From a virus, in the IMG/VR virus record IMGVR_UViG_3300042400_000292: a stretch of DNA of 38,314 bases; one strand, given 5' to 3'. The notes beneath the pieces were generated by a model. It was not told the origin of the DNA, did not search any database, and saw only the letters and a list, made by a program, of their open reading frames with translations. Positions within the stretch are counted from its first letter, which is position 1, and every line of letters starts with the position of its first letter. Position numbers and translations under genes: made by a program. This document shows positions 1 through 38,314 of this stretch, piece by piece.

Positions 1-127
1 TAGAAAGGCTTAGTTTTGCCTTAGAAGGGCAGGAAGTGGTAACAACAACACAAAGTGTATACCCACACTTAACATCTAATGAATCAGTTAGTATTCAACT
101 TGGATCACAAGATTTTGTAGGTGGTGC
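1..127. repeat. Terminal direct repeat copy A, identical to 38188-38314 (circular-assembly overlap)
   Basis: Compared base by base. Both copies run from tagaaaggcttagttttgcc to ttttgtaggtggtgc. The repeat lies inside a reading frame that is continuous across the junction. Confidence 0.95.
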
Positions 128-290
128 GGTTAGATGGAAGCCAGAAGTGTTATTTGATCCTAAAACAATGCGTAAAGTAGATATTAGAACGACTGGAAAG
201 CTACTGTCATGGCGCATTAAGTCAACTGGTTTATTACCATTTACTTTAAGTGGTTTGGATATAGAATATGTAACTAATGGGGTGAGATAA
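1..290 (+). CDS. 3' end of the wrap-around virion structural gene (continues from 36915-38187)
   Basis: Same frame as the open ORF starting at ATG 36915 once the 127-bp overlap is collapsed. Track ORF 36..290 is only its last 84 codons. Stop TAA at 288-290. Confidence 0.8.
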   Translation, partial: ERLSFALEGQEVVTTTQSVYPHLTSNESVSIQLGSQDFVGGAVRWKPEVLFDPKTMRKVDIRTTGKLLSWRIKSTGLLPFTLSGLDIEYVTNGVR

Positions 291-757
291 TGGACAGTAC
301 ATTAATAGCTCAACTGCTTGGTCAGATGGATAAGTCTACACAAGAAAGCCCATACAGCATGAAAGGTTTGGCTTATAAAGTACTTAATCAAATGGATGAC
401 TTCAATAAAGAAAGTCCTGACTATGGCATGGATAGTTATATTAAAAAGAATGGCGTTCCAGCCCCATACCAGTCAATGGTTGAGTACATGAAGGGTGGTA
501 GGCATATTGGTGATGAATTTAAGATGCCTAACCACCAAACATTCTCAACACAAAGCAGTTATTCTGCGCCAGATATGCAGGGTGGTGAATGGAAAACTGG
601 CGGTGCTGAAGGATCAAATTATTGGAGTTTCAAGCCATCTGAATTTAATTTAAAACAACATCCTATTGAAGATTTAATTAAGTTTTGGAAGTCATCACAG
701 CCACAAGGAACATTCTTGCAATTACCTAATGGCAGTTTTTATGATGGGGGAAGCTAA
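290..757 (+). CDS. Hypothetical virion-module protein (155 aa)
   Basis: Track ORF. The ATG shares one base with the upstream stop (TAATG). Tightly packed in the tail/ejection gene block. No motif recognised. Confidence 0.7.
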   Translation: MDSTLIAQLLGQMDKSTQESPYSMKGLAYKVLNQMDDFNKESPDYGMDSYIKKNGVPAPYQSMVEYMKGGRHIGDEFKMPNHQTFSTQSSYSAPDMQGGEWKTGGAEGSNYWSFKPSEFNLKQHPIEDLIKFWKSSQPQGTFLQLPNGSFYDGGS

Positions 758-1458
758 TGGAACAACCTCCTTTTACAACATCACCAGAACTTAAAGAGTA
801 TTTAGTTAGGCAACTAACATCAGTCAACTACAAGGCTGATGATCTGGGTAATTTAAGCATATTGACAGCATTACCAACAAAGCCACATGTCGGCAAGATT
901 TACTATTTTGCTAATGCTATTTTACCAAGCATTACTTATGAAGGCGCATGGGTTTATACTTCATATGGTTGGACATCGTTATCATCAATGTCATCTACTC
1001 CTTATGGTGCGTTTGAAGATACAGTTTCACATACGGTAACAGCCAACACAGCTAATGCTATGACATTTAATACTACTGATTATAGTAGCAATGTCAGTAT
1101 GGTTAGTGGATCAAGGATAACAGTTGCATATAGTGGCTTATATAATTTGCAATTTAGTACGCAGTTTCAAAATACAGATAATTCATTACAGGACGTTAGT
1201 ATTTGGTTGCGTATAAATGGCACAGATGTTGCGGGTTCTACAGGATATATTTCTGTACCCAATAGGCATGGTGGTATAGAAGGACATAGCATTAATGGCT
1301 GGAACTTCTTTGTTAGATTAACTGCAAGTCAATATGTTGAAATCTGGTGGTCTACAACACACGCTGGTGTTACTATACAAGCATACGCAGCAGGAACTTC
1401 ACCAACTAGACCATCAACTGCATCTAACGTAGCAACTATGACTTATGTAGGCCAGTAG
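757..1458 (+). CDS. Putative fibre/receptor-binding protein with a C1q/TNF/BclA-like C-terminal jelly-roll (233 aa)
   Basis: TAATG overlap with the upstream gene. The C-terminal ~120 aa (GLYNLQFSTQF..VSIWLRINGTDV..QYVEIWWST) shows the beta-strand pattern of C1q-like heads. This is motif-level recognition only. Confidence 0.55.
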   Translation: MEQPPFTTSPELKEYLVRQLTSVNYKADDLGNLSILTALPTKPHVGKIYYFANAILPSITYEGAWVYTSYGWTSLSSMSSTPYGAFEDTVSHTVTANTANAMTFNTTDYSSNVSMVSGSRITVAYSGLYNLQFSTQFQNTDNSLQDVSIWLRINGTDVAGSTGYISVPNRHGGIEGHSINGWNFFVRLTASQYVEIWWSTTHAGVTIQAYAAGTSPTRPSTASNVATMTYVGQ

Positions 1459-1459
1459 T

Positions 1460-1873
1460 ATGAAATTAAAAGTATTAGCAGTACATACTAATTATGTCAA
1501 CCAAACATGGCCATATGTAGAACATTTTATTGAGTCTGCATTGTCATATTCTGCTGGCGATTATGACACGGCAGAAATAAAAGTTATGCTAACACAAGGT
1601 AACTGGCAATTAATTATTGCAACCGATGATAATGAAAAAGTACATGGCGCATTAGTTGTATCTTATTTTAATAGGCCAACTAATCGTGTTGCTTTTGTTG
1701 TTGCAATTGGTGGTAAATGTGTTACAAATAAAGATACATTTAACCAGTTTGAAGAAATTTTGAAATTAAATGGTGCAACTTATCTGGAAGGTTCAGGTCG
1801 TGAGTCAATCATCCGATTATGGAACCGTTACGGTATGACACAGAAGTATGTAGTAACAGGTAAATCACTTTAA
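1460..1873 (+). CDS. Hypothetical protein (137 aa), possibly a GNAT-like fold
   Basis: Track ORF starting 2 nt after the upstream stop. Its size and alternating beta/alpha pattern (VAFVVAIGGKCV...) loosely resemble small acetyltransferase folds. The functional call is weak. Confidence 0.55.
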   Translation: MKLKVLAVHTNYVNQTWPYVEHFIESALSYSAGDYDTAEIKVMLTQGNWQLIIATDDNEKVHGALVVSYFNRPTNRVAFVVAIGGKCVTNKDTFNQFEEILKLNGATYLEGSGRESIIRLWNRYGMTQKYVVTGKSL

Positions 1874-1888
1874 ATCTAGGGGAATAAC

Positions 1889-2728
1889 ATGTCAGGTGGT
1901 GGAAATTATAGTCAAAGCAACGCAAGTAACCAAAGTAATTTTAAGCAACAGATTCCTAAGTGGCAATCTGATGCGCTTACTCAAATGTACAATGCAGCAG
2001 CAGGCACTTATGGTAATGTTGGAAATACCATTAATCAGCAAATGGGTGGAGCGCAAGATTACATTAACCAAACAAACCAAGCTGCAATGCCAGCATGGCA
2101 AAACCAGTTAGGTGGTGGTGTATATCAAGGCATGGATAATGCCAATAGGCTTTCTGAGTCATTACAGCAATCGTTAAATGCTCCAACTAACACACAAAGC
2201 ATCTATTCCCAGATGATGGGTGGACAGGGTAATACCTATGCTGATGCAATGAAAGCTGGTTATGCTGCTGATGCCAATAGAGCAACTGCTAATATGCTAT
2301 CTAATCTTGATGCGAGGGCAACAGCTTCAGGCATGTCTGGTGGTTCAAGGCATGGCACTGCTACTTCTCAAGGAATGTATGATATTAACAGCAACCTGCA
2401 AAAGAATTTAGCAGATGTTGGTTATAATACTTTTGATAAAGATTTGCAAAACAAACTTAACATTGCACAACAAGCAGACCAAGGAACTCTTGCTAGACAA
2501 CAACTAATGTCAAACATGTTAGGTCAGCAACAAGGCGTGTCTACTGGTGCTTTAGGTATGGGTCAGAATATGCAAAATCTTGGTATGGGTTCTTTTGCTC
2601 CTGGCATGATGCCGTGGCAAAACATTAGTAACTATGCAAATGCTTTAGGATCACCAACTGTACTTAGTTCAGGCAGCAGTTCTGGTAATAGTAGTGCGAT
2701 GGGTATGGGCGGTGGTGGTGGAAAATGA
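1889..2728 (+). CDS. Q/N/G/M-rich low-complexity internal virion/ejection-type protein (279 aa)
   Basis: SD-like AGGGGA lies upstream of the ATG. Composition is strongly biased and the protein ends GMGGGGGK. It sits in the structural operon. Confidence 0.7.
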   Translation: MSGGGNYSQSNASNQSNFKQQIPKWQSDALTQMYNAAAGTYGNVGNTINQQMGGAQDYINQTNQAAMPAWQNQLGGGVYQGMDNANRLSESLQQSLNAPTNTQSIYSQMMGGQGNTYADAMKAGYAADANRATANMLSNLDARATASGMSGGSRHGTATSQGMYDINSNLQKNLADVGYNTFDKDLQNKLNIAQQADQGTLARQQLMSNMLGQQQGVSTGALGMGQNMQNLGMGSFAPGMMPWQNISNYANALGSPTVLSSGSSSGNSSAMGMGGGGGK

Positions 2729-3180
2729 TATACGATGACTTAACTAGCTTTCTAAATTGGTGGTTTAGCAATGGTAGACCACTCAATATACCCCTTGATG
2801 ATCCAATTTATACCTATAAAGATGATCTAGGAAAAACAGTCACACTTTTTAATGTCTATCGAAGTGATGTCTATCAAGTTCAGTTGATTCATGTGCCGCC
2901 TAATACTGAAATAAAACTGCATGTTCATCCGAATATGGATAGTTATGAGGTTTTCAATTCTGGCGATGTAGTCTTTGAAAATAATGGTCAGTTTTATAGC
3001 TCAGAGATGGAAGGTTCAATGATGCCTATCAGGATACTACCTACCTCATGGCATGGTGGTGTTTTTGGTAAAGCTGGCGCTACCTTTTATTCAGTTCAAA
3101 AATACATCAATGGCACTCTACCTTCTAGCGCTGGCGAAGAATGGTACGGTGCTGATGGCTCAACGCAATACAAGGTGTAA
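2725..3180 (+). CDS. Cupin-fold protein (151 aa)
   Basis: ATGA overlap with the upstream stop. Two-motif cupin signature: LHVHPNMDSYEV followed by ILPTSWHG. Confidence 0.65.
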   Translation: MIYDDLTSFLNWWFSNGRPLNIPLDDPIYTYKDDLGKTVTLFNVYRSDVYQVQLIHVPPNTEIKLHVHPNMDSYEVFNSGDVVFENNGQFYSSEMEGSMMPIRILPTSWHGGVFGKAGATFYSVQKYINGTLPSSAGEEWYGADGSTQYKV

Positions 3181-3188
3181 TACTGTTT

Positions 3189-3953
3189 ATGAGTGTTTCA
3201 AAAAGAGTATATGTATTAACATTTTGCAAGGATATAAATCAGTTATATGGTTCATTGCTTGTATTTAAAAGTATTCGTATCGGGTTCCCAACTGCTGAAA
3301 TTATAGTAATTGATAACAATAGTATTACTGATGCTGTTATTGAGATAGAAAAAGCAGCGCATAGTGTTAATGCACAATTTGTTAAATTGGAAAATCAAGT
3401 GCTTCACCGTGATTATTTAAGGTATATTTTAAACTGTGAAAATGATGACGCTCAAGTATATATAATTGATCCTGATGTAATTTTTTGGAAAAACGTAGAA
3501 CTATTTACTACCAATAAATTGCTGGCTGGTAGACTAGTGCCTGAGTTCTTTGATGAATATACCGATACTATAACTAAACCAAGAATACACACTTCATTCT
3601 TGTATATACCTTGTGTAAAACTGTTAATAAACAAAATTAATGCACTGGAAAATAAATATTGTACTGACCTAATAAAATATACAACGCTTAAAGTAAATGG
3701 CAACTGGACAATGTGGGACACGTTTGGCCAAGTTTTTGAATGTTTGTATAGTGATATTGAAATATTTACAGAAAAACAAAATGATTGTTTTGACCATATA
3801 TTTTGTGGTAGTCATCTAAACATAATAGCAAAAAGGCACAACAATCCAAGACTACATGAGATTCATCGCTTATCTATTGAAAGCCCTCAAGAGCTTAAAG
3901 GGATATGGAGAGAGCAGCATGATTTCTTTTTATCAACAATTAATAAGGAATAG
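3189..3953 (+). CDS. GT-A/GT2-like glycosyltransferase-like protein (254 aa)
   Basis: N-terminal VYVLTFC..AEIIVIDNNSITD and a DxD-like YIIDPDVIF match the layout of family-2 glycosyltransferases. By eye it looks more AT-rich than its neighbours. Confidence 0.55.
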   Translation: MSVSKRVYVLTFCKDINQLYGSLLVFKSIRIGFPTAEIIVIDNNSITDAVIEIEKAAHSVNAQFVKLENQVLHRDYLRYILNCENDDAQVYIIDPDVIFWKNVELFTTNKLLAGRLVPEFFDEYTDTITKPRIHTSFLYIPCVKLLINKINALENKYCTDLIKYTTLKVNGNWTMWDTFGQVFECLYSDIEIFTEKQNDCFDHIFCGSHLNIIAKRHNNPRLHEIHRLSIESPQELKGIWREQHDFFLSTINKE

Positions 3954-3955
3954 TT

Positions 3956-4495
3956 ATGTGGGAACAATTAATACCAATGTTGTCTGAATTATTTAAGAGT
4001 GGAGCAGGATCGGCTGGAGCAAGTGGCGGTGGATTAATGGATTTATTAAGTAAGGGCAGCAGTAAAATGGGTGGTGCTAATAGCGCAATGTCTGGACAGG
4101 TTGCAGGTGCTGTATTGCCACAAACCCAATTTGGTCAACACATGACTGGATCACCAACAGTCACTAATCCTATGATGTCACCAGTTGAAGGTGCTGCCGT
4201 ATCAACTCCAAGTACAGGTAGTAGTGGTAAAAAATGGGAAAAGTGGGTTACACCACAAGATACATCTGCCGGACTATCTGCTGCACAACCTAATGACCCC
4301 ATGTATGGGCAGATGATGCAACAGGTTATGCAACAGCAGCAACCTCAACAACAAAGACAGCCAATGACTTCTGTTGGTGTAGCACAACTTCCACAGACAG
4401 GTATTCCACAAGCTACTATGCCTCAAATGCCTGGTGCTATTCATCCAAACGAAGATATGATGTCATTATTTAGAAGATTAATGGGAGGTGCGTAG
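3956..4495 (+). CDS. G/S/M/Q/P-rich low-complexity internal virion-type protein (179 aa)
   Basis: Track ORF starting 3 nt after the upstream stop. Contains MQQVMQQQQPQQQRQP and a glycine/serine-rich N-terminus. Confidence 0.65.
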   Translation: MWEQLIPMLSELFKSGAGSAGASGGGLMDLLSKGSSKMGGANSAMSGQVAGAVLPQTQFGQHMTGSPTVTNPMMSPVEGAAVSTPSTGSSGKKWEKWVTPQDTSAGLSAAQPNDPMYGQMMQQVMQQQQPQQQRQPMTSVGVAQLPQTGIPQATMPQMPGAIHPNEDMMSLFRRLMGGA

Positions 4496-5679
4496 TGGCA
4501 TTTAATATTGTTGATATGTTAAGAGGTGATATTGTCCAGCGACAACAACCTCAACAAAATTCAAGCTCAGGTCTTGGCGAGATGCTTTCATATCTAATGC
4601 AAAGTAACAACCAACCTGTTGCAAAAGTTCCTGAACAAGCTCAATACTGGAATCCTCCGAGTTTAAGTGAGATTGCTCAAGTTTCTGCTAATAGACGACA
4701 AGAAAAGCAACAGGAAGATTCATTTGCAAAATTGCGTGAATTGATTGGTACTAAAGGAACTGCTGGTAATAATATTCCAATACCATTTAGGGGTGCAGTA
4801 ATGCCAACTAAAGGAACAGGATTAATGGGTGGACAAATAACCATGCCAGAATTTGCTATTGGTCTTGCTGGTCTTCCTGACAAAGTATTAGCATCTCAAG
4901 GTTTTGATATGATAACTAACTTGTCAAAACCAACTCCTCAACCTGCTCTACATTCTATGGGTGTTCCTAATAAACCTGGTTATAAAGTTAATTTCTATCT
5001 TGATGCTAATAACCAACCTGTACCAGTTGGAGAACCATACAAAGCAGATGGTGGTATTAATATTAATACTGGTGCTACAGGTGCTATGGGTAATATATTA
5101 ACACCAGCGCAAAACAAAGAAATTGGTCTTAATGAAAAAGATGTTGCACAAGTTAATCCACAAGGAGGTATTAGTGTTATTAGCAAAGCACCTGCACCAG
5201 TTGAATTAAAAGATTGGCAAAGAAAAGATTTAGACTTTGCTACAAGAATGATAAAAGCAGATAAGATTTTGTCTGAAGTTGGTACTAATTACAGCCCAGC
5301 AGCTGTAAAAGCTGCAAGATTTTTAGAAAATGTGCCATTTGTAGATGATTTAGCTTATGCTAATTTAGATACAAACGATCAAAAGGTTTTGCAAGCTCAA
5401 CTCCAACTTCTTAATTCTGTATTAAGACCTGAATCTGGAGCTGTTATTGGTGATACTGAATTTTCAACTGGAGAAAGACAATATTTTCCAAGACCAAATG
5501 ATCCACAGGAGTTATTAGATCAAAAGGCTGCAGCAAGAAAAACTGCAATAGAAGGATTGTTGCTTGGAATACCTAAAGAATTTTATCCAAAAGATTATGG
5601 ATCATATTCTCCATCATCAACAGGAAATTCTAATTTATCGCATACTGATTATTTAAAATCAATAGGGGAAAAACCATGA
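4495..5679 (+). CDS. Internal virion/ejection-type protein (394 aa)
   Basis: GTG start overlapping the upstream TAG, with SD GGAGG 6 nt upstream. Long ORF in the structural operon. No enzymatic motif seen. Confidence 0.7.
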   Translation: MAFNIVDMLRGDIVQRQQPQQNSSSGLGEMLSYLMQSNNQPVAKVPEQAQYWNPPSLSEIAQVSANRRQEKQQEDSFAKLRELIGTKGTAGNNIPIPFRGAVMPTKGTGLMGGQITMPEFAIGLAGLPDKVLASQGFDMITNLSKPTPQPALHSMGVPNKPGYKVNFYLDANNQPVPVGEPYKADGGININTGATGAMGNILTPAQNKEIGLNEKDVAQVNPQGGISVISKAPAPVELKDWQRKDLDFATRMIKADKILSEVGTNYSPAAVKAARFLENVPFVDDLAYANLDTNDQKVLQAQLQLLNSVLRPESGAVIGDTEFSTGERQYFPRPNDPQELLDQKAAARKTAIEGLLLGIPKEFYPKDYGSYSPSSTGNSNLSHTDYLKSIGEKP

Positions 5680-7670
5680 GTTCCTATGGTGATTTACAAA
5701 AAGCATTTTATCTAGCGCAACAAAGAGGCGATACAGAGTATGCCACAAAGTTTGCAAAAGAATTAGCTGCACAAGGAACTGATTATAGTGGAAAGCAAGT
5801 TGAAGAAGCCAACCTACAGGCTGGTGATACTTTAGGTGGTAATGTTTGGAATGGTAAAGGATGGGTATCTCCTGATAAGTATGATCTGCCATTAAAAACT
5901 GTTGCTAGCACACCAACTGCACAAGAAAACAAACCTAAATCATCTATGTTTGGTCTTGGTGGACGTGCTATGTTAGAGGGTGTCGCTGGAGCTCCTGCTG
6001 GTATTTATAATGCAATTAGTGCTTTAGGCAATATTGGCATGCCTGAAAATAAAGTTGTAACTCCATTAACACCACCAGAAAGTATAAATACTCAACAGTA
6101 TGGTACTAAGTTAGCTGATTATTTAGGATTACCACAACCTACTAATGAGCAAGCAATTCCAATGGAAGTTGCAAGAACTATATCTGGATTTGCTGTTCCA
6201 TTAGGAATGTTAAGCAAAATTAAATCCATTCCATCAATGGCAGCTACAATGATTGGGTCTAATGCTCCAAAAGCAACTGCAATAACTGCTGGTTTATCAA
6301 AATATGCTACTGAAAAGGCAAAAGAAAAAGGATTGCCAGAATGGGAGCAAAGTCTTTTTGGAATGTTGACTGGACTTGGAGCTGGTAGCGTATTAGGAAT
6401 GGCTGCTCCAACATCGAGAGCGGTATTAAGGACAGGACAAAGTAGTTTTGGCACATTAGAACCATTGGCAGGTAGGTTATTAAATCGTCAAGCTGGTGCT
6501 GAAGCTGGTACTGTTGCTAACTTATTAGAAACTGGTGGCGTGCAGGGTGTTAAACCTATTGCTGGCTTTCAACCAAAAACATCAGATATTGCAGGAAACG
6601 CTGGCATATCTGCATTGGCAAGGTTTGTTGAAAATGATCCTAATTCATCCACAATATTAAGTGAGCGTTTATTTAACAATGCCAAATCATTAAAAGACTA
6701 TGTTAATAGAACTATTGGTTCTGATGCAAGCATAACTAAAAAACAAGATTATCTATATGATGTTGTTAATACGGTTTCTAAGCCTATGAGAGATAGAAAC
6801 TTACCAACTAATATTGATAATGTAATAAATTCTATTGATAACGCACTACTTAAGAACAAAGGAAATCCAGCTATTGAAGGTGCATTACAAAGTATTAAAG
6901 AGAAAATACCTGAAGGAGATGTTGGGTTTAATGAAGTTTATAATTTTAAACAGTATATTGATGATGCTTTGCGTGGAAAATATGATGATCCTGCTTCAAT
7001 GCAAATTGCAAAATCAGGAACAGCTTTGAATAATGTAAAAACAGAACTAGCAAAATCATTAACAAATACTGAATCAGAATTTGGTAAATTCTTAAAAACA
7101 CAAGCTATTGGTGTAAGACAACTTAATCAATCTAAACAAGCTGAAAAAATGATTAACCAAGCAACTAATAAAACACCAATTATTAGTAATAGAACAGGTA
7201 TTCAAGAAGAGGTATTTCCATTGTCTGCTGCTAACTTAAGAACTCAAATTCTTAATGAAAAAGCAATGAGTAAGTTATCACCTAATCAGCAAGCTATTTT
7301 TGAAAATGCACAAAGAGCAGCAACCGCAGGAACAAGAGGAAGCATGGGTATTGCTAGAGCATCAAATACTATGCAAAACCTTAAAATGAATGAATTAATT
7401 TCTGATGATGTTACTAGAGCATTACTTGGTTCTGATGTTAAAGATCAACCTGGAATCTTATCTAATATTTTACGTCCAGTAACAAGAGGCTTATCAAATG
7501 TTACTGGAAGAACTGGTGAGATTGCTGATATATTAGCGAAAGCAGAATTAGACCCTGCATATGCAGCTATGTTGATGCGAAAGTATAAATTATCTCCAAC
7601 TACTGATATGAAATCGGCTGCTGGTCGTAATGCTTTGTATGGCGCATTAACACAATATCAAAATAAATAA
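5676..7670 (+). CDS. Large internal virion/ejection-type protein (664 aa)
   Basis: ATGA overlap at 5676-5679. It is the largest gene of the distal structural block and is helical/Ala-Gly rich. The call rests on position and size. Confidence 0.7.
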   Translation: MSSYGDLQKAFYLAQQRGDTEYATKFAKELAAQGTDYSGKQVEEANLQAGDTLGGNVWNGKGWVSPDKYDLPLKTVASTPTAQENKPKSSMFGLGGRAMLEGVAGAPAGIYNAISALGNIGMPENKVVTPLTPPESINTQQYGTKLADYLGLPQPTNEQAIPMEVARTISGFAVPLGMLSKIKSIPSMAATMIGSNAPKATAITAGLSKYATEKAKEKGLPEWEQSLFGMLTGLGAGSVLGMAAPTSRAVLRTGQSSFGTLEPLAGRLLNRQAGAEAGTVANLLETGGVQGVKPIAGFQPKTSDIAGNAGISALARFVENDPNSSTILSERLFNNAKSLKDYVNRTIGSDASITKKQDYLYDVVNTVSKPMRDRNLPTNIDNVINSIDNALLKNKGNPAIEGALQSIKEKIPEGDVGFNEVYNFKQYIDDALRGKYDDPASMQIAKSGTALNNVKTELAKSLTNTESEFGKFLKTQAIGVRQLNQSKQAEKMINQATNKTPIISNRTGIQEEVFPLSAANLRTQILNEKAMSKLSPNQQAIFENAQRAATAGTRGSMGIARASNTMQNLKMNELISDDVTRALLGSDVKDQPGILSNILRPVTRGLSNVTGRTGEIADILAKAELDPAYAAMLMRKYKLSPTTDMKSAAGRNALYGALTQYQNK

Positions 7671-7682
7671 GGAGAATAGATA

Positions 7683-7820
7683 ATGCCATCAAAATCAAAA
7701 GCACAAGAAAAGTTAATGCAAGCAGCAGCACATAATCCTAAGTTTGCAAAGAAAGTCAAGATACCAGTTGATGTTGCTCAAGAGTTTGTAAAAGCTGATA
7801 AAGCTAAAAGGAAAAAATAG
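7683..7820 (+). CDS. Small basic protein (45 aa), DUF3008-like
   Basis: Below the track cutoff. SD AAGGAG at 7670-7675. MPSKSKAQEKLMQAAAHNPKF...VAQEFVKADKAKRKK resembles the MP.KSKAQ family as I recall it. Confidence 0.5.
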   Translation: MPSKSKAQEKLMQAAAHNPKFAKKVKIPVDVAQEFVKADKAKRKK

Positions 7821-7838
7821 TTTGCGCTCTGTAGCTTT

Positions 7839-7867
7839 GGGAGTTGTTTAACCAACTCCCTTTTTTT
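7839..7867 (+). terminator. Intrinsic terminator ending the rightward (late) arm
   Basis: GGGAGTTG (7839-7846), loop tttaac, CAACTCCC (7853-7860), then T7 (7861-7867). It lies at the convergence point of the two arms. Confidence 0.8.
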
Positions 7868-8117
7868 ATTTACGAACAAATTGACCATCAAGCAAGATCA
7901 TTTGTGTTTGATAAGCGTTGTTTCTTTCTTGACGTATTTGTTGTTCTTGGTTAAGTTCGTTTACATAAGCGTTATAATCCGCATGTTGTCGTTGTTGGCG
8001 TAATTCGTTAGTTATCCTGCTTGTTCTTGCTTCTTCTGCTAACTGATAGTTATTATCATCATCACAAGCAAACACTATAGTTGGAATTAGTAATAAAATT
8101 AATATTATGTTTTTCAT
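7866..8117 (-). CDS. Small lipoprotein (83 aa), last gene of the leftward arm
   Basis: Signal MKNIILILLLIPTIVFAC with a lipobox-like VFAC, followed by DDD (Asp at +2 is the inner-membrane retention rule in E. coli). The remainder is Q/E/R-rich. Confidence 0.7.
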   Translation of the reverse strand: MKNIILILLLIPTIVFACDDDNNYQLAEEARTSRITNELRQQRQHADYNAYVNELNQEQQIRQERNNAYQTQMILLDGQFVRK

Positions 8118-8215
8118 TTCTTTTCCTCTTTCTTTTTATCTCCAAATATCTTATCCCAATTTTCTTCAAACTTTTTCCTATCATTTATAGGACGTGGTGC
8201 TGAACCTTTACTCAT
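8114..8215 (-). CDS. Small conserved-looking protein (33 aa)
   Basis: Below the track cutoff. ATGA overlaps at both ends, with SD GGAGG 7 nt upstream. MSKGSAPRPINDRKKFEENWDKIFG resembles a recurrent short phage protein motif (..NWD.IFG). Confidence 0.5.
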   Translation of the reverse strand: MSKGSAPRPINDRKKFEENWDKIFGDKKKEEKK

Positions 8216-8355
8216 TGTTTTTCCTCCAGTTGTTTTTCTAACCATCGTACGCCATCTTCAAAACCTTCTTCCCATTCTTCAGAATAGTATTCTTCACTAA
8301 CTGTTGATGACCTTAATGAATTTATGTATTCTTCTATTTCTTTTTCGCTAATCAT
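8212..8355 (-). CDS. Small acidic protein (47 aa)
   Basis: Below the track cutoff. Its start overlaps the upstream stop by 8 nt and its stop overlaps the next ATG. Translation: MISEKEIEEYINSLRSS...WLEKQLEEKQ. Confidence 0.5.
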   Translation of the reverse strand: MISEKEIEEYINSLRSSTVSEEYYSEEWEEGFEDGVRWLEKQLEEKQ

Positions 8356-8638
8356 TTTTATTCCTCTCTGCGATCATTGCATCAGCTTGGTGATAAGAAT
8401 ACTCTGCAATTTGGTCATCATCTGGGCAATCAGAGATTCCCTTATTACAATAAATAGCTATATAACTTTGCATAGCCAAACCAGCAAAGTGGTCACGTAG
8501 TGATATAGGTGTAGGTGAAAACTCTTTACCGTCATGATAGCCATGACTATAAACCTCGGTTATAAATATATTTAAGCTATCTGGTGTTTTTGCAGTTACG
8601 CCATATAGTTCTGTTAGTTCTTTTATGTTATTCATCAT
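8348..8638 (-). CDS. Hypothetical early protein (96 aa)
   Basis: Track ORF. The LRDHFAGLAMQSYI ... YHQADAMIAER pattern recurs in small phage proteins of unknown function (from memory). Confidence 0.7.
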   Translation of the reverse strand: MMNNIKELTELYGVTAKTPDSLNIFITEVYSHGYHDGKEFSPTPISLRDHFAGLAMQSYIAIYCNKGISDCPDDDQIAEYSYHQADAMIAERNKND

Positions 8639-8706
8639 TCACCTCCAATGCCGTGTGCTTTTTCAATAGCTTTGTTAGCTCCCCTATACGCCATGAGCAA
8701 ATACAT
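8635..8706 (-). pseudogene. Truncated fourth member of the ..IEKAHGIGGGE paralog family (23 codons from the ATG; 37 from GTG 8748)
   Basis: Translates MYLLMAYRGANKAIEKAHGIGGE, with its stop overlapping the next ATG. It keeps only the family C-terminal cassette, and the SD before the ATG is weak. Confidence 0.35.
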
Positions 8707-8737
8707 ATAGCTACCGTTAACAACCCTATAGAAACTA

Positions 8738-8998
8738 TCACTCCCCACCTCCAGTTATGCCGTGTGCTTTTTCTATTGCTCTTGCAAAGTTACGAACCAT
8801 AAAAGTTTTACCAGCATATTTATCCCCCCATAAATCTGCTATTACATCGTCACTCAAAGGCTCACGTTTTGGTGGTGTTGTATATAAAGGTACACTCTCC
8901 ATGATAAAGCCTGTTCGTATTGCTTCTTCGGTTTCAGCACTAGCTCTAAGCCAAGTTCGTCCACCTTCTACCATAATAAATGCCGCTGGTTTACTCAT
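8738..8998 (-). CDS. Paralog family member 3 (86 aa), ends ARAIEKAHGITGGGE
   Basis: Track ORF with an ATGA overlap to the upstream gene. Carries the PLSDDVIADL ... AIEKAHGITGGGE module shared with its neighbours. Confidence 0.75.
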   Translation of the reverse strand: MSKPAAFIMVEGGRTWLRASAETEEAIRTGFIMESVPLYTTPPKREPLSDDVIADLWGDKYAGKTFMVRNFARAIEKAHGITGGGE

Positions 8999-9417
8999 TC
9001 CCCACCTCCAATACCATGTTCTTTTTCTATAATACGAACCAGCTCAACAAAACCTTTCCATTCTTTCTTTAATAATATCTTGCAGACGGCTTCATCGGTT
9101 AAAGGCTCACGTTTCAAATCCAACTCTGCTTGATAGTATCCTTTTTTATATTCTTCTAGCCCTTGTCGAGGTGTTAAAGGTTCAGGTTGGAACTCTACAT
9201 ACCTAATCCCATTGACATACACATGATCGTAGTCTTTTAAAGCACCTACTGTAAGATTCCAATTACACGCATCATCTGTAGATATAATCTTTCCTGATAC
9301 CTCTCTTTCTTTAATCGGCTCAGGTAATGTAAGAATTGCTTCTACTTCACAACTTAACGTGTGATCTAGCCACCCCGTTGCTAATACCTTCTTCAGTAAC
9401 TCTCTTTCTTTACTCAT
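8995..9417 (-). CDS. Paralog family member 2 (140 aa), ends RIIEKEHGIGGGE
   Basis: Track ORF trimmed to MSKERELLKK (ATG 9417, SD GGAGG 5 nt upstream). Carries the PLTDEAV ... IEKEHGIGGGE module. Confidence 0.75.
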   Translation of the reverse strand: MSKERELLKKVLATGWLDHTLSCEVEAILTLPEPIKEREVSGKIISTDDACNWNLTVGALKDYDHVYVNGIRYVEFQPEPLTPRQGLEEYKKGYYQAELDLKREPLTDEAVCKILLKKEWKGFVELVRIIEKEHGIGGGE

Positions 9418-9742
9418 TACCACCTCCAATGCCATGTGCTTTTTCTACTCTTCTTATCCATCTAATGACGTATCTGACTTGATGATCGTCCATATTTTCA
9501 ACAACCCCTTCTTTATCAAGAGCATATATAACATCTTCTGTTAAGGGTTTGGGTGGTGCAAACTCATTGACCCCTTGTCTAAACCCTTTCCCATACCATT
9601 CAATCTTTGTTTCTGCTAAAAGAGGCTCAGGCTCTTGCTCAGGTTGGGCGAGTAGTTGTTGAATTTCTTTAATAAAATGTAGAGGTATCCTAGACTCACT
9701 ATGGCTCGATATTCTTCTTAACAACTCTCTTTCAATGCTCAT
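9410..9742 (-). CDS. Paralog family member 1 (110 aa), ends RRVEKAHGIGGGNE
   Basis: Track ORF. The MSIERELLRR N-terminus resembles member 2. Carries the PLTEDVIYAL ... VEKAHGIGGGNE module. Confidence 0.75.
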   Translation of the reverse strand: MSIERELLRRISSHSESRIPLHFIKEIQQLLAQPEQEPEPLLAETKIEWYGKGFRQGVNEFAPPKPLTEDVIYALDKEGVVENMDDHQVRYVIRWIRRVEKAHGIGGGNE

Positions 9743-9932
9743 AATAATTCCCCCTAAAATCTATAAAAAAATCACACTCATGTTGTTTTAATTCTTTCTT
9801 AAAATCTCCGTGCCAAAAATGATCTTTTGTATCAATTTCTATACTTAAATATCTGGCACAGTTTTGTTTCTTATCGCAGTTACTTCCTAAGCAGCGTGCG
9901 TTTTCATTCGGCAGTGGATACTTCATCTTCAT
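9732..9932 (-). CDS. Small Cys-rich protein (66 aa)
   Basis: Track ORF trimmed to MKMKYPLPNE. Contains CLGSNCDKKQNCARY and HECDFF. Overlaps both neighbours. Confidence 0.6.
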   Translation of the reverse strand: MKMKYPLPNENARCLGSNCDKKQNCARYLSIEIDTKDHFWHGDFKKELKQHECDFFIDFRGNYYEH

Positions 9933-10149
9933 AATAATCTCCAATTCTAGGTACATTGCTGCCCATTATTTTTATATATAAATCTAACAAGTTCATTGCA
10001 TCATTCCAACCCTTTGGAGCTTCTTTAAGTTCCGTCTTAATTGGTGATAATGTTCCTGCTGATATTCCTGTTCGTCTTGAAATCTCTGCTTGGGATAAAC
10101 CTTCTTGTTCAAGTTTTAATATCATTACTGCCCAATCAAATTCTCGCAT
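9904..10149 (-). CDS. Small HTH DNA-binding protein (81 aa)
   Basis: Track ORF trimmed to MREFDW (SD GAGG 5 nt upstream). LSQAEISRRTGISAGTLSPI is a typical helix-turn-helix. Confidence 0.65.
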   Translation of the reverse strand: MREFDWAVMILKLEQEGLSQAEISRRTGISAGTLSPIKTELKEAPKGWNDAMNLLDLYIKIMGSNVPRIGDYYEDEVSTAE

Positions 10150-10597
10150 TTTTACCTCTGCGTCTAATTTCATCACAATACAATTCCATGTCTTTACTGC
10201 GACGCATGAACTCAACTATTGAAGCTGCCATGCCAGTTAATTTTATTGGTTTAGTTTTTTTAATAAAAGCGCAAGCTTCACGAGCGTATGGTAACCATTC
10301 CATTATTTCAGCTCTGTTAAACAACACAGTGCCATCAATATGCGTGGCAACCTGTTTTGGCATACAATATTTTTTATCCTTGATAATTCTATCCAGCACT
10401 AATGCTGTAACACCAATTAATGCCATTATTTCTTTCTTGGTTATGTTCTTTTGATTTATTTTCACAACAACATTTAGTTCTTTCAATTTATCTGATTTAC
10501 GTTTTGCAACAACTCTTACATTTATAGCTTTCTTATTCCTGTGATAATATTCCAACATTCTAACTCTTTGCTTTTCTTTGCGTTCTTCTGGTGTCAT
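10136..10597 (-). CDS. Basic DNA-binding protein with an excisionase/MerR-like HTH (153 aa)
   Basis: Start set at MTPEERKEK (ATGA overlap with the upstream 37-aa ORF). Contains ITKKEIMALIGVTALVLDRIIKD ... FNRAEIMEWL. Confidence 0.65.
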   Translation of the reverse strand: MTPEERKEKQRVRMLEYYHRNKKAINVRVVAKRKSDKLKELNVVVKINQKNITKKEIMALIGVTALVLDRIIKDKKYCMPKQVATHIDGTVLFNRAEIMEWLPYAREACAFIKKTKPIKLTGMAASIVEFMRRSKDMELYCDEIRRRGKNARI

Positions 10598-10707
10598 TGT
10601 AACCATGCCTCAATAGCTAAAATAATTCCTGCTGCAATCAAACACCAAATTTGTATTTCTTGGTGCTTAGTGAATGTGTGTATTGGTTTATTTTTATAGT
10701 CTTTCAT
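10594..10707 (-). CDS. Small membrane peptide (37 aa)
   Basis: Below the track cutoff. MKDYKNKPIHTFTKHQEIQIWCLIAAGIILAIEAWLQ has one TM segment, and its stop overlaps the next ATG. Confidence 0.4.
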   Translation of the reverse strand: MKDYKNKPIHTFTKHQEIQIWCLIAAGIILAIEAWLQ

Positions 10708-10717
10708 AATCTTATCC

Positions 10718-10745
10718 AAAAAAATGCCAGCTTTTTACGGCTGGC
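10718..10745 (-). terminator. Intrinsic terminator/attenuator inside the leftward arm
   Basis: On the minus strand: GCCAGC (10745-10740), 8-nt loop, GCTGGC (10731-10726), one A (10725), then T7 (10724-10718). It lies in the gap after the 10762 gene. Confidence 0.65.
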
Positions 10746-10761
10746 GAGTGGTTGCTTCCCC

Positions 10762-11010
10762 TCAGGAATTGCAAATTAAGTTATTAGCTTTCCAGTCCAT
10801 TGCCTTTTGAACTAAAAGATTAATACTGGTGTACTTTGGTGATAATGTTGCATTCTCTAACATTCCAAATAAATCAGAACCGTCTGTTTCTGCGATTTGA
10901 GCGTTTATTAATGCTTGGCAATAGTCTACAAAGGCTTGTGCTATTAAAATGCCACCAAGCGACTGATCTATACGCATATCAGTTATTATTTTATCAAATT
11001 GATCTTCCAT
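10762..11010 (-). CDS. Hypothetical early protein (82 aa)
   Basis: Track ORF. Its ATG shares one base with the upstream stop. No motif recognised. Confidence 0.65.
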   Translation of the reverse strand: MEDQFDKIITDMRIDQSLGGILIAQAFVDYCQALINAQIAETDGSDLFGMLENATLSPKYTSINLLVQKAMDWKANNLICNS

Positions 11011-11234
11011 TAGAATTCACCTTTGTTTGGTGCTACAAATGAAGGGACATTGCTAGGTAACTCTAGCACTTGGTAAATCTGCTCTTCACCTTTGATGTTC
11101 TTTTGGATAATAAATGCTCCGCTTCTAGTCTTGTGGATTATGTTTGAGTCATTAGTAGAAAATTTACTAATTGCTACTCCACCTGAAATAAAAGATGCTG
11201 TTAATGCTATTGCTATCATTGTGTTTTTATTCAT
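11010..11234 (-). CDS. Small secreted or membrane-anchored protein (74 aa)
   Basis: Track ORF with an N-terminal hydrophobic signal/anchor, MNKNTMIAIALTASFISGGVAIS. Confidence 0.65.
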   Translation of the reverse strand: MNKNTMIAIALTASFISGGVAISKFSTNDSNIIHKTRSGAFIIQKNIKGEEQIYQVLELPSNVPSFVAPNKGEF

Positions 11235-11240
11235 GTCGTT

Positions 11241-11282
11241 CTCTTTATAGTTGTAGTTAATGCCACGTCCTTGAGGCGGTGG
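11241..11282 (-). promoter_or_regulatory. Conserved intergenic cassette, copy 1 (hairpin plus AACTACAACTATAAAGAG)
   Basis: The minus strand reads CCACCGCCTCAAGGACGTGG-CATT-AACTACAACTATAAAGAG-N6-ATG. It is near-identical in layout to 17727-17763. Confidence 0.4.
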
Positions 11283-11285
11283 TTG

Positions 11286-11531
11286 TTATTGTGCAATGAT
11301 TGGATAAAAACCTTGATTTGGATAGTTAAGAAAGCCATTAATGCGTATTGCTTCTTTTAACTTAGATGCTGATAATGTGTATGCTGGTTGGTTATCCCAT
11401 CTTTTAGAAATTATTTCTCCGTTTCTAATATACCAGCCAGCGCAATCCATATTGTGCTTTCCTTGAATTTCTAAAGTAATCAATGTTGTTGTTTTAGAAA
11501 TGTTTTCTATTCTATAAGTTTTAGTAGCCAT
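11286..11531 (-). CDS. Hypothetical early protein (81 aa)
   Basis: Track ORF with SD AAGGGG upstream. No motif recognised. Confidence 0.65.
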   Translation of the reverse strand: MATKTYRIENISKTTTLITLEIQGKHNMDCAGWYIRNGEIISKRWDNQPAYTLSASKLKEAIRINGFLNYPNQGFYPIIAQ

Positions 11532-11577
11532 CTTATTCCCCTTTGTATTTCTTGTTAAGTTGGGTAAATAATAATAT

Positions 11578-12000
11578 TTATTTTACAGAATGTAAAGATT
11601 TTTTATCTTTCCAGAAAATAAATGCTTCATATGCTCCAACATAACCTAATCCAATACAAACGAAAGCTCCCTGTTTCTGGGCTTCCAGCAGGTATTCAAC
11701 CTGTCCATCCTGCCATTTTGAACGTGTATGATCTTGTCGTTTTAATTCACAAACGAACGCAACGCTTGCTGGAATAATAATATCTGGTGCGCCTTTCACC
11801 ATTCCTTCACTCTTTTGTTTAGTTGCCTGGTAGAAAGTTCGCAATCCTTCATTCCTAATGTGCGTAGCAATCTTTCCATAACTATCTGGATATTCTCGTC
11901 TTAACTTTGCAAAAAATGTTACTGCTTCAGCAGCTTCAGAAGGACATTCACCTCTAAACTCTTTATTGCCAAACACGGGTATATCATTGTGGAACTTCAT
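11578..12000 (-). CDS. VRR-NUC family nuclease (140 aa)
   Basis: Track ORF trimmed to MKFHNDIPVF. PD-(D/E)xK core GAPDIIIP...FVCELKRQ, then QVEYLLEAQKQGAFV as in VRR-NUC domains. Follows an SF2 helicase, which is the usual pairing. Confidence 0.8.
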   Translation of the reverse strand: MKFHNDIPVFGNKEFRGECPSEAAEAVTFFAKLRREYPDSYGKIATHIRNEGLRTFYQATKQKSEGMVKGAPDIIIPASVAFVCELKRQDHTRSKWQDGQVEYLLEAQKQGAFVCIGLGYVGAYEAFIFWKDKKSLHSVK

Positions 12001-13768
12001 CAGCTGTCCTGTTGTAGTCGTAAATTTTAAAGAAATCACCACTCTTTTTATATGTGATGGTATTTGGTGTTGTAAAACCATTATCTGTAAACTTCATAAA
12101 TGCATCATAGCTACTCTGCATTTTCATCGTAAACCAAACAGGAAATGATCTATATTCAGTTATAAAATCAACTCTTATGCACTCGTTCCCTGCTTTGCTT
12201 AGTGTGGGAGTTGCTCGCATTGCAACAACCTTATCTGTTTGGATTTGCGTCGGGTCTTTCTTTTTCATTTGGAAGTCTGCTACTAACTTACTATTTGGGT
12301 CAATTAGTTCTCCCTTGCAACTGCAACAATAACGTGCAGCAATATCATTTTCTTCTTCACAATGTGGGCATGGTTTAAACGTCCAACGATAATCACATCT
12401 AACAAGTTTTCTAATAGTTTTATTAAATACCTCACCAAAGCATCTTCTTCCATGATGCGCTGGCATCTCTCCATATTCTGTTTCTAATCGTATGCCTTCA
12501 AGATCAATAAAATAACCATTAACATCAACTTCATGCTTTGCTTCATTAAGCACTGGCGCAAATTCATTATTAGCATTGCACTGTGGGCATCTAGCTTTGA
12601 TTGGTTCACCAGCTCCGTAATCACCTGATGCTTCTATCTCAGGATTAAATAAGTCACCATCAGGACAATGACGACTAATATTTTCAGCATAATCCAGTAT
12701 CAAACAATCATCTTTATTGTTATCAATACGCAATCCTCTGCCGATTATTTGTTGGAGCAAACTAACTGACTCTGTAGCTCTTAAAATAGCTATTAAATCA
12801 ACGTGTACACAGTCAAAGCCAACACAAAGCACAGAAACATTAACTAAATATTTTAATTGCCTAGCTTTGAATTTTCGCAGTATTTGTTCACGTTCCAACT
12901 TAGGTGTTTCTCCTGTAACTATGCAAGATAAACTTGGTGGTAAAGACTGCATAACCTCGTGAGCATGTTGTACTGTCGCAGAGAAAATCATTACACCTTG
13001 TCTATCTACTGCTTGCGAAACAATATCACCTACAATCGCACTTGTGAGCCTTCCTTGACCATGATAAGCTCTATCAACATCTGCTTTTGCAAACTTACCC
13101 ATGCTATTAAGTTGCATATCCAGGGTTTCATAATGACCTGAATTAATTGCACCAATGACAGGTTTTGTTAAGTATCCTTGCTGTATTAAATCTCTGGCAT
13201 AAACAGTAAATACTCTTGCAGTAAAATAAGGGTTCTTAGTTTTATCATTTCCATAAGCATTGCCATTCTCATCCATTCTATATATATATCCATCACCAAG
13301 CCTGTATGGAGTAGCTGAAAGACCTATCACACGCAGATTAGGATTACAGGAAACTAAAGATTCAATAATACTTTTTACCGTTGGTGTTATGCGATGCGCT
13401 TCATCTAATACAACAGCACAAAATTTAGAACCAAATCTGTGTATTTTATTCTTGACGCTAACAGGTGTGCCAAAAACAACTGGATGTTTTAAACACGTTT
13501 CCCCAACGCTGGCGCTAAACAAGCTACATTCATTGCCAGTATCTCGGTATTTTTCTGCATTTTGTTCTAACAGCTCTTTTGATGGTACAAGGCATAATAT
13601 ATGCTTTCCACCACTAACTTGGTGCAATGTGTTGGCTATTGCTGCAACAATTAAAGATTTGCCACTCCCTGTTGGCAATTCTAATACGCATGGGTCAGTA
13701 CATTTCTTTATCCAGTCTATAGCAGCATCATGCGCTTGTTGTTGGTAGGGGCGGAGTTTCATAATCAT
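11984..13768 (-). CDS. SF2 DEAH-box helicase (ResIII-like) with a C-terminal zinc-ribbon extension (594 aa)
   Basis: Motif I ELPTGSGKS and motif II VVLDEAHR, with helicase-C motifs (LVNVSVLCVGFD, QQIIGRGLR). The C-terminus has CPQC ... CPHCEEENDIAARYCCSC. Confidence 0.9.
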   Translation of the reverse strand: MIMKLRPYQQQAHDAAIDWIKKCTDPCVLELPTGSGKSLIVAAIANTLHQVSGGKHILCLVPSKELLEQNAEKYRDTGNECSLFSASVGETCLKHPVVFGTPVSVKNKIHRFGSKFCAVVLDEAHRITPTVKSIIESLVSCNPNLRVIGLSATPYRLGDGYIYRMDENGNAYGNDKTKNPYFTARVFTVYARDLIQQGYLTKPVIGAINSGHYETLDMQLNSMGKFAKADVDRAYHGQGRLTSAIVGDIVSQAVDRQGVMIFSATVQHAHEVMQSLPPSLSCIVTGETPKLEREQILRKFKARQLKYLVNVSVLCVGFDCVHVDLIAILRATESVSLLQQIIGRGLRIDNNKDDCLILDYAENISRHCPDGDLFNPEIEASGDYGAGEPIKARCPQCNANNEFAPVLNEAKHEVDVNGYFIDLEGIRLETEYGEMPAHHGRRCFGEVFNKTIRKLVRCDYRWTFKPCPHCEEENDIAARYCCSCKGELIDPNSKLVADFQMKKKDPTQIQTDKVVAMRATPTLSKAGNECIRVDFITEYRSFPVWFTMKMQSSYDAFMKFTDNGFTTPNTITYKKSGDFFKIYDYNRTADEVPQ

Positions 13769-13995
13769 TAATTACTTAGTTCAATACGTTTAAAAAAAGA
13801 ATACCATTTTGATGGCTTTGCTGTATTGCCAAGCGTTAATAAACCATGATCGTTTTTTAAAATAGCTATTGCTATAGCTTTGTATGATGGAGCTAAGTTA
13901 TTTTTCATTAATTCAACAGGAACTTCATCAGGAATATCTATTGGATAACCCTGTTCTTTCCATTTATTAATATAATCTTGTATTTTCCCAATCAT
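13768..13995 (-). CDS. Small protein (75 aa) carrying the ..AI.ILKNDH.. motif also present at the IbrA-like C-terminus
   Basis: PSYKAIAIAILKNDHGLLTLG here aligns with ASWKRFAITILKNDHTCKYMG at the end of 15228..16529. The stop shares one base with the helicase ATG. Confidence 0.65.
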   Translation of the reverse strand: MIGKIQDYINKWKEQGYPIDIPDEVPVELMKNNLAPSYKAIAIAILKNDHGLLTLGNTAKPSKWYSFFKRIELSN

Positions 13996-14350
13996 TTAAT
14001 TTTATCCTTGCTGCATTGTTTGCTTCTATTTTTTGATAATCATTTAATAAAAAGAAGCCACTTTTAAATGTGCTTGGTATTTTATTTGCCAAACACATTG
14101 ATGACTGCCCAAGCCAAGCTATTCTATTTATACTTGGATTAGATAAAAAATGCTCTGAAGAATATTTCCATGTTTTTATTACTTCATCCATTGAATAATT
14201 AAACAACTCAATATCTGATAAAAAAATTGCATATTCTTCTTTGCACTGTTCTTTTGTTTTTCCATCAGGTGGAATAGTGCTATAAAATCCTGCTTTATAG
14301 CACTCCCATAGCCACCAAGGATGATAAATCCTAAGCCCATTCTTCTTCAT
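13967..14350 (-). CDS. Hypothetical protein (127 aa), member of the IbrA/IbrB-like cluster
   Basis: Track ORF trimmed to MKKNGLRIYHPWWLWECYKAGFY. Contains NRIAWLGQSSMCLA. Overlaps both neighbours. Confidence 0.65.
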   Translation of the reverse strand: MKKNGLRIYHPWWLWECYKAGFYSTIPPDGKTKEQCKEEYAIFLSDIELFNYSMDEVIKTWKYSSEHFLSNPSINRIAWLGQSSMCLANKIPSTFKSGFFLLNDYQKIEANNAARIKLNDWENTRLY

Positions 14351-14858
14351 CTGCTTCCCAACTATCAGAAAAACTACGATTTTGAAATAAAGCAGCAACG
14401 CCAGTTATTTGTTTTAATCTTAATAGCTCATCAACGCTCATTCCAATATGTTTACATATCCAGAAATCTCCTTTCCCCATTTCAACAAGCTCAGAAACTA
14501 TAGTACTCATTAATTCAATATTATGAGATCCTCTAGCTCTGTTATGTCTGATAGTAGATGCCATTCTGTCGCCAAGTTCTTTTTTAATTACAACAATTGG
14601 CAGCATGTTATTTTCACGCTCTCTTATGCGCTCACTATTTTTCATTGTTAAATAGCGGTGAAAACCATCTACTACAATGTAAATGTCTTTTGTATCATCA
14701 TAATAAGTAACAATTGGCTGCGTATATCCATCTTCCCATATTGATGTTTCTAATAAAGCCATTTCAGGTGGAGCAACTGCATTAGGGTTGTAATCATTTG
14801 CAGTTACTTGGCTAAATGGAACGCAAAGTACGTTATAAACTGGAGATTTAAATGTCAT
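14331..14858 (-). CDS. ParB/Srx N-terminal-domain protein, IbrB-like (175 aa)
   Basis: Trimmed to MTFKSPVYNV. Motifs ANDYNPNAV, IVVDGFHRY and TIRHNRARGSH are typical of ParB-like nuclease-domain (IbrB-type) proteins. Confidence 0.8.
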   Translation of the reverse strand: MTFKSPVYNVLCVPFSQVTANDYNPNAVAPPEMALLETSIWEDGYTQPIVTYYDDTKDIYIVVDGFHRYLTMKNSERIRERENNMLPIVVIKKELGDRMASTIRHNRARGSHNIELMSTIVSELVEMGKGDFWICKHIGMSVDELLRLKQITGVAALFQNRSFSDSWEADEEEWA

Positions 14859-15231
14859 ATGAATTATCCTTATTGTGGACTTCAAGTCCTGTTAATGGAG
14901 GGTTAAATACGCATAGCAGCTCTACTGTAGAAAAAGCTATAAATGAATGCGGATCATTGTTATCAAGAACGTACATTGTGCCAGGCAATATCCTATGCTT
15001 TTCTCCTGTATTTTTATTTGTAATACACCCATGTCCTTTTATGCAATAACAAGCTTCAAGATGATTTTTATAATGCCAATTTTGCTCTCCATTTGGAGGT
15101 ATTATTGTATTTGTTACAGAAAACCCCATATTGTCTTTTTCAAGCAAAAACCTTCTGCTTAAAAAACCTCCTTTTGGGCATTTAACTTCTCTTTCTGTTC
15201 CTTTTAATTCATGCAATTTAATTATTTTCAT
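14848..15231 (-). CDS. Ectoine-synthase (EctC) family cupin (127 aa)
   Basis: Collinear over its full length with EctC as I recall it: NWHYKNHLEACYCIKGHG, PGTMYVLD, NDPHSF, CVFNPPLTGLEVHNKDNSY. ATGA overlap with the IbrA-like gene. Confidence 0.8.
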   Translation of the reverse strand: MKIIKLHELKGTEREVKCPKGGFLSRRFLLEKDNMGFSVTNTIIPPNGEQNWHYKNHLEACYCIKGHGCITNKNTGEKHRILPGTMYVLDNNDPHSFIAFSTVELLCVFNPPLTGLEVHNKDNSYDI

Positions 15232-16529
15232 AATTTTTTATATTTTTCCATAATATTACGTTGTCTCAATGTTTGTTCTTTTGTTGGAGCAAATCCCATG
15301 TATTTACAGGTATGGTCATTTTTTAAAATAGTAATTGCAAATCGTTTCCATGACGCAATTTCACTATTATTATTTCTTATATCATCAGTATGGTCTGGGT
15401 ATTTTTTAATTATCACTCTAATTTTGTCTTTTCTTCCATGAGGAGTTAATCCGTTTTCTTTTATCTTTATACGGTTACTTTCTCTTAGTTGTTTTAAAGT
15501 GCTGTCTGATACGGTTTGCCCAACTCTACCCCAGTATTTTATAGACTGAACAAACCGCATTTTAAAATTTATAGAAACTTCCTCCGGTAAAGTTGCTAAT
15601 AAAAATTTAACAAATGATTTCCATGTATGGCCTTCTGGAAGTTTAAAAGTATTGTAATTAAGTTGTTTTCCATAAGTTGCTATAAAATTAGCACCTTGTA
15701 CTCTGGCACATAATTTAGCCCATGTATGAGGATCAATAACTCGATACAAGCCTAAACTAGATTTAGACTCAGACATAAATGGAGACGCAACCCTCATTCT
15801 ATGAACTGGAATACCTGCTTTATAAAAAATATCGTAAAGTTTGTTGTAATCCCAATCATATATATAATTAGCCGTCCAAACATCTTCTGTTCTCCAATCA
15901 TAAATGGGGTAACAATTATAAGAATGTTCAGTATTCTTTTTTGTCCACATTTGACCGCCTAATGTTTCCTTGCGTTGATTCATAATTGCTCTAAACCTGT
16001 TTAAACTTTCAACAGTTCTAATTCCAATTAAATTTGCGCAAGTTTTGCCTTGTGAATACCATTCTGAAAATCCATCCCAGAATTTATCGTATGGCATATC
16101 TTCTTCAAAAAATGGAAAATTATGATTTTCAAAATTAACAATGTAATCTTGTTTTGGCATAGGACGTATCCATCTTTCTTTATCTCTATTACCCCAGCAT
16201 TGCCATTCAACTGCATACGAACTTATTGTGCAAGGAAGCGTTATTGGCAAACAACACCAATAAATTTCAAGCAAATCTCTATTTGAATCAAGTATTCTGT
16301 GCATAAACTCTACAGACAATTCATAATTTGCTTCATTGTCTAAAATTTGAATACCTATTTTTTTTGTTATTCCTTTTTCCCTCATATATTTCAAAACAAA
16401 ATTAAGCATTACTCCAGAATCTTTGCCACCTGAAAATGAAATATATATTCTTTCAAAATTATTAAATATAAAATCTAATCTTTCTACGCCTGCATCCCAA
16501 ACATTCTTATTTCTGTTATAAGTTCTCAT
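15228..16529 (-). CDS. PAPS-reductase-like PP-loop enzyme with a DUF3440-type C-terminal extension, IbrA-like (433 aa)
   Basis: PP-loop ISFSGGKDSGVML. About 430 aa long with a large C-terminal extension ending WKRFAITILKNDH. Start set at the ATGA overlap with the YqaJ stop (16526-16529). Confidence 0.85.
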   Translation of the reverse strand: MRTYNRNKNVWDAGVERLDFIFNNFERIYISFSGGKDSGVMLNFVLKYMREKGITKKIGIQILDNEANYELSVEFMHRILDSNRDLLEIYWCCLPITLPCTISSYAVEWQCWGNRDKERWIRPMPKQDYIVNFENHNFPFFEEDMPYDKFWDGFSEWYSQGKTCANLIGIRTVESLNRFRAIMNQRKETLGGQMWTKKNTEHSYNCYPIYDWRTEDVWTANYIYDWDYNKLYDIFYKAGIPVHRMRVASPFMSESKSSLGLYRVIDPHTWAKLCARVQGANFIATYGKQLNYNTFKLPEGHTWKSFVKFLLATLPEEVSINFKMRFVQSIKYWGRVGQTVSDSTLKQLRESNRIKIKENGLTPHGRKDKIRVIIKKYPDHTDDIRNNNSEIASWKRFAITILKNDHTCKYMGFAPTKEQTLRQRNIMEKYKKL

Positions 16530-17389
16530 GTCAATCTCCAATAACTACTAGGAGCAGACTGGTATTTAGTTAGGTCTGCATCAGGCATTAGCTCTTTTAT
16601 GGCTTTAGCGTAGGATATAGCGCCTTCACGGTGTACTTGTGTTAGTTTGTGACCATTAATTTCACTATCCTTACCATCTGCTAACTTAACTATTTCATCC
16701 AACAATCTTTTCTTTTCTGCTTCAAGCTCTTTTATTTGCTCTGCTAACATTAAATAGCGATCAACTTGTCCTTCGCACCTAACTTGTTGGCGTTTTTCTT
16801 CAAGATACTTTTTTGCCTGCGGTAGTTCACGCTCAACAAGATATTCATTGTAGAAGTCTTTTAATTTTGGTAAATATTCTTCAATAGCTAATGGATTAAA
16901 TTGCACTGTTTCAAGCATGTAACCGTGTGCAGACCATTGGTAAAAATGACACCATTGGCGACCAGTAACAAATAATTGGATTTGTATCTGTAACCAGTAA
17001 TGCGTTTGGTAGTCTATGCTTTTAAATTCTGGTGGGTTCTTGTCACGCAACCCATATGGGCATTTAATCTCTATCAATAAATTGTCCCCAATCAAACCGT
17101 CTGGTGATGCTCCAAGCCAATCTTCAAAAGTATGAAAACCAGTTTCTACGACTTTTGTATTAAACTTCAATTCGTAATCAGCTAAAGCATTGGGTTCGTT
17201 ATACGTTCCATAGCTAGTCGCAACATTACCGGTAAACTCACTTGGGTAGCCATGATATTGACGCACCATATTACGCATAACATCTTCTGGCTTCATGAAT
17301 GGTGAAAATCCTAGAATTGCACCGACATTACTTCCAGTTACACGACCATTTCTTTTTTTAAACCATTCTTCTGTACGTTGTTGTTCCAT
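16526..17389 (-). CDS. YqaJ-type (lambda-Exo-like) recombination exonuclease with a coiled-coil tail (287 aa)
   Basis: EEWFKKRNGRVTGSNVGAILG, then the PD-(D/E)xK core ASPDGLIGDNLLIEIKCP. The C-terminal ~90 aa are coiled-coil-like. Confidence 0.85.
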   Translation of the reverse strand: MEQQRTEEWFKKRNGRVTGSNVGAILGFSPFMKPEDVMRNMVRQYHGYPSEFTGNVATSYGTYNEPNALADYELKFNTKVVETGFHTFEDWLGASPDGLIGDNLLIEIKCPYGLRDKNPPEFKSIDYQTHYWLQIQIQLFVTGRQWCHFYQWSAHGYMLETVQFNPLAIEEYLPKLKDFYNEYLVERELPQAKKYLEEKRQQVRCEGQVDRYLMLAEQIKELEAEKKRLLDEIVKLADGKDSEINGHKLTQVHREGAISYAKAIKELMPDADLTKYQSAPSSYWRLT

Positions 17390-17400
17390 AAATAATATCC

Positions 17401-17718
17401 TTATATTTTATTAACAATAGCCAACAACATGGCGTTATTTTCAAAATTCTTAACTCCAAGTAATAAATTTGCGATTGCCTTAATATCTTCTTGAGCTGTT
17501 GAAAGATGTCTTTTTGAAGGTCTGCCAATTTGCAATCCAGTTACTTCTTTAATGTGCTGGATATTTGATATAGTAATTTCATAATCAAATATTAATTCCA
17601 TTGATTCAGCAATAGACTTGTATTCAACATTTCTGTACAACTCAATATCTGCTTCTATTTTTTTTGAAATTTCCCAAACTTGTTTTTGAGTCAATCTGTT
17701 TACATTTTTTTCAGTCAT
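17401..17718 (-). CDS. Hypothetical protein (105 aa)
   Basis: Track ORF, preceded by the conserved intergenic cassette. No motif recognised. Confidence 0.65.
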   Translation of the reverse strand: MTEKNVNRLTQKQVWEISKKIEADIELYRNVEYKSIAESMELIFDYEITISNIQHIKEVTGLQIGRPSKRHLSTAQEDIKAIANLLLGVKNFENNAMLLAIVNKI

Positions 17719-17726
17719 TTTATTTA

Positions 17727-17763
17727 CTCTTATAGTTGTAGTTAGAAATGCACATCCATGTGC
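17727..17763 (-). promoter_or_regulatory. Conserved intergenic cassette, copy 2 (hairpin plus AACTACAACTATAAGAG)
   Basis: The minus strand reads GCACATGGATGTGC-ATTTCT-AACTACAACTATAAGAG-N8-ATG. It shares TATAGTTGTAGTTA and flanking bases with 11241-11282. Confidence 0.4.
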
Positions 17764-17772
17764 GTTTGTTAT

Positions 17773-18282
17773 TTACCAGGGGATTGAATCAATATCAACA
17801 ATGCTTGGCTCTGCTGACTTTTCTTCTTTAACTTGTGTAGCACCTTTGCGTGGAGCTACAGAAGCCACCCAATTACCAGTTTTACCTTCTAAATCCCATA
17901 CCATTACTTTTATCAACATTGGTTTATGCAGTAATGCTTTAGCCATTGCCGTGTCATTTGGGGATTCATCAGACTGTGCTAACTTACCACCGCAGTTTGC
18001 ATCAATAGCTGCCAACATCTTTTTAGCTTTATCTGCTTTTTTAGAGTCAACATCAAATACACGCACTTTTTGAAATATCTTGCGTCCTTTGTAAATAGCA
18101 GGTTCAGCTATTACCCATCGCAGACTGATGTATTCATCACCTTGATATTCAGCTAATCCAGCCTCGTCAATCATAGCCAAACAAGTTGTATTGTCTGGTA
18201 TGTTTTCAATCATGCCACCAGAGGTGAATTCACCATTTGTTGTAATTTCTTGGTTGTCGCTTGTTGTCCAAAAGTTACTCAT
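17773..18282 (-). CDS. Putative ssDNA-binding protein (DUF669-like) with an SSB-like C-terminal tip (169 aa)
   Basis: Lies in the Sak4 recombination module. The C-terminus EEKSAEPSIVDIDSIPW resembles the acidic D-D-D-I-P-F tip of bacterial SSB. Confidence 0.55.
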   Translation of the reverse strand: MSNFWTTSDNQEITTNGEFTSGGMIENIPDNTTCLAMIDEAGLAEYQGDEYISLRWVIAEPAIYKGRKIFQKVRVFDVDSKKADKAKKMLAAIDANCGGKLAQSDESPNDTAMAKALLHKPMLIKVMVWDLEGKTGNWVASVAPRKGATQVKEEKSAEPSIVDIDSIPW

Positions 18283-18297
18283 TTTTTTATTCCTAAG

Positions 18298-18975
18298 TTA
18301 TGTTGTAAATTTATTGCCTTTTGATAAATTATCAGAAGCTGTTAAATATTGAAGATTGTTAATAACATGGAGTCCACATACTAATTCTCCTTTAATTGGA
18401 ATGATATGATCAACATGCATTCCTTTCGGACAATTTTTATATATTTCTTTTATCTCATTTAAATCAGCCCACAAAGGAGTTGCATTTAATTTTTGCATTT
18501 GTCTTAATCTGCATCTATGCAACCCTTTTTTTGGGTTTTGTTTTTGATATTTACTGTTATTTCTTCTAATATCATTTATGTTATTTTTTCTATATTCTTT
18601 GTAATAAAGACTTCTTTTATCTTTATTTTTTTCATGCCATTCTAGTTTTTTTTCTTTACCGCCATTTAAGTAATATTTCTTTTGTATTTCAGTTCTTTTT
18701 TCTGGATTGTTTTGTTGCCAAATCTTAGATAATTGCAAAGCATGATCTTTATTTTTCTCATACCATGCTTTGCTTTTAGCATTTAATCTTTCAGTATTTT
18801 TTTTATAATATTGAGCTTTTTTTTCAGTAATAGCTTCAATGTTATCTAATCTATACTTATTAACTTTTTCTTTAACACAATCAGCGCAAACGTTGTTATA
18901 ACCATCTTTATTGCTTTTAGCTTTATAAAATAAATCTAAATGCTTTTCTATATTACATTTTTTACAAGTTTTCAT
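18298..18975 (-). CDS. Free-standing HNH endonuclease (225 aa)
   Basis: N-terminal CKKC...CADC, a K/N/Y-rich helical repeat region, and a C-terminal HNH core HVDHIIPI...NLQYLTASDNLSKGN. Very AT-rich and bounded by its own intergenic spacers. Confidence 0.8.
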   Translation of the reverse strand: MKTCKKCNIEKHLDLFYKAKSNKDGYNNVCADCVKEKVNKYRLDNIEAITEKKAQYYKKNTERLNAKSKAWYEKNKDHALQLSKIWQQNNPEKRTEIQKKYYLNGGKEKKLEWHEKNKDKRSLYYKEYRKNNINDIRRNNSKYQKQNPKKGLHRCRLRQMQKLNATPLWADLNEIKEIYKNCPKGMHVDHIIPIKGELVCGLHVINNLQYLTASDNLSKGNKFTT

Positions 18976-19028
18976 TTTAAAAAATCCATAAAGATAAAAA
19001 TAAATTATAACACGTTTATCTTTTTGGG

Positions 19029-19787
19029 TTATTTATTTATAGAAGGTATTAACTCAATTAAAGGATTGATACCTTTTTGTACAATCAAATCTTTTTCAAT
19101 TCCAAAACGGTTTTTAGATATATTTGCTGCTGTTGCATAAGAAACTAATATTCTTGTTCCATCAGATAATGCTTTTTTGCGTTCTCCATCACCAAAGGTA
19201 TGAGTTTCTAGTTTTAGGTAAGCCACCATATCGACATTATCTATAAAATGGCTAACAGACTTCTTCTGCATACGGATGTTGTATCTTGTATAAGGATCTT
19301 GGTCTGGCAACTCTATTGTTTCTGTTTCACTATGTGCAATAAATACTATATTCATAGCCTTGACTTCATTAAGTATGCCAGCAGCTTTACGAACCCTGCC
19401 ATGCAAACTTGATAACGCTTGGAAGCCAGCACCATAACCTCCAAGTGCTTGGGCAATCGTTCTGGGCTTTTTAGGATCAGTATCAACAATGTGATTTGTG
19501 AACAAATTATCAAGCTGAGTGACGCTATCAATAACCAATGTTTTATAATCATGATCTTCCTTGATTAATGCAGTTAGTTGTTCCCACAACATATCTACAT
19601 TTGATAATAATGGAAAAGCATCAGGTCTTGTTGCTGTTGGTATGGCTTGCAAACCATCTTCTGCACGAATAAAGATTGGTTTTGGAAAGGTGGCAGCTAA
19701 ACTGGTTTTACCCAATCCTGCATCACCTGTTATAGTGCAAATGATCGAACGATCATCTGGTTTAGCAATAGAGCTTAGTATGCTCAT
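19029..19787 (-). CDS. Sak4-like RecA-fold ATPase / single-strand annealing protein (AAA_24-type, 252 aa)
   Basis: Walker A ITGDAGLGKTSLA and Walker B-like TLVIDSV. First gene of the leftward arm, with SD AAGGAG. Confidence 0.8.
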   Translation of the reverse strand: MSILSSIAKPDDRSIICTITGDAGLGKTSLAATFPKPIFIRAEDGLQAIPTATRPDAFPLLSNVDMLWEQLTALIKEDHDYKTLVIDSVTQLDNLFTNHIVDTDPKKPRTIAQALGGYGAGFQALSSLHGRVRKAAGILNEVKAMNIVFIAHSETETIELPDQDPYTRYNIRMQKKSVSHFIDNVDMVAYLKLETHTFGDGERKKALSDGTRILVSYATAANISKNRFGIEKDLIVQKGINPLIELIPSINK

Positions 19788-19827
19788 GGTATTTCTCCTT
19801 TGTTAAAAATCTTTTTCTCTAATTCCG

Positions 19828-19856
19828 TTGCACATTTTACTTAAATAATTTAGAAT
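19828..19856 (+). promoter_or_regulatory. Sigma70-like promoter for the rightward arm
   Basis: TTGCAC (19828-19833), 17-nt spacer, TAGAAT (19851-19856), about 45 nt upstream of ATG 19902. Confidence 0.45.
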
Positions 19857-19861
19857 TGCAA
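19834..19861 (-). promoter_or_regulatory. Sigma70-like promoter for the leftward arm, interlocked with the rightward one
   Basis: The minus strand reads TTGCAA (19861-19856), 16-nt spacer, TAAAAT (19839-19834), about 45 nt upstream of ATG 19787. Confidence 0.45.
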
Positions 19862-19901
19862 CACCTAAAACAAAATAATTTTTAACAAAGGGAAAAAAAT
19901 A

Positions 19902-20072
19902 ATGTTCACACCAGAAGAAATCATAAAAAAACTGCAACCTTTAAACTTAACTTATCTATCAAAGAATACTGGCATTAAATATAATGTATTGTGGAAGTTT
20001 GCCAATAATAAATTGAAGATTATTCCTTATGATTTAATTAAAAGACTGAGTGACTATTTCAATGTTGCCTGA
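19902..20072 (+). CDS. Small HTH-like protein (56 aa), first gene of the rightward arm
   Basis: Below the track cutoff. SD AAGGGA. LTYLSKNTGIKYNVLWKFANN looks like an HTH. Overlaps the primase start by 11 nt. Confidence 0.5.
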   Translation: MFTPEEIIKKLQPLNLTYLSKNTGIKYNVLWKFANNKLKIIPYDLIKRLSDYFNVA

Positions 20073-21939
20073 GTTATGTGATGCAATTAGAGCAGTTGGT
20101 TATGAACCTCCTCCTAATATAGCAGTTGGTAAGGTAACAAGATTCTCCACCAACGGTAAGCGCAACGATAGGTCAGGTTGGGTTCATGTATTTGATGATG
20201 CTCGTGGTGCTGTATTTGGTTGTTGGCGTAGTGGAGAGCAACACCAATGGCATGAGAAACGTGATTATGTTCCAGACATACATGAGCAGGAAGCCATGCG
20301 TCAGCAGTTTGAAGAAGCTAAACGTAAAGCAATAGCTGAACGTGATGCTGCTTATTCTATAGCTGCAAAGGAGGCGCAGGTATTATTTGATAATGCAGTT
20401 CAAGTAGTAAGCCATGATTATCTTACTAACAAGGGCATACGTCCAAATATGGCTCGTATGTTTGGCGGAAAACTTATTATTCCTGTATATGGTGCAGACG
20501 GAGAAATTCAGTCCGTACAATCAATATTTAGTGATGGTGCTAAAAGGTTTCATTCTGGCGGTAAGATGGCTGGAGGTCATTGCTGGATAGGAGATCCGAT
20601 TGCATCTGAAACTTTATTAATAGCAGAAGGATTTGCAACTGCGGATAGTTTACACCAAGCCACCAATCTTGCTGTCTGTATAGCATTTAACGCTGGAAAT
20701 CTTAAGCCAGTAACACAAATGATTGCAAGCCGGTACATTGGCAAGAAAATAGTTATTTGTGCAGACAATGATAGTTCTGGTATTGGCATGAGTAAAGCAA
20801 AAGAATGTGGCGTTGATATTGTATTACCTTCAATAGATGGTGATTTCAACGACATGATGTCAGAAAAAGGTATTGATGCAGTTCGTGACATTGTATTTGG
20901 AAAAGTAAAGCAGGAAGGTTTGTTTATCACCATTGAAGATATGATGGCAAGCATCAAGAAGCCTAATTGGTTAATTAAGGGCATACTTGAACGTGGATCA
21001 ATGAATCTTCTTTTTGGTGAGTCAGGTGCAGGTAAAAGTTTATTTGCTATGGATTGGGCTTTTTGTGCTGCTACAGGTAGAAACTGGCATGGTCATAAGA
21101 TAAAAGAAGAATTAAAAACTTTAATCATTATGGGTGAAGGTTTGCGTGGTGCTTCAATGCGTTTCAAAGCATTATCACAAAAATATGGAGAACCACCAAA
21201 AAATATACGATTAAGCAGACGCTCTATTAATTTATTAGATAGTAAAGAAGCTGATGAAATATTAAAAATAGTAGCAGAGTTAGATTTTAAACCTGATATT
21301 ATTATTATTGATACGTTGCACAGAAACATGGTTGGCGATGAAAACAGCTCTGAAGATATGGCATTGTATTTTAAGTCTATAGAATTACTTGCCAGACGTT
21401 TAGATGCTGCAATTGTAACAGTTCACCATAGTGGACATGGCGATAAAGGAAGATCAAGAGGATCATCATCTATTAAAGCTGCAATGGACGCAGAGTTTTG
21501 TGTCACCAAGAATGGTGATGGCATTACTTTTAGTTGCACCAAGTCAAAAGACTTTGGATTTGGTACTGATATGAGTTTTATTATTAAAGAAGTAGAATTA
21601 GAAGGAGATGTTTTTTATGACGCTGATGATGATAAGCAGATAACCAGTGTTTATTTAGAGTATCAAGGTGTTGCTAAGAAGGAAAAAGAATTAACAAAAA
21701 ATCAACAGAAAACTATTGATGCTTTGGTTGAGTCATTAGAGGCTCATGGTAAAAAAGACTGTGTTATGGATGAAAAAGGTATATACCATACCACTGTAAC
21801 TTTTAATGAGTGGTATATGTTTGTTAAGGACGCTTTTAAGGGAGCTGATAACGTATCAAAAGATTTTGCACGTTGCAGAGAATCTCTTTTAAAACAAAAA
21901 CTTATAGGAAATAACGGGGATTTTTGGTGGTATGTTTAG
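20062..21939 (+). CDS. Bifunctional toprim primase / RecA-fold (AAA_25, RepA/DnaB-like) helicase (625 aa)
   Basis: Toprim LLIAEGFATADS and VICADNDSSG. Walker A LLFGESGAGKS and Walker B DIIIIDTLHR. Start placed at ATG 20062 (the track uses GTG 20050). Confidence 0.85.
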   Translation: MLPELCDAIRAVGYEPPPNIAVGKVTRFSTNGKRNDRSGWVHVFDDARGAVFGCWRSGEQHQWHEKRDYVPDIHEQEAMRQQFEEAKRKAIAERDAAYSIAAKEAQVLFDNAVQVVSHDYLTNKGIRPNMARMFGGKLIIPVYGADGEIQSVQSIFSDGAKRFHSGGKMAGGHCWIGDPIASETLLIAEGFATADSLHQATNLAVCIAFNAGNLKPVTQMIASRYIGKKIVICADNDSSGIGMSKAKECGVDIVLPSIDGDFNDMMSEKGIDAVRDIVFGKVKQEGLFITIEDMMASIKKPNWLIKGILERGSMNLLFGESGAGKSLFAMDWAFCAATGRNWHGHKIKEELKTLIIMGEGLRGASMRFKALSQKYGEPPKNIRLSRRSINLLDSKEADEILKIVAELDFKPDIIIIDTLHRNMVGDENSSEDMALYFKSIELLARRLDAAIVTVHHSGHGDKGRSRGSSSIKAAMDAEFCVTKNGDGITFSCTKSKDFGFGTDMSFIIKEVELEGDVFYDADDDKQITSVYLEYQGVAKKEKELTKNQQKTIDALVESLEAHGKKDCVMDEKGIYHTTVTFNEWYMFVKDAFKGADNVSKDFARCRESLLKQKLIGNNGDFWWYV

Positions 21940-21941
21940 AA

Positions 21942-22054
21942 ATATACCTACCGCTAAATACCTATGGTATATGACAGGTATATGATTGAGTCTAAAAATA
22001 TACCTACCATACCCCCCCCCTATAGGGGGGGTATGTGGTATATGACTGGTATAT
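21942..22054. repeat. Iteron-like repeat block with a G/C hairpin (candidate origin or packaging site)
   Basis: ATATACCTACC occurs twice (21942, 21998). TGGTATATGAC[A/T]GGTATAT occurs twice (21965, 22036). An 11-bp stem CATACCCCCCC/GGGGGGGTATG spans 22008-22035. Confidence 0.6.
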
Positions 22055-22061
22055 TATTTTT

Positions 22062-22196
22062 ATGGAAGAAATATTAGAGTTTATAAAAGAGCTTGAAGAA
22101 GTTTTTACAGTACAAGCAAAAGCAATTAAGATTAATGACAAGGTGGTGTTACATGATGGTAGATTTCAACAAGAAAGAGATGGACTTAAATTATGA
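22062..22196 (+). CDS. Small ORF (44 aa)
   Basis: Below the track cutoff. MEEILEFIKELEEVFTVQAKAIKINDKVVLHDGRFQQERDGLKL. Its stop overlaps a downstream ATG (ATGA). Confidence 0.35.
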   Translation: MEEILEFIKELEEVFTVQAKAIKINDKVVLHDGRFQQERDGLKL

Positions 22197-22294
22197 AAAA
22201 AGATTACGTTGTATCGTGGTATTTGTTGCCGTTTGTATTGGTGGTATATTTTTTTATATTGTTGGTGGGCATTGTTAGGTTGGTGTTTAGATGA
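22193..22294 (+). CDS. Small hydrophobic ORF (33 aa); an alternative frame, 22153..22278, is equally possible
   Basis: MKKDYVVSWYLLPFVLVVYFFILLVGIVRLVFR has one TM segment. The T-rich DNA gives hydrophobic peptides in two frames, so the true frame is unresolved. Confidence 0.25.
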   Translation: MKKDYVVSWYLLPFVLVVYFFILLVGIVRLVFR

Positions 22295-22333
22295 TTGCGG
22301 TTTTATACGGATTATATTTAATAATGAGAAGAA

Positions 22334-22474
22334 ATGATGGATGATACTGAATATTTCTATTATATGGCGGACAAGATTAACAGGATGCATGTAGAAAAAG
22401 AATTAAATGAATTTCTTGAGTTAGTTAAAACAATGGTTAGAATTAAAGCATTTGTTACTGTTATGCGTTTATAA
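22334..22474 (+). CDS. Small ORF (46 aa)
   Basis: Below the track cutoff. MMDDTEYFYYMADKINRMHVEKELNEFLELVKTMVRIKAFVTVMRL. Confidence 0.35.
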   Translation: MMDDTEYFYYMADKINRMHVEKELNEFLELVKTMVRIKAFVTVMRL

Positions 22475-22477
22475 AAA

Positions 22478-22486
22478 TGTTATAAT
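22478..22486 (+). promoter_or_regulatory. Extended -10 element (TGtTATAAT)
   Basis: TG at 22478-22479 and TATAAT at 22481-22486, about 95 nt upstream of the AP2-HNH ATG. The -35 is weak. Confidence 0.3.
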
Positions 22487-22579
22487 AAAACTGTGGCTAG
22501 TCAATCGAAGATGAACACCCTTAAGCAAGGTTGCCACATAACTTTTCGCTTAATAATTCTATGCTTAAGGAATTTTCAA

Positions 22580-23083
22580 ATGACAGAACTTACACAACAA
22601 AGACTTAAAGAACTTTTATCTTATGACCATGAAACTGGTTTGTTTACTTGGCTGGTAAGTAAAGGATGCGTTAAAGCTAATTCGGTTTCAGGAACTAAAC
22701 GCAAAGATGGATATATTCAAATTAGAACTAATAAGAAATTATATCTATCACACCGTCTTGCATGGTTATACGTATACGGAGAATTACCTGAAAATGATTT
22801 AGATCATATTAATGAAGTTAAAGACGACAATCGTATAGTTAATTTAAGATTAGCTACAGATCAAGAAAATATGCAAAATGTTTCAAGTCCAAGAATTGAT
22901 AACACATCAGGGTTAAGGGGTGTTCATTGGTATAAACGAGTTAAAAAATGGCAATCACAAATAATGGTAAATAAAAAACGAATACACTTAGGACTTTTCA
23001 ACACTGCAAAAGAGGCTTATGAAGCTTATTTAAAAGCTAAAAGAGAGAGTCATCTATTTTGGGTAGAAAACAAAAAAATATGA
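22580..23083 (+). CDS. HNH homing-type endonuclease with a C-terminal AP2 DNA-binding domain (167 aa)
   Basis: Track ORF trimmed to MTELTQQRLKELL (SD AAGG). HNH_3 core LSHRLAWLYVYGELPENDLDHIN..NRIVNLRLAT..EN. AP2 domain SGLRGVHWYKRVKKWQSQI..IHLGLFNTAKEA. Confidence 0.85.
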   Translation: MTELTQQRLKELLSYDHETGLFTWLVSKGCVKANSVSGTKRKDGYIQIRTNKKLYLSHRLAWLYVYGELPENDLDHINEVKDDNRIVNLRLATDQENMQNVSSPRIDNTSGLRGVHWYKRVKKWQSQIMVNKKRIHLGLFNTAKEAYEAYLKAKRESHLFWVENKKI

Positions 23084-23310
23084 AAAATACATACAATCAT
23101 TATTTTAAAAATACAGTTCATTTAAATGCTGTTGATGTTTACCGTGTACTTTCATTGTACGGTGTTACTGATCCATGTCTGCAACATGCAATTAAAAAGT
23201 TGTTGTGCGCTGGTGATAGAGGAGCAAAGGACATTGAACAAGATGTTCAAGAAGCTATTGATGCTTTGGGGCGTTGGCAGGATATGATGGAAGAGGATGA
23301 GCTAAAATGA
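23080..23310 (+). CDS. Small protein (76 aa), DUF3310-like
   Basis: Start at the ATGA overlap with the HNH stop. NHYFKNT..VDVYRVL..QHAIKKLLCAGDRGAKDIEQDVQEAIDAL resembles the ..IKYL.RAG.KG...DL.KA.. family (from memory). Confidence 0.55.
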   Translation: MKNTYNHYFKNTVHLNAVDVYRVLSLYGVTDPCLQHAIKKLLCAGDRGAKDIEQDVQEAIDALGRWQDMMEEDELK

Positions 23311-23411
23311 GATTTCCACCAATTAACTTATTCAGTGCGCCAAAACAGGTTGCTATATGTAAACATCCAAATTGGGCTATTTATGTAAGCTGGAGAAAAA
23401 AACTTGCATAG
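23307..23411 (+). CDS. Small ORF (34 aa)
   Basis: ATGA overlap with the upstream stop. MRFPPINLFSAPKQVAICKHPNWAIYVSWRKKLA. No other support. Confidence 0.25.
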   Translation: MRFPPINLFSAPKQVAICKHPNWAIYVSWRKKLA

Positions 23412-23527
23412 ATTGTGGACTAGATAGACCGTTATATGATATGAGTATTCAACATCAAAGGTAATTGCTAAAATGGCATTAAAAACAAGCAACAAGAATA
23501 GAAAGAAGATTATAAGGTTTAAGGCAG

Positions 23528-23656
23528 ATGAACAAAGCTACAAAACCAAAGATTAAATGGGTTGGCAATTACTGGAAATGTTATAGTGCAGATAGAGTTG
23601 CTTATGGTGAGTCACCAAAGGTGGCGTTTATTAATTGGAAATCGCAGTATTTTTAA
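23528..23656 (+). CDS. Small ORF (42 aa)
   Basis: MNKATKPKIKWVGNYWKCYSADRVAYGESPKVAFINWKSQYF, with SD-like AAGG upstream. No other support. Confidence 0.3.
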   Translation: MNKATKPKIKWVGNYWKCYSADRVAYGESPKVAFINWKSQYF

Positions 23657-23703
23657 TAACTAATTTTAAGATAAGGAGTTGTCTAAAAAAGACAAAATTA
23701 GAT

Positions 23704-24000
23704 ATGGCAACATTAGGAAAAGCAGGTGGAGAAAAAACAGGTGGTCGTCAAAAGGGTGTGCAAAATGTTGCAACTGTACAAGCAAGACAAGCTATTGCAG
23801 ATTTTGTTGATGGCAATGCACATAGATTAACCGGATGGCTTGACCAAGTGGCTGAAACAAATCCAGAACGTGCGTTTCAGTTGTTTCAAAGTGTTATTGA
23901 ATATCATGTTCCAAAGTTAGCAAGAACTGATAACACTGTAACTGGTGCGGATGGTGGAGCAATAGTCCACAGGATAGAGGTTTCATTTGGCGACGATTAA
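23704..24000 (+). CDS. Candidate small terminase subunit (98 aa)
   Basis: Track ORF trimmed to MATLGKAGGEK. Lies immediately upstream of terL and overlaps it. Basic N-terminus and a helical core. The call is positional and the SD is weak. Confidence 0.45.
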   Translation: MATLGKAGGEKTGGRQKGVQNVATVQARQAIADFVDGNAHRLTGWLDQVAETNPERAFQLFQSVIEYHVPKLARTDNTVTGADGGAIVHRIEVSFGDD

Positions 24001-25252
24001 GGCAAAGTTTCCTCCAATTCTTAAAGACATATTTAAGCCAAAACGATATAAAGTCATTTATGGTGGACGTGGCTCAAGTAAAAGTTGGAGTGTTGCAAGA
24101 GCATTAATTATTAAGTCAGTTAATGAACCGATAAGAGTTCTGTGCGCTCGTGAAACACAAAAGTCTATACAAGAATCAGTACATAAGTTGCTTAAGGATC
24201 AGATTGATATACTTGGTTTACAGCATATGTTTACAGTGCTTGAAACAAAGATAATCGGGATTAATGGTTCTGAGTTTAGTTTTGCAGGTATTCGTCAACA
24301 AGGCATTACAAACTTAAAGTCTTTTGAAGGTGTTGATATATGTTGGGTTGAAGAAGCTCAGGTTTGTACTAAAAAATCATGGGATGTTTTAATACCAACG
24401 ATTAGAAAGCCTAATAGCGAAATATGGATTACCTTCAATCCAGAGTTAGATACTGATGAAACGTATGTTAGATTTGTATTGACAGATAATGAAGAAGCTG
24501 TTGTTATAAAATGCAACTATTCTGATAATCCTTGGTTTCCAGAGGAGCTTGAAAAGGAAAGAATAAACTGGTTAAAGCGTGATCCTGAAGGATATAAAAC
24601 AGTTTGGGATGGAGAATGTCGTCCTGCTGTTGAAGGTGCTATTTACGTTAATGAGATAACTAAACTTCATCTTGAAAAAAGACTAGGCAATGCTCCATAC
24701 GATCCACTATTGAAGGTTCATACAGTATGGGATTTAGGTTGGAACGATTCTATGTCTATAATGATGGTGCAGAGATCAGGTTCTGGTGAAGTAAGGATTA
24801 TTGATTATATTGAAGATTCACATCGTACTTTAGATAGTTATATTGATGAATTAAGATCAAAGGGTTACAATTACGGCACAGATTATATTCCTCACGATGG
24901 ACGTAGCAGAGATTTTAAGTCTGGAAAGTCTACTGAAGAAATATTAATGGCATTAGGAAGAAGTGTTAATGTTTTAGGACGTGAGGACATCGAGGAAGGA
25001 ATCAAGATGGCAAGGATGATGTTTGGTAGAGTTTGGATTGATAAGAAAGCTTCAGAGTTACTTAATCAAATCAAACGCTATAGAAGAACACAAAACCAAA
25101 GTACAGGTACATTTGGCGCACCACTTCATGATGATTCATCTCACGGAGCTGATTGTTTTAGGTATCTTGCAATGGCTGAACAGAATATGACTAATGATTC
25201 TTGGAGTTCTGGAGCATTAGATTATTCATATATACAAAGCGGTATAATTTAA
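23987..25252 (+). CDS. terL: Terminase large subunit (PBSX/Terminase_3-like, 421 aa)
   Basis: Walker A-like YKVIYGGRGSSKSWSVA and Walker B CWVEEAQ. The C-terminal nuclease region has VWDLGWNDS ... HDDSSHGADCFRY. TTG start as given in the track. Confidence 0.9.
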   Translation: MATIKAKFPPILKDIFKPKRYKVIYGGRGSSKSWSVARALIIKSVNEPIRVLCARETQKSIQESVHKLLKDQIDILGLQHMFTVLETKIIGINGSEFSFAGIRQQGITNLKSFEGVDICWVEEAQVCTKKSWDVLIPTIRKPNSEIWITFNPELDTDETYVRFVLTDNEEAVVIKCNYSDNPWFPEELEKERINWLKRDPEGYKTVWDGECRPAVEGAIYVNEITKLHLEKRLGNAPYDPLLKVHTVWDLGWNDSMSIMMVQRSGSGEVRIIDYIEDSHRTLDSYIDELRSKGYNYGTDYIPHDGRSRDFKSGKSTEEILMALGRSVNVLGREDIEEGIKMARMMFGRVWIDKKASELLNQIKRYRRTQNQSTGTFGAPLHDDSSHGADCFRYLAMAEQNMTNDSWSSGALDYSYIQSGII

Positions 25253-25268
25253 CAACAGAGGATTAAAA

Positions 25269-25334
25269 ATGGCTAAGTCTAAATCAAAAAAAGCTCCATC
25301 TCCAATGATGCCTGGTAAGAAAAAAGGCTGCTAA
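25269..25334 (+). CDS. Tiny lysine-rich ORF (21 aa)
   Basis: SD AGAGGA. MAKSKSKKAPSPMMPGKKKGC. It exactly fills the terL-portal gap. Confidence 0.3.
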   Translation: MAKSKSKKAPSPMMPGKKKGC

Positions 25335-25335
25335 G

Positions 25336-27492
25336 ATGGCAAAAATGACTGATTCAGAAATATTGGCAATTATCCAGAATGAAATGGCTAATGCCGATAT
25401 TACGACAACTTCATCTTCTGCATTACAAGAACCTTTAAGATATTATCTTGGGCTTCCATTAGGTAATGAACAGGAAGGGCGTAGCTCATTGGTATCAACA
25501 GATGTTGCTGATGCTATTGAGTGGATAATGCCTCAGATTATGAAATCATTTACTCAGAATAATGAGGTGGTGGTTTTTGATCCTGTCAATGAAGGAGATG
25601 AATTACAGGCACAAATTGAATCAGAATATGTATATGATGTATTGATGAAGCAAAATGATGGGTTTACTTTAATCCATCAATTTGTGAAAGATGCACTTAT
25701 GCAACGCAATGGAATGTTAAAAGTTTATTATGAAGATGATGAAAAGATAACCACATACAACTATTCAGGATTAACAGAAGATCAGTTAGCTGTTGCTTTG
25801 TTAGATGAAGATAGTGAGATATTGGAATTAACTGAAGATGAAAGTCAATCAGAAAATCCATTAGAACAAGAGCCTACTACATACAGTGCAAAGATTAAAG
25901 TTACTGAAAAATGTGGAAAGATTTGTATTGATCCTGTTGCTCCTGAAGAGTTCAGAGTTAACACACAACATAACAATATCAGTTTAGCTAATGCTAGATT
26001 TACATGTCACATTGTCAACAAGACACTTTCTGATCTAAGAGAAGAAGGGTACAAAGATGAAGACATTGAAGACTTAGTTAGCTCTGATTTGCTTAGGTCT
26101 GCATATAGATTTAATTATCAGAATGAACCAACACAAGTTCCATCAGTATTAAGTTCAGATGATGCTAACAGATTAGTAGAGGTTACTGAGTGTTATCTAA
26201 AGCTTGATGTCAATGGCGATGGAATAGCTGAATTAATGAAAGTAACAGTTGCAGGAGTTGAAACTCCAACTGTTATTTTAAGCATGGAAGAAATAGATAG
26301 TTTACCTTGGATTAGCACCACAGCGATATTGATGTCACACAAGTTCCAAGGGCTATCAATCTATGACCGCCTGAAGTCTATCCAAGACAATAAGACCGCA
26401 ATTATCCGTAACATTATGGATAACATGTATTTGCAAAACAACCAGCGCAATGTTGTTCTTGAAGGTCAAGTAAATCTTGATGATTTATTAGTGTCAAGAC
26501 CTGGTGGATTAATCCGAGTAAAAAGAACTGATGCAATAATGCCGTTGCAAACACCTGCTATTGGCGATGCAGCATTTAGTATGATGCAGTATCTTGATGA
26601 AGTTAAGGCAGGTCGTACAGGCGTGTCTGGAGATGGGACTGCTTCACCTGAAAATATTGGCAATGCAGTTGGCTCACAAGGTGTTGAGCGTATGATGAAC
26701 GCTAAAGAAGAACTGGTTGGCTTAATCATTCGTGTTATTTGTGAAACTGGTATCAAGCCTTTATGCAATAAGATTCGTGATCTTGTTACCATGCACGTTG
26801 ATACAGTACAAGACTTTAAGTTTCGTGGGCAATGGGTAAAGGTTAATCCAGCCGAGTGGGAAGAGCGAACAAAGAGTTCTGTGCGTGTTGGAACTGGAAC
26901 TGGTGACACTAGAGCTAAACTTGCAGCCATACAACAAGTTCAGATGTTGCAAGAAAAGGTCATGGCAATACCAGGTCAAGTATTAACTAATCCTACCAAA
27001 ATATACGCAACTATAGATGACTTTTGTAAGTTCTCAGGATTAGATTCAGCTAACAAGTATTTTGTTGATCCATCAAGCCAAGAAGGTCAACAAGCAGCAC
27101 AACAAGCGCAACAAACACAACAGCAACAACAGCAGGAAGCGCAACAGGCGCAACTTGAACAAATGCGTATGCAAGCTGAATTGGCTAAGTCAGCAACGAC
27201 TACAGCAGAAGCGCAGATGCAGAATGTTGCTATCAAAGGTCAGGTTGAGTTAGGTAAGCATCAACGTGAAATGGAGAAGCAATCATTTCAGATTCAGTTG
27301 GAACAGTTAAAGGCTGAATTAGACAAAGCTAAGGCTGTTCAGATAGCTGAAAAAGATTTAGAGGATATAAAGTTCAAGTATGACCAATTGTATGCTCAAA
27401 CAGCACTTAAATTAACAGAGTTGGAAGCATCATCAAATACATCTCAAGATGTTAATTATGAGCAGAACAGGAACAATATGTATGACGGTTGA
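25336..27492 (+). CDS. Portal protein (718 aa) with a Q-rich coiled-coil C-terminus
   Basis: Directly follows terL. The N-terminal PLRYYLGLPLGNEQEGRSSLVSTDVADAIEW pattern is typical of P22-type portals (from memory). The C-terminus contains QQAAQQAQQTQQQQQQEAQQAQ. Confidence 0.85.
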   Translation: MAKMTDSEILAIIQNEMANADITTTSSSALQEPLRYYLGLPLGNEQEGRSSLVSTDVADAIEWIMPQIMKSFTQNNEVVVFDPVNEGDELQAQIESEYVYDVLMKQNDGFTLIHQFVKDALMQRNGMLKVYYEDDEKITTYNYSGLTEDQLAVALLDEDSEILELTEDESQSENPLEQEPTTYSAKIKVTEKCGKICIDPVAPEEFRVNTQHNNISLANARFTCHIVNKTLSDLREEGYKDEDIEDLVSSDLLRSAYRFNYQNEPTQVPSVLSSDDANRLVEVTECYLKLDVNGDGIAELMKVTVAGVETPTVILSMEEIDSLPWISTTAILMSHKFQGLSIYDRLKSIQDNKTAIIRNIMDNMYLQNNQRNVVLEGQVNLDDLLVSRPGGLIRVKRTDAIMPLQTPAIGDAAFSMMQYLDEVKAGRTGVSGDGTASPENIGNAVGSQGVERMMNAKEELVGLIIRVICETGIKPLCNKIRDLVTMHVDTVQDFKFRGQWVKVNPAEWEERTKSSVRVGTGTGDTRAKLAAIQQVQMLQEKVMAIPGQVLTNPTKIYATIDDFCKFSGLDSANKYFVDPSSQEGQQAAQQAQQTQQQQQQEAQQAQLEQMRMQAELAKSATTTAEAQMQNVAIKGQVELGKHQREMEKQSFQIQLEQLKAELDKAKAVQIAEKDLEDIKFKYDQLYAQTALKLTELEASSNTSQDVNYEQNRNNMYDG

Positions 27493-27718
27493 AGATGAGA
27501 TAGAGTTAGGTAATAGAGCAAGCAGGGCTTACTCAAATTACTTGGCTGATTATATTATTAAGAAAAATGCAGATTTATATAGTCAGTTTTTGTTTACAGA
27601 TGATATAGAAAGTTTAAAATTGATAAAGGCTCAACAAAAGGCATTACAAATTATTGAGAATGATATAACTTCAGATATAGAAACTGGGCGATTAGCTCAA
27701 CTACAAAAAGGAAATTAA
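27482..27718 (+). CDS. Hypothetical head-module protein (78 aa)
   Basis: Track ORF trimmed to MTVEDEIELG, overlapping the portal stop by 11 nt. Confidence 0.55.
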   Translation: MTVEDEIELGNRASRAYSNYLADYIIKKNADLYSQFLFTDDIESLKLIKAQQKALQIIENDITSDIETGRLAQLQKGN

Positions 27719-27720
27719 AA

Positions 27721-28809
27721 ATGTCAGACCAAGCTACTACTTCAACGGCTGAACTTTCGAGTGAAGCTGGAAGCGTAAATATGGTGGATCAAATTGCTAA
27801 CCTGTTATCAGGTGAACCAGAAAAAGAATCTGTTAAGAAACCAGAAATTGAAGAATCAGAGGAGGATGATACCCAACCAGACGATTCTACCCAAGATGAA
27901 GGAGATGATGCAGATAATGAGGAAACAGATGATGTTGAAGAAACTGAGTCTGATGAAGATGTCACTTGGGCAAATACCCTTGGCATTGATGAAAAAAATG
28001 TAGTCCTTGATGAAGAAGGTAACTTAGCTGGAATCAATGTAAAGGTTGATGGAAAGGTAAGTACGGTTGGAGTTAAAGACTTAATTGCTGGATACCAAAG
28101 CAATAAGAGCAATACTAATAAATCAAAACAACTTGCTGATGAAAGGCGAGATTTTGATAGCATTAAGAACGCTGTTGCTAATGAGTATGTAAGCAAAATA
28201 GAAACAGTTAATAAACTGACACAGCATCTTAAAGATACCTTAATGGGGAGTTATAAGGATGTTGATTGGAATAGACTTAGAGTTGATAATCCTGGCGAAT
28301 ACGCTGCAATGGTTCAAGATTTCAATTTACGCAATAGTGAAATAGAACAAATTTCAAGTGCAGTAAATAATGAAATGCAGGGCATTGGTCAACAAATGAC
28401 CGCAGAACAACAGGCTATTCAACAAGAGTATATTAAAAGTCAGGCTGATAAGGTCTTAGAGAAAAATCCTTCATGGGCAAAACCTGAAGTATTCAAAAAG
28501 GCTTTAGTAGAGATGACTGATTTTGTAGCAGATGCTTATGGTTTTACACAAGAAGAGTTTGGTGGAATACAAGATGCTAGGATGCTTGAGGTTATCAAAG
28601 ATGCCATGAGGTATCGTTCAAGCATAAAGAATGTTAAGACCAAACTTGATGTGAATTTACCAAAGTATCAAAAGAGTACAGGCAAGACAACTAAATCAGT
28701 TACTAAACTTGATAAACTAACAAAGATTGCAAAATCTTCTAATGGTTATCAAAAACGTAACGCTGAAACTGATGCCGTAGCAGAGTTGCTCGGTGGATTA
28801 TATAATTAA
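27721..28809 (+). CDS. Scaffolding protein candidate (362 aa)
   Basis: Lies between portal and capsid genes. Very acidic N-terminus (EESEEDDTQPDDSTQDEGDDADNEETDD) and a helical remainder. Confidence 0.6.
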   Translation: MSDQATTSTAELSSEAGSVNMVDQIANLLSGEPEKESVKKPEIEESEEDDTQPDDSTQDEGDDADNEETDDVEETESDEDVTWANTLGIDEKNVVLDEEGNLAGINVKVDGKVSTVGVKDLIAGYQSNKSNTNKSKQLADERRDFDSIKNAVANEYVSKIETVNKLTQHLKDTLMGSYKDVDWNRLRVDNPGEYAAMVQDFNLRNSEIEQISSAVNNEMQGIGQQMTAEQQAIQQEYIKSQADKVLEKNPSWAKPEVFKKALVEMTDFVADAYGFTQEEFGGIQDARMLEVIKDAMRYRSSIKNVKTKLDVNLPKYQKSTGKTTKSVTKLDKLTKIAKSSNGYQKRNAETDAVAELLGGLYN

Positions 28810-28829
28810 TTTTTTAAAAGGGTATCGAA

Positions 28830-29891
28830 ATGAGTACAGCTAACTTAGATGCAGCAACACTTAAAGGTGTTGTTCGTGGCGGTTTAATCCGTGAAGATGT
28901 CATGAACCAGATCTGGGATATTTCTAAAATCCCATTACCATTTACTGATGCGATTGGCACTGAAACTTCAGGCAATCCATACAAAGAATGGACAACTGAT
29001 GCACTTTCTGCACCAAACTTAACTAACGCTGTTATTGACGGCTCAGATGCTTCAGGTAACAACACTGTTACTGGTTTGCGTGTTGGTAATCATCACCAAA
29101 TTTCTACTAAAGTTGTTCGTACATCTTTCAGAGCAGATTCTTCTGATGTGATTGGTCGTACTAAAGAGTTGAGCTACCAAATGATGCGTAGACAACAAGA
29201 GTTGCGTCGTGACGTTGAAGCTATTGCCTTGACTAACCAAGCATCTTTTGCTGATACTGGCTCTGCTGCTGGTAATGCTGGTGGCTTACCATCTTGGTTG
29301 ACTACTAACTTTTCTGCTGGTGCAACTGGTGCAGTTGGTGGTTTTCAATCTTCAGGTGTAACTCTAAAACGTACTTATGGTACTGCCAGAGCGTTGACTG
29401 AAACTCTTGTTCGTGATGCAGTTCAATCTGTTTACTCACAAGGTGGCGATCCAACTATCATGATGTCAGTACCTGGTGTTATTCGTAGATTCAGCGAGTA
29501 TTTATTTACTTCATCTGCTCGTGTAGCAACATTGATGTCAGATCAAGGTAAATCTGCTTCTGCTGCAACTGCAATGGGTGCTGTAAACGTATTTGTAACT
29601 GACTTTGGTACTTTGAAATTAGTTCCAAACCGTTTACAAATTCCTTACACTGGCACAGCTGGTTCTACAACTGGTGTTTATGCTTCTTCTGGTGTATCTG
29701 CTGACGTATTTATCCTTGATCCTTCATACTTAGCTATGTCTTACTTAAAAGGCTACAGAACTGAAGAATTGGCTAAAACTGGTCTTGCAGAAAACCGTCA
29801 AATGTCTGTTGATTGGACATTGATCTGTAACACTGAGAAGTCACACGCAATCATTGGTGATATTACCATTGCATCTGCTGTAACTGCTTAA
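28830..29891 (+). CDS. Major capsid protein (353 aa)
   Basis: Position after the scaffold gene, SD-like AAAGGG at 28819-28824, and a terminator immediately downstream. The N-terminal GGLIREDVMNQIWDISKIPLPFTDAIG pattern recalls podovirus HK97-fold capsid families. Confidence 0.8.
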   Translation: MSTANLDAATLKGVVRGGLIREDVMNQIWDISKIPLPFTDAIGTETSGNPYKEWTTDALSAPNLTNAVIDGSDASGNNTVTGLRVGNHHQISTKVVRTSFRADSSDVIGRTKELSYQMMRRQQELRRDVEAIALTNQASFADTGSAAGNAGGLPSWLTTNFSAGATGAVGGFQSSGVTLKRTYGTARALTETLVRDAVQSVYSQGGDPTIMMSVPGVIRRFSEYLFTSSARVATLMSDQGKSASAATAMGAVNVFVTDFGTLKLVPNRLQIPYTGTAGSTTGVYASSGVSADVFILDPSYLAMSYLKGYRTEELAKTGLAENRQMSVDWTLICNTEKSHAIIGDITIASAVTA

Positions 29892-29898
29892 TATTGAT

Positions 29899-29929
29899 AG
29901 CCCACTGTAAAAGGTGGGCTTTCTTTTAT
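29899..29929 (+). terminator. Intrinsic terminator after the capsid gene
   Basis: AGCCCAC (29899-29905), 8-nt loop, GTGGGCT (29914-29920), then TTCTTTTAT. Confidence 0.75.
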
Positions 29930-29942
29930 CTGAGGAATAAAC

Positions 29943-30107
29943 ATGGCTACAACAAAAGAAAAAGAAGTAAAACCAAAAACAATTAAAATTAAAAACATTT
30001 GGACTGATCCAATTAGTTTTGAAAGTGGTGTTATTGCACCAAACGCTGAAGGTGAAGTATCTTTAGCAGAAGCAGAAGCATTATCAGAATTTGTACAAAA
30101 GGTGTAA
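29943..30107 (+). CDS. Small head-associated protein (54 aa)
   Basis: Below the track cutoff. SD GAGGA. MATTKEKEVKPKTIKIKNIW...GEVSLAEAEALSEFVQKV is typical of the short genes that follow capsid genes. Confidence 0.5.
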   Translation: MATTKEKEVKPKTIKIKNIWTDPISFESGVIAPNAEGEVSLAEAEALSEFVQKV

Positions 30108-30110
30108 GCA

Positions 30111-30434
30111 ATGGATAGTGTAATTAAAAGTGACATGCACTATGATGCTCAAAGCAATACAGTTACTCATGTTACAACACAACCTACTGAAAAGATTATC
30201 CTTGAACGCAATGCTGAGTTAAGAAAGAATCAAGGTGCTTTACATGATTTAGGTAAACAAAGTGGAGAATCTTTTGGTCGTATGGTAGCATCTATACCAT
30301 TCATTATGTTTGAGAAAGCATTAAGAGATGGATACGATCTTAACAGTCCAGACAGCCAAATTGCAGGTCAAGAGATGAATAGATTTCTAAAGTCAACAGA
30401 AGGGAAGATGTGCCTAGTTCAAGGTAAGCACTGA
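30111..30434 (+). CDS. Hypothetical head/neck-module protein (107 aa)
   Basis: Track ORF starting 3 nt after the upstream stop. Confidence 0.65.
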   Translation: MDSVIKSDMHYDAQSNTVTHVTTQPTEKIILERNAELRKNQGALHDLGKQSGESFGRMVASIPFIMFEKALRDGYDLNSPDSQIAGQEMNRFLKSTEGKMCLVQGKH

Positions 30435-30706
30435 TGGCTAAGTTCCTTGATTTTGCAAGAAACGTATGGATAGGAAGTAAAAATCCAGATGAAGGAAGAT
30501 TAAGCTTAAAAGGATTGGGAAAGCCTCAAATAGTTACACCAACATTAATTGGCATGACATTAGCTCAAGCTACCAATGCTTTATTGTCTGCTAGCTTGGA
30601 ACTAGGAACAGTTACATTAACAACAGGATTAGTAACAGCTCAAAGTGTAGCTGCATACACTAATGTATCACCTGGTACTATCGTTAATATTACATTAACT
30701 TCATGA
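30434..30706 (+). CDS. Small protein with a PASTA-like domain (90 aa)
   Basis: TPTLIGMTLAQATNALLSASLELGTVTLTTGLVTAQSVAAYTNVSPGTIVNITL follows the PASTA consensus (P.L.G....A...L...GL..G.V.......V..Q.P..G..V..G..V.L). Confidence 0.55.
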   Translation: MAKFLDFARNVWIGSKNPDEGRLSLKGLGKPQIVTPTLIGMTLAQATNALLSASLELGTVTLTTGLVTAQSVAAYTNVSPGTIVNITLTS

Positions 30707-30942
30707 GTGCTTATATGCCTGACATTAATTGCAGAGTAGCTAAAGTAGAACAGCAAATAGAAGCATTGCTTAATGACATACATCATGACCGTGAGGAATC
30801 ACGTAGACGATCTGATAGAATATTTTTAATATTAGATGAACTTCAAAAAACCACTCATAATAATAAGGGATTTTTTGGAGGTGTAGTGTTTAGTGTTTCA
30901 GCTATTTTTGCTTTTATTGTATATTTAACGAGCAAGAATTAA
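30703..30942 (+). CDS. Holin/antiholin candidate with a single C-terminal TM segment (79 aa)
   Basis: ATGA overlap upstream and TAATG overlap with the endolysin start. Coiled-coil N-terminus, then FFGGVVFSVSAIFAFIVYLT. Confidence 0.5.
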   Translation: MSAYMPDINCRVAKVEQQIEALLNDIHHDREESRRRSDRIFLILDELQKTTHNNKGFFGGVVFSVSAIFAFIVYLTSKN

Positions 30943-31373
30943 TGAGTGCATTAGAAATATTAATAAAATTAATAAAAGATTCAGAAGGTTGCAAATTAAA
31001 ATCTTATAAATGCCCAGCAGGAATATGGACTATAGGATATGGTCAGACAAAAGGAATCAAAGAAGGAATGACATGGACACAGCAACAAGCTGATGAAGAT
31101 ATAATTAAAACCGCATTACAGGCTTTTAATGAAGCGATTAAGTCTTCACCAATACTATCAACTGCTAACATGGAGAAACAAGCTGCAATAGCGGATTTTG
31201 TTTATAATTTAGGCATAACGAATTACAATAAATCAACATTAAAACTAAGGGTTGATAAAGGTAACTGGGTTTCTGCATCAACAGAGATCAAGAAATGGAA
31301 TAAGAGTAATGGAACTATTCTTAATGGTTTAGTTAAAAGAAGGCAATTAGAAGCTGACTTATTATTGATGTAA
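30942..31373 (+). CDS. Endolysin, GH24 (T4/lambda-type) lysozyme (143 aa)
   Basis: SEGCKLKSYKCPAGIWTIGYGQT carries the E-x8-(D/C)-x5-T catalytic triad. No SAR or signal sequence is apparent. Confidence 0.9.
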   Translation: MSALEILIKLIKDSEGCKLKSYKCPAGIWTIGYGQTKGIKEGMTWTQQQADEDIIKTALQAFNEAIKSSPILSTANMEKQAAIADFVYNLGITNYNKSTLKLRVDKGNWVSASTEIKKWNKSNGTILNGLVKRRQLEADLLLM

Positions 31374-31382
31374 GGAATTATA

Positions 31383-31799
31383 ATGGCTATATCGGTTTAC
31401 ACAAAATACACTGCTGGAGTTGAGTCACTGGTAGAAGGAACAAATGCAGGAACAGATGTTTGGAAGGTAGCATTAGCAAATACTATCAACATTTCTGATA
31501 CAACATTTGTAGCTGGCACAACAGACTTACCTACATCTGGTGGATATACAGCAGGTGGTAATACTTGTGCTACAACATCATCATCTCAGTCTGGTGGAAT
31601 ATTTAAACTTGTGCTTGCAAGTCCAGCTATTTGGACAGCAACAGGCGCAGGATTTACTTATCGCTATGCGATTCTTTATAACTCAACACTGAATATTCCA
31701 ATAGGTTTTTGGGATTATGGCTCAAGCCAACTTATTTCAGCTTCTGAAACAGTGCAGATCGTACTTGATTCGGTCAATGGCGTGTTTCAAATAACTTAA
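31383..31799 (+). CDS. Hypothetical tail-module protein (138 aa)
   Basis: Track ORF. Preceded by the 18-bp cassette TAAGGAATTATAATGGCT, which is repeated before the next gene. Confidence 0.65.
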   Translation: MAISVYTKYTAGVESLVEGTNAGTDVWKVALANTINISDTTFVAGTTDLPTSGGYTAGGNTCATTSSSQSGGIFKLVLASPAIWTATGAGFTYRYAILYNSTLNIPIGFWDYGSSQLISASETVQIVLDSVNGVFQIT

Positions 31800-31808
31800 G
31801 GAATTATA

Positions 31809-33407
31809 ATGGCTCTTGCATTAAAAGATCGTGTTAAAGAAACAACTATTGTTGTAGGCACAGGAACAGCTACTTTATTAGGCTCTAGCATTGGATTTCA
31901 ACCTTTTTCTGTTGTTGGCAATGGCAATACTACTTATTATTGTATTTCAGATCAGTTTGGCTCTAACTGGGAAGTTGGTATTGGCACTTATTCAACCTCT
32001 GGAAATACACTTGCTAGAACAACGGTATTGGCATCATCAAATGGTGGAGCATTAGTTGTATTTACAGCTGGTGTTAAAGATGTATTTGTAACTTACCCTG
32101 CTGAAAAAGGTGTTTGGCTAGACGCTAGTGGAAACGCTATAGGACTTGGAACTCCTGCTGCATTTGTTGGCACTAATATTACAGGTACTGCTTCTGGCTT
32201 AACTTCTGGTAATGTTACTACTAACGCCAATCTTACAGGTGCTGTAACTTCTTCAGGCAATGCAACATCTTTAGGGTCTTTTACTTCTGCTCAACTAGCA
32301 CTTGCAATAAGCGATGAAACAGGGACTGGTAAAGCCGTATTTGCAACAAATCCAACATTGACATCGCCAACTTATGCAGGAACTCTTACAGGCTCTACTG
32401 ACATACTGAACATCGGCTCAGGTCAAGTCTATAAAGATGCGTCTGGTAAGGTAGGTATCAACGTAGTTCCTGCTGCTGGAACTAACGCAAAATTGCAAAT
32501 AACAGGGCTTGCAACAAATGCCACAACACTTGCTACAGCATATTCAGATGCGTCTTTGGTTGTAGTTCCAAAATCCACTTCAGGGTATTCACTTGCCATT
32601 GCTTCAGGAACTAGTGATTTCCCACAGTTGCAAGTTAGCGCAAATGGCGCAGCTTCTGGGGATTTATTGATCCAACCTTATGGCGGCAACGTGGGGATTG
32701 GAACTACAGCACCTAATAATAAGCTGACTGTGGGCACTTCAAATACAACGGTCGGTGCTAATTGTGTAGCTTCATTCTCAGGTGCAAATGTTGCAGCTTC
32801 AAACACTTCAGGAATGGTGGTTATCACACCCACAGACTCTATAGCTGCTAATATTGGCGGTTCTATCGGATTTGCAGCAAATGGAACGCTTGCTGGATAC
32901 CCAACAGGTTCTATAGCTGGTAGACGGGAGAACGCAACAGCAGGTGATTACTCAAGCTATATGCAATTTACAACTTGTAGTTCTGGCGGTTCAGTTCAAG
33001 AAAAAATGCGCATATCCTCATCAGGCATTGTTACTATGGCGGCTTATGGTGCAGGGGCAGCCACATTTTCTGCTTCTGGTGTTATTAGCTCTGTATCTGA
33101 TGAAACTTGGAAAATTAAAGATGGTATTCCAGTAAATCCAGATGAGATGATTCAAAAATTAAAGCCGGGGTATTGGTTTTACAATGCAGAAAAATCACCC
33201 ATATTTGGTACTGATAGGCAACTAGGTTTTTATGCTCAAAATGTCAATGAAGCTATTGGTATTGAAGCTGCTCCTGTACCTGAAGAGGGAAAACCTTGGG
33301 GTTATTACGATAGATCAGTTTTAGCAGTTACTGTTATGTCGTTACAAAAAGCATTGACAACAATAGAATCATTAACCGAAAGACTAACCGCATTAGAGAA
33401 TAAATAA
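31809..33407 (+). CDS. Tail fibre with a C-terminal S74 intramolecular-chaperone/autoprotease domain (532 aa)
   Basis: G/T/S/A-rich shaft and the GNVGIGTTAPNNKLTV motif. The C-terminal ~100 aa start at SDETWKIKD (nt 33096) and end in a coiled coil, as in Peptidase_S74 domains. Confidence 0.8.
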   Translation: MALALKDRVKETTIVVGTGTATLLGSSIGFQPFSVVGNGNTTYYCISDQFGSNWEVGIGTYSTSGNTLARTTVLASSNGGALVVFTAGVKDVFVTYPAEKGVWLDASGNAIGLGTPAAFVGTNITGTASGLTSGNVTTNANLTGAVTSSGNATSLGSFTSAQLALAISDETGTGKAVFATNPTLTSPTYAGTLTGSTDILNIGSGQVYKDASGKVGINVVPAAGTNAKLQITGLATNATTLATAYSDASLVVVPKSTSGYSLAIASGTSDFPQLQVSANGAASGDLLIQPYGGNVGIGTTAPNNKLTVGTSNTTVGANCVASFSGANVAASNTSGMVVITPTDSIAANIGGSIGFAANGTLAGYPTGSIAGRRENATAGDYSSYMQFTTCSSGGSVQEKMRISSSGIVTMAAYGAGAATFSASGVISSVSDETWKIKDGIPVNPDEMIQKLKPGYWFYNAEKSPIFGTDRQLGFYAQNVNEAIGIEAAPVPEEGKPWGYYDRSVLAVTVMSLQKALTTIESLTERLTALENK

Positions 33408-33408
33408 T

Positions 33409-33741
33409 ATGTCAATAACAAACACTTGGAATATCGTAGCCTTAAATTGCAAACCTGATGTCAACGGTATGCTTGATTATGTTGTTGTAGCACACTGGAC
33501 TTTAACAGCTACAGACGGAACTTATACAGGTTCAGTATACGGCACAGCATCTTTTGAAGTTGATCCTGATAAGCCTGACTATACACCTTATGCAGACTTA
33601 ACTTTAGATGAAGTCATTGCTTGGACACAAGCAGCATTAGGTGAAGAACAAGTAGCATCATATGAAGCAAACGTAGCAAGCCAAATTGAAGCGCAAATTA
33701 ACCCAACAATCGTAACACCACCTTTACCTTGGGTAGCCTAA
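33409..33741 (+). CDS. Hypothetical protein (110 aa) downstream of the fibre gene
   Basis: Track ORF starting 2 nt after the fibre stop. Ends PPLPWVA. Confidence 0.65.
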   Translation: MSITNTWNIVALNCKPDVNGMLDYVVVAHWTLTATDGTYTGSVYGTASFEVDPDKPDYTPYADLTLDEVIAWTQAALGEEQVASYEANVASQIEAQINPTIVTPPLPWVA

Positions 33742-33896
33742 TGATTAACCTAGAATTATCAGTACAAGAAATAAACTTAATCCTACAAGCATTGGGACAA
33801 GCTCCTTATGTGCAGGTTGCAGAACTTGTAGAGAAAATTAAAGCACAAGCTGTGCCTCAAGTTGAGGCATTACCTAAAGAAGAAACACCAGAATGA
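33741..33896 (+). CDS. Small ORF (51 aa)
   Basis: Below the track cutoff. TAATG overlap upstream and ATGA overlap downstream. MINLELSVQEINLILQALGQAPYVQVAELVEKIKAQ... Confidence 0.4.
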   Translation: MINLELSVQEINLILQALGQAPYVQVAELVEKIKAQAVPQVEALPKEETPE

Positions 33897-34054
33897 AAAT
33901 AGATTGGTCAGAAGCATCAACTAAACGTGGTCTTATTTGGGTAATTACAGCCGTTATAGGCGCAGTCTTTATCTTTCTGGGTAAGCCTATAGACCAGTTA
34001 TTGTTACTCGCTGGCGGGGTTGCTGGTGGCTTAGGTGTGATACTAAAAGACTGA
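33893..34054 (+). CDS. Holin candidate with two TM segments (53 aa)
   Basis: Below the track cutoff. MKIDWSEASTKRGLIWVITAVIGAVFIFLGKPIDQLLLLAGGVAGGLGVILKD. Lies just upstream of the spanin pair. Confidence 0.5.
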   Translation: MKIDWSEASTKRGLIWVITAVIGAVFIFLGKPIDQLLLLAGGVAGGLGVILKD

Positions 34055-34062
34055 GAGCATAT

Positions 34063-34167
34063 ATGATAAAGATGGATGAAGCTAATTGGACAGTAGTTAT
34101 TGTTATAACAGCAATGGCAGTTAGTCTAGGTGTAGTTTGTGTTATACAAACTTTCCTCCTCTGCTGA
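34063..34167 (+). CDS. Small TM peptide (34 aa)
   Basis: MIKMDEANWTVVIVITAMAVSLGVVCVIQTFLLC. Its TGA shares one base with the i-spanin ATG (TGATG). Confidence 0.35.
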   Translation: MIKMDEANWTVVIVITAMAVSLGVVCVIQTFLLC

Positions 34168-34646
34168 TGCCATACTTATTCGTTGGTATTATTGTTGCAA
34201 GTTTTGCTTCTGGCTATGGTGTTTCGCACCAGATAAGTAAAGCTGAAATTCAGCACATGTCTGATAGTATAACTGCACAGAATAGAGAAGCAGAACTACA
34301 GCTTGCGACGCTGACTGAGAAGGCTACCAAAGCTCATGATGAAGCTTTAAAACTTAACAAAGATTTGGAGGATGCTAATGTATCAGCGATCAATGCACTC
34401 AATAGTCAACGTGATTCTTTTAAGTCTGTGCGGATGTACGACAGCGGTAGGAAAAGTAGTAGTTGCGCCACAACAAAAAGTAATAGTTCCCAAGTCGTTA
34501 TTGAATCAGATGAAAATAGATACGAACTTTCAAACGAACTTACGGAATTTCTCAAGTCTGAAGCCTACAGAGCAGACCAAGTAGCAGAGTATGCTAAAAT
34601 ATGTCAAAAGTTTGTGGTGGATAATAATTGTGGGATAACTAAATAA
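34167..34646 (+). CDS. i-spanin (Rz-like, 159 aa)
   Basis: Track ORF trimmed to MPYLFVGIIVASFASG (N-terminal TM). Coiled-coil periplasmic domain with C-terminal Cys residues. It contains an embedded lipoprotein ORF. Confidence 0.65.
   Translation: MPYLFVGIIVASFASGYGVSHQISKAEIQHMSDSITAQNREAELQLATLTEKATKAHDEALKLNKDLEDANVSAINALNSQRDSFKSVRMYDSGRKSSSCATTKSNSSQVVIESDENRYELSNELTEFLKSEAYRADQVAEYAKICQKFVVDNNCGITK
34378..34584 (+). CDS. o-spanin (Rz1-like lipoprotein, 68 aa) embedded in another frame of the i-spanin gene
   Basis: Track ORF 34372..34584. SD GGAGG (34367-34371) lies 6 nt before ATG 34378. Signal MYQRSMHSIVNVILLSLCGC carries a lipobox-like LSLC/LCGC. The mature part is short and contains Pro. 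Confidence 0.6.
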   Translation: MYQRSMHSIVNVILLSLCGCTTAVGKVVVAPQQKVIVPKSLLNQMKIDTNFQTNLRNFSSLKPTEQTK

Positions 34647-35257
34647 TGTTTGGGCTAACCGCTTTTGCGCAATCTTCATTTTCTGATTTTGAGCATAATA
34701 CAACATCGTATGGAAATTATTTATACGCAGGATTAGACGCTAATATTCTTAATAATAGAAGCATAACTGCATTAAATGGTGTTTATAACTATACAGGATC
34801 GGCAAGCAGTTTACTTGTTAATAGAAACTTAACAGCAACCAGCGCAGTAAATAGGACGATTGCTTTTTCAGAATTACCTTTTGCTGGACTTGATTTAGTA
34901 ACACAAAATAAATCTTATACCTATATAGGATTAACATCAGATTTATTGGTTAATAGAAGTTTAAGCGCATTACATGGAACTTATGCTTATACAGGCATGA
35001 ATTCTGTTTTCTCTCAAACATTGACAGCATTAAATGGCGTTTATAACTATACAGGCAATAATGCAAGTTTACTTAAAGCTTTTAAAGTCTATGCCATTAA
35101 TGGTGAATATAATTATGTAGGCTTTACATCAAGAAGAAAGATATTTATTGGTAACTGGGAGATAGGAGAGGATTTTGTTGATGTATGGACTTGTCAGGAC
35201 GATAATACTTCATCAGTATGGACAAAACAAACACCACCAACTGCAACTTGGAATTAA
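34646..35257 (+). CDS. Structural protein built from ALNG.YNYTG repeats (203 aa)
   Basis: At least four copies of [ST]ALNG[VTE]Y[NA]Y[TV]G spaced ~25-50 aa apart, two followed by S.LLVNR.L. Near-identical ~30-bp DNA repeats sit at ~34779 and ~35025. Confidence 0.7.
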   Translation: MFGLTAFAQSSFSDFEHNTTSYGNYLYAGLDANILNNRSITALNGVYNYTGSASSLLVNRNLTATSAVNRTIAFSELPFAGLDLVTQNKSYTYIGLTSDLLVNRSLSALHGTYAYTGMNSVFSQTLTALNGVYNYTGNNASLLKAFKVYAINGEYNYVGFTSRRKIFIGNWEIGEDFVDVWTCQDDNTSSVWTKQTPPTATWN

Positions 35258-35260
35258 AAA

Positions 35261-35881
35261 ATGAATTATGCAGACATTGTAAGTTTAACGCTTGGTTATG
35301 CTGATAGGCAAGATACAGAGGTGACATCTCGCATTGATCTATTTATGCGTGTTACTGAGGCTCGTATTAATAGGCTTCTTATGACGCTTGATATGTCATG
35401 CAGAGCTACAACACCAATGAACAGCACAACTGAATATTATTCATTGCCAATCAACTATTCTGTTATGCGCTCTATTAAAGTTATTGATAATAATAACTCA
35501 AAAAGTAGAGTAACTTTGTTGCAAGTCAATCCAGAACAGATGGCGAACATTATTAACAATGGTGAAACACAATTTCCATGCTATACCGTTATTTCTGGAG
35601 ATATTCATGTACAACCTTTTTATGATAATACTCATTCACTAGAGATTGATTACTTTCAAACATTGCCACCATTATCAACTAGCATAACAACCAACTGGCT
35701 TTCTGACTCCAATCCAGATGCTTATATTTTTGGATTATTAGTTGAGATTAATAGCTTCATAAAAGATGCAAACTCAGCCACTATGTGGGACGCTAGATTT
35801 AATCAAGCATTAAGTGAAATAACAAACAATGATTCCAAGTCTACTTGGTCAGGCACTTCTTTAACTACTTTCCCAGGGTAA
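35261..35881 (+). CDS. Virion protein, possible head-tail adaptor / tail tubular-A-like (206 aa)
   Basis: Track ORF. The N-terminal ..YADRQDTEVTSRIDLFMRVTEARINRLL pattern recalls adaptor-like proteins of podoviruses. The functional call is weak. Confidence 0.6.
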   Translation: MNYADIVSLTLGYADRQDTEVTSRIDLFMRVTEARINRLLMTLDMSCRATTPMNSTTEYYSLPINYSVMRSIKVIDNNNSKSRVTLLQVNPEQMANIINNGETQFPCYTVISGDIHVQPFYDNTHSLEIDYFQTLPPLSTSITTNWLSDSNPDAYIFGLLVEINSFIKDANSATMWDARFNQALSEITNNDSKSTWSGTSLTTFPG

Positions 35882-35886
35882 ATATT

Positions 35887-36909
35887 ATGGGCTTAGAAGC
35901 AGGTACAACTATATCAAGTTTTATTACATCAAACCCAACCGAAACTGACCCAGTTAATCAGGGTGATAACCATATAAGATTAATAAAATCAGTTCTACAG
36001 GCACAGTTTCCTGGCTCTATTGGAACTGGATTTAATACTGCCATTACAGCAACTGAGGCTGAGTTAAATTCACTTCACAATAGTGGTATTGGAAACCTTG
36101 TTGCTAATGTACATGCAGATGGTTCTGGAAATGTTGGTATTGGCACAGCTAGTCCTGCTCAGAAACTACATGTAGCTGGAAATAGTTATGTATCAGGAAC
36201 AACATTACTTGCAGACGCAGGATTTATGTTTAACTCTGATGCATTACAAGATACAGGCATGTCATGGGCATCTGATGGCGTAATGAATGTTAGATGTAAT
36301 GGTGTTACTGTAGGGCAGTTTAATAGCACTGGTTTTACAGGAAACTCAGCAACAGCTAACAGTGCGACTAATGCTACCAATGCGACTAATGCCACCACCT
36401 CTACAACTTGTACAGGCAACTCAGCAACGGCTACTTATGCGCCTTTAATATCAAGTACAGCGCAAAGTCTTTCAGGTGCAACAGTATCATTTACTGGTAT
36501 TCCAAGCTGGGCTAAGCGCATTACAATAATGTGTACAGGACTTTCTACAAATGGAACTGCACCACCTTTAATACAATTAGGTTATGGTGCTACTACTTAT
36601 GCAACCTCTGGTTATTCGGGGGCTACTGATATGTTTCAATCAACTCCCAGCGCTTCATTAATTTCAGCAGGGATAAATCTTACTGGTGGCACTGCGGTAG
36701 CAGCAGATTCTTATCAGGGATGTTTAACATTAACTTTAATGACGGGAAATACATGGGTAGGGACATTTGTAGGCTCTCAAACAAACGCTGCACGATTATG
36801 CTTTACATCTGCATCAATAGGGTTACCTGCAACTTTAACTGCAATTCGGTTTTATATAAATGGCACTCAAGTGTTTGATGCTGGATCAGCTAACATAATG
36901 TACGAGTAA
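35887..36909 (+). CDS. Tail-fibre-like protein (340 aa)
   Basis: Track ORF trimmed to MGLEAGTTISSF. N-terminal NPTETDPVNQGDNHIRLIKSVLQAQFPG and the GNVGIGTASPAQKLHV motif are typical of fibre N-termini. Contains a NAT repeat tract. Confidence 0.7.
   Translation: MGLEAGTTISSFITSNPTETDPVNQGDNHIRLIKSVLQAQFPGSIGTGFNTAITATEAELNSLHNSGIGNLVANVHADGSGNVGIGTASPAQKLHVAGNSYVSGTTLLADAGFMFNSDALQDTGMSWASDGVMNVRCNGVTVGQFNSTGFTGNSATANSATNATNATNATTSTTCTGNSATATYAPLISSTAQSLSGATVSFTGIPSWAKRITIMCTGLSTNGTAPPLIQLGYGATTYATSGYSGATDMFQSTPSASLISAGINLTGGTAVAADSYQGCLTLTLMTGNTWVGTFVGSQTNAARLCFTSASIGLPATLTAIRFYINGTQVFDAGSANIMYE
36361..36396 (+). repeat. In-frame 9-bp tandem repeat x4 (SAT-NAT-NAT-NAT) inside the fibre-like gene
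   Basis: agtgcgact aatgctacc aatgcgact aatgccacc. Flanked by a 21-bp imperfect direct repeat encoding GNSATA (36340-36360 and 36414-36434). Confidence 0.8.
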
Positions 36910-36914
36910 TCCTA

Positions 36915-38314
36915 ATGCCATTATTAAAGATTAATAATTTAGGCGCACAAAATGTAAATTTTGACTTAGAACCTTGTGATCTTCCTCCTGAAGTATTTAC
37001 TTACGGGACAAATTACAGGCTTTTAAATAACAAGATTAAATCATCAAACATGTCTAAAACATTGGCTACACCACCAGCCAATTTTAAGGCAGGTTTAATC
37101 ATGTCAGTCAATGTGGCAAGCGGTAATTTTTATGTGCTACTAGGGCAGTCAGCAGCATGGGTATATAACGGTTCAGCATGGACAGCGATAACTTCTGCAA
37201 CTGGCTATCCTGGTATTAGTACAGATGGAGAGTTGTATTGGCAGGGATGTATGCTTGGAAGTATTCCGATTGTTAATAATAGACAGCATTATCCAGAATA
37301 TTGGTCGCCACAACAAACAACACAGATACTTAAACCTCTTAATTTTGATCCAACTCATACATGGCAAGCAAAAGGTTACAGCGCAAATGTTATAAGATCG
37401 CATAAAGACTTTTTATTTGCTCTTAATCTGTCAGAAGGAGGAACAACACTTCCATCAACTTACCGCTGGAGCAATCCTGCTGATGTAAATGGTCTACCTT
37501 ATACTTGGGACGAGTCAGACTTATCTGCCATAGCTGGGAAAGCATCTGTTGGTGGCGACATGGGCGCACTGGTAGATGGTAAAACATTAAGAGATAGTTT
37601 TATTCTTTATTCAGAAAGAGGAATTAACTTATTAAATTATGTTGGTGGAGAGTTTATTTGGCAACGTCAAGTATTAACGACTAATCATGGATTGTTGGCT
37701 AAAAACTGTGTAGCAGAAGCCAATGGATCACATTACTTTTTATCTGATGGCGATATATTATCTAATGATGGAAACTCTATACAGTCTATATTAAATAAAC
37801 AGTTAAAAACACGATTAACTAACAACATTGATACAACTTATTTTGCTAATTCATTTGCTTTAACCAATCCTATTACCAAAGAGATATGGTTTTGTATTCC
37901 AGAAGTAGGAAATAAGCTACCTAACATTGCGTTTATATTTAACTACGTTGACGGTACTACTTCAATTCGCAATATACCTTCATCAACAACAGGATTGACA
38001 TTTGGTGTGAATCTTGCAACACCTTTATTATGGAGCAATATATCAGACACTTGGGACACATCATCAAGGGTTTGGACATATGATCCAACATCAGTATTCT
38101 CTAAAACGATTGTAAGTACAAATAACGTCAATAGCGCAATAGTTTCACTAGAGCTAGACGATAACACTACTGTTCAAAATACGTTGCTAGAAAGGCTTAG
38201 TTTTGCCTTAGAAGGGCAGGAAGTGGTAACAACAACACAAAGTGTATACCCACACTTAACATCTAATGAATCAGTTAGTATTCAACTTGGATCACAAGAT
38301 TTTGTAGGTGGTGC
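36915..38314 (+). CDS. 5' part of the wrap-around virion structural gene (520 aa in total; possible tail hub/nozzle)
   Basis: ATG at 36915 with no stop up to the window end, so it is absent from the track. I read every codon. Its frame joins 1..290 after the terminal repeat is collapsed. Confidence 0.8.
   Translation, partial: MPLLKINNLGAQNVNFDLEPCDLPPEVFTYGTNYRLLNNKIKSSNMSKTLATPPANFKAGLIMSVNVASGNFYVLLGQSAAWVYNGSAWTAITSATGYPGISTDGELYWQGCMLGSIPIVNNRQHYPEYWSPQQTTQILKPLNFDPTHTWQAKGYSANVIRSHKDFLFALNLSEGGTTLPSTYRWSNPADVNGLPYTWDESDLSAIAGKASVGGDMGALVDGKTLRDSFILYSERGINLLNYVGGEFIWQRQVLTTNHGLLAKNCVAEANGSHYFLSDGDILSNDGNSIQSILNKQLKTRLTNNIDTTYFANSFALTNPITKEIWFCIPEVGNKLPNIAFIFNYVDGTTSIRNIPSSTTGLTFGVNLATPLLWSNISDTWDTSSRVWTYDPTSVFSKTIVSTNNVNSAIVSLELDDNTTVQNTLLERLSFALEGQEVVTTTQSVYPHLTSNESVSIQLGSQDFVGG
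38188..38314. repeat. Terminal direct repeat copy B, identical to 1-127
   Basis: See copy A. Confidence 0.95.

Follow-up and report, generated by a model that had tools for sequence, protein, structure and literature searches.

The window, the whole 38,314-nucleotide stretch of viral DNA that was analysed (IMG/VR record IMGVR_UViG_3300042400_000292), contains a run of five minus-strand genes bounded by a YqaJ/RecE-like exonuclease (16526..17389, minus strand; Pfam YqaJ, 7e-21) and an SF2 helicase (11984..13768, minus strand; ResIII/DEAD/Helicase_C, with Pfam and PHROG matches). Starting from the exonuclease, these are an IbrA-like gene (15228..16529; 433 aa, PAPS_reduct and DUF3440), a gene for an iron cupin of the EctC family (14848..15231; 127 aa), an IbrB-like gene with a ParB/Srx fold (14331..14858; 175 aa), the conserved, all-alpha orf4 (13967..14350; 127 aa) and orf5 (13768..13995; 75 aa), a free-standing paralogue of DUF3440's C-terminal 'ILKNDH' subdomain. 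From exonuclease to helicase, successive genes overlap by 4 (ATGA), 4 (ATGA), 11, 20, 29 and 1 nt, the last being the orf5/helicase junction. Shine-Dalgarno-like AAGGA/GGAG sequences precede several internal starts. The original prediction had described this overlapping chain, and a junction check of the ORF list returned identical coordinates and lengths. The exonuclease is upstream context and lies outside the five-gene module; its adjacency to the module is repeated in Microcystis phage Mwe-JY13.

The families predicted for the three larger proteins were all recovered by profile searches. IbrA matches Pfam DUF3440 (4.9e-60) and PAPS_reduct (1.4e-9), both above cutoff, as well as PHROG 2302; its N-terminal domain is PAPS-reductase-like with an intact SGGKDS, and DUF3440 occupies the C-terminal end. 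An AlphaFold2 model of moderate quality (pLDDT 70, and poor at the cysteine motif described below and in the most conserved stretch of DUF3440) had as its top Foldseek matches CysD (1ZUN), the PAPS domain of FAD synthase, PAPS/APS reductases and FMNAT, together with TtuA, NcsA and TilS; the PAPS-reductase-clade enzymes ranked above the tRNA enzymes. The window protein is 66–68% identical to its homologues in phages Gaia and XCL1123, and identity among copies from Mycobacterium phages, Pseudoalteromonas phages and metagenomes is 66–80%. Such conservation points away from a host-specific protein target and towards a substrate that is universal. A search for a DNA-binding fold in DUF3440 and orf4 demonstrated none.

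The cupin matches Pfam Ectoine_synth (2.2e-44), the NCBIfam ectoine synthase model (153.6 bits, cutoff 128) and Paenibacillus lautus EctC (PDB 5ONM-type; 3e-27), and it is 49–53% identical to cellular EctCs. EctC is a closed-barrel enzyme with a small-molecule substrate, and we know of no cupin of this family that acts on a polymer. That EctC is a small-molecule enzyme, and that the IbrB fold is shared with kinases, counts against DNA modification. Residue roles were assigned from published ectoine synthase work (PMC6344544) and compared through residue tables. The window protein retains the metal triad (E59/Y87/H95) and the equivalents of Ser23, Arg25, Thr40, Tyr52 and Phe106, and has Phe23 at the position of Trp21. 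This tryptophan is invariant in real EctC and required for its activity (PMC6344544); all cellular copies compared retain it, whereas in all module copies it is replaced by a smaller Phe, Gly or Met.

IbrB matches the 'ParB-like' PHROG 2159 (2.5e-74), while Pfam ParB_N stays below threshold (16.6 bits vs. 26.3). A profile of IbrB homologues, whose alignment contains invariant columns, retrieved Helicobacter pylori ParB (4UMK, 1.7e-4) and the serine kinase SbnI (0.017) from the PDB. The protein carries DGFHR and TIRHNRARGxH motifs and an HTH-like segment at its C-terminal end. ParB/Srx folds are also found in amino-acid kinases (SerK, SbnI), so DNA binding by IbrB is not a given.

Is this arrangement peculiar to the window? 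Some 30 divergent viral loci and the cultured phages Gaia, Nebkiss and XCL1123 carry all five genes together, in four gene orders. The loci were retrieved with conserved-peptide seeds, so that the 100% co-occurrence holds for relatives sharing those peptides. Recurrence of the set in dozens of unrelated viral contigs is more than chance would give. The triad of IbrA, EctC and IbrB is thus conserved as had been expected, and the two small downstream ORFs, first noted as proteins of no known family, recur with it as part of one five-gene unit and are not passengers. The orf4 model is confident (pLDDT 95) and matches no PDB fold (best E=2); its sequence has no match in Pfam, PHROG or the PDB. Homologues of orf4 form 788 representative clusters. 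orf5 gives a weak match to Pfam DUF3440 (5e-4, profile positions 138–172) and matches phrog_15645.

Gene fusions tie the unit together further. Gaia gp104 joins EctC and IbrB in one protein, as do five IMG/VR loci (L036, L042, L043, L048, L052), in line with the predicted coupling of the cluster. IbrB is fused to orf4 in L062–L081 and P0285, orf4 to orf5 in 15 of 148 representatives, and orf5 to IbrA in L055. Since each neighbouring pair is fused in some locus, a single physical complex can be argued for. IbrA/IbrB modules fall into three types, of which the window module is type III, the one containing EctC. orf4 is an obligate partner of IbrB in types II and III, often fused to it or to orf5, and orf5 is restricted to type III, where it can be fused to orf4 or IbrA. 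IbrA of the window has a four-cysteine motif (C92, C93, C100 and C111; YWCCLPITLPCT..WQCWG) that is found in every type III sequence and in none of types I and II, which lack EctC; the motif therefore covaries perfectly with the presence of EctC. Replication and recombination genes surround types II and III. The flanking SF2 helicase is recurrent, with a helicase near the module in L020, L041, L076 and L087 and Gaia gp102 adjoining gp103, but it is not a constant neighbour, helicases being rare overall in the type III neighbour census.

We then compared the module with known systems. In IbrA/IbrB from the ECOR-9 island of E. coli, named YbdN/YbdM in K-12, and in the homologous phage pairs, the two core proteins are adjacent as here; the window type adds EctC, orf4, orf5 and the invariant four-cysteine motif of IbrA. 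The ECOR-9 proteins are reportedly activators of gene expression, and this original phenotype counts against DNA modification. In the three type I phages examined (of Streptococcus, Lactobacillus and Flavobacterium), IbrA is 28–41% identical to that of the window, and an SNF2-type helicase adjoins IbrA/IbrB where the window has three extra genes. Dnd (DndC and DndB) and Ssp/BREX type 4 (SspD/BrxP) likewise combine an ATP pyrophosphatase of the PAPS-reductase clade with a DGxHR protein of the ParB superfamily, acting on DNA, and offer a mechanistic template in which an oxygen on DNA is adenylated. By analogy, the use of the same two folds on DNA by DndC/DndB counts in favour of DNA modification. 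Membership in these systems is not indicated: the window protein scored 21.8 bits against TIGR03183 (cutoff 290) and 1e-7 over about 60 residues against PADLOC DndC, and all DndC and BrxP matches in PADLOC and NCBIfam were far under membership level. DndA, DndD, DndE, SspBC, PglZ and BrxL were not seen among the flanking genes examined, and the module, unlike Dnd, Ssp and BREX type 4, has no restriction partner there; those systems in turn lack any equivalent of DUF3440, EctC, orf4 and orf5. In Dpd (DpdA/DpdB/DpdC), a ParB-like ATPase, DpdB, is accessory to a DNA-base modification enzyme, and TGT/DpdA, QueC/D/E and FolE were absent from the module, the listed neighbour families and the window ORFs scanned. 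The genes examined thus include no hallmark of Dnd, BREX or Dpd. Vibrio phage 44E38.1 p0018 provides a phage PAPS-reductase-like domain experimentally tied to escape from a DNA-modification-based defence; it is a PAPS~Dam methylase fusion that counteracts Dnd (bioRxiv 10.1101/2021.05.05.442762); DUF3440, ParB and EctC are missing from it. This anti-Dnd activity of a phage protein with a PAPS domain also counts, by analogy, in favour of DNA modification.

Taken with a third analogue, the PAPS reductases of Aca-regulated operons (PMC13551039), DndC/DndB and PAPS~Dam suggest, by analogy, a possible role in DNA modification or counter-defence. We tentatively propose, with a probability of roughly one in three, that the module encodes a DNA-directed, ATP-dependent complex whose covalent modification protects phage DNA. 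In favour of this reading are the co-occurrence and fusions of the five genes, the intact SGGKDS, PAPS-reductase-clade fold and high conservation of IbrA, the covariation of its cysteine motif with EctC, the loss of Trp-21 from an EctC whose catalytic core is kept, the ParB N-domain and HTH-like tail of IbrB, and the replication and recombination genes around types II and III. The failure to demonstrate a DNA-binding fold in DUF3440 or orf4, the moderate IbrA model and the peptide-seeded retrieval of loci weigh against it. Early in infection, the five products would form one multi-protein ATP-dependent enzyme complex. IbrB, through its ParB/Srx NTP-binding fold and HTH, would bind DNA, alone or with NTP, and place the complex, with orf4 and orf5 as putative adaptors between IbrB and IbrA and orf5 possibly mimicking the C-terminal subdomain of IbrA. 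The PP-loop of IbrA would adenylate a target oxygen, releasing PPi; its nearest relatives in structure, CysD, FMN adenylyltransferase and DndC-type enzymes, adenylate sulfate or phosphate groups. A nitrogen nucleophile may then displace AMP, and the EctC-type iron cupin would eliminate water from the resulting side chain, which would resemble an N-acyl-diamine, to form a cyclic amidine, a cyclisation equivalent to the ectoine-synthase reaction on another substrate. The four-cysteine site, present only with EctC, probably holds a metal or Fe-S centre for this extended chemistry. Phage DNA would thereby become refractory to host nucleases.

The module might instead make or destroy a soluble metabolite or nucleotide derivative, which we consider possible but rather unlikely. 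IbrB would be a SerK/SbnI-like ATP-dependent kinase, IbrA an adenylyl-transferase or amide-forming ligase, and EctC would cyclise the product to an ectoine-like cyclic amidine that could block a host defence, imitate or trap a signal, or supply nucleotide metabolism. The chemistry and architecture of EctC fit small substrates, and the residues binding the alpha-amino and carboxylate groups of diaminobutyrate are kept; the IbrB profile matches SbnI, its DGxHR resembles the Srx/SerK group, and CysD and FMNAT, the nearest structural neighbours of IbrA, use small molecules. However, the neighbour census found no conserved aminotransferase, acetyltransferase or other precursor-supply gene nearby, and free diaminobutyrate is not universal, yet the module is in phages of very different assigned hosts. 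The HTH-like tail of IbrB and the replication/recombination operons that house the module also speak against a soluble product.

The tRNA enzymes among the Foldseek matches raise an improbable further reading, that IbrA, like TilS, TtcA, TtuA or NcsA, targets a base in host or phage RNA and EctC completes the adduct, reprogramming translation or evading tRNA-targeting defences. The type-specific cysteine cluster recalls [4Fe-4S] tRNA thiolases, and the extreme conservation is compatible with a universal RNA substrate. Against this stand the Foldseek ranking, the lack of a tRNA gene in the window, the DNA metabolism of the neighbouring genes, and domain profile searches that detected no RNA-binding domain (THUMP, PUA, etc.). 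Equally improbable is a regulatory module in which IbrA and IbrB co-activate (pro)phage gene expression, as first reported for ECOR-9, IbrB being a DNA-binding switch that the enzymes only tune. It would account for the older annotation 'co-activator of prophage gene expression' and the HTH-like segment, and a LysR-type regulator controls the ybdNM operon of E. coli (PMC9068703). But SGGKDS, the Fe triad and DGFHR are unchanged over hundreds of sequences, the level of IbrA identity across phyla is atypical of regulators, and an effect on expression could follow secondarily from DNA modification.

Recent viromics papers treat phage ectC as an osmotic-stress gene (PMC12647753, PMC13079714), and the ectoine synthase profile match and 53% identity to EctC of a true ectABCD cluster (L086) fit a true ectoine synthase acting as an auxiliary metabolic gene, but this is very improbable here, as ectA and ectB are absent, the EctC gene is always within the IbrA/IbrB module and at times fused to it, a context that contradicts the osmotic-stress reading, and Trp-21, which all of 437 cluster-encoded and 145 orphan EctCs possess, is lost from all module copies. 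The module copy shares family, fold, iron ligands and most substrate/product contacts with ectoine synthase and 'solitary EctC-type' proteins; in the cellular solitary EctCs examined, Trp-21 is retained and the gene neighbourhoods are unrelated. A phage 'ectoine synthase' in this setting is likelier to belong to a DNA-directed modification machine than to be an osmolyte gene. Our literature search found no paper analysing the five-gene module or the triad, as the original prediction had supposed, but the combination had not escaped annotation: in GenBank, Gaia gp104 and XCL1123 genes are already labelled 'ectoine synthase/ParB multidomain protein' beside 'PAPS reductase'.

Between a YqaJ/RecE-like exonuclease (16526-17389, minus strand), which adjoins IbrA, and an SF2 helicase (11984-13768, minus) on the other flank, the window carries a cassette of five minus-strand genes. 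They encode an IbrA-like PP-loop protein of 433 aa (15228-16529), an EctC-family cupin of 127 aa (14848-15231), an IbrB-like protein of 175 aa (14331-14858) and two small proteins, orf4 (13967-14350) and orf5 (13768-13995). The overlaps originally claimed for these genes proved exact when each junction was checked: ATGA at 16526-16529 and at 15228-15231, followed by overlaps of 11, 20, 29 and 1 nt. The same check placed Shine-Dalgarno-like sequences (AAGGA/GGAG) just upstream of several internal starts, and the start codons chosen for IbrB and orf4 match the N-termini of their homologues. The G+C content of the cassette is 0.29-0.35, slightly below that of its flanks (0.37). The signs of both the GC skew and the AT skew flip near 8 kb and near 20 kb of the window, delimiting a minus-strand early/recombination operon of ~8-20 kb with plus-strand blocks on either side; a primase-helicase begins at 20050, and the window has no tRNA genes.

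The five genes recur as a set. Using phmmer, we compared the window proteins with six-frame ORFs, scored as stop-to-stop segments, from every fetched locus. All five were found in twelve near-identical IMG/VR contigs and in every divergent IMG/VR locus with enough flank (reached via IbrA, 65-75% identity), co-occurrence rates that hold only for relatives sharing the conserved peptides on which retrieval was seeded. Loci reached independently via EctC homologues also have all five, as does the cultured Pseudoalteromonas phage XCL1123. In the Mycobacterium phage Gaia they are spread over gp103 (IbrA), gp104 (an EctC-IbrB fusion), gp106 (orf4) and gp107 (orf5). The original prediction was of an IbrA-EctC-IbrB triad followed by two small proteins; the triad is indeed conserved, but its boundary was drawn too tightly, as co-occurrence and fusions make orf4 and orf5 part of the same unit. 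IbrA has an IbrB-type partner beside it in every related locus as well as in the window. Most loci have the order IbrA-EctC-IbrB-orf4-orf5. Others begin with an EctC-IbrB fusion and end with IbrA (EctC~IbrB-orf4-orf5-IbrA; loci L042 and L043), end with IbrA-EctC (IbrB-orf4-orf5-IbrA-EctC; L046, L047, L055 and L056) or move the small genes forward (IbrA-orf4-orf5-EctC-IbrB; L020-L022). Fusions join EctC to IbrB (six loci), IbrB to orf4 (most type II loci, defined below, and library sequence P0285), orf4 to orf5 (15 of the 148 best family representatives) and orf5 to IbrA (L055). Because the set is conserved through rearrangement and the chain of fusions is closed, this is strong evidence for one functional, probably physical, complex; the fusion chain predicts that its contacts run EctC-IbrB-orf4-orf5-IbrA.

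Modules containing IbrA and IbrB fall into three types. Type I, a SNF2-type helicase with IbrA and IbrB, is found in Streptococcus phage D4276, Lactobacillus phage AQ113 and Flavobacterium phage 2A. Type II consists of IbrB, usually fused to orf4, and IbrA; it occurs in Microcystis phage Mwe-JY13 and in MAG-binned phage contigs from many phyla, whose MAG host labels are unreliable. Type III, that of the window, has EctC and orf5 as a separate gene. Its IbrA sequences all carry four Cys in the motif Y-W-C-C-L-P-I-T-L-P-C-T...W-Q-C-W-G, together with C274; none of the type I and type II sequences compared has the motif. EctC, the Cys motif and orf5 thus co-vary by module type, and EctC arrives together with a probable metal or Fe-S site that is new to IbrA. 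Around types II and III lie the usual replication and recombination genes of phages (DnaB, ERF, RecT, SSB, Prim-Pol, Pol III alpha, UDG and NinG), and a census of these neighbours returned no further conserved partner. The helicase, frequent near IbrA/IbrB yet rare in the type III census, was rejected as a sixth member. In D4276 (locus L024) the helicase-IbrA-IbrB trio at 3941-7722 lies two genes from AcrIIA5 in the lysin-to-cro accessory region, a proximity that lends circumstantial support to an anti-defence neighbourhood.

IbrA scores 38.7 bits against Pfam PF01507 (PAPS_reduct; cutoff 22.5, E = 1.4e-9) and 202.8 bits against PF11922 (DUF3440; E = 4.9e-60, profile positions 1-180 of 182), and it matches phrog_2302. 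The SGGKDS motif is invariant among the aligned sequences. The predicted PP-loop is borne out by Pfam, by the motif and by Foldseek, and the DUF3440 C-terminal extension by Pfam. IbrA is exceptionally well conserved: identity is 73-96% over the best 120 database matches, and the protein clusters that match at E<1e-10 number at least 8000. Gaia IbrA is 66% identical to that of the window, the two hosts being taxonomically distant. The AF2 model of IbrA is moderate (pLDDT 70) and weak over the most conserved segments. A Foldseek search with the full-length model, informative for the N-domain only, ranked CysD, FAD synthase/FMNAT and PAPS/APS reductases above TtuA, NcsA and TilS; as modelled, the N-domain is of the PAPS-reductase clade. 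CysD, FAD synthase/FMNAT and PAPS/APS reductases adenylate sulfate or phosphate groups, or act on adenylated ones. Residues 303-373 run helix-helix-helix-hairpin in the model and look like a winged helix. Matches of the DUF3440 profile to WD40 repeats in the PDB were spurious and one to LnaB (E = 0.25) was insignificant; neither is used as evidence.

The claim of a full-length EctC-family cupin between IbrA and IbrB also stands: EctC scores 151.2 bits against Pfam PF06339 (Ectoine_synth; cutoff 27, E = 2.2e-44) and 153.6 bits against NCBIfam NF009806 (cutoff 128), and aligns at 3e-27 with crystal structures of EctC from P. lautus. The iron ligands Glu57, Tyr84 and His92 correspond to E59, Y87 and H95 of the window protein. 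They are kept in all locus-derived module copies and in 119 of 120 EctC database homologues, the single exception having Met at His-92. Equivalents of Ser23, Arg25, Thr40, Tyr52 and Phe106, which in EctC bind the product and the substrate's amino-acid end (PMC6344544), are also invariant in module EctCs. The Trp-21 position is different. PMC6344544 reports Trp there in all of 437 EctCs encoded in clusters and 145 orphans, and 9.7% activity for the W21A variant; in the window the residue is Phe23, and across all module copies it is Phe, Gly, Met, Leu or an alignment gap. Every cellular EctC checked keeps the Trp: the solitary EctCs of contigs L023, L059-L061 and L088, and that of L086, which comes from a true ectABCD cluster and is 53% identical to the window EctC. 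In our reading, the module EctC would keep the cyclodehydration chemistry and the diaminobutyrate-like substrate end while its acyl-side pocket is enlarged, and such a pocket with retained chemistry would therefore mean a different substrate. Asn-38 was rejected as a further discriminator of phage EctCs, as it differs in the module copies but the L086 protein has His there.

In GenBank phages, EctC homologues occur only in Gaia, Nebkiss (a second Mycobacterium phage) and XCL1123, each beside a 'PAPS reductase'. The exception is L089, an unverified gut scaffold whose EctC-like gene is 37% identical and which has no module gene on the available flank (~1.2 kb to the scaffold end on one side, 4 kb on the other). 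The closest solitary EctCs (~50% identical), from cellular contigs L023, L059, L060 and L061 (0.4-2 Mb), share a neighbourhood of FMN_red/Flavodoxin_2, methyltransferase, DUF1295/PEMT, MFS transporter and Chalcone_3 genes in which ectAB were not found; they may represent an EctC-type pathway of their own. A basal EctC-like group is confined to M. abscessus (PMC5924519), and the M. abscessus prophage prophiGD21-3 encodes a protein with a cysteine-dioxygenase (cupin) motif three genes from a PAPS reductase (PMC8092301). These may be prophage copies of the five-gene module.

For IbrB, which was read as a ParB/Srx protein from its motifs, Pfam ParB_N gives 16.6 bits, under the 26.3 cutoff. IbrB matches phrog_2159 ('ParB-like') at 2.5e-74, and a search of the PDB with a profile built from its homologues gives H. 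pylori ParB (4UMK, 1.7e-4), SbnI, a serine kinase with the ParB fold (0.017), and Noc. Residues D64, G65, H67 and R68 of a DGxHR-type phosphate-binding motif are invariant in 17 diverse homologues. A ParB N-terminal (Srx-like) NTP-binding fold is thus very likely on these profile and motif matches, and the C-terminal 30 residues resemble an HTH. A canonical ParB (partition CTPase) was rejected: TIGR00180 gives 13.5 bits vs. 58, the motif reads DGFHR instead of GERR, and no ParA was found near IbrB among the window genes examined. One IbrB-orf4 fusion in the library (P0309, 637 aa) is split exactly within the invariant DGY|TQP motif of IbrB by an intein-like insertion of ~260 aa, which starts with Cys and ends in His-Asn before a Thr. 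As inteins tend to occupy catalytic sites in essential replication enzymes, this hints that the DGY|TQP motif is functionally critical.

orf4 has no match in Pfam, PHROG, NCBIfam or PADLOC and none by sequence or profile in the PDB. Its AF2 model is confident (pLDDT 95) and all-alpha, with no structural neighbour in the PDB (best Foldseek E = 2, TM<0.3); in BFVD the sole match is its own XCL1123 homologue. The family comprises 788 representative clusters and has near-invariant His10, Cys17, Cys65 and Cys86, the window protein having Ser at 65. A scan of the genome collection found orf4 in MAG contigs only, with unreliable host assignments, and in no isolate chromosome. In many orf4 proteins the C-terminus is a short conserved tail closed by an aromatic residue (..MRLF, ..DIY, ..ELY; ..TRLY in the window), seen in family alignment A1 and in the IbrB-orf4 fusions P0290, P0296 and P0309, which may be a docking peptide. 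orf5 matches DUF3440 weakly, over the final 35 positions of the profile, and shares the motif A-I-x-I-L-K-N-D-H with the IbrA C-terminus; its profile has no match in the PDB.

The module has the same core pair as IbrAB/YbdNM, and E. coli K-12 itself has a homologous pair (ybdNM). To our knowledge, the only published phenotype of IbrA/IbrB is activation of eib/prophage gene expression, and we know of no biochemical function reported since 2002. Dnd, Ssp/BREX-4 and Dpd share with the module the fold pairing or a ParB accessory, but sequence matches fall far below membership thresholds. IbrA is neither DndC (TIGR03183, 21.8 bits vs. a cutoff of 290.4) nor BREX type 4 BrxP (PADLOC, 17.8 bits across 24 residues); the PADLOC matches of IbrA to DndC and BrxP are marginal, and the other four proteins have none. 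Among the flanking genes examined there is no DndA, DndD or DndE and no DUF4007, PglZ, BrxC or BrxL; DpdA (TGT) and preQ0 synthesis genes are absent from the flanking window genes scanned and from the neighbour families listed. A phage PAPS-domain protein of different architecture defeats a DNA-modification-based defence (bioRxiv 10.1101/2021.05.05.442762), and PAPS reductases occur in Aca-regulated putative anti-defence operons (PMC13551039). We searched the literature on IbrA/IbrB, on DUF3440, on ybdNM and on ectoine synthase in connection with ParB or phage and found the five-gene module analysed in none of it; a 2025 survey of ParB-fold fusions mentions neither EctC nor PAPS reductase.

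What we have, then, is a conserved five-protein module with three catalytic centres that are intact as judged by motif. We infer, with a probability of roughly one in three, that it is a DNA-directed modification complex: IbrA would adenylate the target, a nitrogen nucleophile would then substitute and EctC would perform the cyclisation, with orf4 and orf5 as putative adaptors and protection against host nucleases as the possible pay-off. The main rival, which we consider unlikely, is a small-molecule pathway. The retained substrate-end contacts of EctC are compatible with it; the module's place among replication and recombination genes speaks against it. RNA modification is less likely; it too could use an adenylating PP-loop enzyme, and the RNA-directed reading would have to accommodate a Foldseek ranking headed by CysD. 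A regulatory role, also less likely, would fit the eib phenotype and leave three intact catalytic motifs to be explained. True ectoine synthesis agrees with the family match and is less likely as well, with Trp-21 lost and with neither ectA nor ectB in the related viral loci examined or in the window itself.

A more specific form of the DNA-modification reading is a long shot. In it, IbrA would adenylate either a base carbonyl or an oxygen of a backbone phosphate; a diamine unit derived from an amino acid, such as a 3-amino-3-carboxypropyl or diaminobutyrate-like group, would be attached next, and the EctC paralogue would cyclise it on DNA to a cationic ectoine-like cyclic amidine, a new kind of DNA hypermodification. 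If true, it would make EctC the first cyclodehydratase of the cupin type with a nucleic-acid substrate; the IbrAB/YbdNM family, 20 years old, and the new-fold protein orf4 would both gain a biochemical function. Were the product a DNA adduct, it would represent a new type of modification chemistry, of use for DNA labelling and in the biology of anti-restriction. Pairs of the IbrA/IbrB type are found very widely, and the five-gene variant is an unusually rich handle on their function, with three recognisable enzymes and a type-specific metal motif; Gaia and Nebkiss, whose host is M. smegmatis, and XCL1123, whose host is P. marina, allow the module to be tested in culture. Phage ectoine-synthase genes, which one report calls previously unseen in viruses, have been read as osmotic-stress auxiliary metabolic genes (PMC12647753, PMC13079714), a claim that the module undercuts. 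It also bears on the role of 'solitary EctC-type' proteins (PMC5924519).

Elsewhere in the window, an HNH_3 + AP2 endonuclease gene (22493-23083, plus strand) lies directly upstream of the terminase genes, and an endonuclease-VII/HNH-like gene (18298-18975, minus) lies between the SSB and Sak4-like genes in the lowest-GC kilobase (0.28). Both are probably homing or mobile insertions. A 167-aa ORF at 11578-12081 (minus), which matches phrog_824 and has no Pfam match, shares 98 nt with the 3' end of the helicase gene, read in a different frame; unless this is an overlap of unusual length, the ORF in fact starts at an internal codon.

Follow-up and report, generated by a model that had tools for sequence, protein, structure and literature searches.

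A phage member of the ectoine-synthase family in a translationally coupled five-gene IbrA/IbrB cassette

In this study, we show that a stretch of viral DNA encodes a true member of the ectoine-synthase (EctC) family which, however, falls on a separate viral branch. The stretch analysed, 38,314 nucleotides of IMG/VR record IMGVR_UViG_3300042400_000292, is referred to as the window, and the protein and its cassette-linked relatives as EctC*. With a probability of roughly 60%, EctC* is a predicted iron-binding cupin of the EctC fold that provides a subunit or step of a coupled five-gene phage cassette rather than serving as an auxiliary metabolic gene (AMG) for ectoine production. A role in salt stress is the reading of automatic annotation and of two recent virome papers, which interpret viral 'ectoine synthase' matches as osmoprotective AMGs (PMC12647753, PMC13079714). 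Such a role is very unlikely, since EctC* belongs to a separate viral branch, has lost a Trp on which ectoine synthase depends and always lies in a tightly packed five-gene cassette. An earlier note on this DNA had located the gene at 14848-15231. These coordinates are right, with the open reading frame (ORF) on the minus strand, and the peptides quoted there, NWHYKNHLEACYCIKGHG, PGTMYVLD, NDPHSF and CVFNPPLTGLEVHNKDNSY, are all found in the translation.

Table 1. Cassette genes and adjoining genes in the window
Feature	Coordinates	Strand	Details
EctC* (EctC-family Fe(II) cupin, IbrAB-linked viral clade)	14848..15231	minus	ATG start, 127 aa
IbrA-like: PAPS-reductase-type PP-loop ATPase (SFSGGKDSG) + DUF3440	15228..16529	minus	PF11922 5e-60, PF01507 1e-9
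IbrB-like: ParB/Srx-fold protein (DGFHR, STIRHNRARG), HTH-like C-terminal part	14331..14861	minus	phrog_2159 1e-74
p143: conserved partner, 127 aa from ATG 14350	13967..14350	minus	
p75: free-standing copy of C-terminal DUF3440 motif	13768..13995	minus	
YqaJ-type exonuclease	16526..17389	minus	directly upstream of IbrA, translationally coupled
SF2 helicase with C-terminal zinc ribbons	11984..13768	minus	TAATG overlap with p75

The window shows zero nucleotide similarity to sequenced phages by megablast and is thus not a known phage. Scans for tRNAs and Rfam families found nothing in it, and the EctC* protein has no matching family in a PHROGs search. The claim that the protein is a full-length member of the EctC family is well supported. 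The Pfam model PF06339 covers residues 1-126 (E 2e-44, 151.2 bits; cutoff 27), and the NCBIfam model NF009806 'ectoine synthase' scores 153.6 bits, above its curated cutoff of 128. The top sequence matches in the PDB are the EctC structures of P. lautus (5ONM/5ONN/5ONO, 3e-27) and S. alaskensis (5BXX, 5e-26). When the AF2 model (pLDDT 92) was compared by Foldseek, the top eight matches were all EctC (TM 0.85-0.97, E ~1e-13; 41-43% identity), and the next cupins followed at 1e-7 with a TM of about 0.66 and 17% identity. A similarity confined to the generic cupin fold, the outcome named in advance as speaking against EctC membership, is thereby excluded. The alignment with P. lautus EctC (PlEctC) is collinear as had been claimed, but it is not free of gaps, as it contains one 2-residue and one 1-residue indel.

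The iron triad is kept in EctC*: E59, Y87 and H95 correspond to PlEctC Glu-57, Tyr-84 and His-92. The earlier note had therefore been right that the metal positions are intact, and its placement of the Tyr and the His holds; the Glu, however, lies in H-L-E-A after HYKNH and not before HYK. Residues S25, R27, T42, Y54 and F109 of the window protein match PlEctC Ser-23, Arg-25, Thr-40, Tyr-52 and Phe-106, and the C-terminal lid residues F106, N107, P108, P109, E114 and H116 (PlEctC numbering) are retained. Across all classes compared (cassette-linked, EctB-linked, other), E57, Y84, S23, R25, T40, Y52 and F106 are invariant; H92 is present in 89 of the 90 cassette-clade sequences, and the catalytic set is kept down to 39% identity. 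Since most substrate and product contacts of EctC are conserved, EctC* may have kept residual or even real activity on N-gamma-ADABA.

Trp-21 is a substrate-positioning residue, invariant in 437 bona fide cluster-encoded EctC proteins, and the W21A variant retains 9.7% activity (PMC6344544). At this position the cassette-linked proteins have Phe (87/90) or Gly (3/90), as against Trp in 19/19 EctB-linked and 59/60 other sequences, and none of the 90 has a Trp anywhere in the aligned segment 12-30. Phe is a conservative substitute for Trp. Further substitutions characterise the clade (PlEctC numbering): I50W in 89/90, W51H in 87/90, V59C in 90/90 and L94F in 89/90, together with the loss of R95 and a frequent Cys at position 18 besides the invariant Cys at 59. 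The clade-specific residues of the window protein are F23 (for Trp-21), W52, H53, C61 and F97. Of these, W52 and C61 are predicted to line the pocket, as judged from the register of the cupin motifs and strand alternation and not from measured geometry. Position 38 is Thr in the window protein and variable in the clade (T 69, H 16, C 3, S 2). Asn-38 had been considered as a discriminator of canonical EctC but was dropped, because most canonical sequences sampled, a set consisting mostly of Marinobacter, have His there. In a neighbour-joining tree a single bipartition contains all 74 unique cassette-linked sequences.

All five cassette genes (EctC*, IbrA, IbrB, p143 and p75) are present, co-oriented and overlapping in the window, in the translationally coupled string YqaJ-IbrA-EctC*-IbrB-p143-p75-helicase. 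ATGA, TAATG and 14-29 nt overlaps join all of them. IbrA likely starts at ATG 16529, so that its start codon and the stop of YqaJ overlap in ATGA (TTG 16541 in the ORF list), and IbrB likely at ATG 14861, giving a 14-nt overlap with the end of EctC* (TTG 14885 in the list). The cassette is located in an early replication and recombination operon amid helicase, exonuclease, SSB and primase genes. Homologues of EctA and EctB, which the earlier note had already stated to be lacking, are absent from the 38-kb window by phmmer with queries from a genuine ectABC locus.

In IbrA the PP-loop is intact with an invariant SFSGGKDSG, and a conserved Cys cluster, CC-x6-C-x10-C, is formed by C96, C97, C104 and C115 (437-aa ORF numbering). 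Sequence and profile searches of the PDB with IbrA and IbrB returned weak PP-loop and ParB/Noc/SbnI matches, among them ParB 4UMK (6e-4) and Noc 7OL9 (2e-3) for the IbrB profile; these are too weak for assigning chemistry. PADLOC gave weak local matches of IbrA to DndC (1e-7) and BrxP (2e-4) and zero matches for the remaining four cassette proteins, so that the cassette represents no catalogued defence system. Two components are without known family, one of them without structural match in the PDB. For p143, an all-alpha fold is predicted confidently; it has zero matches in Pfam and PHROG, none by sequence profile against the PDB and none by Foldseek against the PDB (best E 2.2). Its one match in BFVD is an unnamed viral protein of 116 aa, which equals in length the gene downstream of IbrB in phage XCL1123. 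The motif IPDEVP...APSYKAIAIAILKND..LG of p75 is paralogous to IbrA residues ~382-416.

The coupling to IbrA and IbrB turned out to be stronger than the earlier note had recorded, as it extends over 92 related loci and includes two more conserved partners. The EctC-like gene is accompanied by IbrB in all 92, by IbrA in 88, by p143 in 88 and by p75 in 85. The SF2 helicase is a recurrent neighbour (28/92; likewise at the MAG loci L143 and L151), and the YqaJ exonuclease, found in 15/92, is a context gene and not a constant member. Six order or fusion variants occur among the 92 loci, with circular permutations in some lineages; EctC and IbrB are fused in frame in 44 loci, with IbrB on the C-terminus of EctC*, and p143 and p75 in 3. 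All four partners are also present in 24 of 30 further independent IMG/VR loci, and ectA or ectB occurs in none of the ~120 cassette loci (92 census and 30 IMG/VR). The order IbrA>EctC>IbrB recurs in cultured phages whose hosts are unrelated, namely Gaia and Nebkiss (as the fused gp104) and XCL1123 (QGJ84329), the hosts including soil Mycobacterium (phage Gaia; M. smegmatis) and Pseudoalteromonas (phage XCL1123). Gaia and XCL1123 both count among the 92 loci. The cassette is likewise present on contigs of phage-like character that were binned with MAGs of Gallionella, Bacteroidota and Planctomycetota. Cassette IbrA and IbrB are 65-81% identical across phyla. The IbrA subtype co-varies with EctC*, being 65-73% identical among cassette loci (including Gaia) versus 41% to IbrA from loci lacking EctC. 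None of the signature enzymes of DNA modification (transglycosylase, methylase, glycosylase-like) accompanies the cassette constantly, and we found no literature connecting EctC with IbrAB, ParB or PAPS reductase.

Exact matching in IMG/VR retrieved the cassette-type EctC* signature 66 times and the canonical EctC signature 0 times. Viral EctC-like genes thus appear to belong overwhelmingly to the different, cassette-bound clade, and ecological inferences based on osmoprotective AMGs (PMC12647753, PMC13079714) therefore need re-examination. One apparent phage ectC, MT835761 (faecal 'Bacteriophage sp.'), was rejected as a true case; it is probably bacterial DNA, since an EctB aminotransferase gene lies upstream, the canonical Trp is present and the record is marked 'UNVERIFIED'.

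The best reading of these findings is that EctC* would be an Fe(II) enzyme that derives from EctC, activates amides and has been recruited to a different substrate. The second of the two roles considered by the earlier note, a cyclodehydratase recruited to a different substrate in connection with IbrA/IbrB, is thus the one favoured by the comparative evidence. The cassette is probably directed at DNA or nucleotides. EctC* would retain the chemistry of EctC, where an amide carbonyl is attacked by a neighbouring amine with Fe(II) serving as the Lewis acid. The outcome would be a cyclodehydration that yields a cyclic amidine, or hydrolysis in the opposite direction. Its remodelled pocket would accept a substrate other than N-gamma-acetyl-2,4-diaminobutyrate. 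IbrA could adenylate a carboxylate or carbonyl and form an amide or amidine bond with ATP, a step that would replace the acetyl-CoA-dependent EctA step, and EctC* would then process the amide made by IbrA. IbrB might anchor the machinery on DNA or on a nucleotide or direct it there, or else supply an ATP/CTP-dependent step. At the end could stand a nucleic-acid base in modified form, or a small molecule derived from a nucleotide, that aids phage replication, for example by evasion of host nucleases. A scheme leading from IbrA over EctC* to IbrB is the most economical pathway logic.

In its boldest form, which we put forward tentatively, the proposal amounts to a new three-step phage pathway. 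IbrA would form an amide or amidine on a nucleobase or nucleotide, EctC* would close or open a cyclic amidine ring, and the ParB/Srx-like protein would direct the machinery to DNA, yielding either a new kind of hypermodified DNA or a signal or decoy that derives from a nucleotide and works against host defences. If true, the cross-phylum conservation of IbrA and IbrB would reflect a tightly constrained multi-enzyme machine.

EctC* might instead be a non-enzymatic cupin, a domain that senses a small molecule or metal and controls its DNA-binding partner IbrB, much as cupin-HTH regulators do. The 44 fusion loci encode a typical sensor-effector architecture, with a cupin at the N-terminus joined to a ParB/HTH-like part, and this view fits the traditional account of IbrAB, in which they activate the expression of prophage genes. 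Moreover, phages of Streptococcus, Lactobacillus and Chlorobiaceae have IbrA-IbrB pairs that work without a cupin, so that the cupin appears as an add-on. However, conservation of the full catalytic set at such low identity is more than ligand sensing usually demands, and the joint arrival of EctC* with p143, p75 and an IbrA subtype of its own gives the picture of a longer pathway, not of a regulatory switch. We regard a pure sensor as unlikely.

Still less probable is a working ectoine synthase that converts host-made N-gamma-ADABA to ectoine and thereby boosts osmoprotection of the infected cell, the reading adopted for such viral genes in the virome papers. EctC* exceeds the curated cutoffs of Pfam and NCBIfam, the metal triad and 4/6 substrate contacts are conserved, and a Halomonas ectC mutant produced ectoine when it expressed the solitary EctC of P. 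syringae (PMC5924519). Yet ectA and ectB are missing from the window and from the other cassette loci alike, Trp-21 is never present in the cassette clade, and the clade is monophyletic with fixed substitutions of its own. Within an early replication operon, EctC* is coupled in translation to nucleic-acid enzymes; at many loci it is fused to a ParB-like protein, and the canonical EctC signature has no exact match in IMG/VR. Finally, the cassette occurs in phages of non-halophiles (M. smegmatis) and on a Gallionella MAG contig. An osmolyte AMG in a halophilic or marine host, the other role considered by the earlier note, is not borne out by a gene without ectAB that has Trp-21 replaced, is bound to the cassette and occurs also in a phage of soil Mycobacterium.

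We think it equally improbable that the cassette performs a sulfur chemistry akin to DndC/DndB phosphorothioation or to PP-loop thiolases, with the extra cysteines of EctC* (at 59 and 18) taking part in a sulfur relay or in processing a thio-intermediate: the nearest defence-system models of IbrA are DndC and BrxP, its profile gives faint matches to LarE and a [4Fe-4S] U34 thiolase, its Cys cluster is conserved and the IbrB motif DGFHR resembles DGQHR of DndB, but none of the similarities to sulfur enzymes is more than weak and local, a cysteine desulfurase and equivalents of DndD/DndE/SspB/SspC are missing from the cassette, and no sulfur step is known for EctC chemistry.

As cassette-bound proteins, EctC* represent a natural and diverse series of EctC variants in which the active-site Trp has moved and a Cys has been gained, and they offer a handle on the long-standing question of what EctC proteins outside ect clusters do. 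At the same time, a compact and widely distributed five-gene cassette is defined around the uncharacterised IbrA/IbrB (YbdN/YbdM) pair. Its presence in the cultivable phages Gaia, Nebkiss and XCL1123 makes its function directly testable.

Among known systems, the DndC/DndB and QueC/DpdB-type pairs of DNA-modification systems are likewise linked to DNA and, as in the cassette, consist of a PP-loop ATP pyrophosphatase and a protein with the ParB/Srx fold. The similarity to them is weak and local, as in the DndC match, and DndA/D/E, SspB/C and DpdA are absent from the cassette; by PADLOC, the other four cassette proteins match none of the partners (DndA/D/E, SspB/C, BrxC/PglZ) that go with a DndC/SspD-type PAPS reductase in Dnd, Ssp or BREX type 4 systems. 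In contrast to the cassette, no cupin is known in the Dnd and QueC/DpdB-type systems. Closer in organisation are IbrA/IbrB of E. coli ECOR-9, YbdN/YbdM of E. coli K-12 and the IbrA-IbrB pairs of Streptococcus, Lactobacillus, Flavobacterium and Chlorobiaceae phages. They share the two-gene core, in which the gene for a PP-loop protein of PAPS-reductase-like type with DUF3440 overlaps the ParB-like gene that comes after it, but are devoid of EctC*, p143 and p75, and are ~41% (IbrA) and 50-59% (IbrB) identical to the cassette versions. The solitary or orphan EctC proteins (Czech et al. 2018, 2019; Pseudomonas syringae B728a) are, like EctC*, encoded by ectC-type genes without ectAB nearby. The resemblance to them which the earlier note had pointed out is a loose one, since published orphans are reported to retain the Trp, sometimes shifted by 2 residues (PMC6344544), and all 90 cassette-linked proteins are without it. 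The positionally solitary ectC genes that we sampled, mostly from Marinobacter, have the canonical signature and lie outside the cassette clade. EctC itself (PF06339; 5ONM/5ONN/5ONO of P. lautus, 5BXX/5BY5 of S. alaskensis) has the length and the single-domain cupin architecture in common with EctC*, as well as the Glu/Tyr/His iron ligands, S23, R25, T40, Y52, F106 and the C-terminal lid. EctC* differs in having Phe or Gly for Trp-21 and a Trp instead at 50, in W51H, V59C and L94F and in the lost Arg-95; it never adjoins ectA or ectB, and it forms a separate, essentially viral clade whose genes lie within, or are fused to, an IbrA/IbrB cassette.

EctC*, the EctC-family cupin of an IbrAB-linked viral clade, is encoded in a cassette together with IbrA (a PP-loop ATPase with DUF3440), IbrB (ParB/Srx-like) and two small partner proteins, p143 and p75. 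The open reading frame described in the earlier note was confirmed at full length, on the minus strand, and all peptides quoted there are found in its translation. PF06339 (Ectoine_synth, Pfam) covers the protein end to end (E 2e-44, 151 bits), and the NCBIfam ectoine synthase model gives 153.6 bits at a curated cutoff of 128. Among solved structures, those closest in sequence come from Paenibacillus lautus (5ONM/N/O, E 3e-27) and Sphingopyxis alaskensis (5BXX, 5e-26), both ectoine synthases. An AlphaFold2 model (pLDDT 92, input alignment of 37 sequences) retrieved all EctC crystal structures first in Foldseek (TM 0.85-0.97, 41-43% identity, E ~1e-13; rmsd ~1 Å to 5BXX), with generic cupins ranking below (E ~1e-7, TM ~0.66, 17% identity). 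Since EctC structures lie far ahead of generic cupins and the family profiles match, the similarity is EctC-specific and goes beyond the cupin fold. The protein is collinear with EctC as had been claimed, though not gap-free, the alignment containing two small indels. Likewise the iron ligands Y87 and H95 are placed as proposed, but the ligand Glu is not the one preceding HYK; it is E59 in H-L-E-A, equivalent to Glu-57 of P. lautus EctC (PlEctC).

In PlEctC, Glu-57, Tyr-84 and His-92 bind the metal, Trp-21, Arg-25, Asn-38, Thr-40 and Tyr-52 as well as Glu-57 contact the substrate, and Ser-23, Asn-38, Tyr-52 and Glu-57 along with Phe-106 contact the product (Czech et al., PMC6344544). Trp-21 is invariant across 437 cluster-encoded EctC enzymes, acts on the substrate as a piston and is required for activity, W21A keeping 9.7% (PMC6344544). 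We compared the EctC domains of 169 loci on one profile, classed by context (90 cassette-linked, 19 EctB-linked, 60 other non-cassette). S23, R25, T40, Y52, H55, E57, Y84, H92, F106, N107, P108, P109, G112, E114 and H116 are invariant in every class. The Trp-21 position is W in 19/19 EctB-linked and 59/60 other sequences, and F (87/90) or G (3/90) in the cassette-linked proteins, with F23 in the window. Ile-50 (I/L/M/F in the non-cassette classes) is W in 89/90 cassette-linked proteins (window W52), Trp-51 (mostly W) is H in 87/90 (H53), Val-59 (V) is C in 90/90 (C61) and Leu-94 (mostly L) is F in 89/90 (F97). Arg-95, conserved in 19/19 EctB-linked and 45/60 other sequences, is E, Q, I or others in the cassette-linked class and never Arg (I98 in the window). 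Published orphan EctCs are reported to retain the Trp, in some shifted by two residues (PMC6344544), whereas all 90 cassette-linked proteins lack Trp throughout the stretch corresponding to PlEctC 12-30. The window protein has Thr at the Asn-38 position, which is not universally Asn and was left unused as a discriminator because the majority of canonical sequences in the sample have His there (18/19 EctB-linked, 58/60 other). If the sequence is set against cupin motif 1, G(x)5HxH(x)4E(x)6G, so that E57+7 = G64, positions 50 and 52 would be the two classical His positions; this would bring the new Trp-50 near the metal pocket, which it most likely lines. One bipartition of an NJ tree holds all 74 unique cassette-linked sequences and, in addition, only L055, a locus of truncated context with the cassette-type signature. 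For that signature, W-H-Y-x-N-H-x-E-x-C-Y-C, IMG/VR yields 66 exact matches at the DNA level; for the canonical one, Y-x-N-H-x-E-A-V-Y-C, it yields zero. What is shown for EctC* is the EctC fold of an iron cupin, its catalytic core intact and its pocket remodelled. In three loci of the P0072 subclade (L172-L174) two residues are deleted and the Trp-21 position is occupied by Gly; these loci are permuted (IbrA>p143>p75>EctC>IbrB), with a longer IbrB (227-aa) and a VRR-NUC nuclease directly upstream of IbrA.

The window, a phage genome with a GC content of ~35%, has no nucleotide-level match to sequenced phages. It encodes a large terminase, SU10-type portal, primase-helicase, AAA_24 protein, SSB-like protein, YqaJ exonuclease and SF2 helicase. 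The EctC* gene sits in the replication/recombination block on the minus strand, between an upstream IbrA-like PAPS-reductase-type PP-loop protein with DUF3440 and a downstream IbrB-like ParB-like protein. The gene junctions show YqaJ-IbrA-EctC*-IbrB-p143-p75-helicase as one string of overlapping, translationally coupled genes. A search with EctA and EctB references from a genuine ectABC locus found no homologue in the window, in agreement with the earlier note. The cassette is thus shown to lie within a phage DNA-metabolism operon, the ectoine pathway being absent. Plus-strand blocks stand on either side of the minus-strand block, and the adjoining divergent intergenic region is a probable site of early promoters or an origin.

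Features of the window and positions of the zinc-ribbon helicase in related loci
Feature	Position	Strand	Remarks
Early/replication block	~8300..19800	minus	GC skew about -0.11 to -0.27
SF2 helicase	11984..13768	minus	ResIII + Helicase_C, C-terminal zinc ribbons
p75 stop / helicase start			TAATG overlap
p75	13768..13995	minus	75 aa, lone C-terminal DUF3440 motif
p75 start	ATG 13995		29 nt inside p143
p143	13967..14350	minus	no Pfam/PHROG/PDB match
p143 start	ATG 14350		20 nt inside IbrB
IbrB	14331..14861		segment used for identities
IbrB start	ATG 14861		14 nt inside EctC*
EctC*	14848..15231	minus	ATG start, 127 codons
IbrA stop / EctC* start	15228-15231		ATGA overlap
IbrA	15228..16541		segment used for identities; likely start ATG 16529
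YqaJ stop / IbrA start	16526-16529		ATGA overlap
225-aa protein	18298..18975	minus	C-terminal endonuclease VII/HNH-like region; lysine-rich repetitive middle; N-terminal zinc-ribbon segment like Lar-like restriction-alleviation and HNH families
Divergent intergenic region	~19790..20050		AAA_24 gene to primase-helicase
Helicase in L143	8158..9690
Helicase in L151	99..1739
Helicase in L172/L173	5' ends

Among 50,697 phage records, tblastn found an EctC-like protein in only five. Three are from the Mycobacterium phages Gaia (two) and Nebkiss, where it is fused to ParB as gp104, named 'ectoine synthase/ParB multidomain protein' in GenBank, next to a PAPS reductase (gp103); in Pseudoalteromonas phage XCL1123 the genes run PAPS reductase, EctC, ParB. 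The faecal record L003 (MT835761.1, 'UNVERIFIED: Bacteriophage sp.') carries the sole canonical-type, Trp-21-bearing ectC among the phage records found, and was rejected as a phage ectC: with an EctB-like class-III aminotransferase directly upstream, it is probably bacterial. An alignment-based scan of IMG/VR gave 238 relatives, of which the best 80 were examined; further loci were added from a protein search and from three look-ups of gene context. A census, in which all stop-to-stop ORFs of the loci were searched with the window proteins, counted 92 loci with an EctC-like gene plus IbrA and/or IbrB (IbrB 92/92, IbrA 88/92), with p143 homologues in 88/92 and p75 homologues in 85/92, missing partners being mostly contig-end cases. 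With '=' denoting one reading frame, the orders are IbrA>EctC=IbrB>p143>p75 (36 loci), the window type IbrA>EctC>IbrB>p143>p75 (35), IbrB>p143>p75>IbrA>EctC (3), IbrA>p143>p75>EctC>IbrB (3), EctC=IbrB>p143>p75>IbrA (2) and orders with a p143=p75 fusion (3; L059, L086, L089); the gene sets of the remaining 10 are partial, and several of these have EctC=IbrB fused, an arrangement that occurs in 44/92 loci in all. Circular permutation and Rosetta-stone fusions are strong evidence that the cassette is a single functional unit. An independent set of 30 non-duplicate IMG/VR loci, picked by DNA pattern, had all four partners in 24 cases and ectA/ectB in none. Of the best 80 matches among 185,579 species-representative cellular genomes, 19 have ectB upstream, ~58 (mostly Marinobacter) neither cassette nor ectB upstream, and only 3 the cassette, on contigs from MAGs of Gallionella, Bacteroidota and Planctomycetota. 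These three contigs look like phage DNA where their flanks suffice, with holin, GH108 lysozyme, sliding clamp and a zinc-ribbon helicase as in the window.

The p75 motif IPDEVP...APSYKAIAIAILKND..LG recurs at IbrA residues ~382-416. p143 has the conserved motifs W.WEC... and W..SCE..LSN...NR.AWLGQ, and none of its 41 database relatives has a Pfam domain. Its confident AF2 model (pLDDT 94.8) consists of six helices, without structural neighbour in the PDB and with a single one in BFVD, an unnamed viral protein of 116 aa, also the length of the XCL1123 gene downstream of IbrB. Given the lack of Pfam, PHROG or PDB matches, p143 may represent a novel fold family restricted to this cassette. The SF2 helicase adjoins the cassette in 28/92 loci; this recurrence and its coupling to p75 suggest that it may be functionally linked to the cassette.

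The loci show that EctC* is genetically tied, and in many cases physically joined by fusion, to partners comprising a PP-loop ATPase, a ParB/Srx protein and two further proteins, and we put the probability that its gene is a cassette component at about 0.95. The reading of the earlier note as a cyclodehydratase recruited to another substrate is supported and considerably extended. The specific chemistry and a nucleic-acid target can be proposed only tentatively, at low confidence. EctC* would keep Lewis-acid amide activation and attack by a neighbouring amine, so that a cyclic amidine forms by cyclodehydration, or the reaction runs in reverse, on a substrate other than the canonical one. IbrA, by analogy with other PP-loop enzymes, would probably adenylate a carboxylate or carbonyl to give the amide or amidine for EctC*. 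IbrB would guide these steps to DNA or to a nucleotide, or contribute an NTP-dependent step, and the end product would be a modified base or nucleotide-derived small molecule. That EctC* is instead a non-catalytic sensor domain for IbrB would fit the frequent fusion of the two; the catalytic residues, however, are invariant in all classes, more than a sensor would usually need, and this reading is unlikely. Still less probable is a true ectoine AMG (auxiliary metabolic gene): two recent papers interpret ectoine synthase genes of viruses as AMGs for osmoprotection (PMC12647753, PMC13079714), one of them noting that such genes were known before only from prokaryotes, but with ectA/ectB missing, Trp-21 replaced and the gene bound to the cassette, the osmolyte reading is unsupported here, and the gene is likely not an ectoine AMG. 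Dnd-like sulfur chemistry, to which a weak PADLOC similarity of IbrA to DndC/BrxP would point, is as improbable as the ectoine AMG.

No paper in the searchable literature links ectoine synthase to IbrAB, ParB or PAPS reductase, and the only earlier trace of the association is in the GenBank product names of Gaia gp104 and the XCL1123 genes. The window protein is a new variant of the EctC family within a previously undescribed five-gene phage cassette. This corrects an emerging misannotation of viral EctC-like genes as ectoine synthase AMGs, and the function of the cassette is testable, as it is present in cultivable phages. Pfam/NCBIfam-based pipelines label the domain 'ectoine synthase'; PHROGs v4 (E<=1e-3) has no family match for EctC* despite Gaia-type fusions in public phage genomes, so that the domain is invisible to PHROG-based annotation.

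Cupin-less IbrA-IbrB pairs occur in Streptococcus, Lactobacillus and Chlorobiaceae phages, and p143 and p75 were not found with these pairs. Since pairs exist without all three, EctC*, p143 and p75 extend a two-gene core. In alignments A3 and A4 of the window proteins with L001, L002 and other loci, cassette loci are 65-73% (IbrA) and 74-81% (IbrB) identical among themselves, even between Gaia and the 35% GC window phage, as against 41% and 50-59% towards EctC-less pairs; to judge from these identities, the IbrA subtype co-varies with the presence of EctC*, p143 and p75. Such conservation is unusually high for phages that differ widely in host and GC content, and the EctC-like protein is less conserved (~48-64%). 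The PP-loop of IbrA, SFSGGKDSG, is invariant and its Cys cluster, CC-x6-C-x10-C, is conserved; beyond its own family IbrA shows only weak similarity, to DndC/BrxP in PADLOC and, in the PDB, to LarE, a [4Fe-4S] U34 thiolase and PAPS reductase. IbrB carries the ParB/Srx motifs DGFHR and STIRHNRARG and an HTH-like segment, and its profile matches ParB (6e-4) and Noc (2e-3) in the PDB, and SbnI, a ParB-fold serine kinase, non-significantly. The chromosomal counterparts of IbrA and IbrB are YbdN and YbdM of E. coli K-12.
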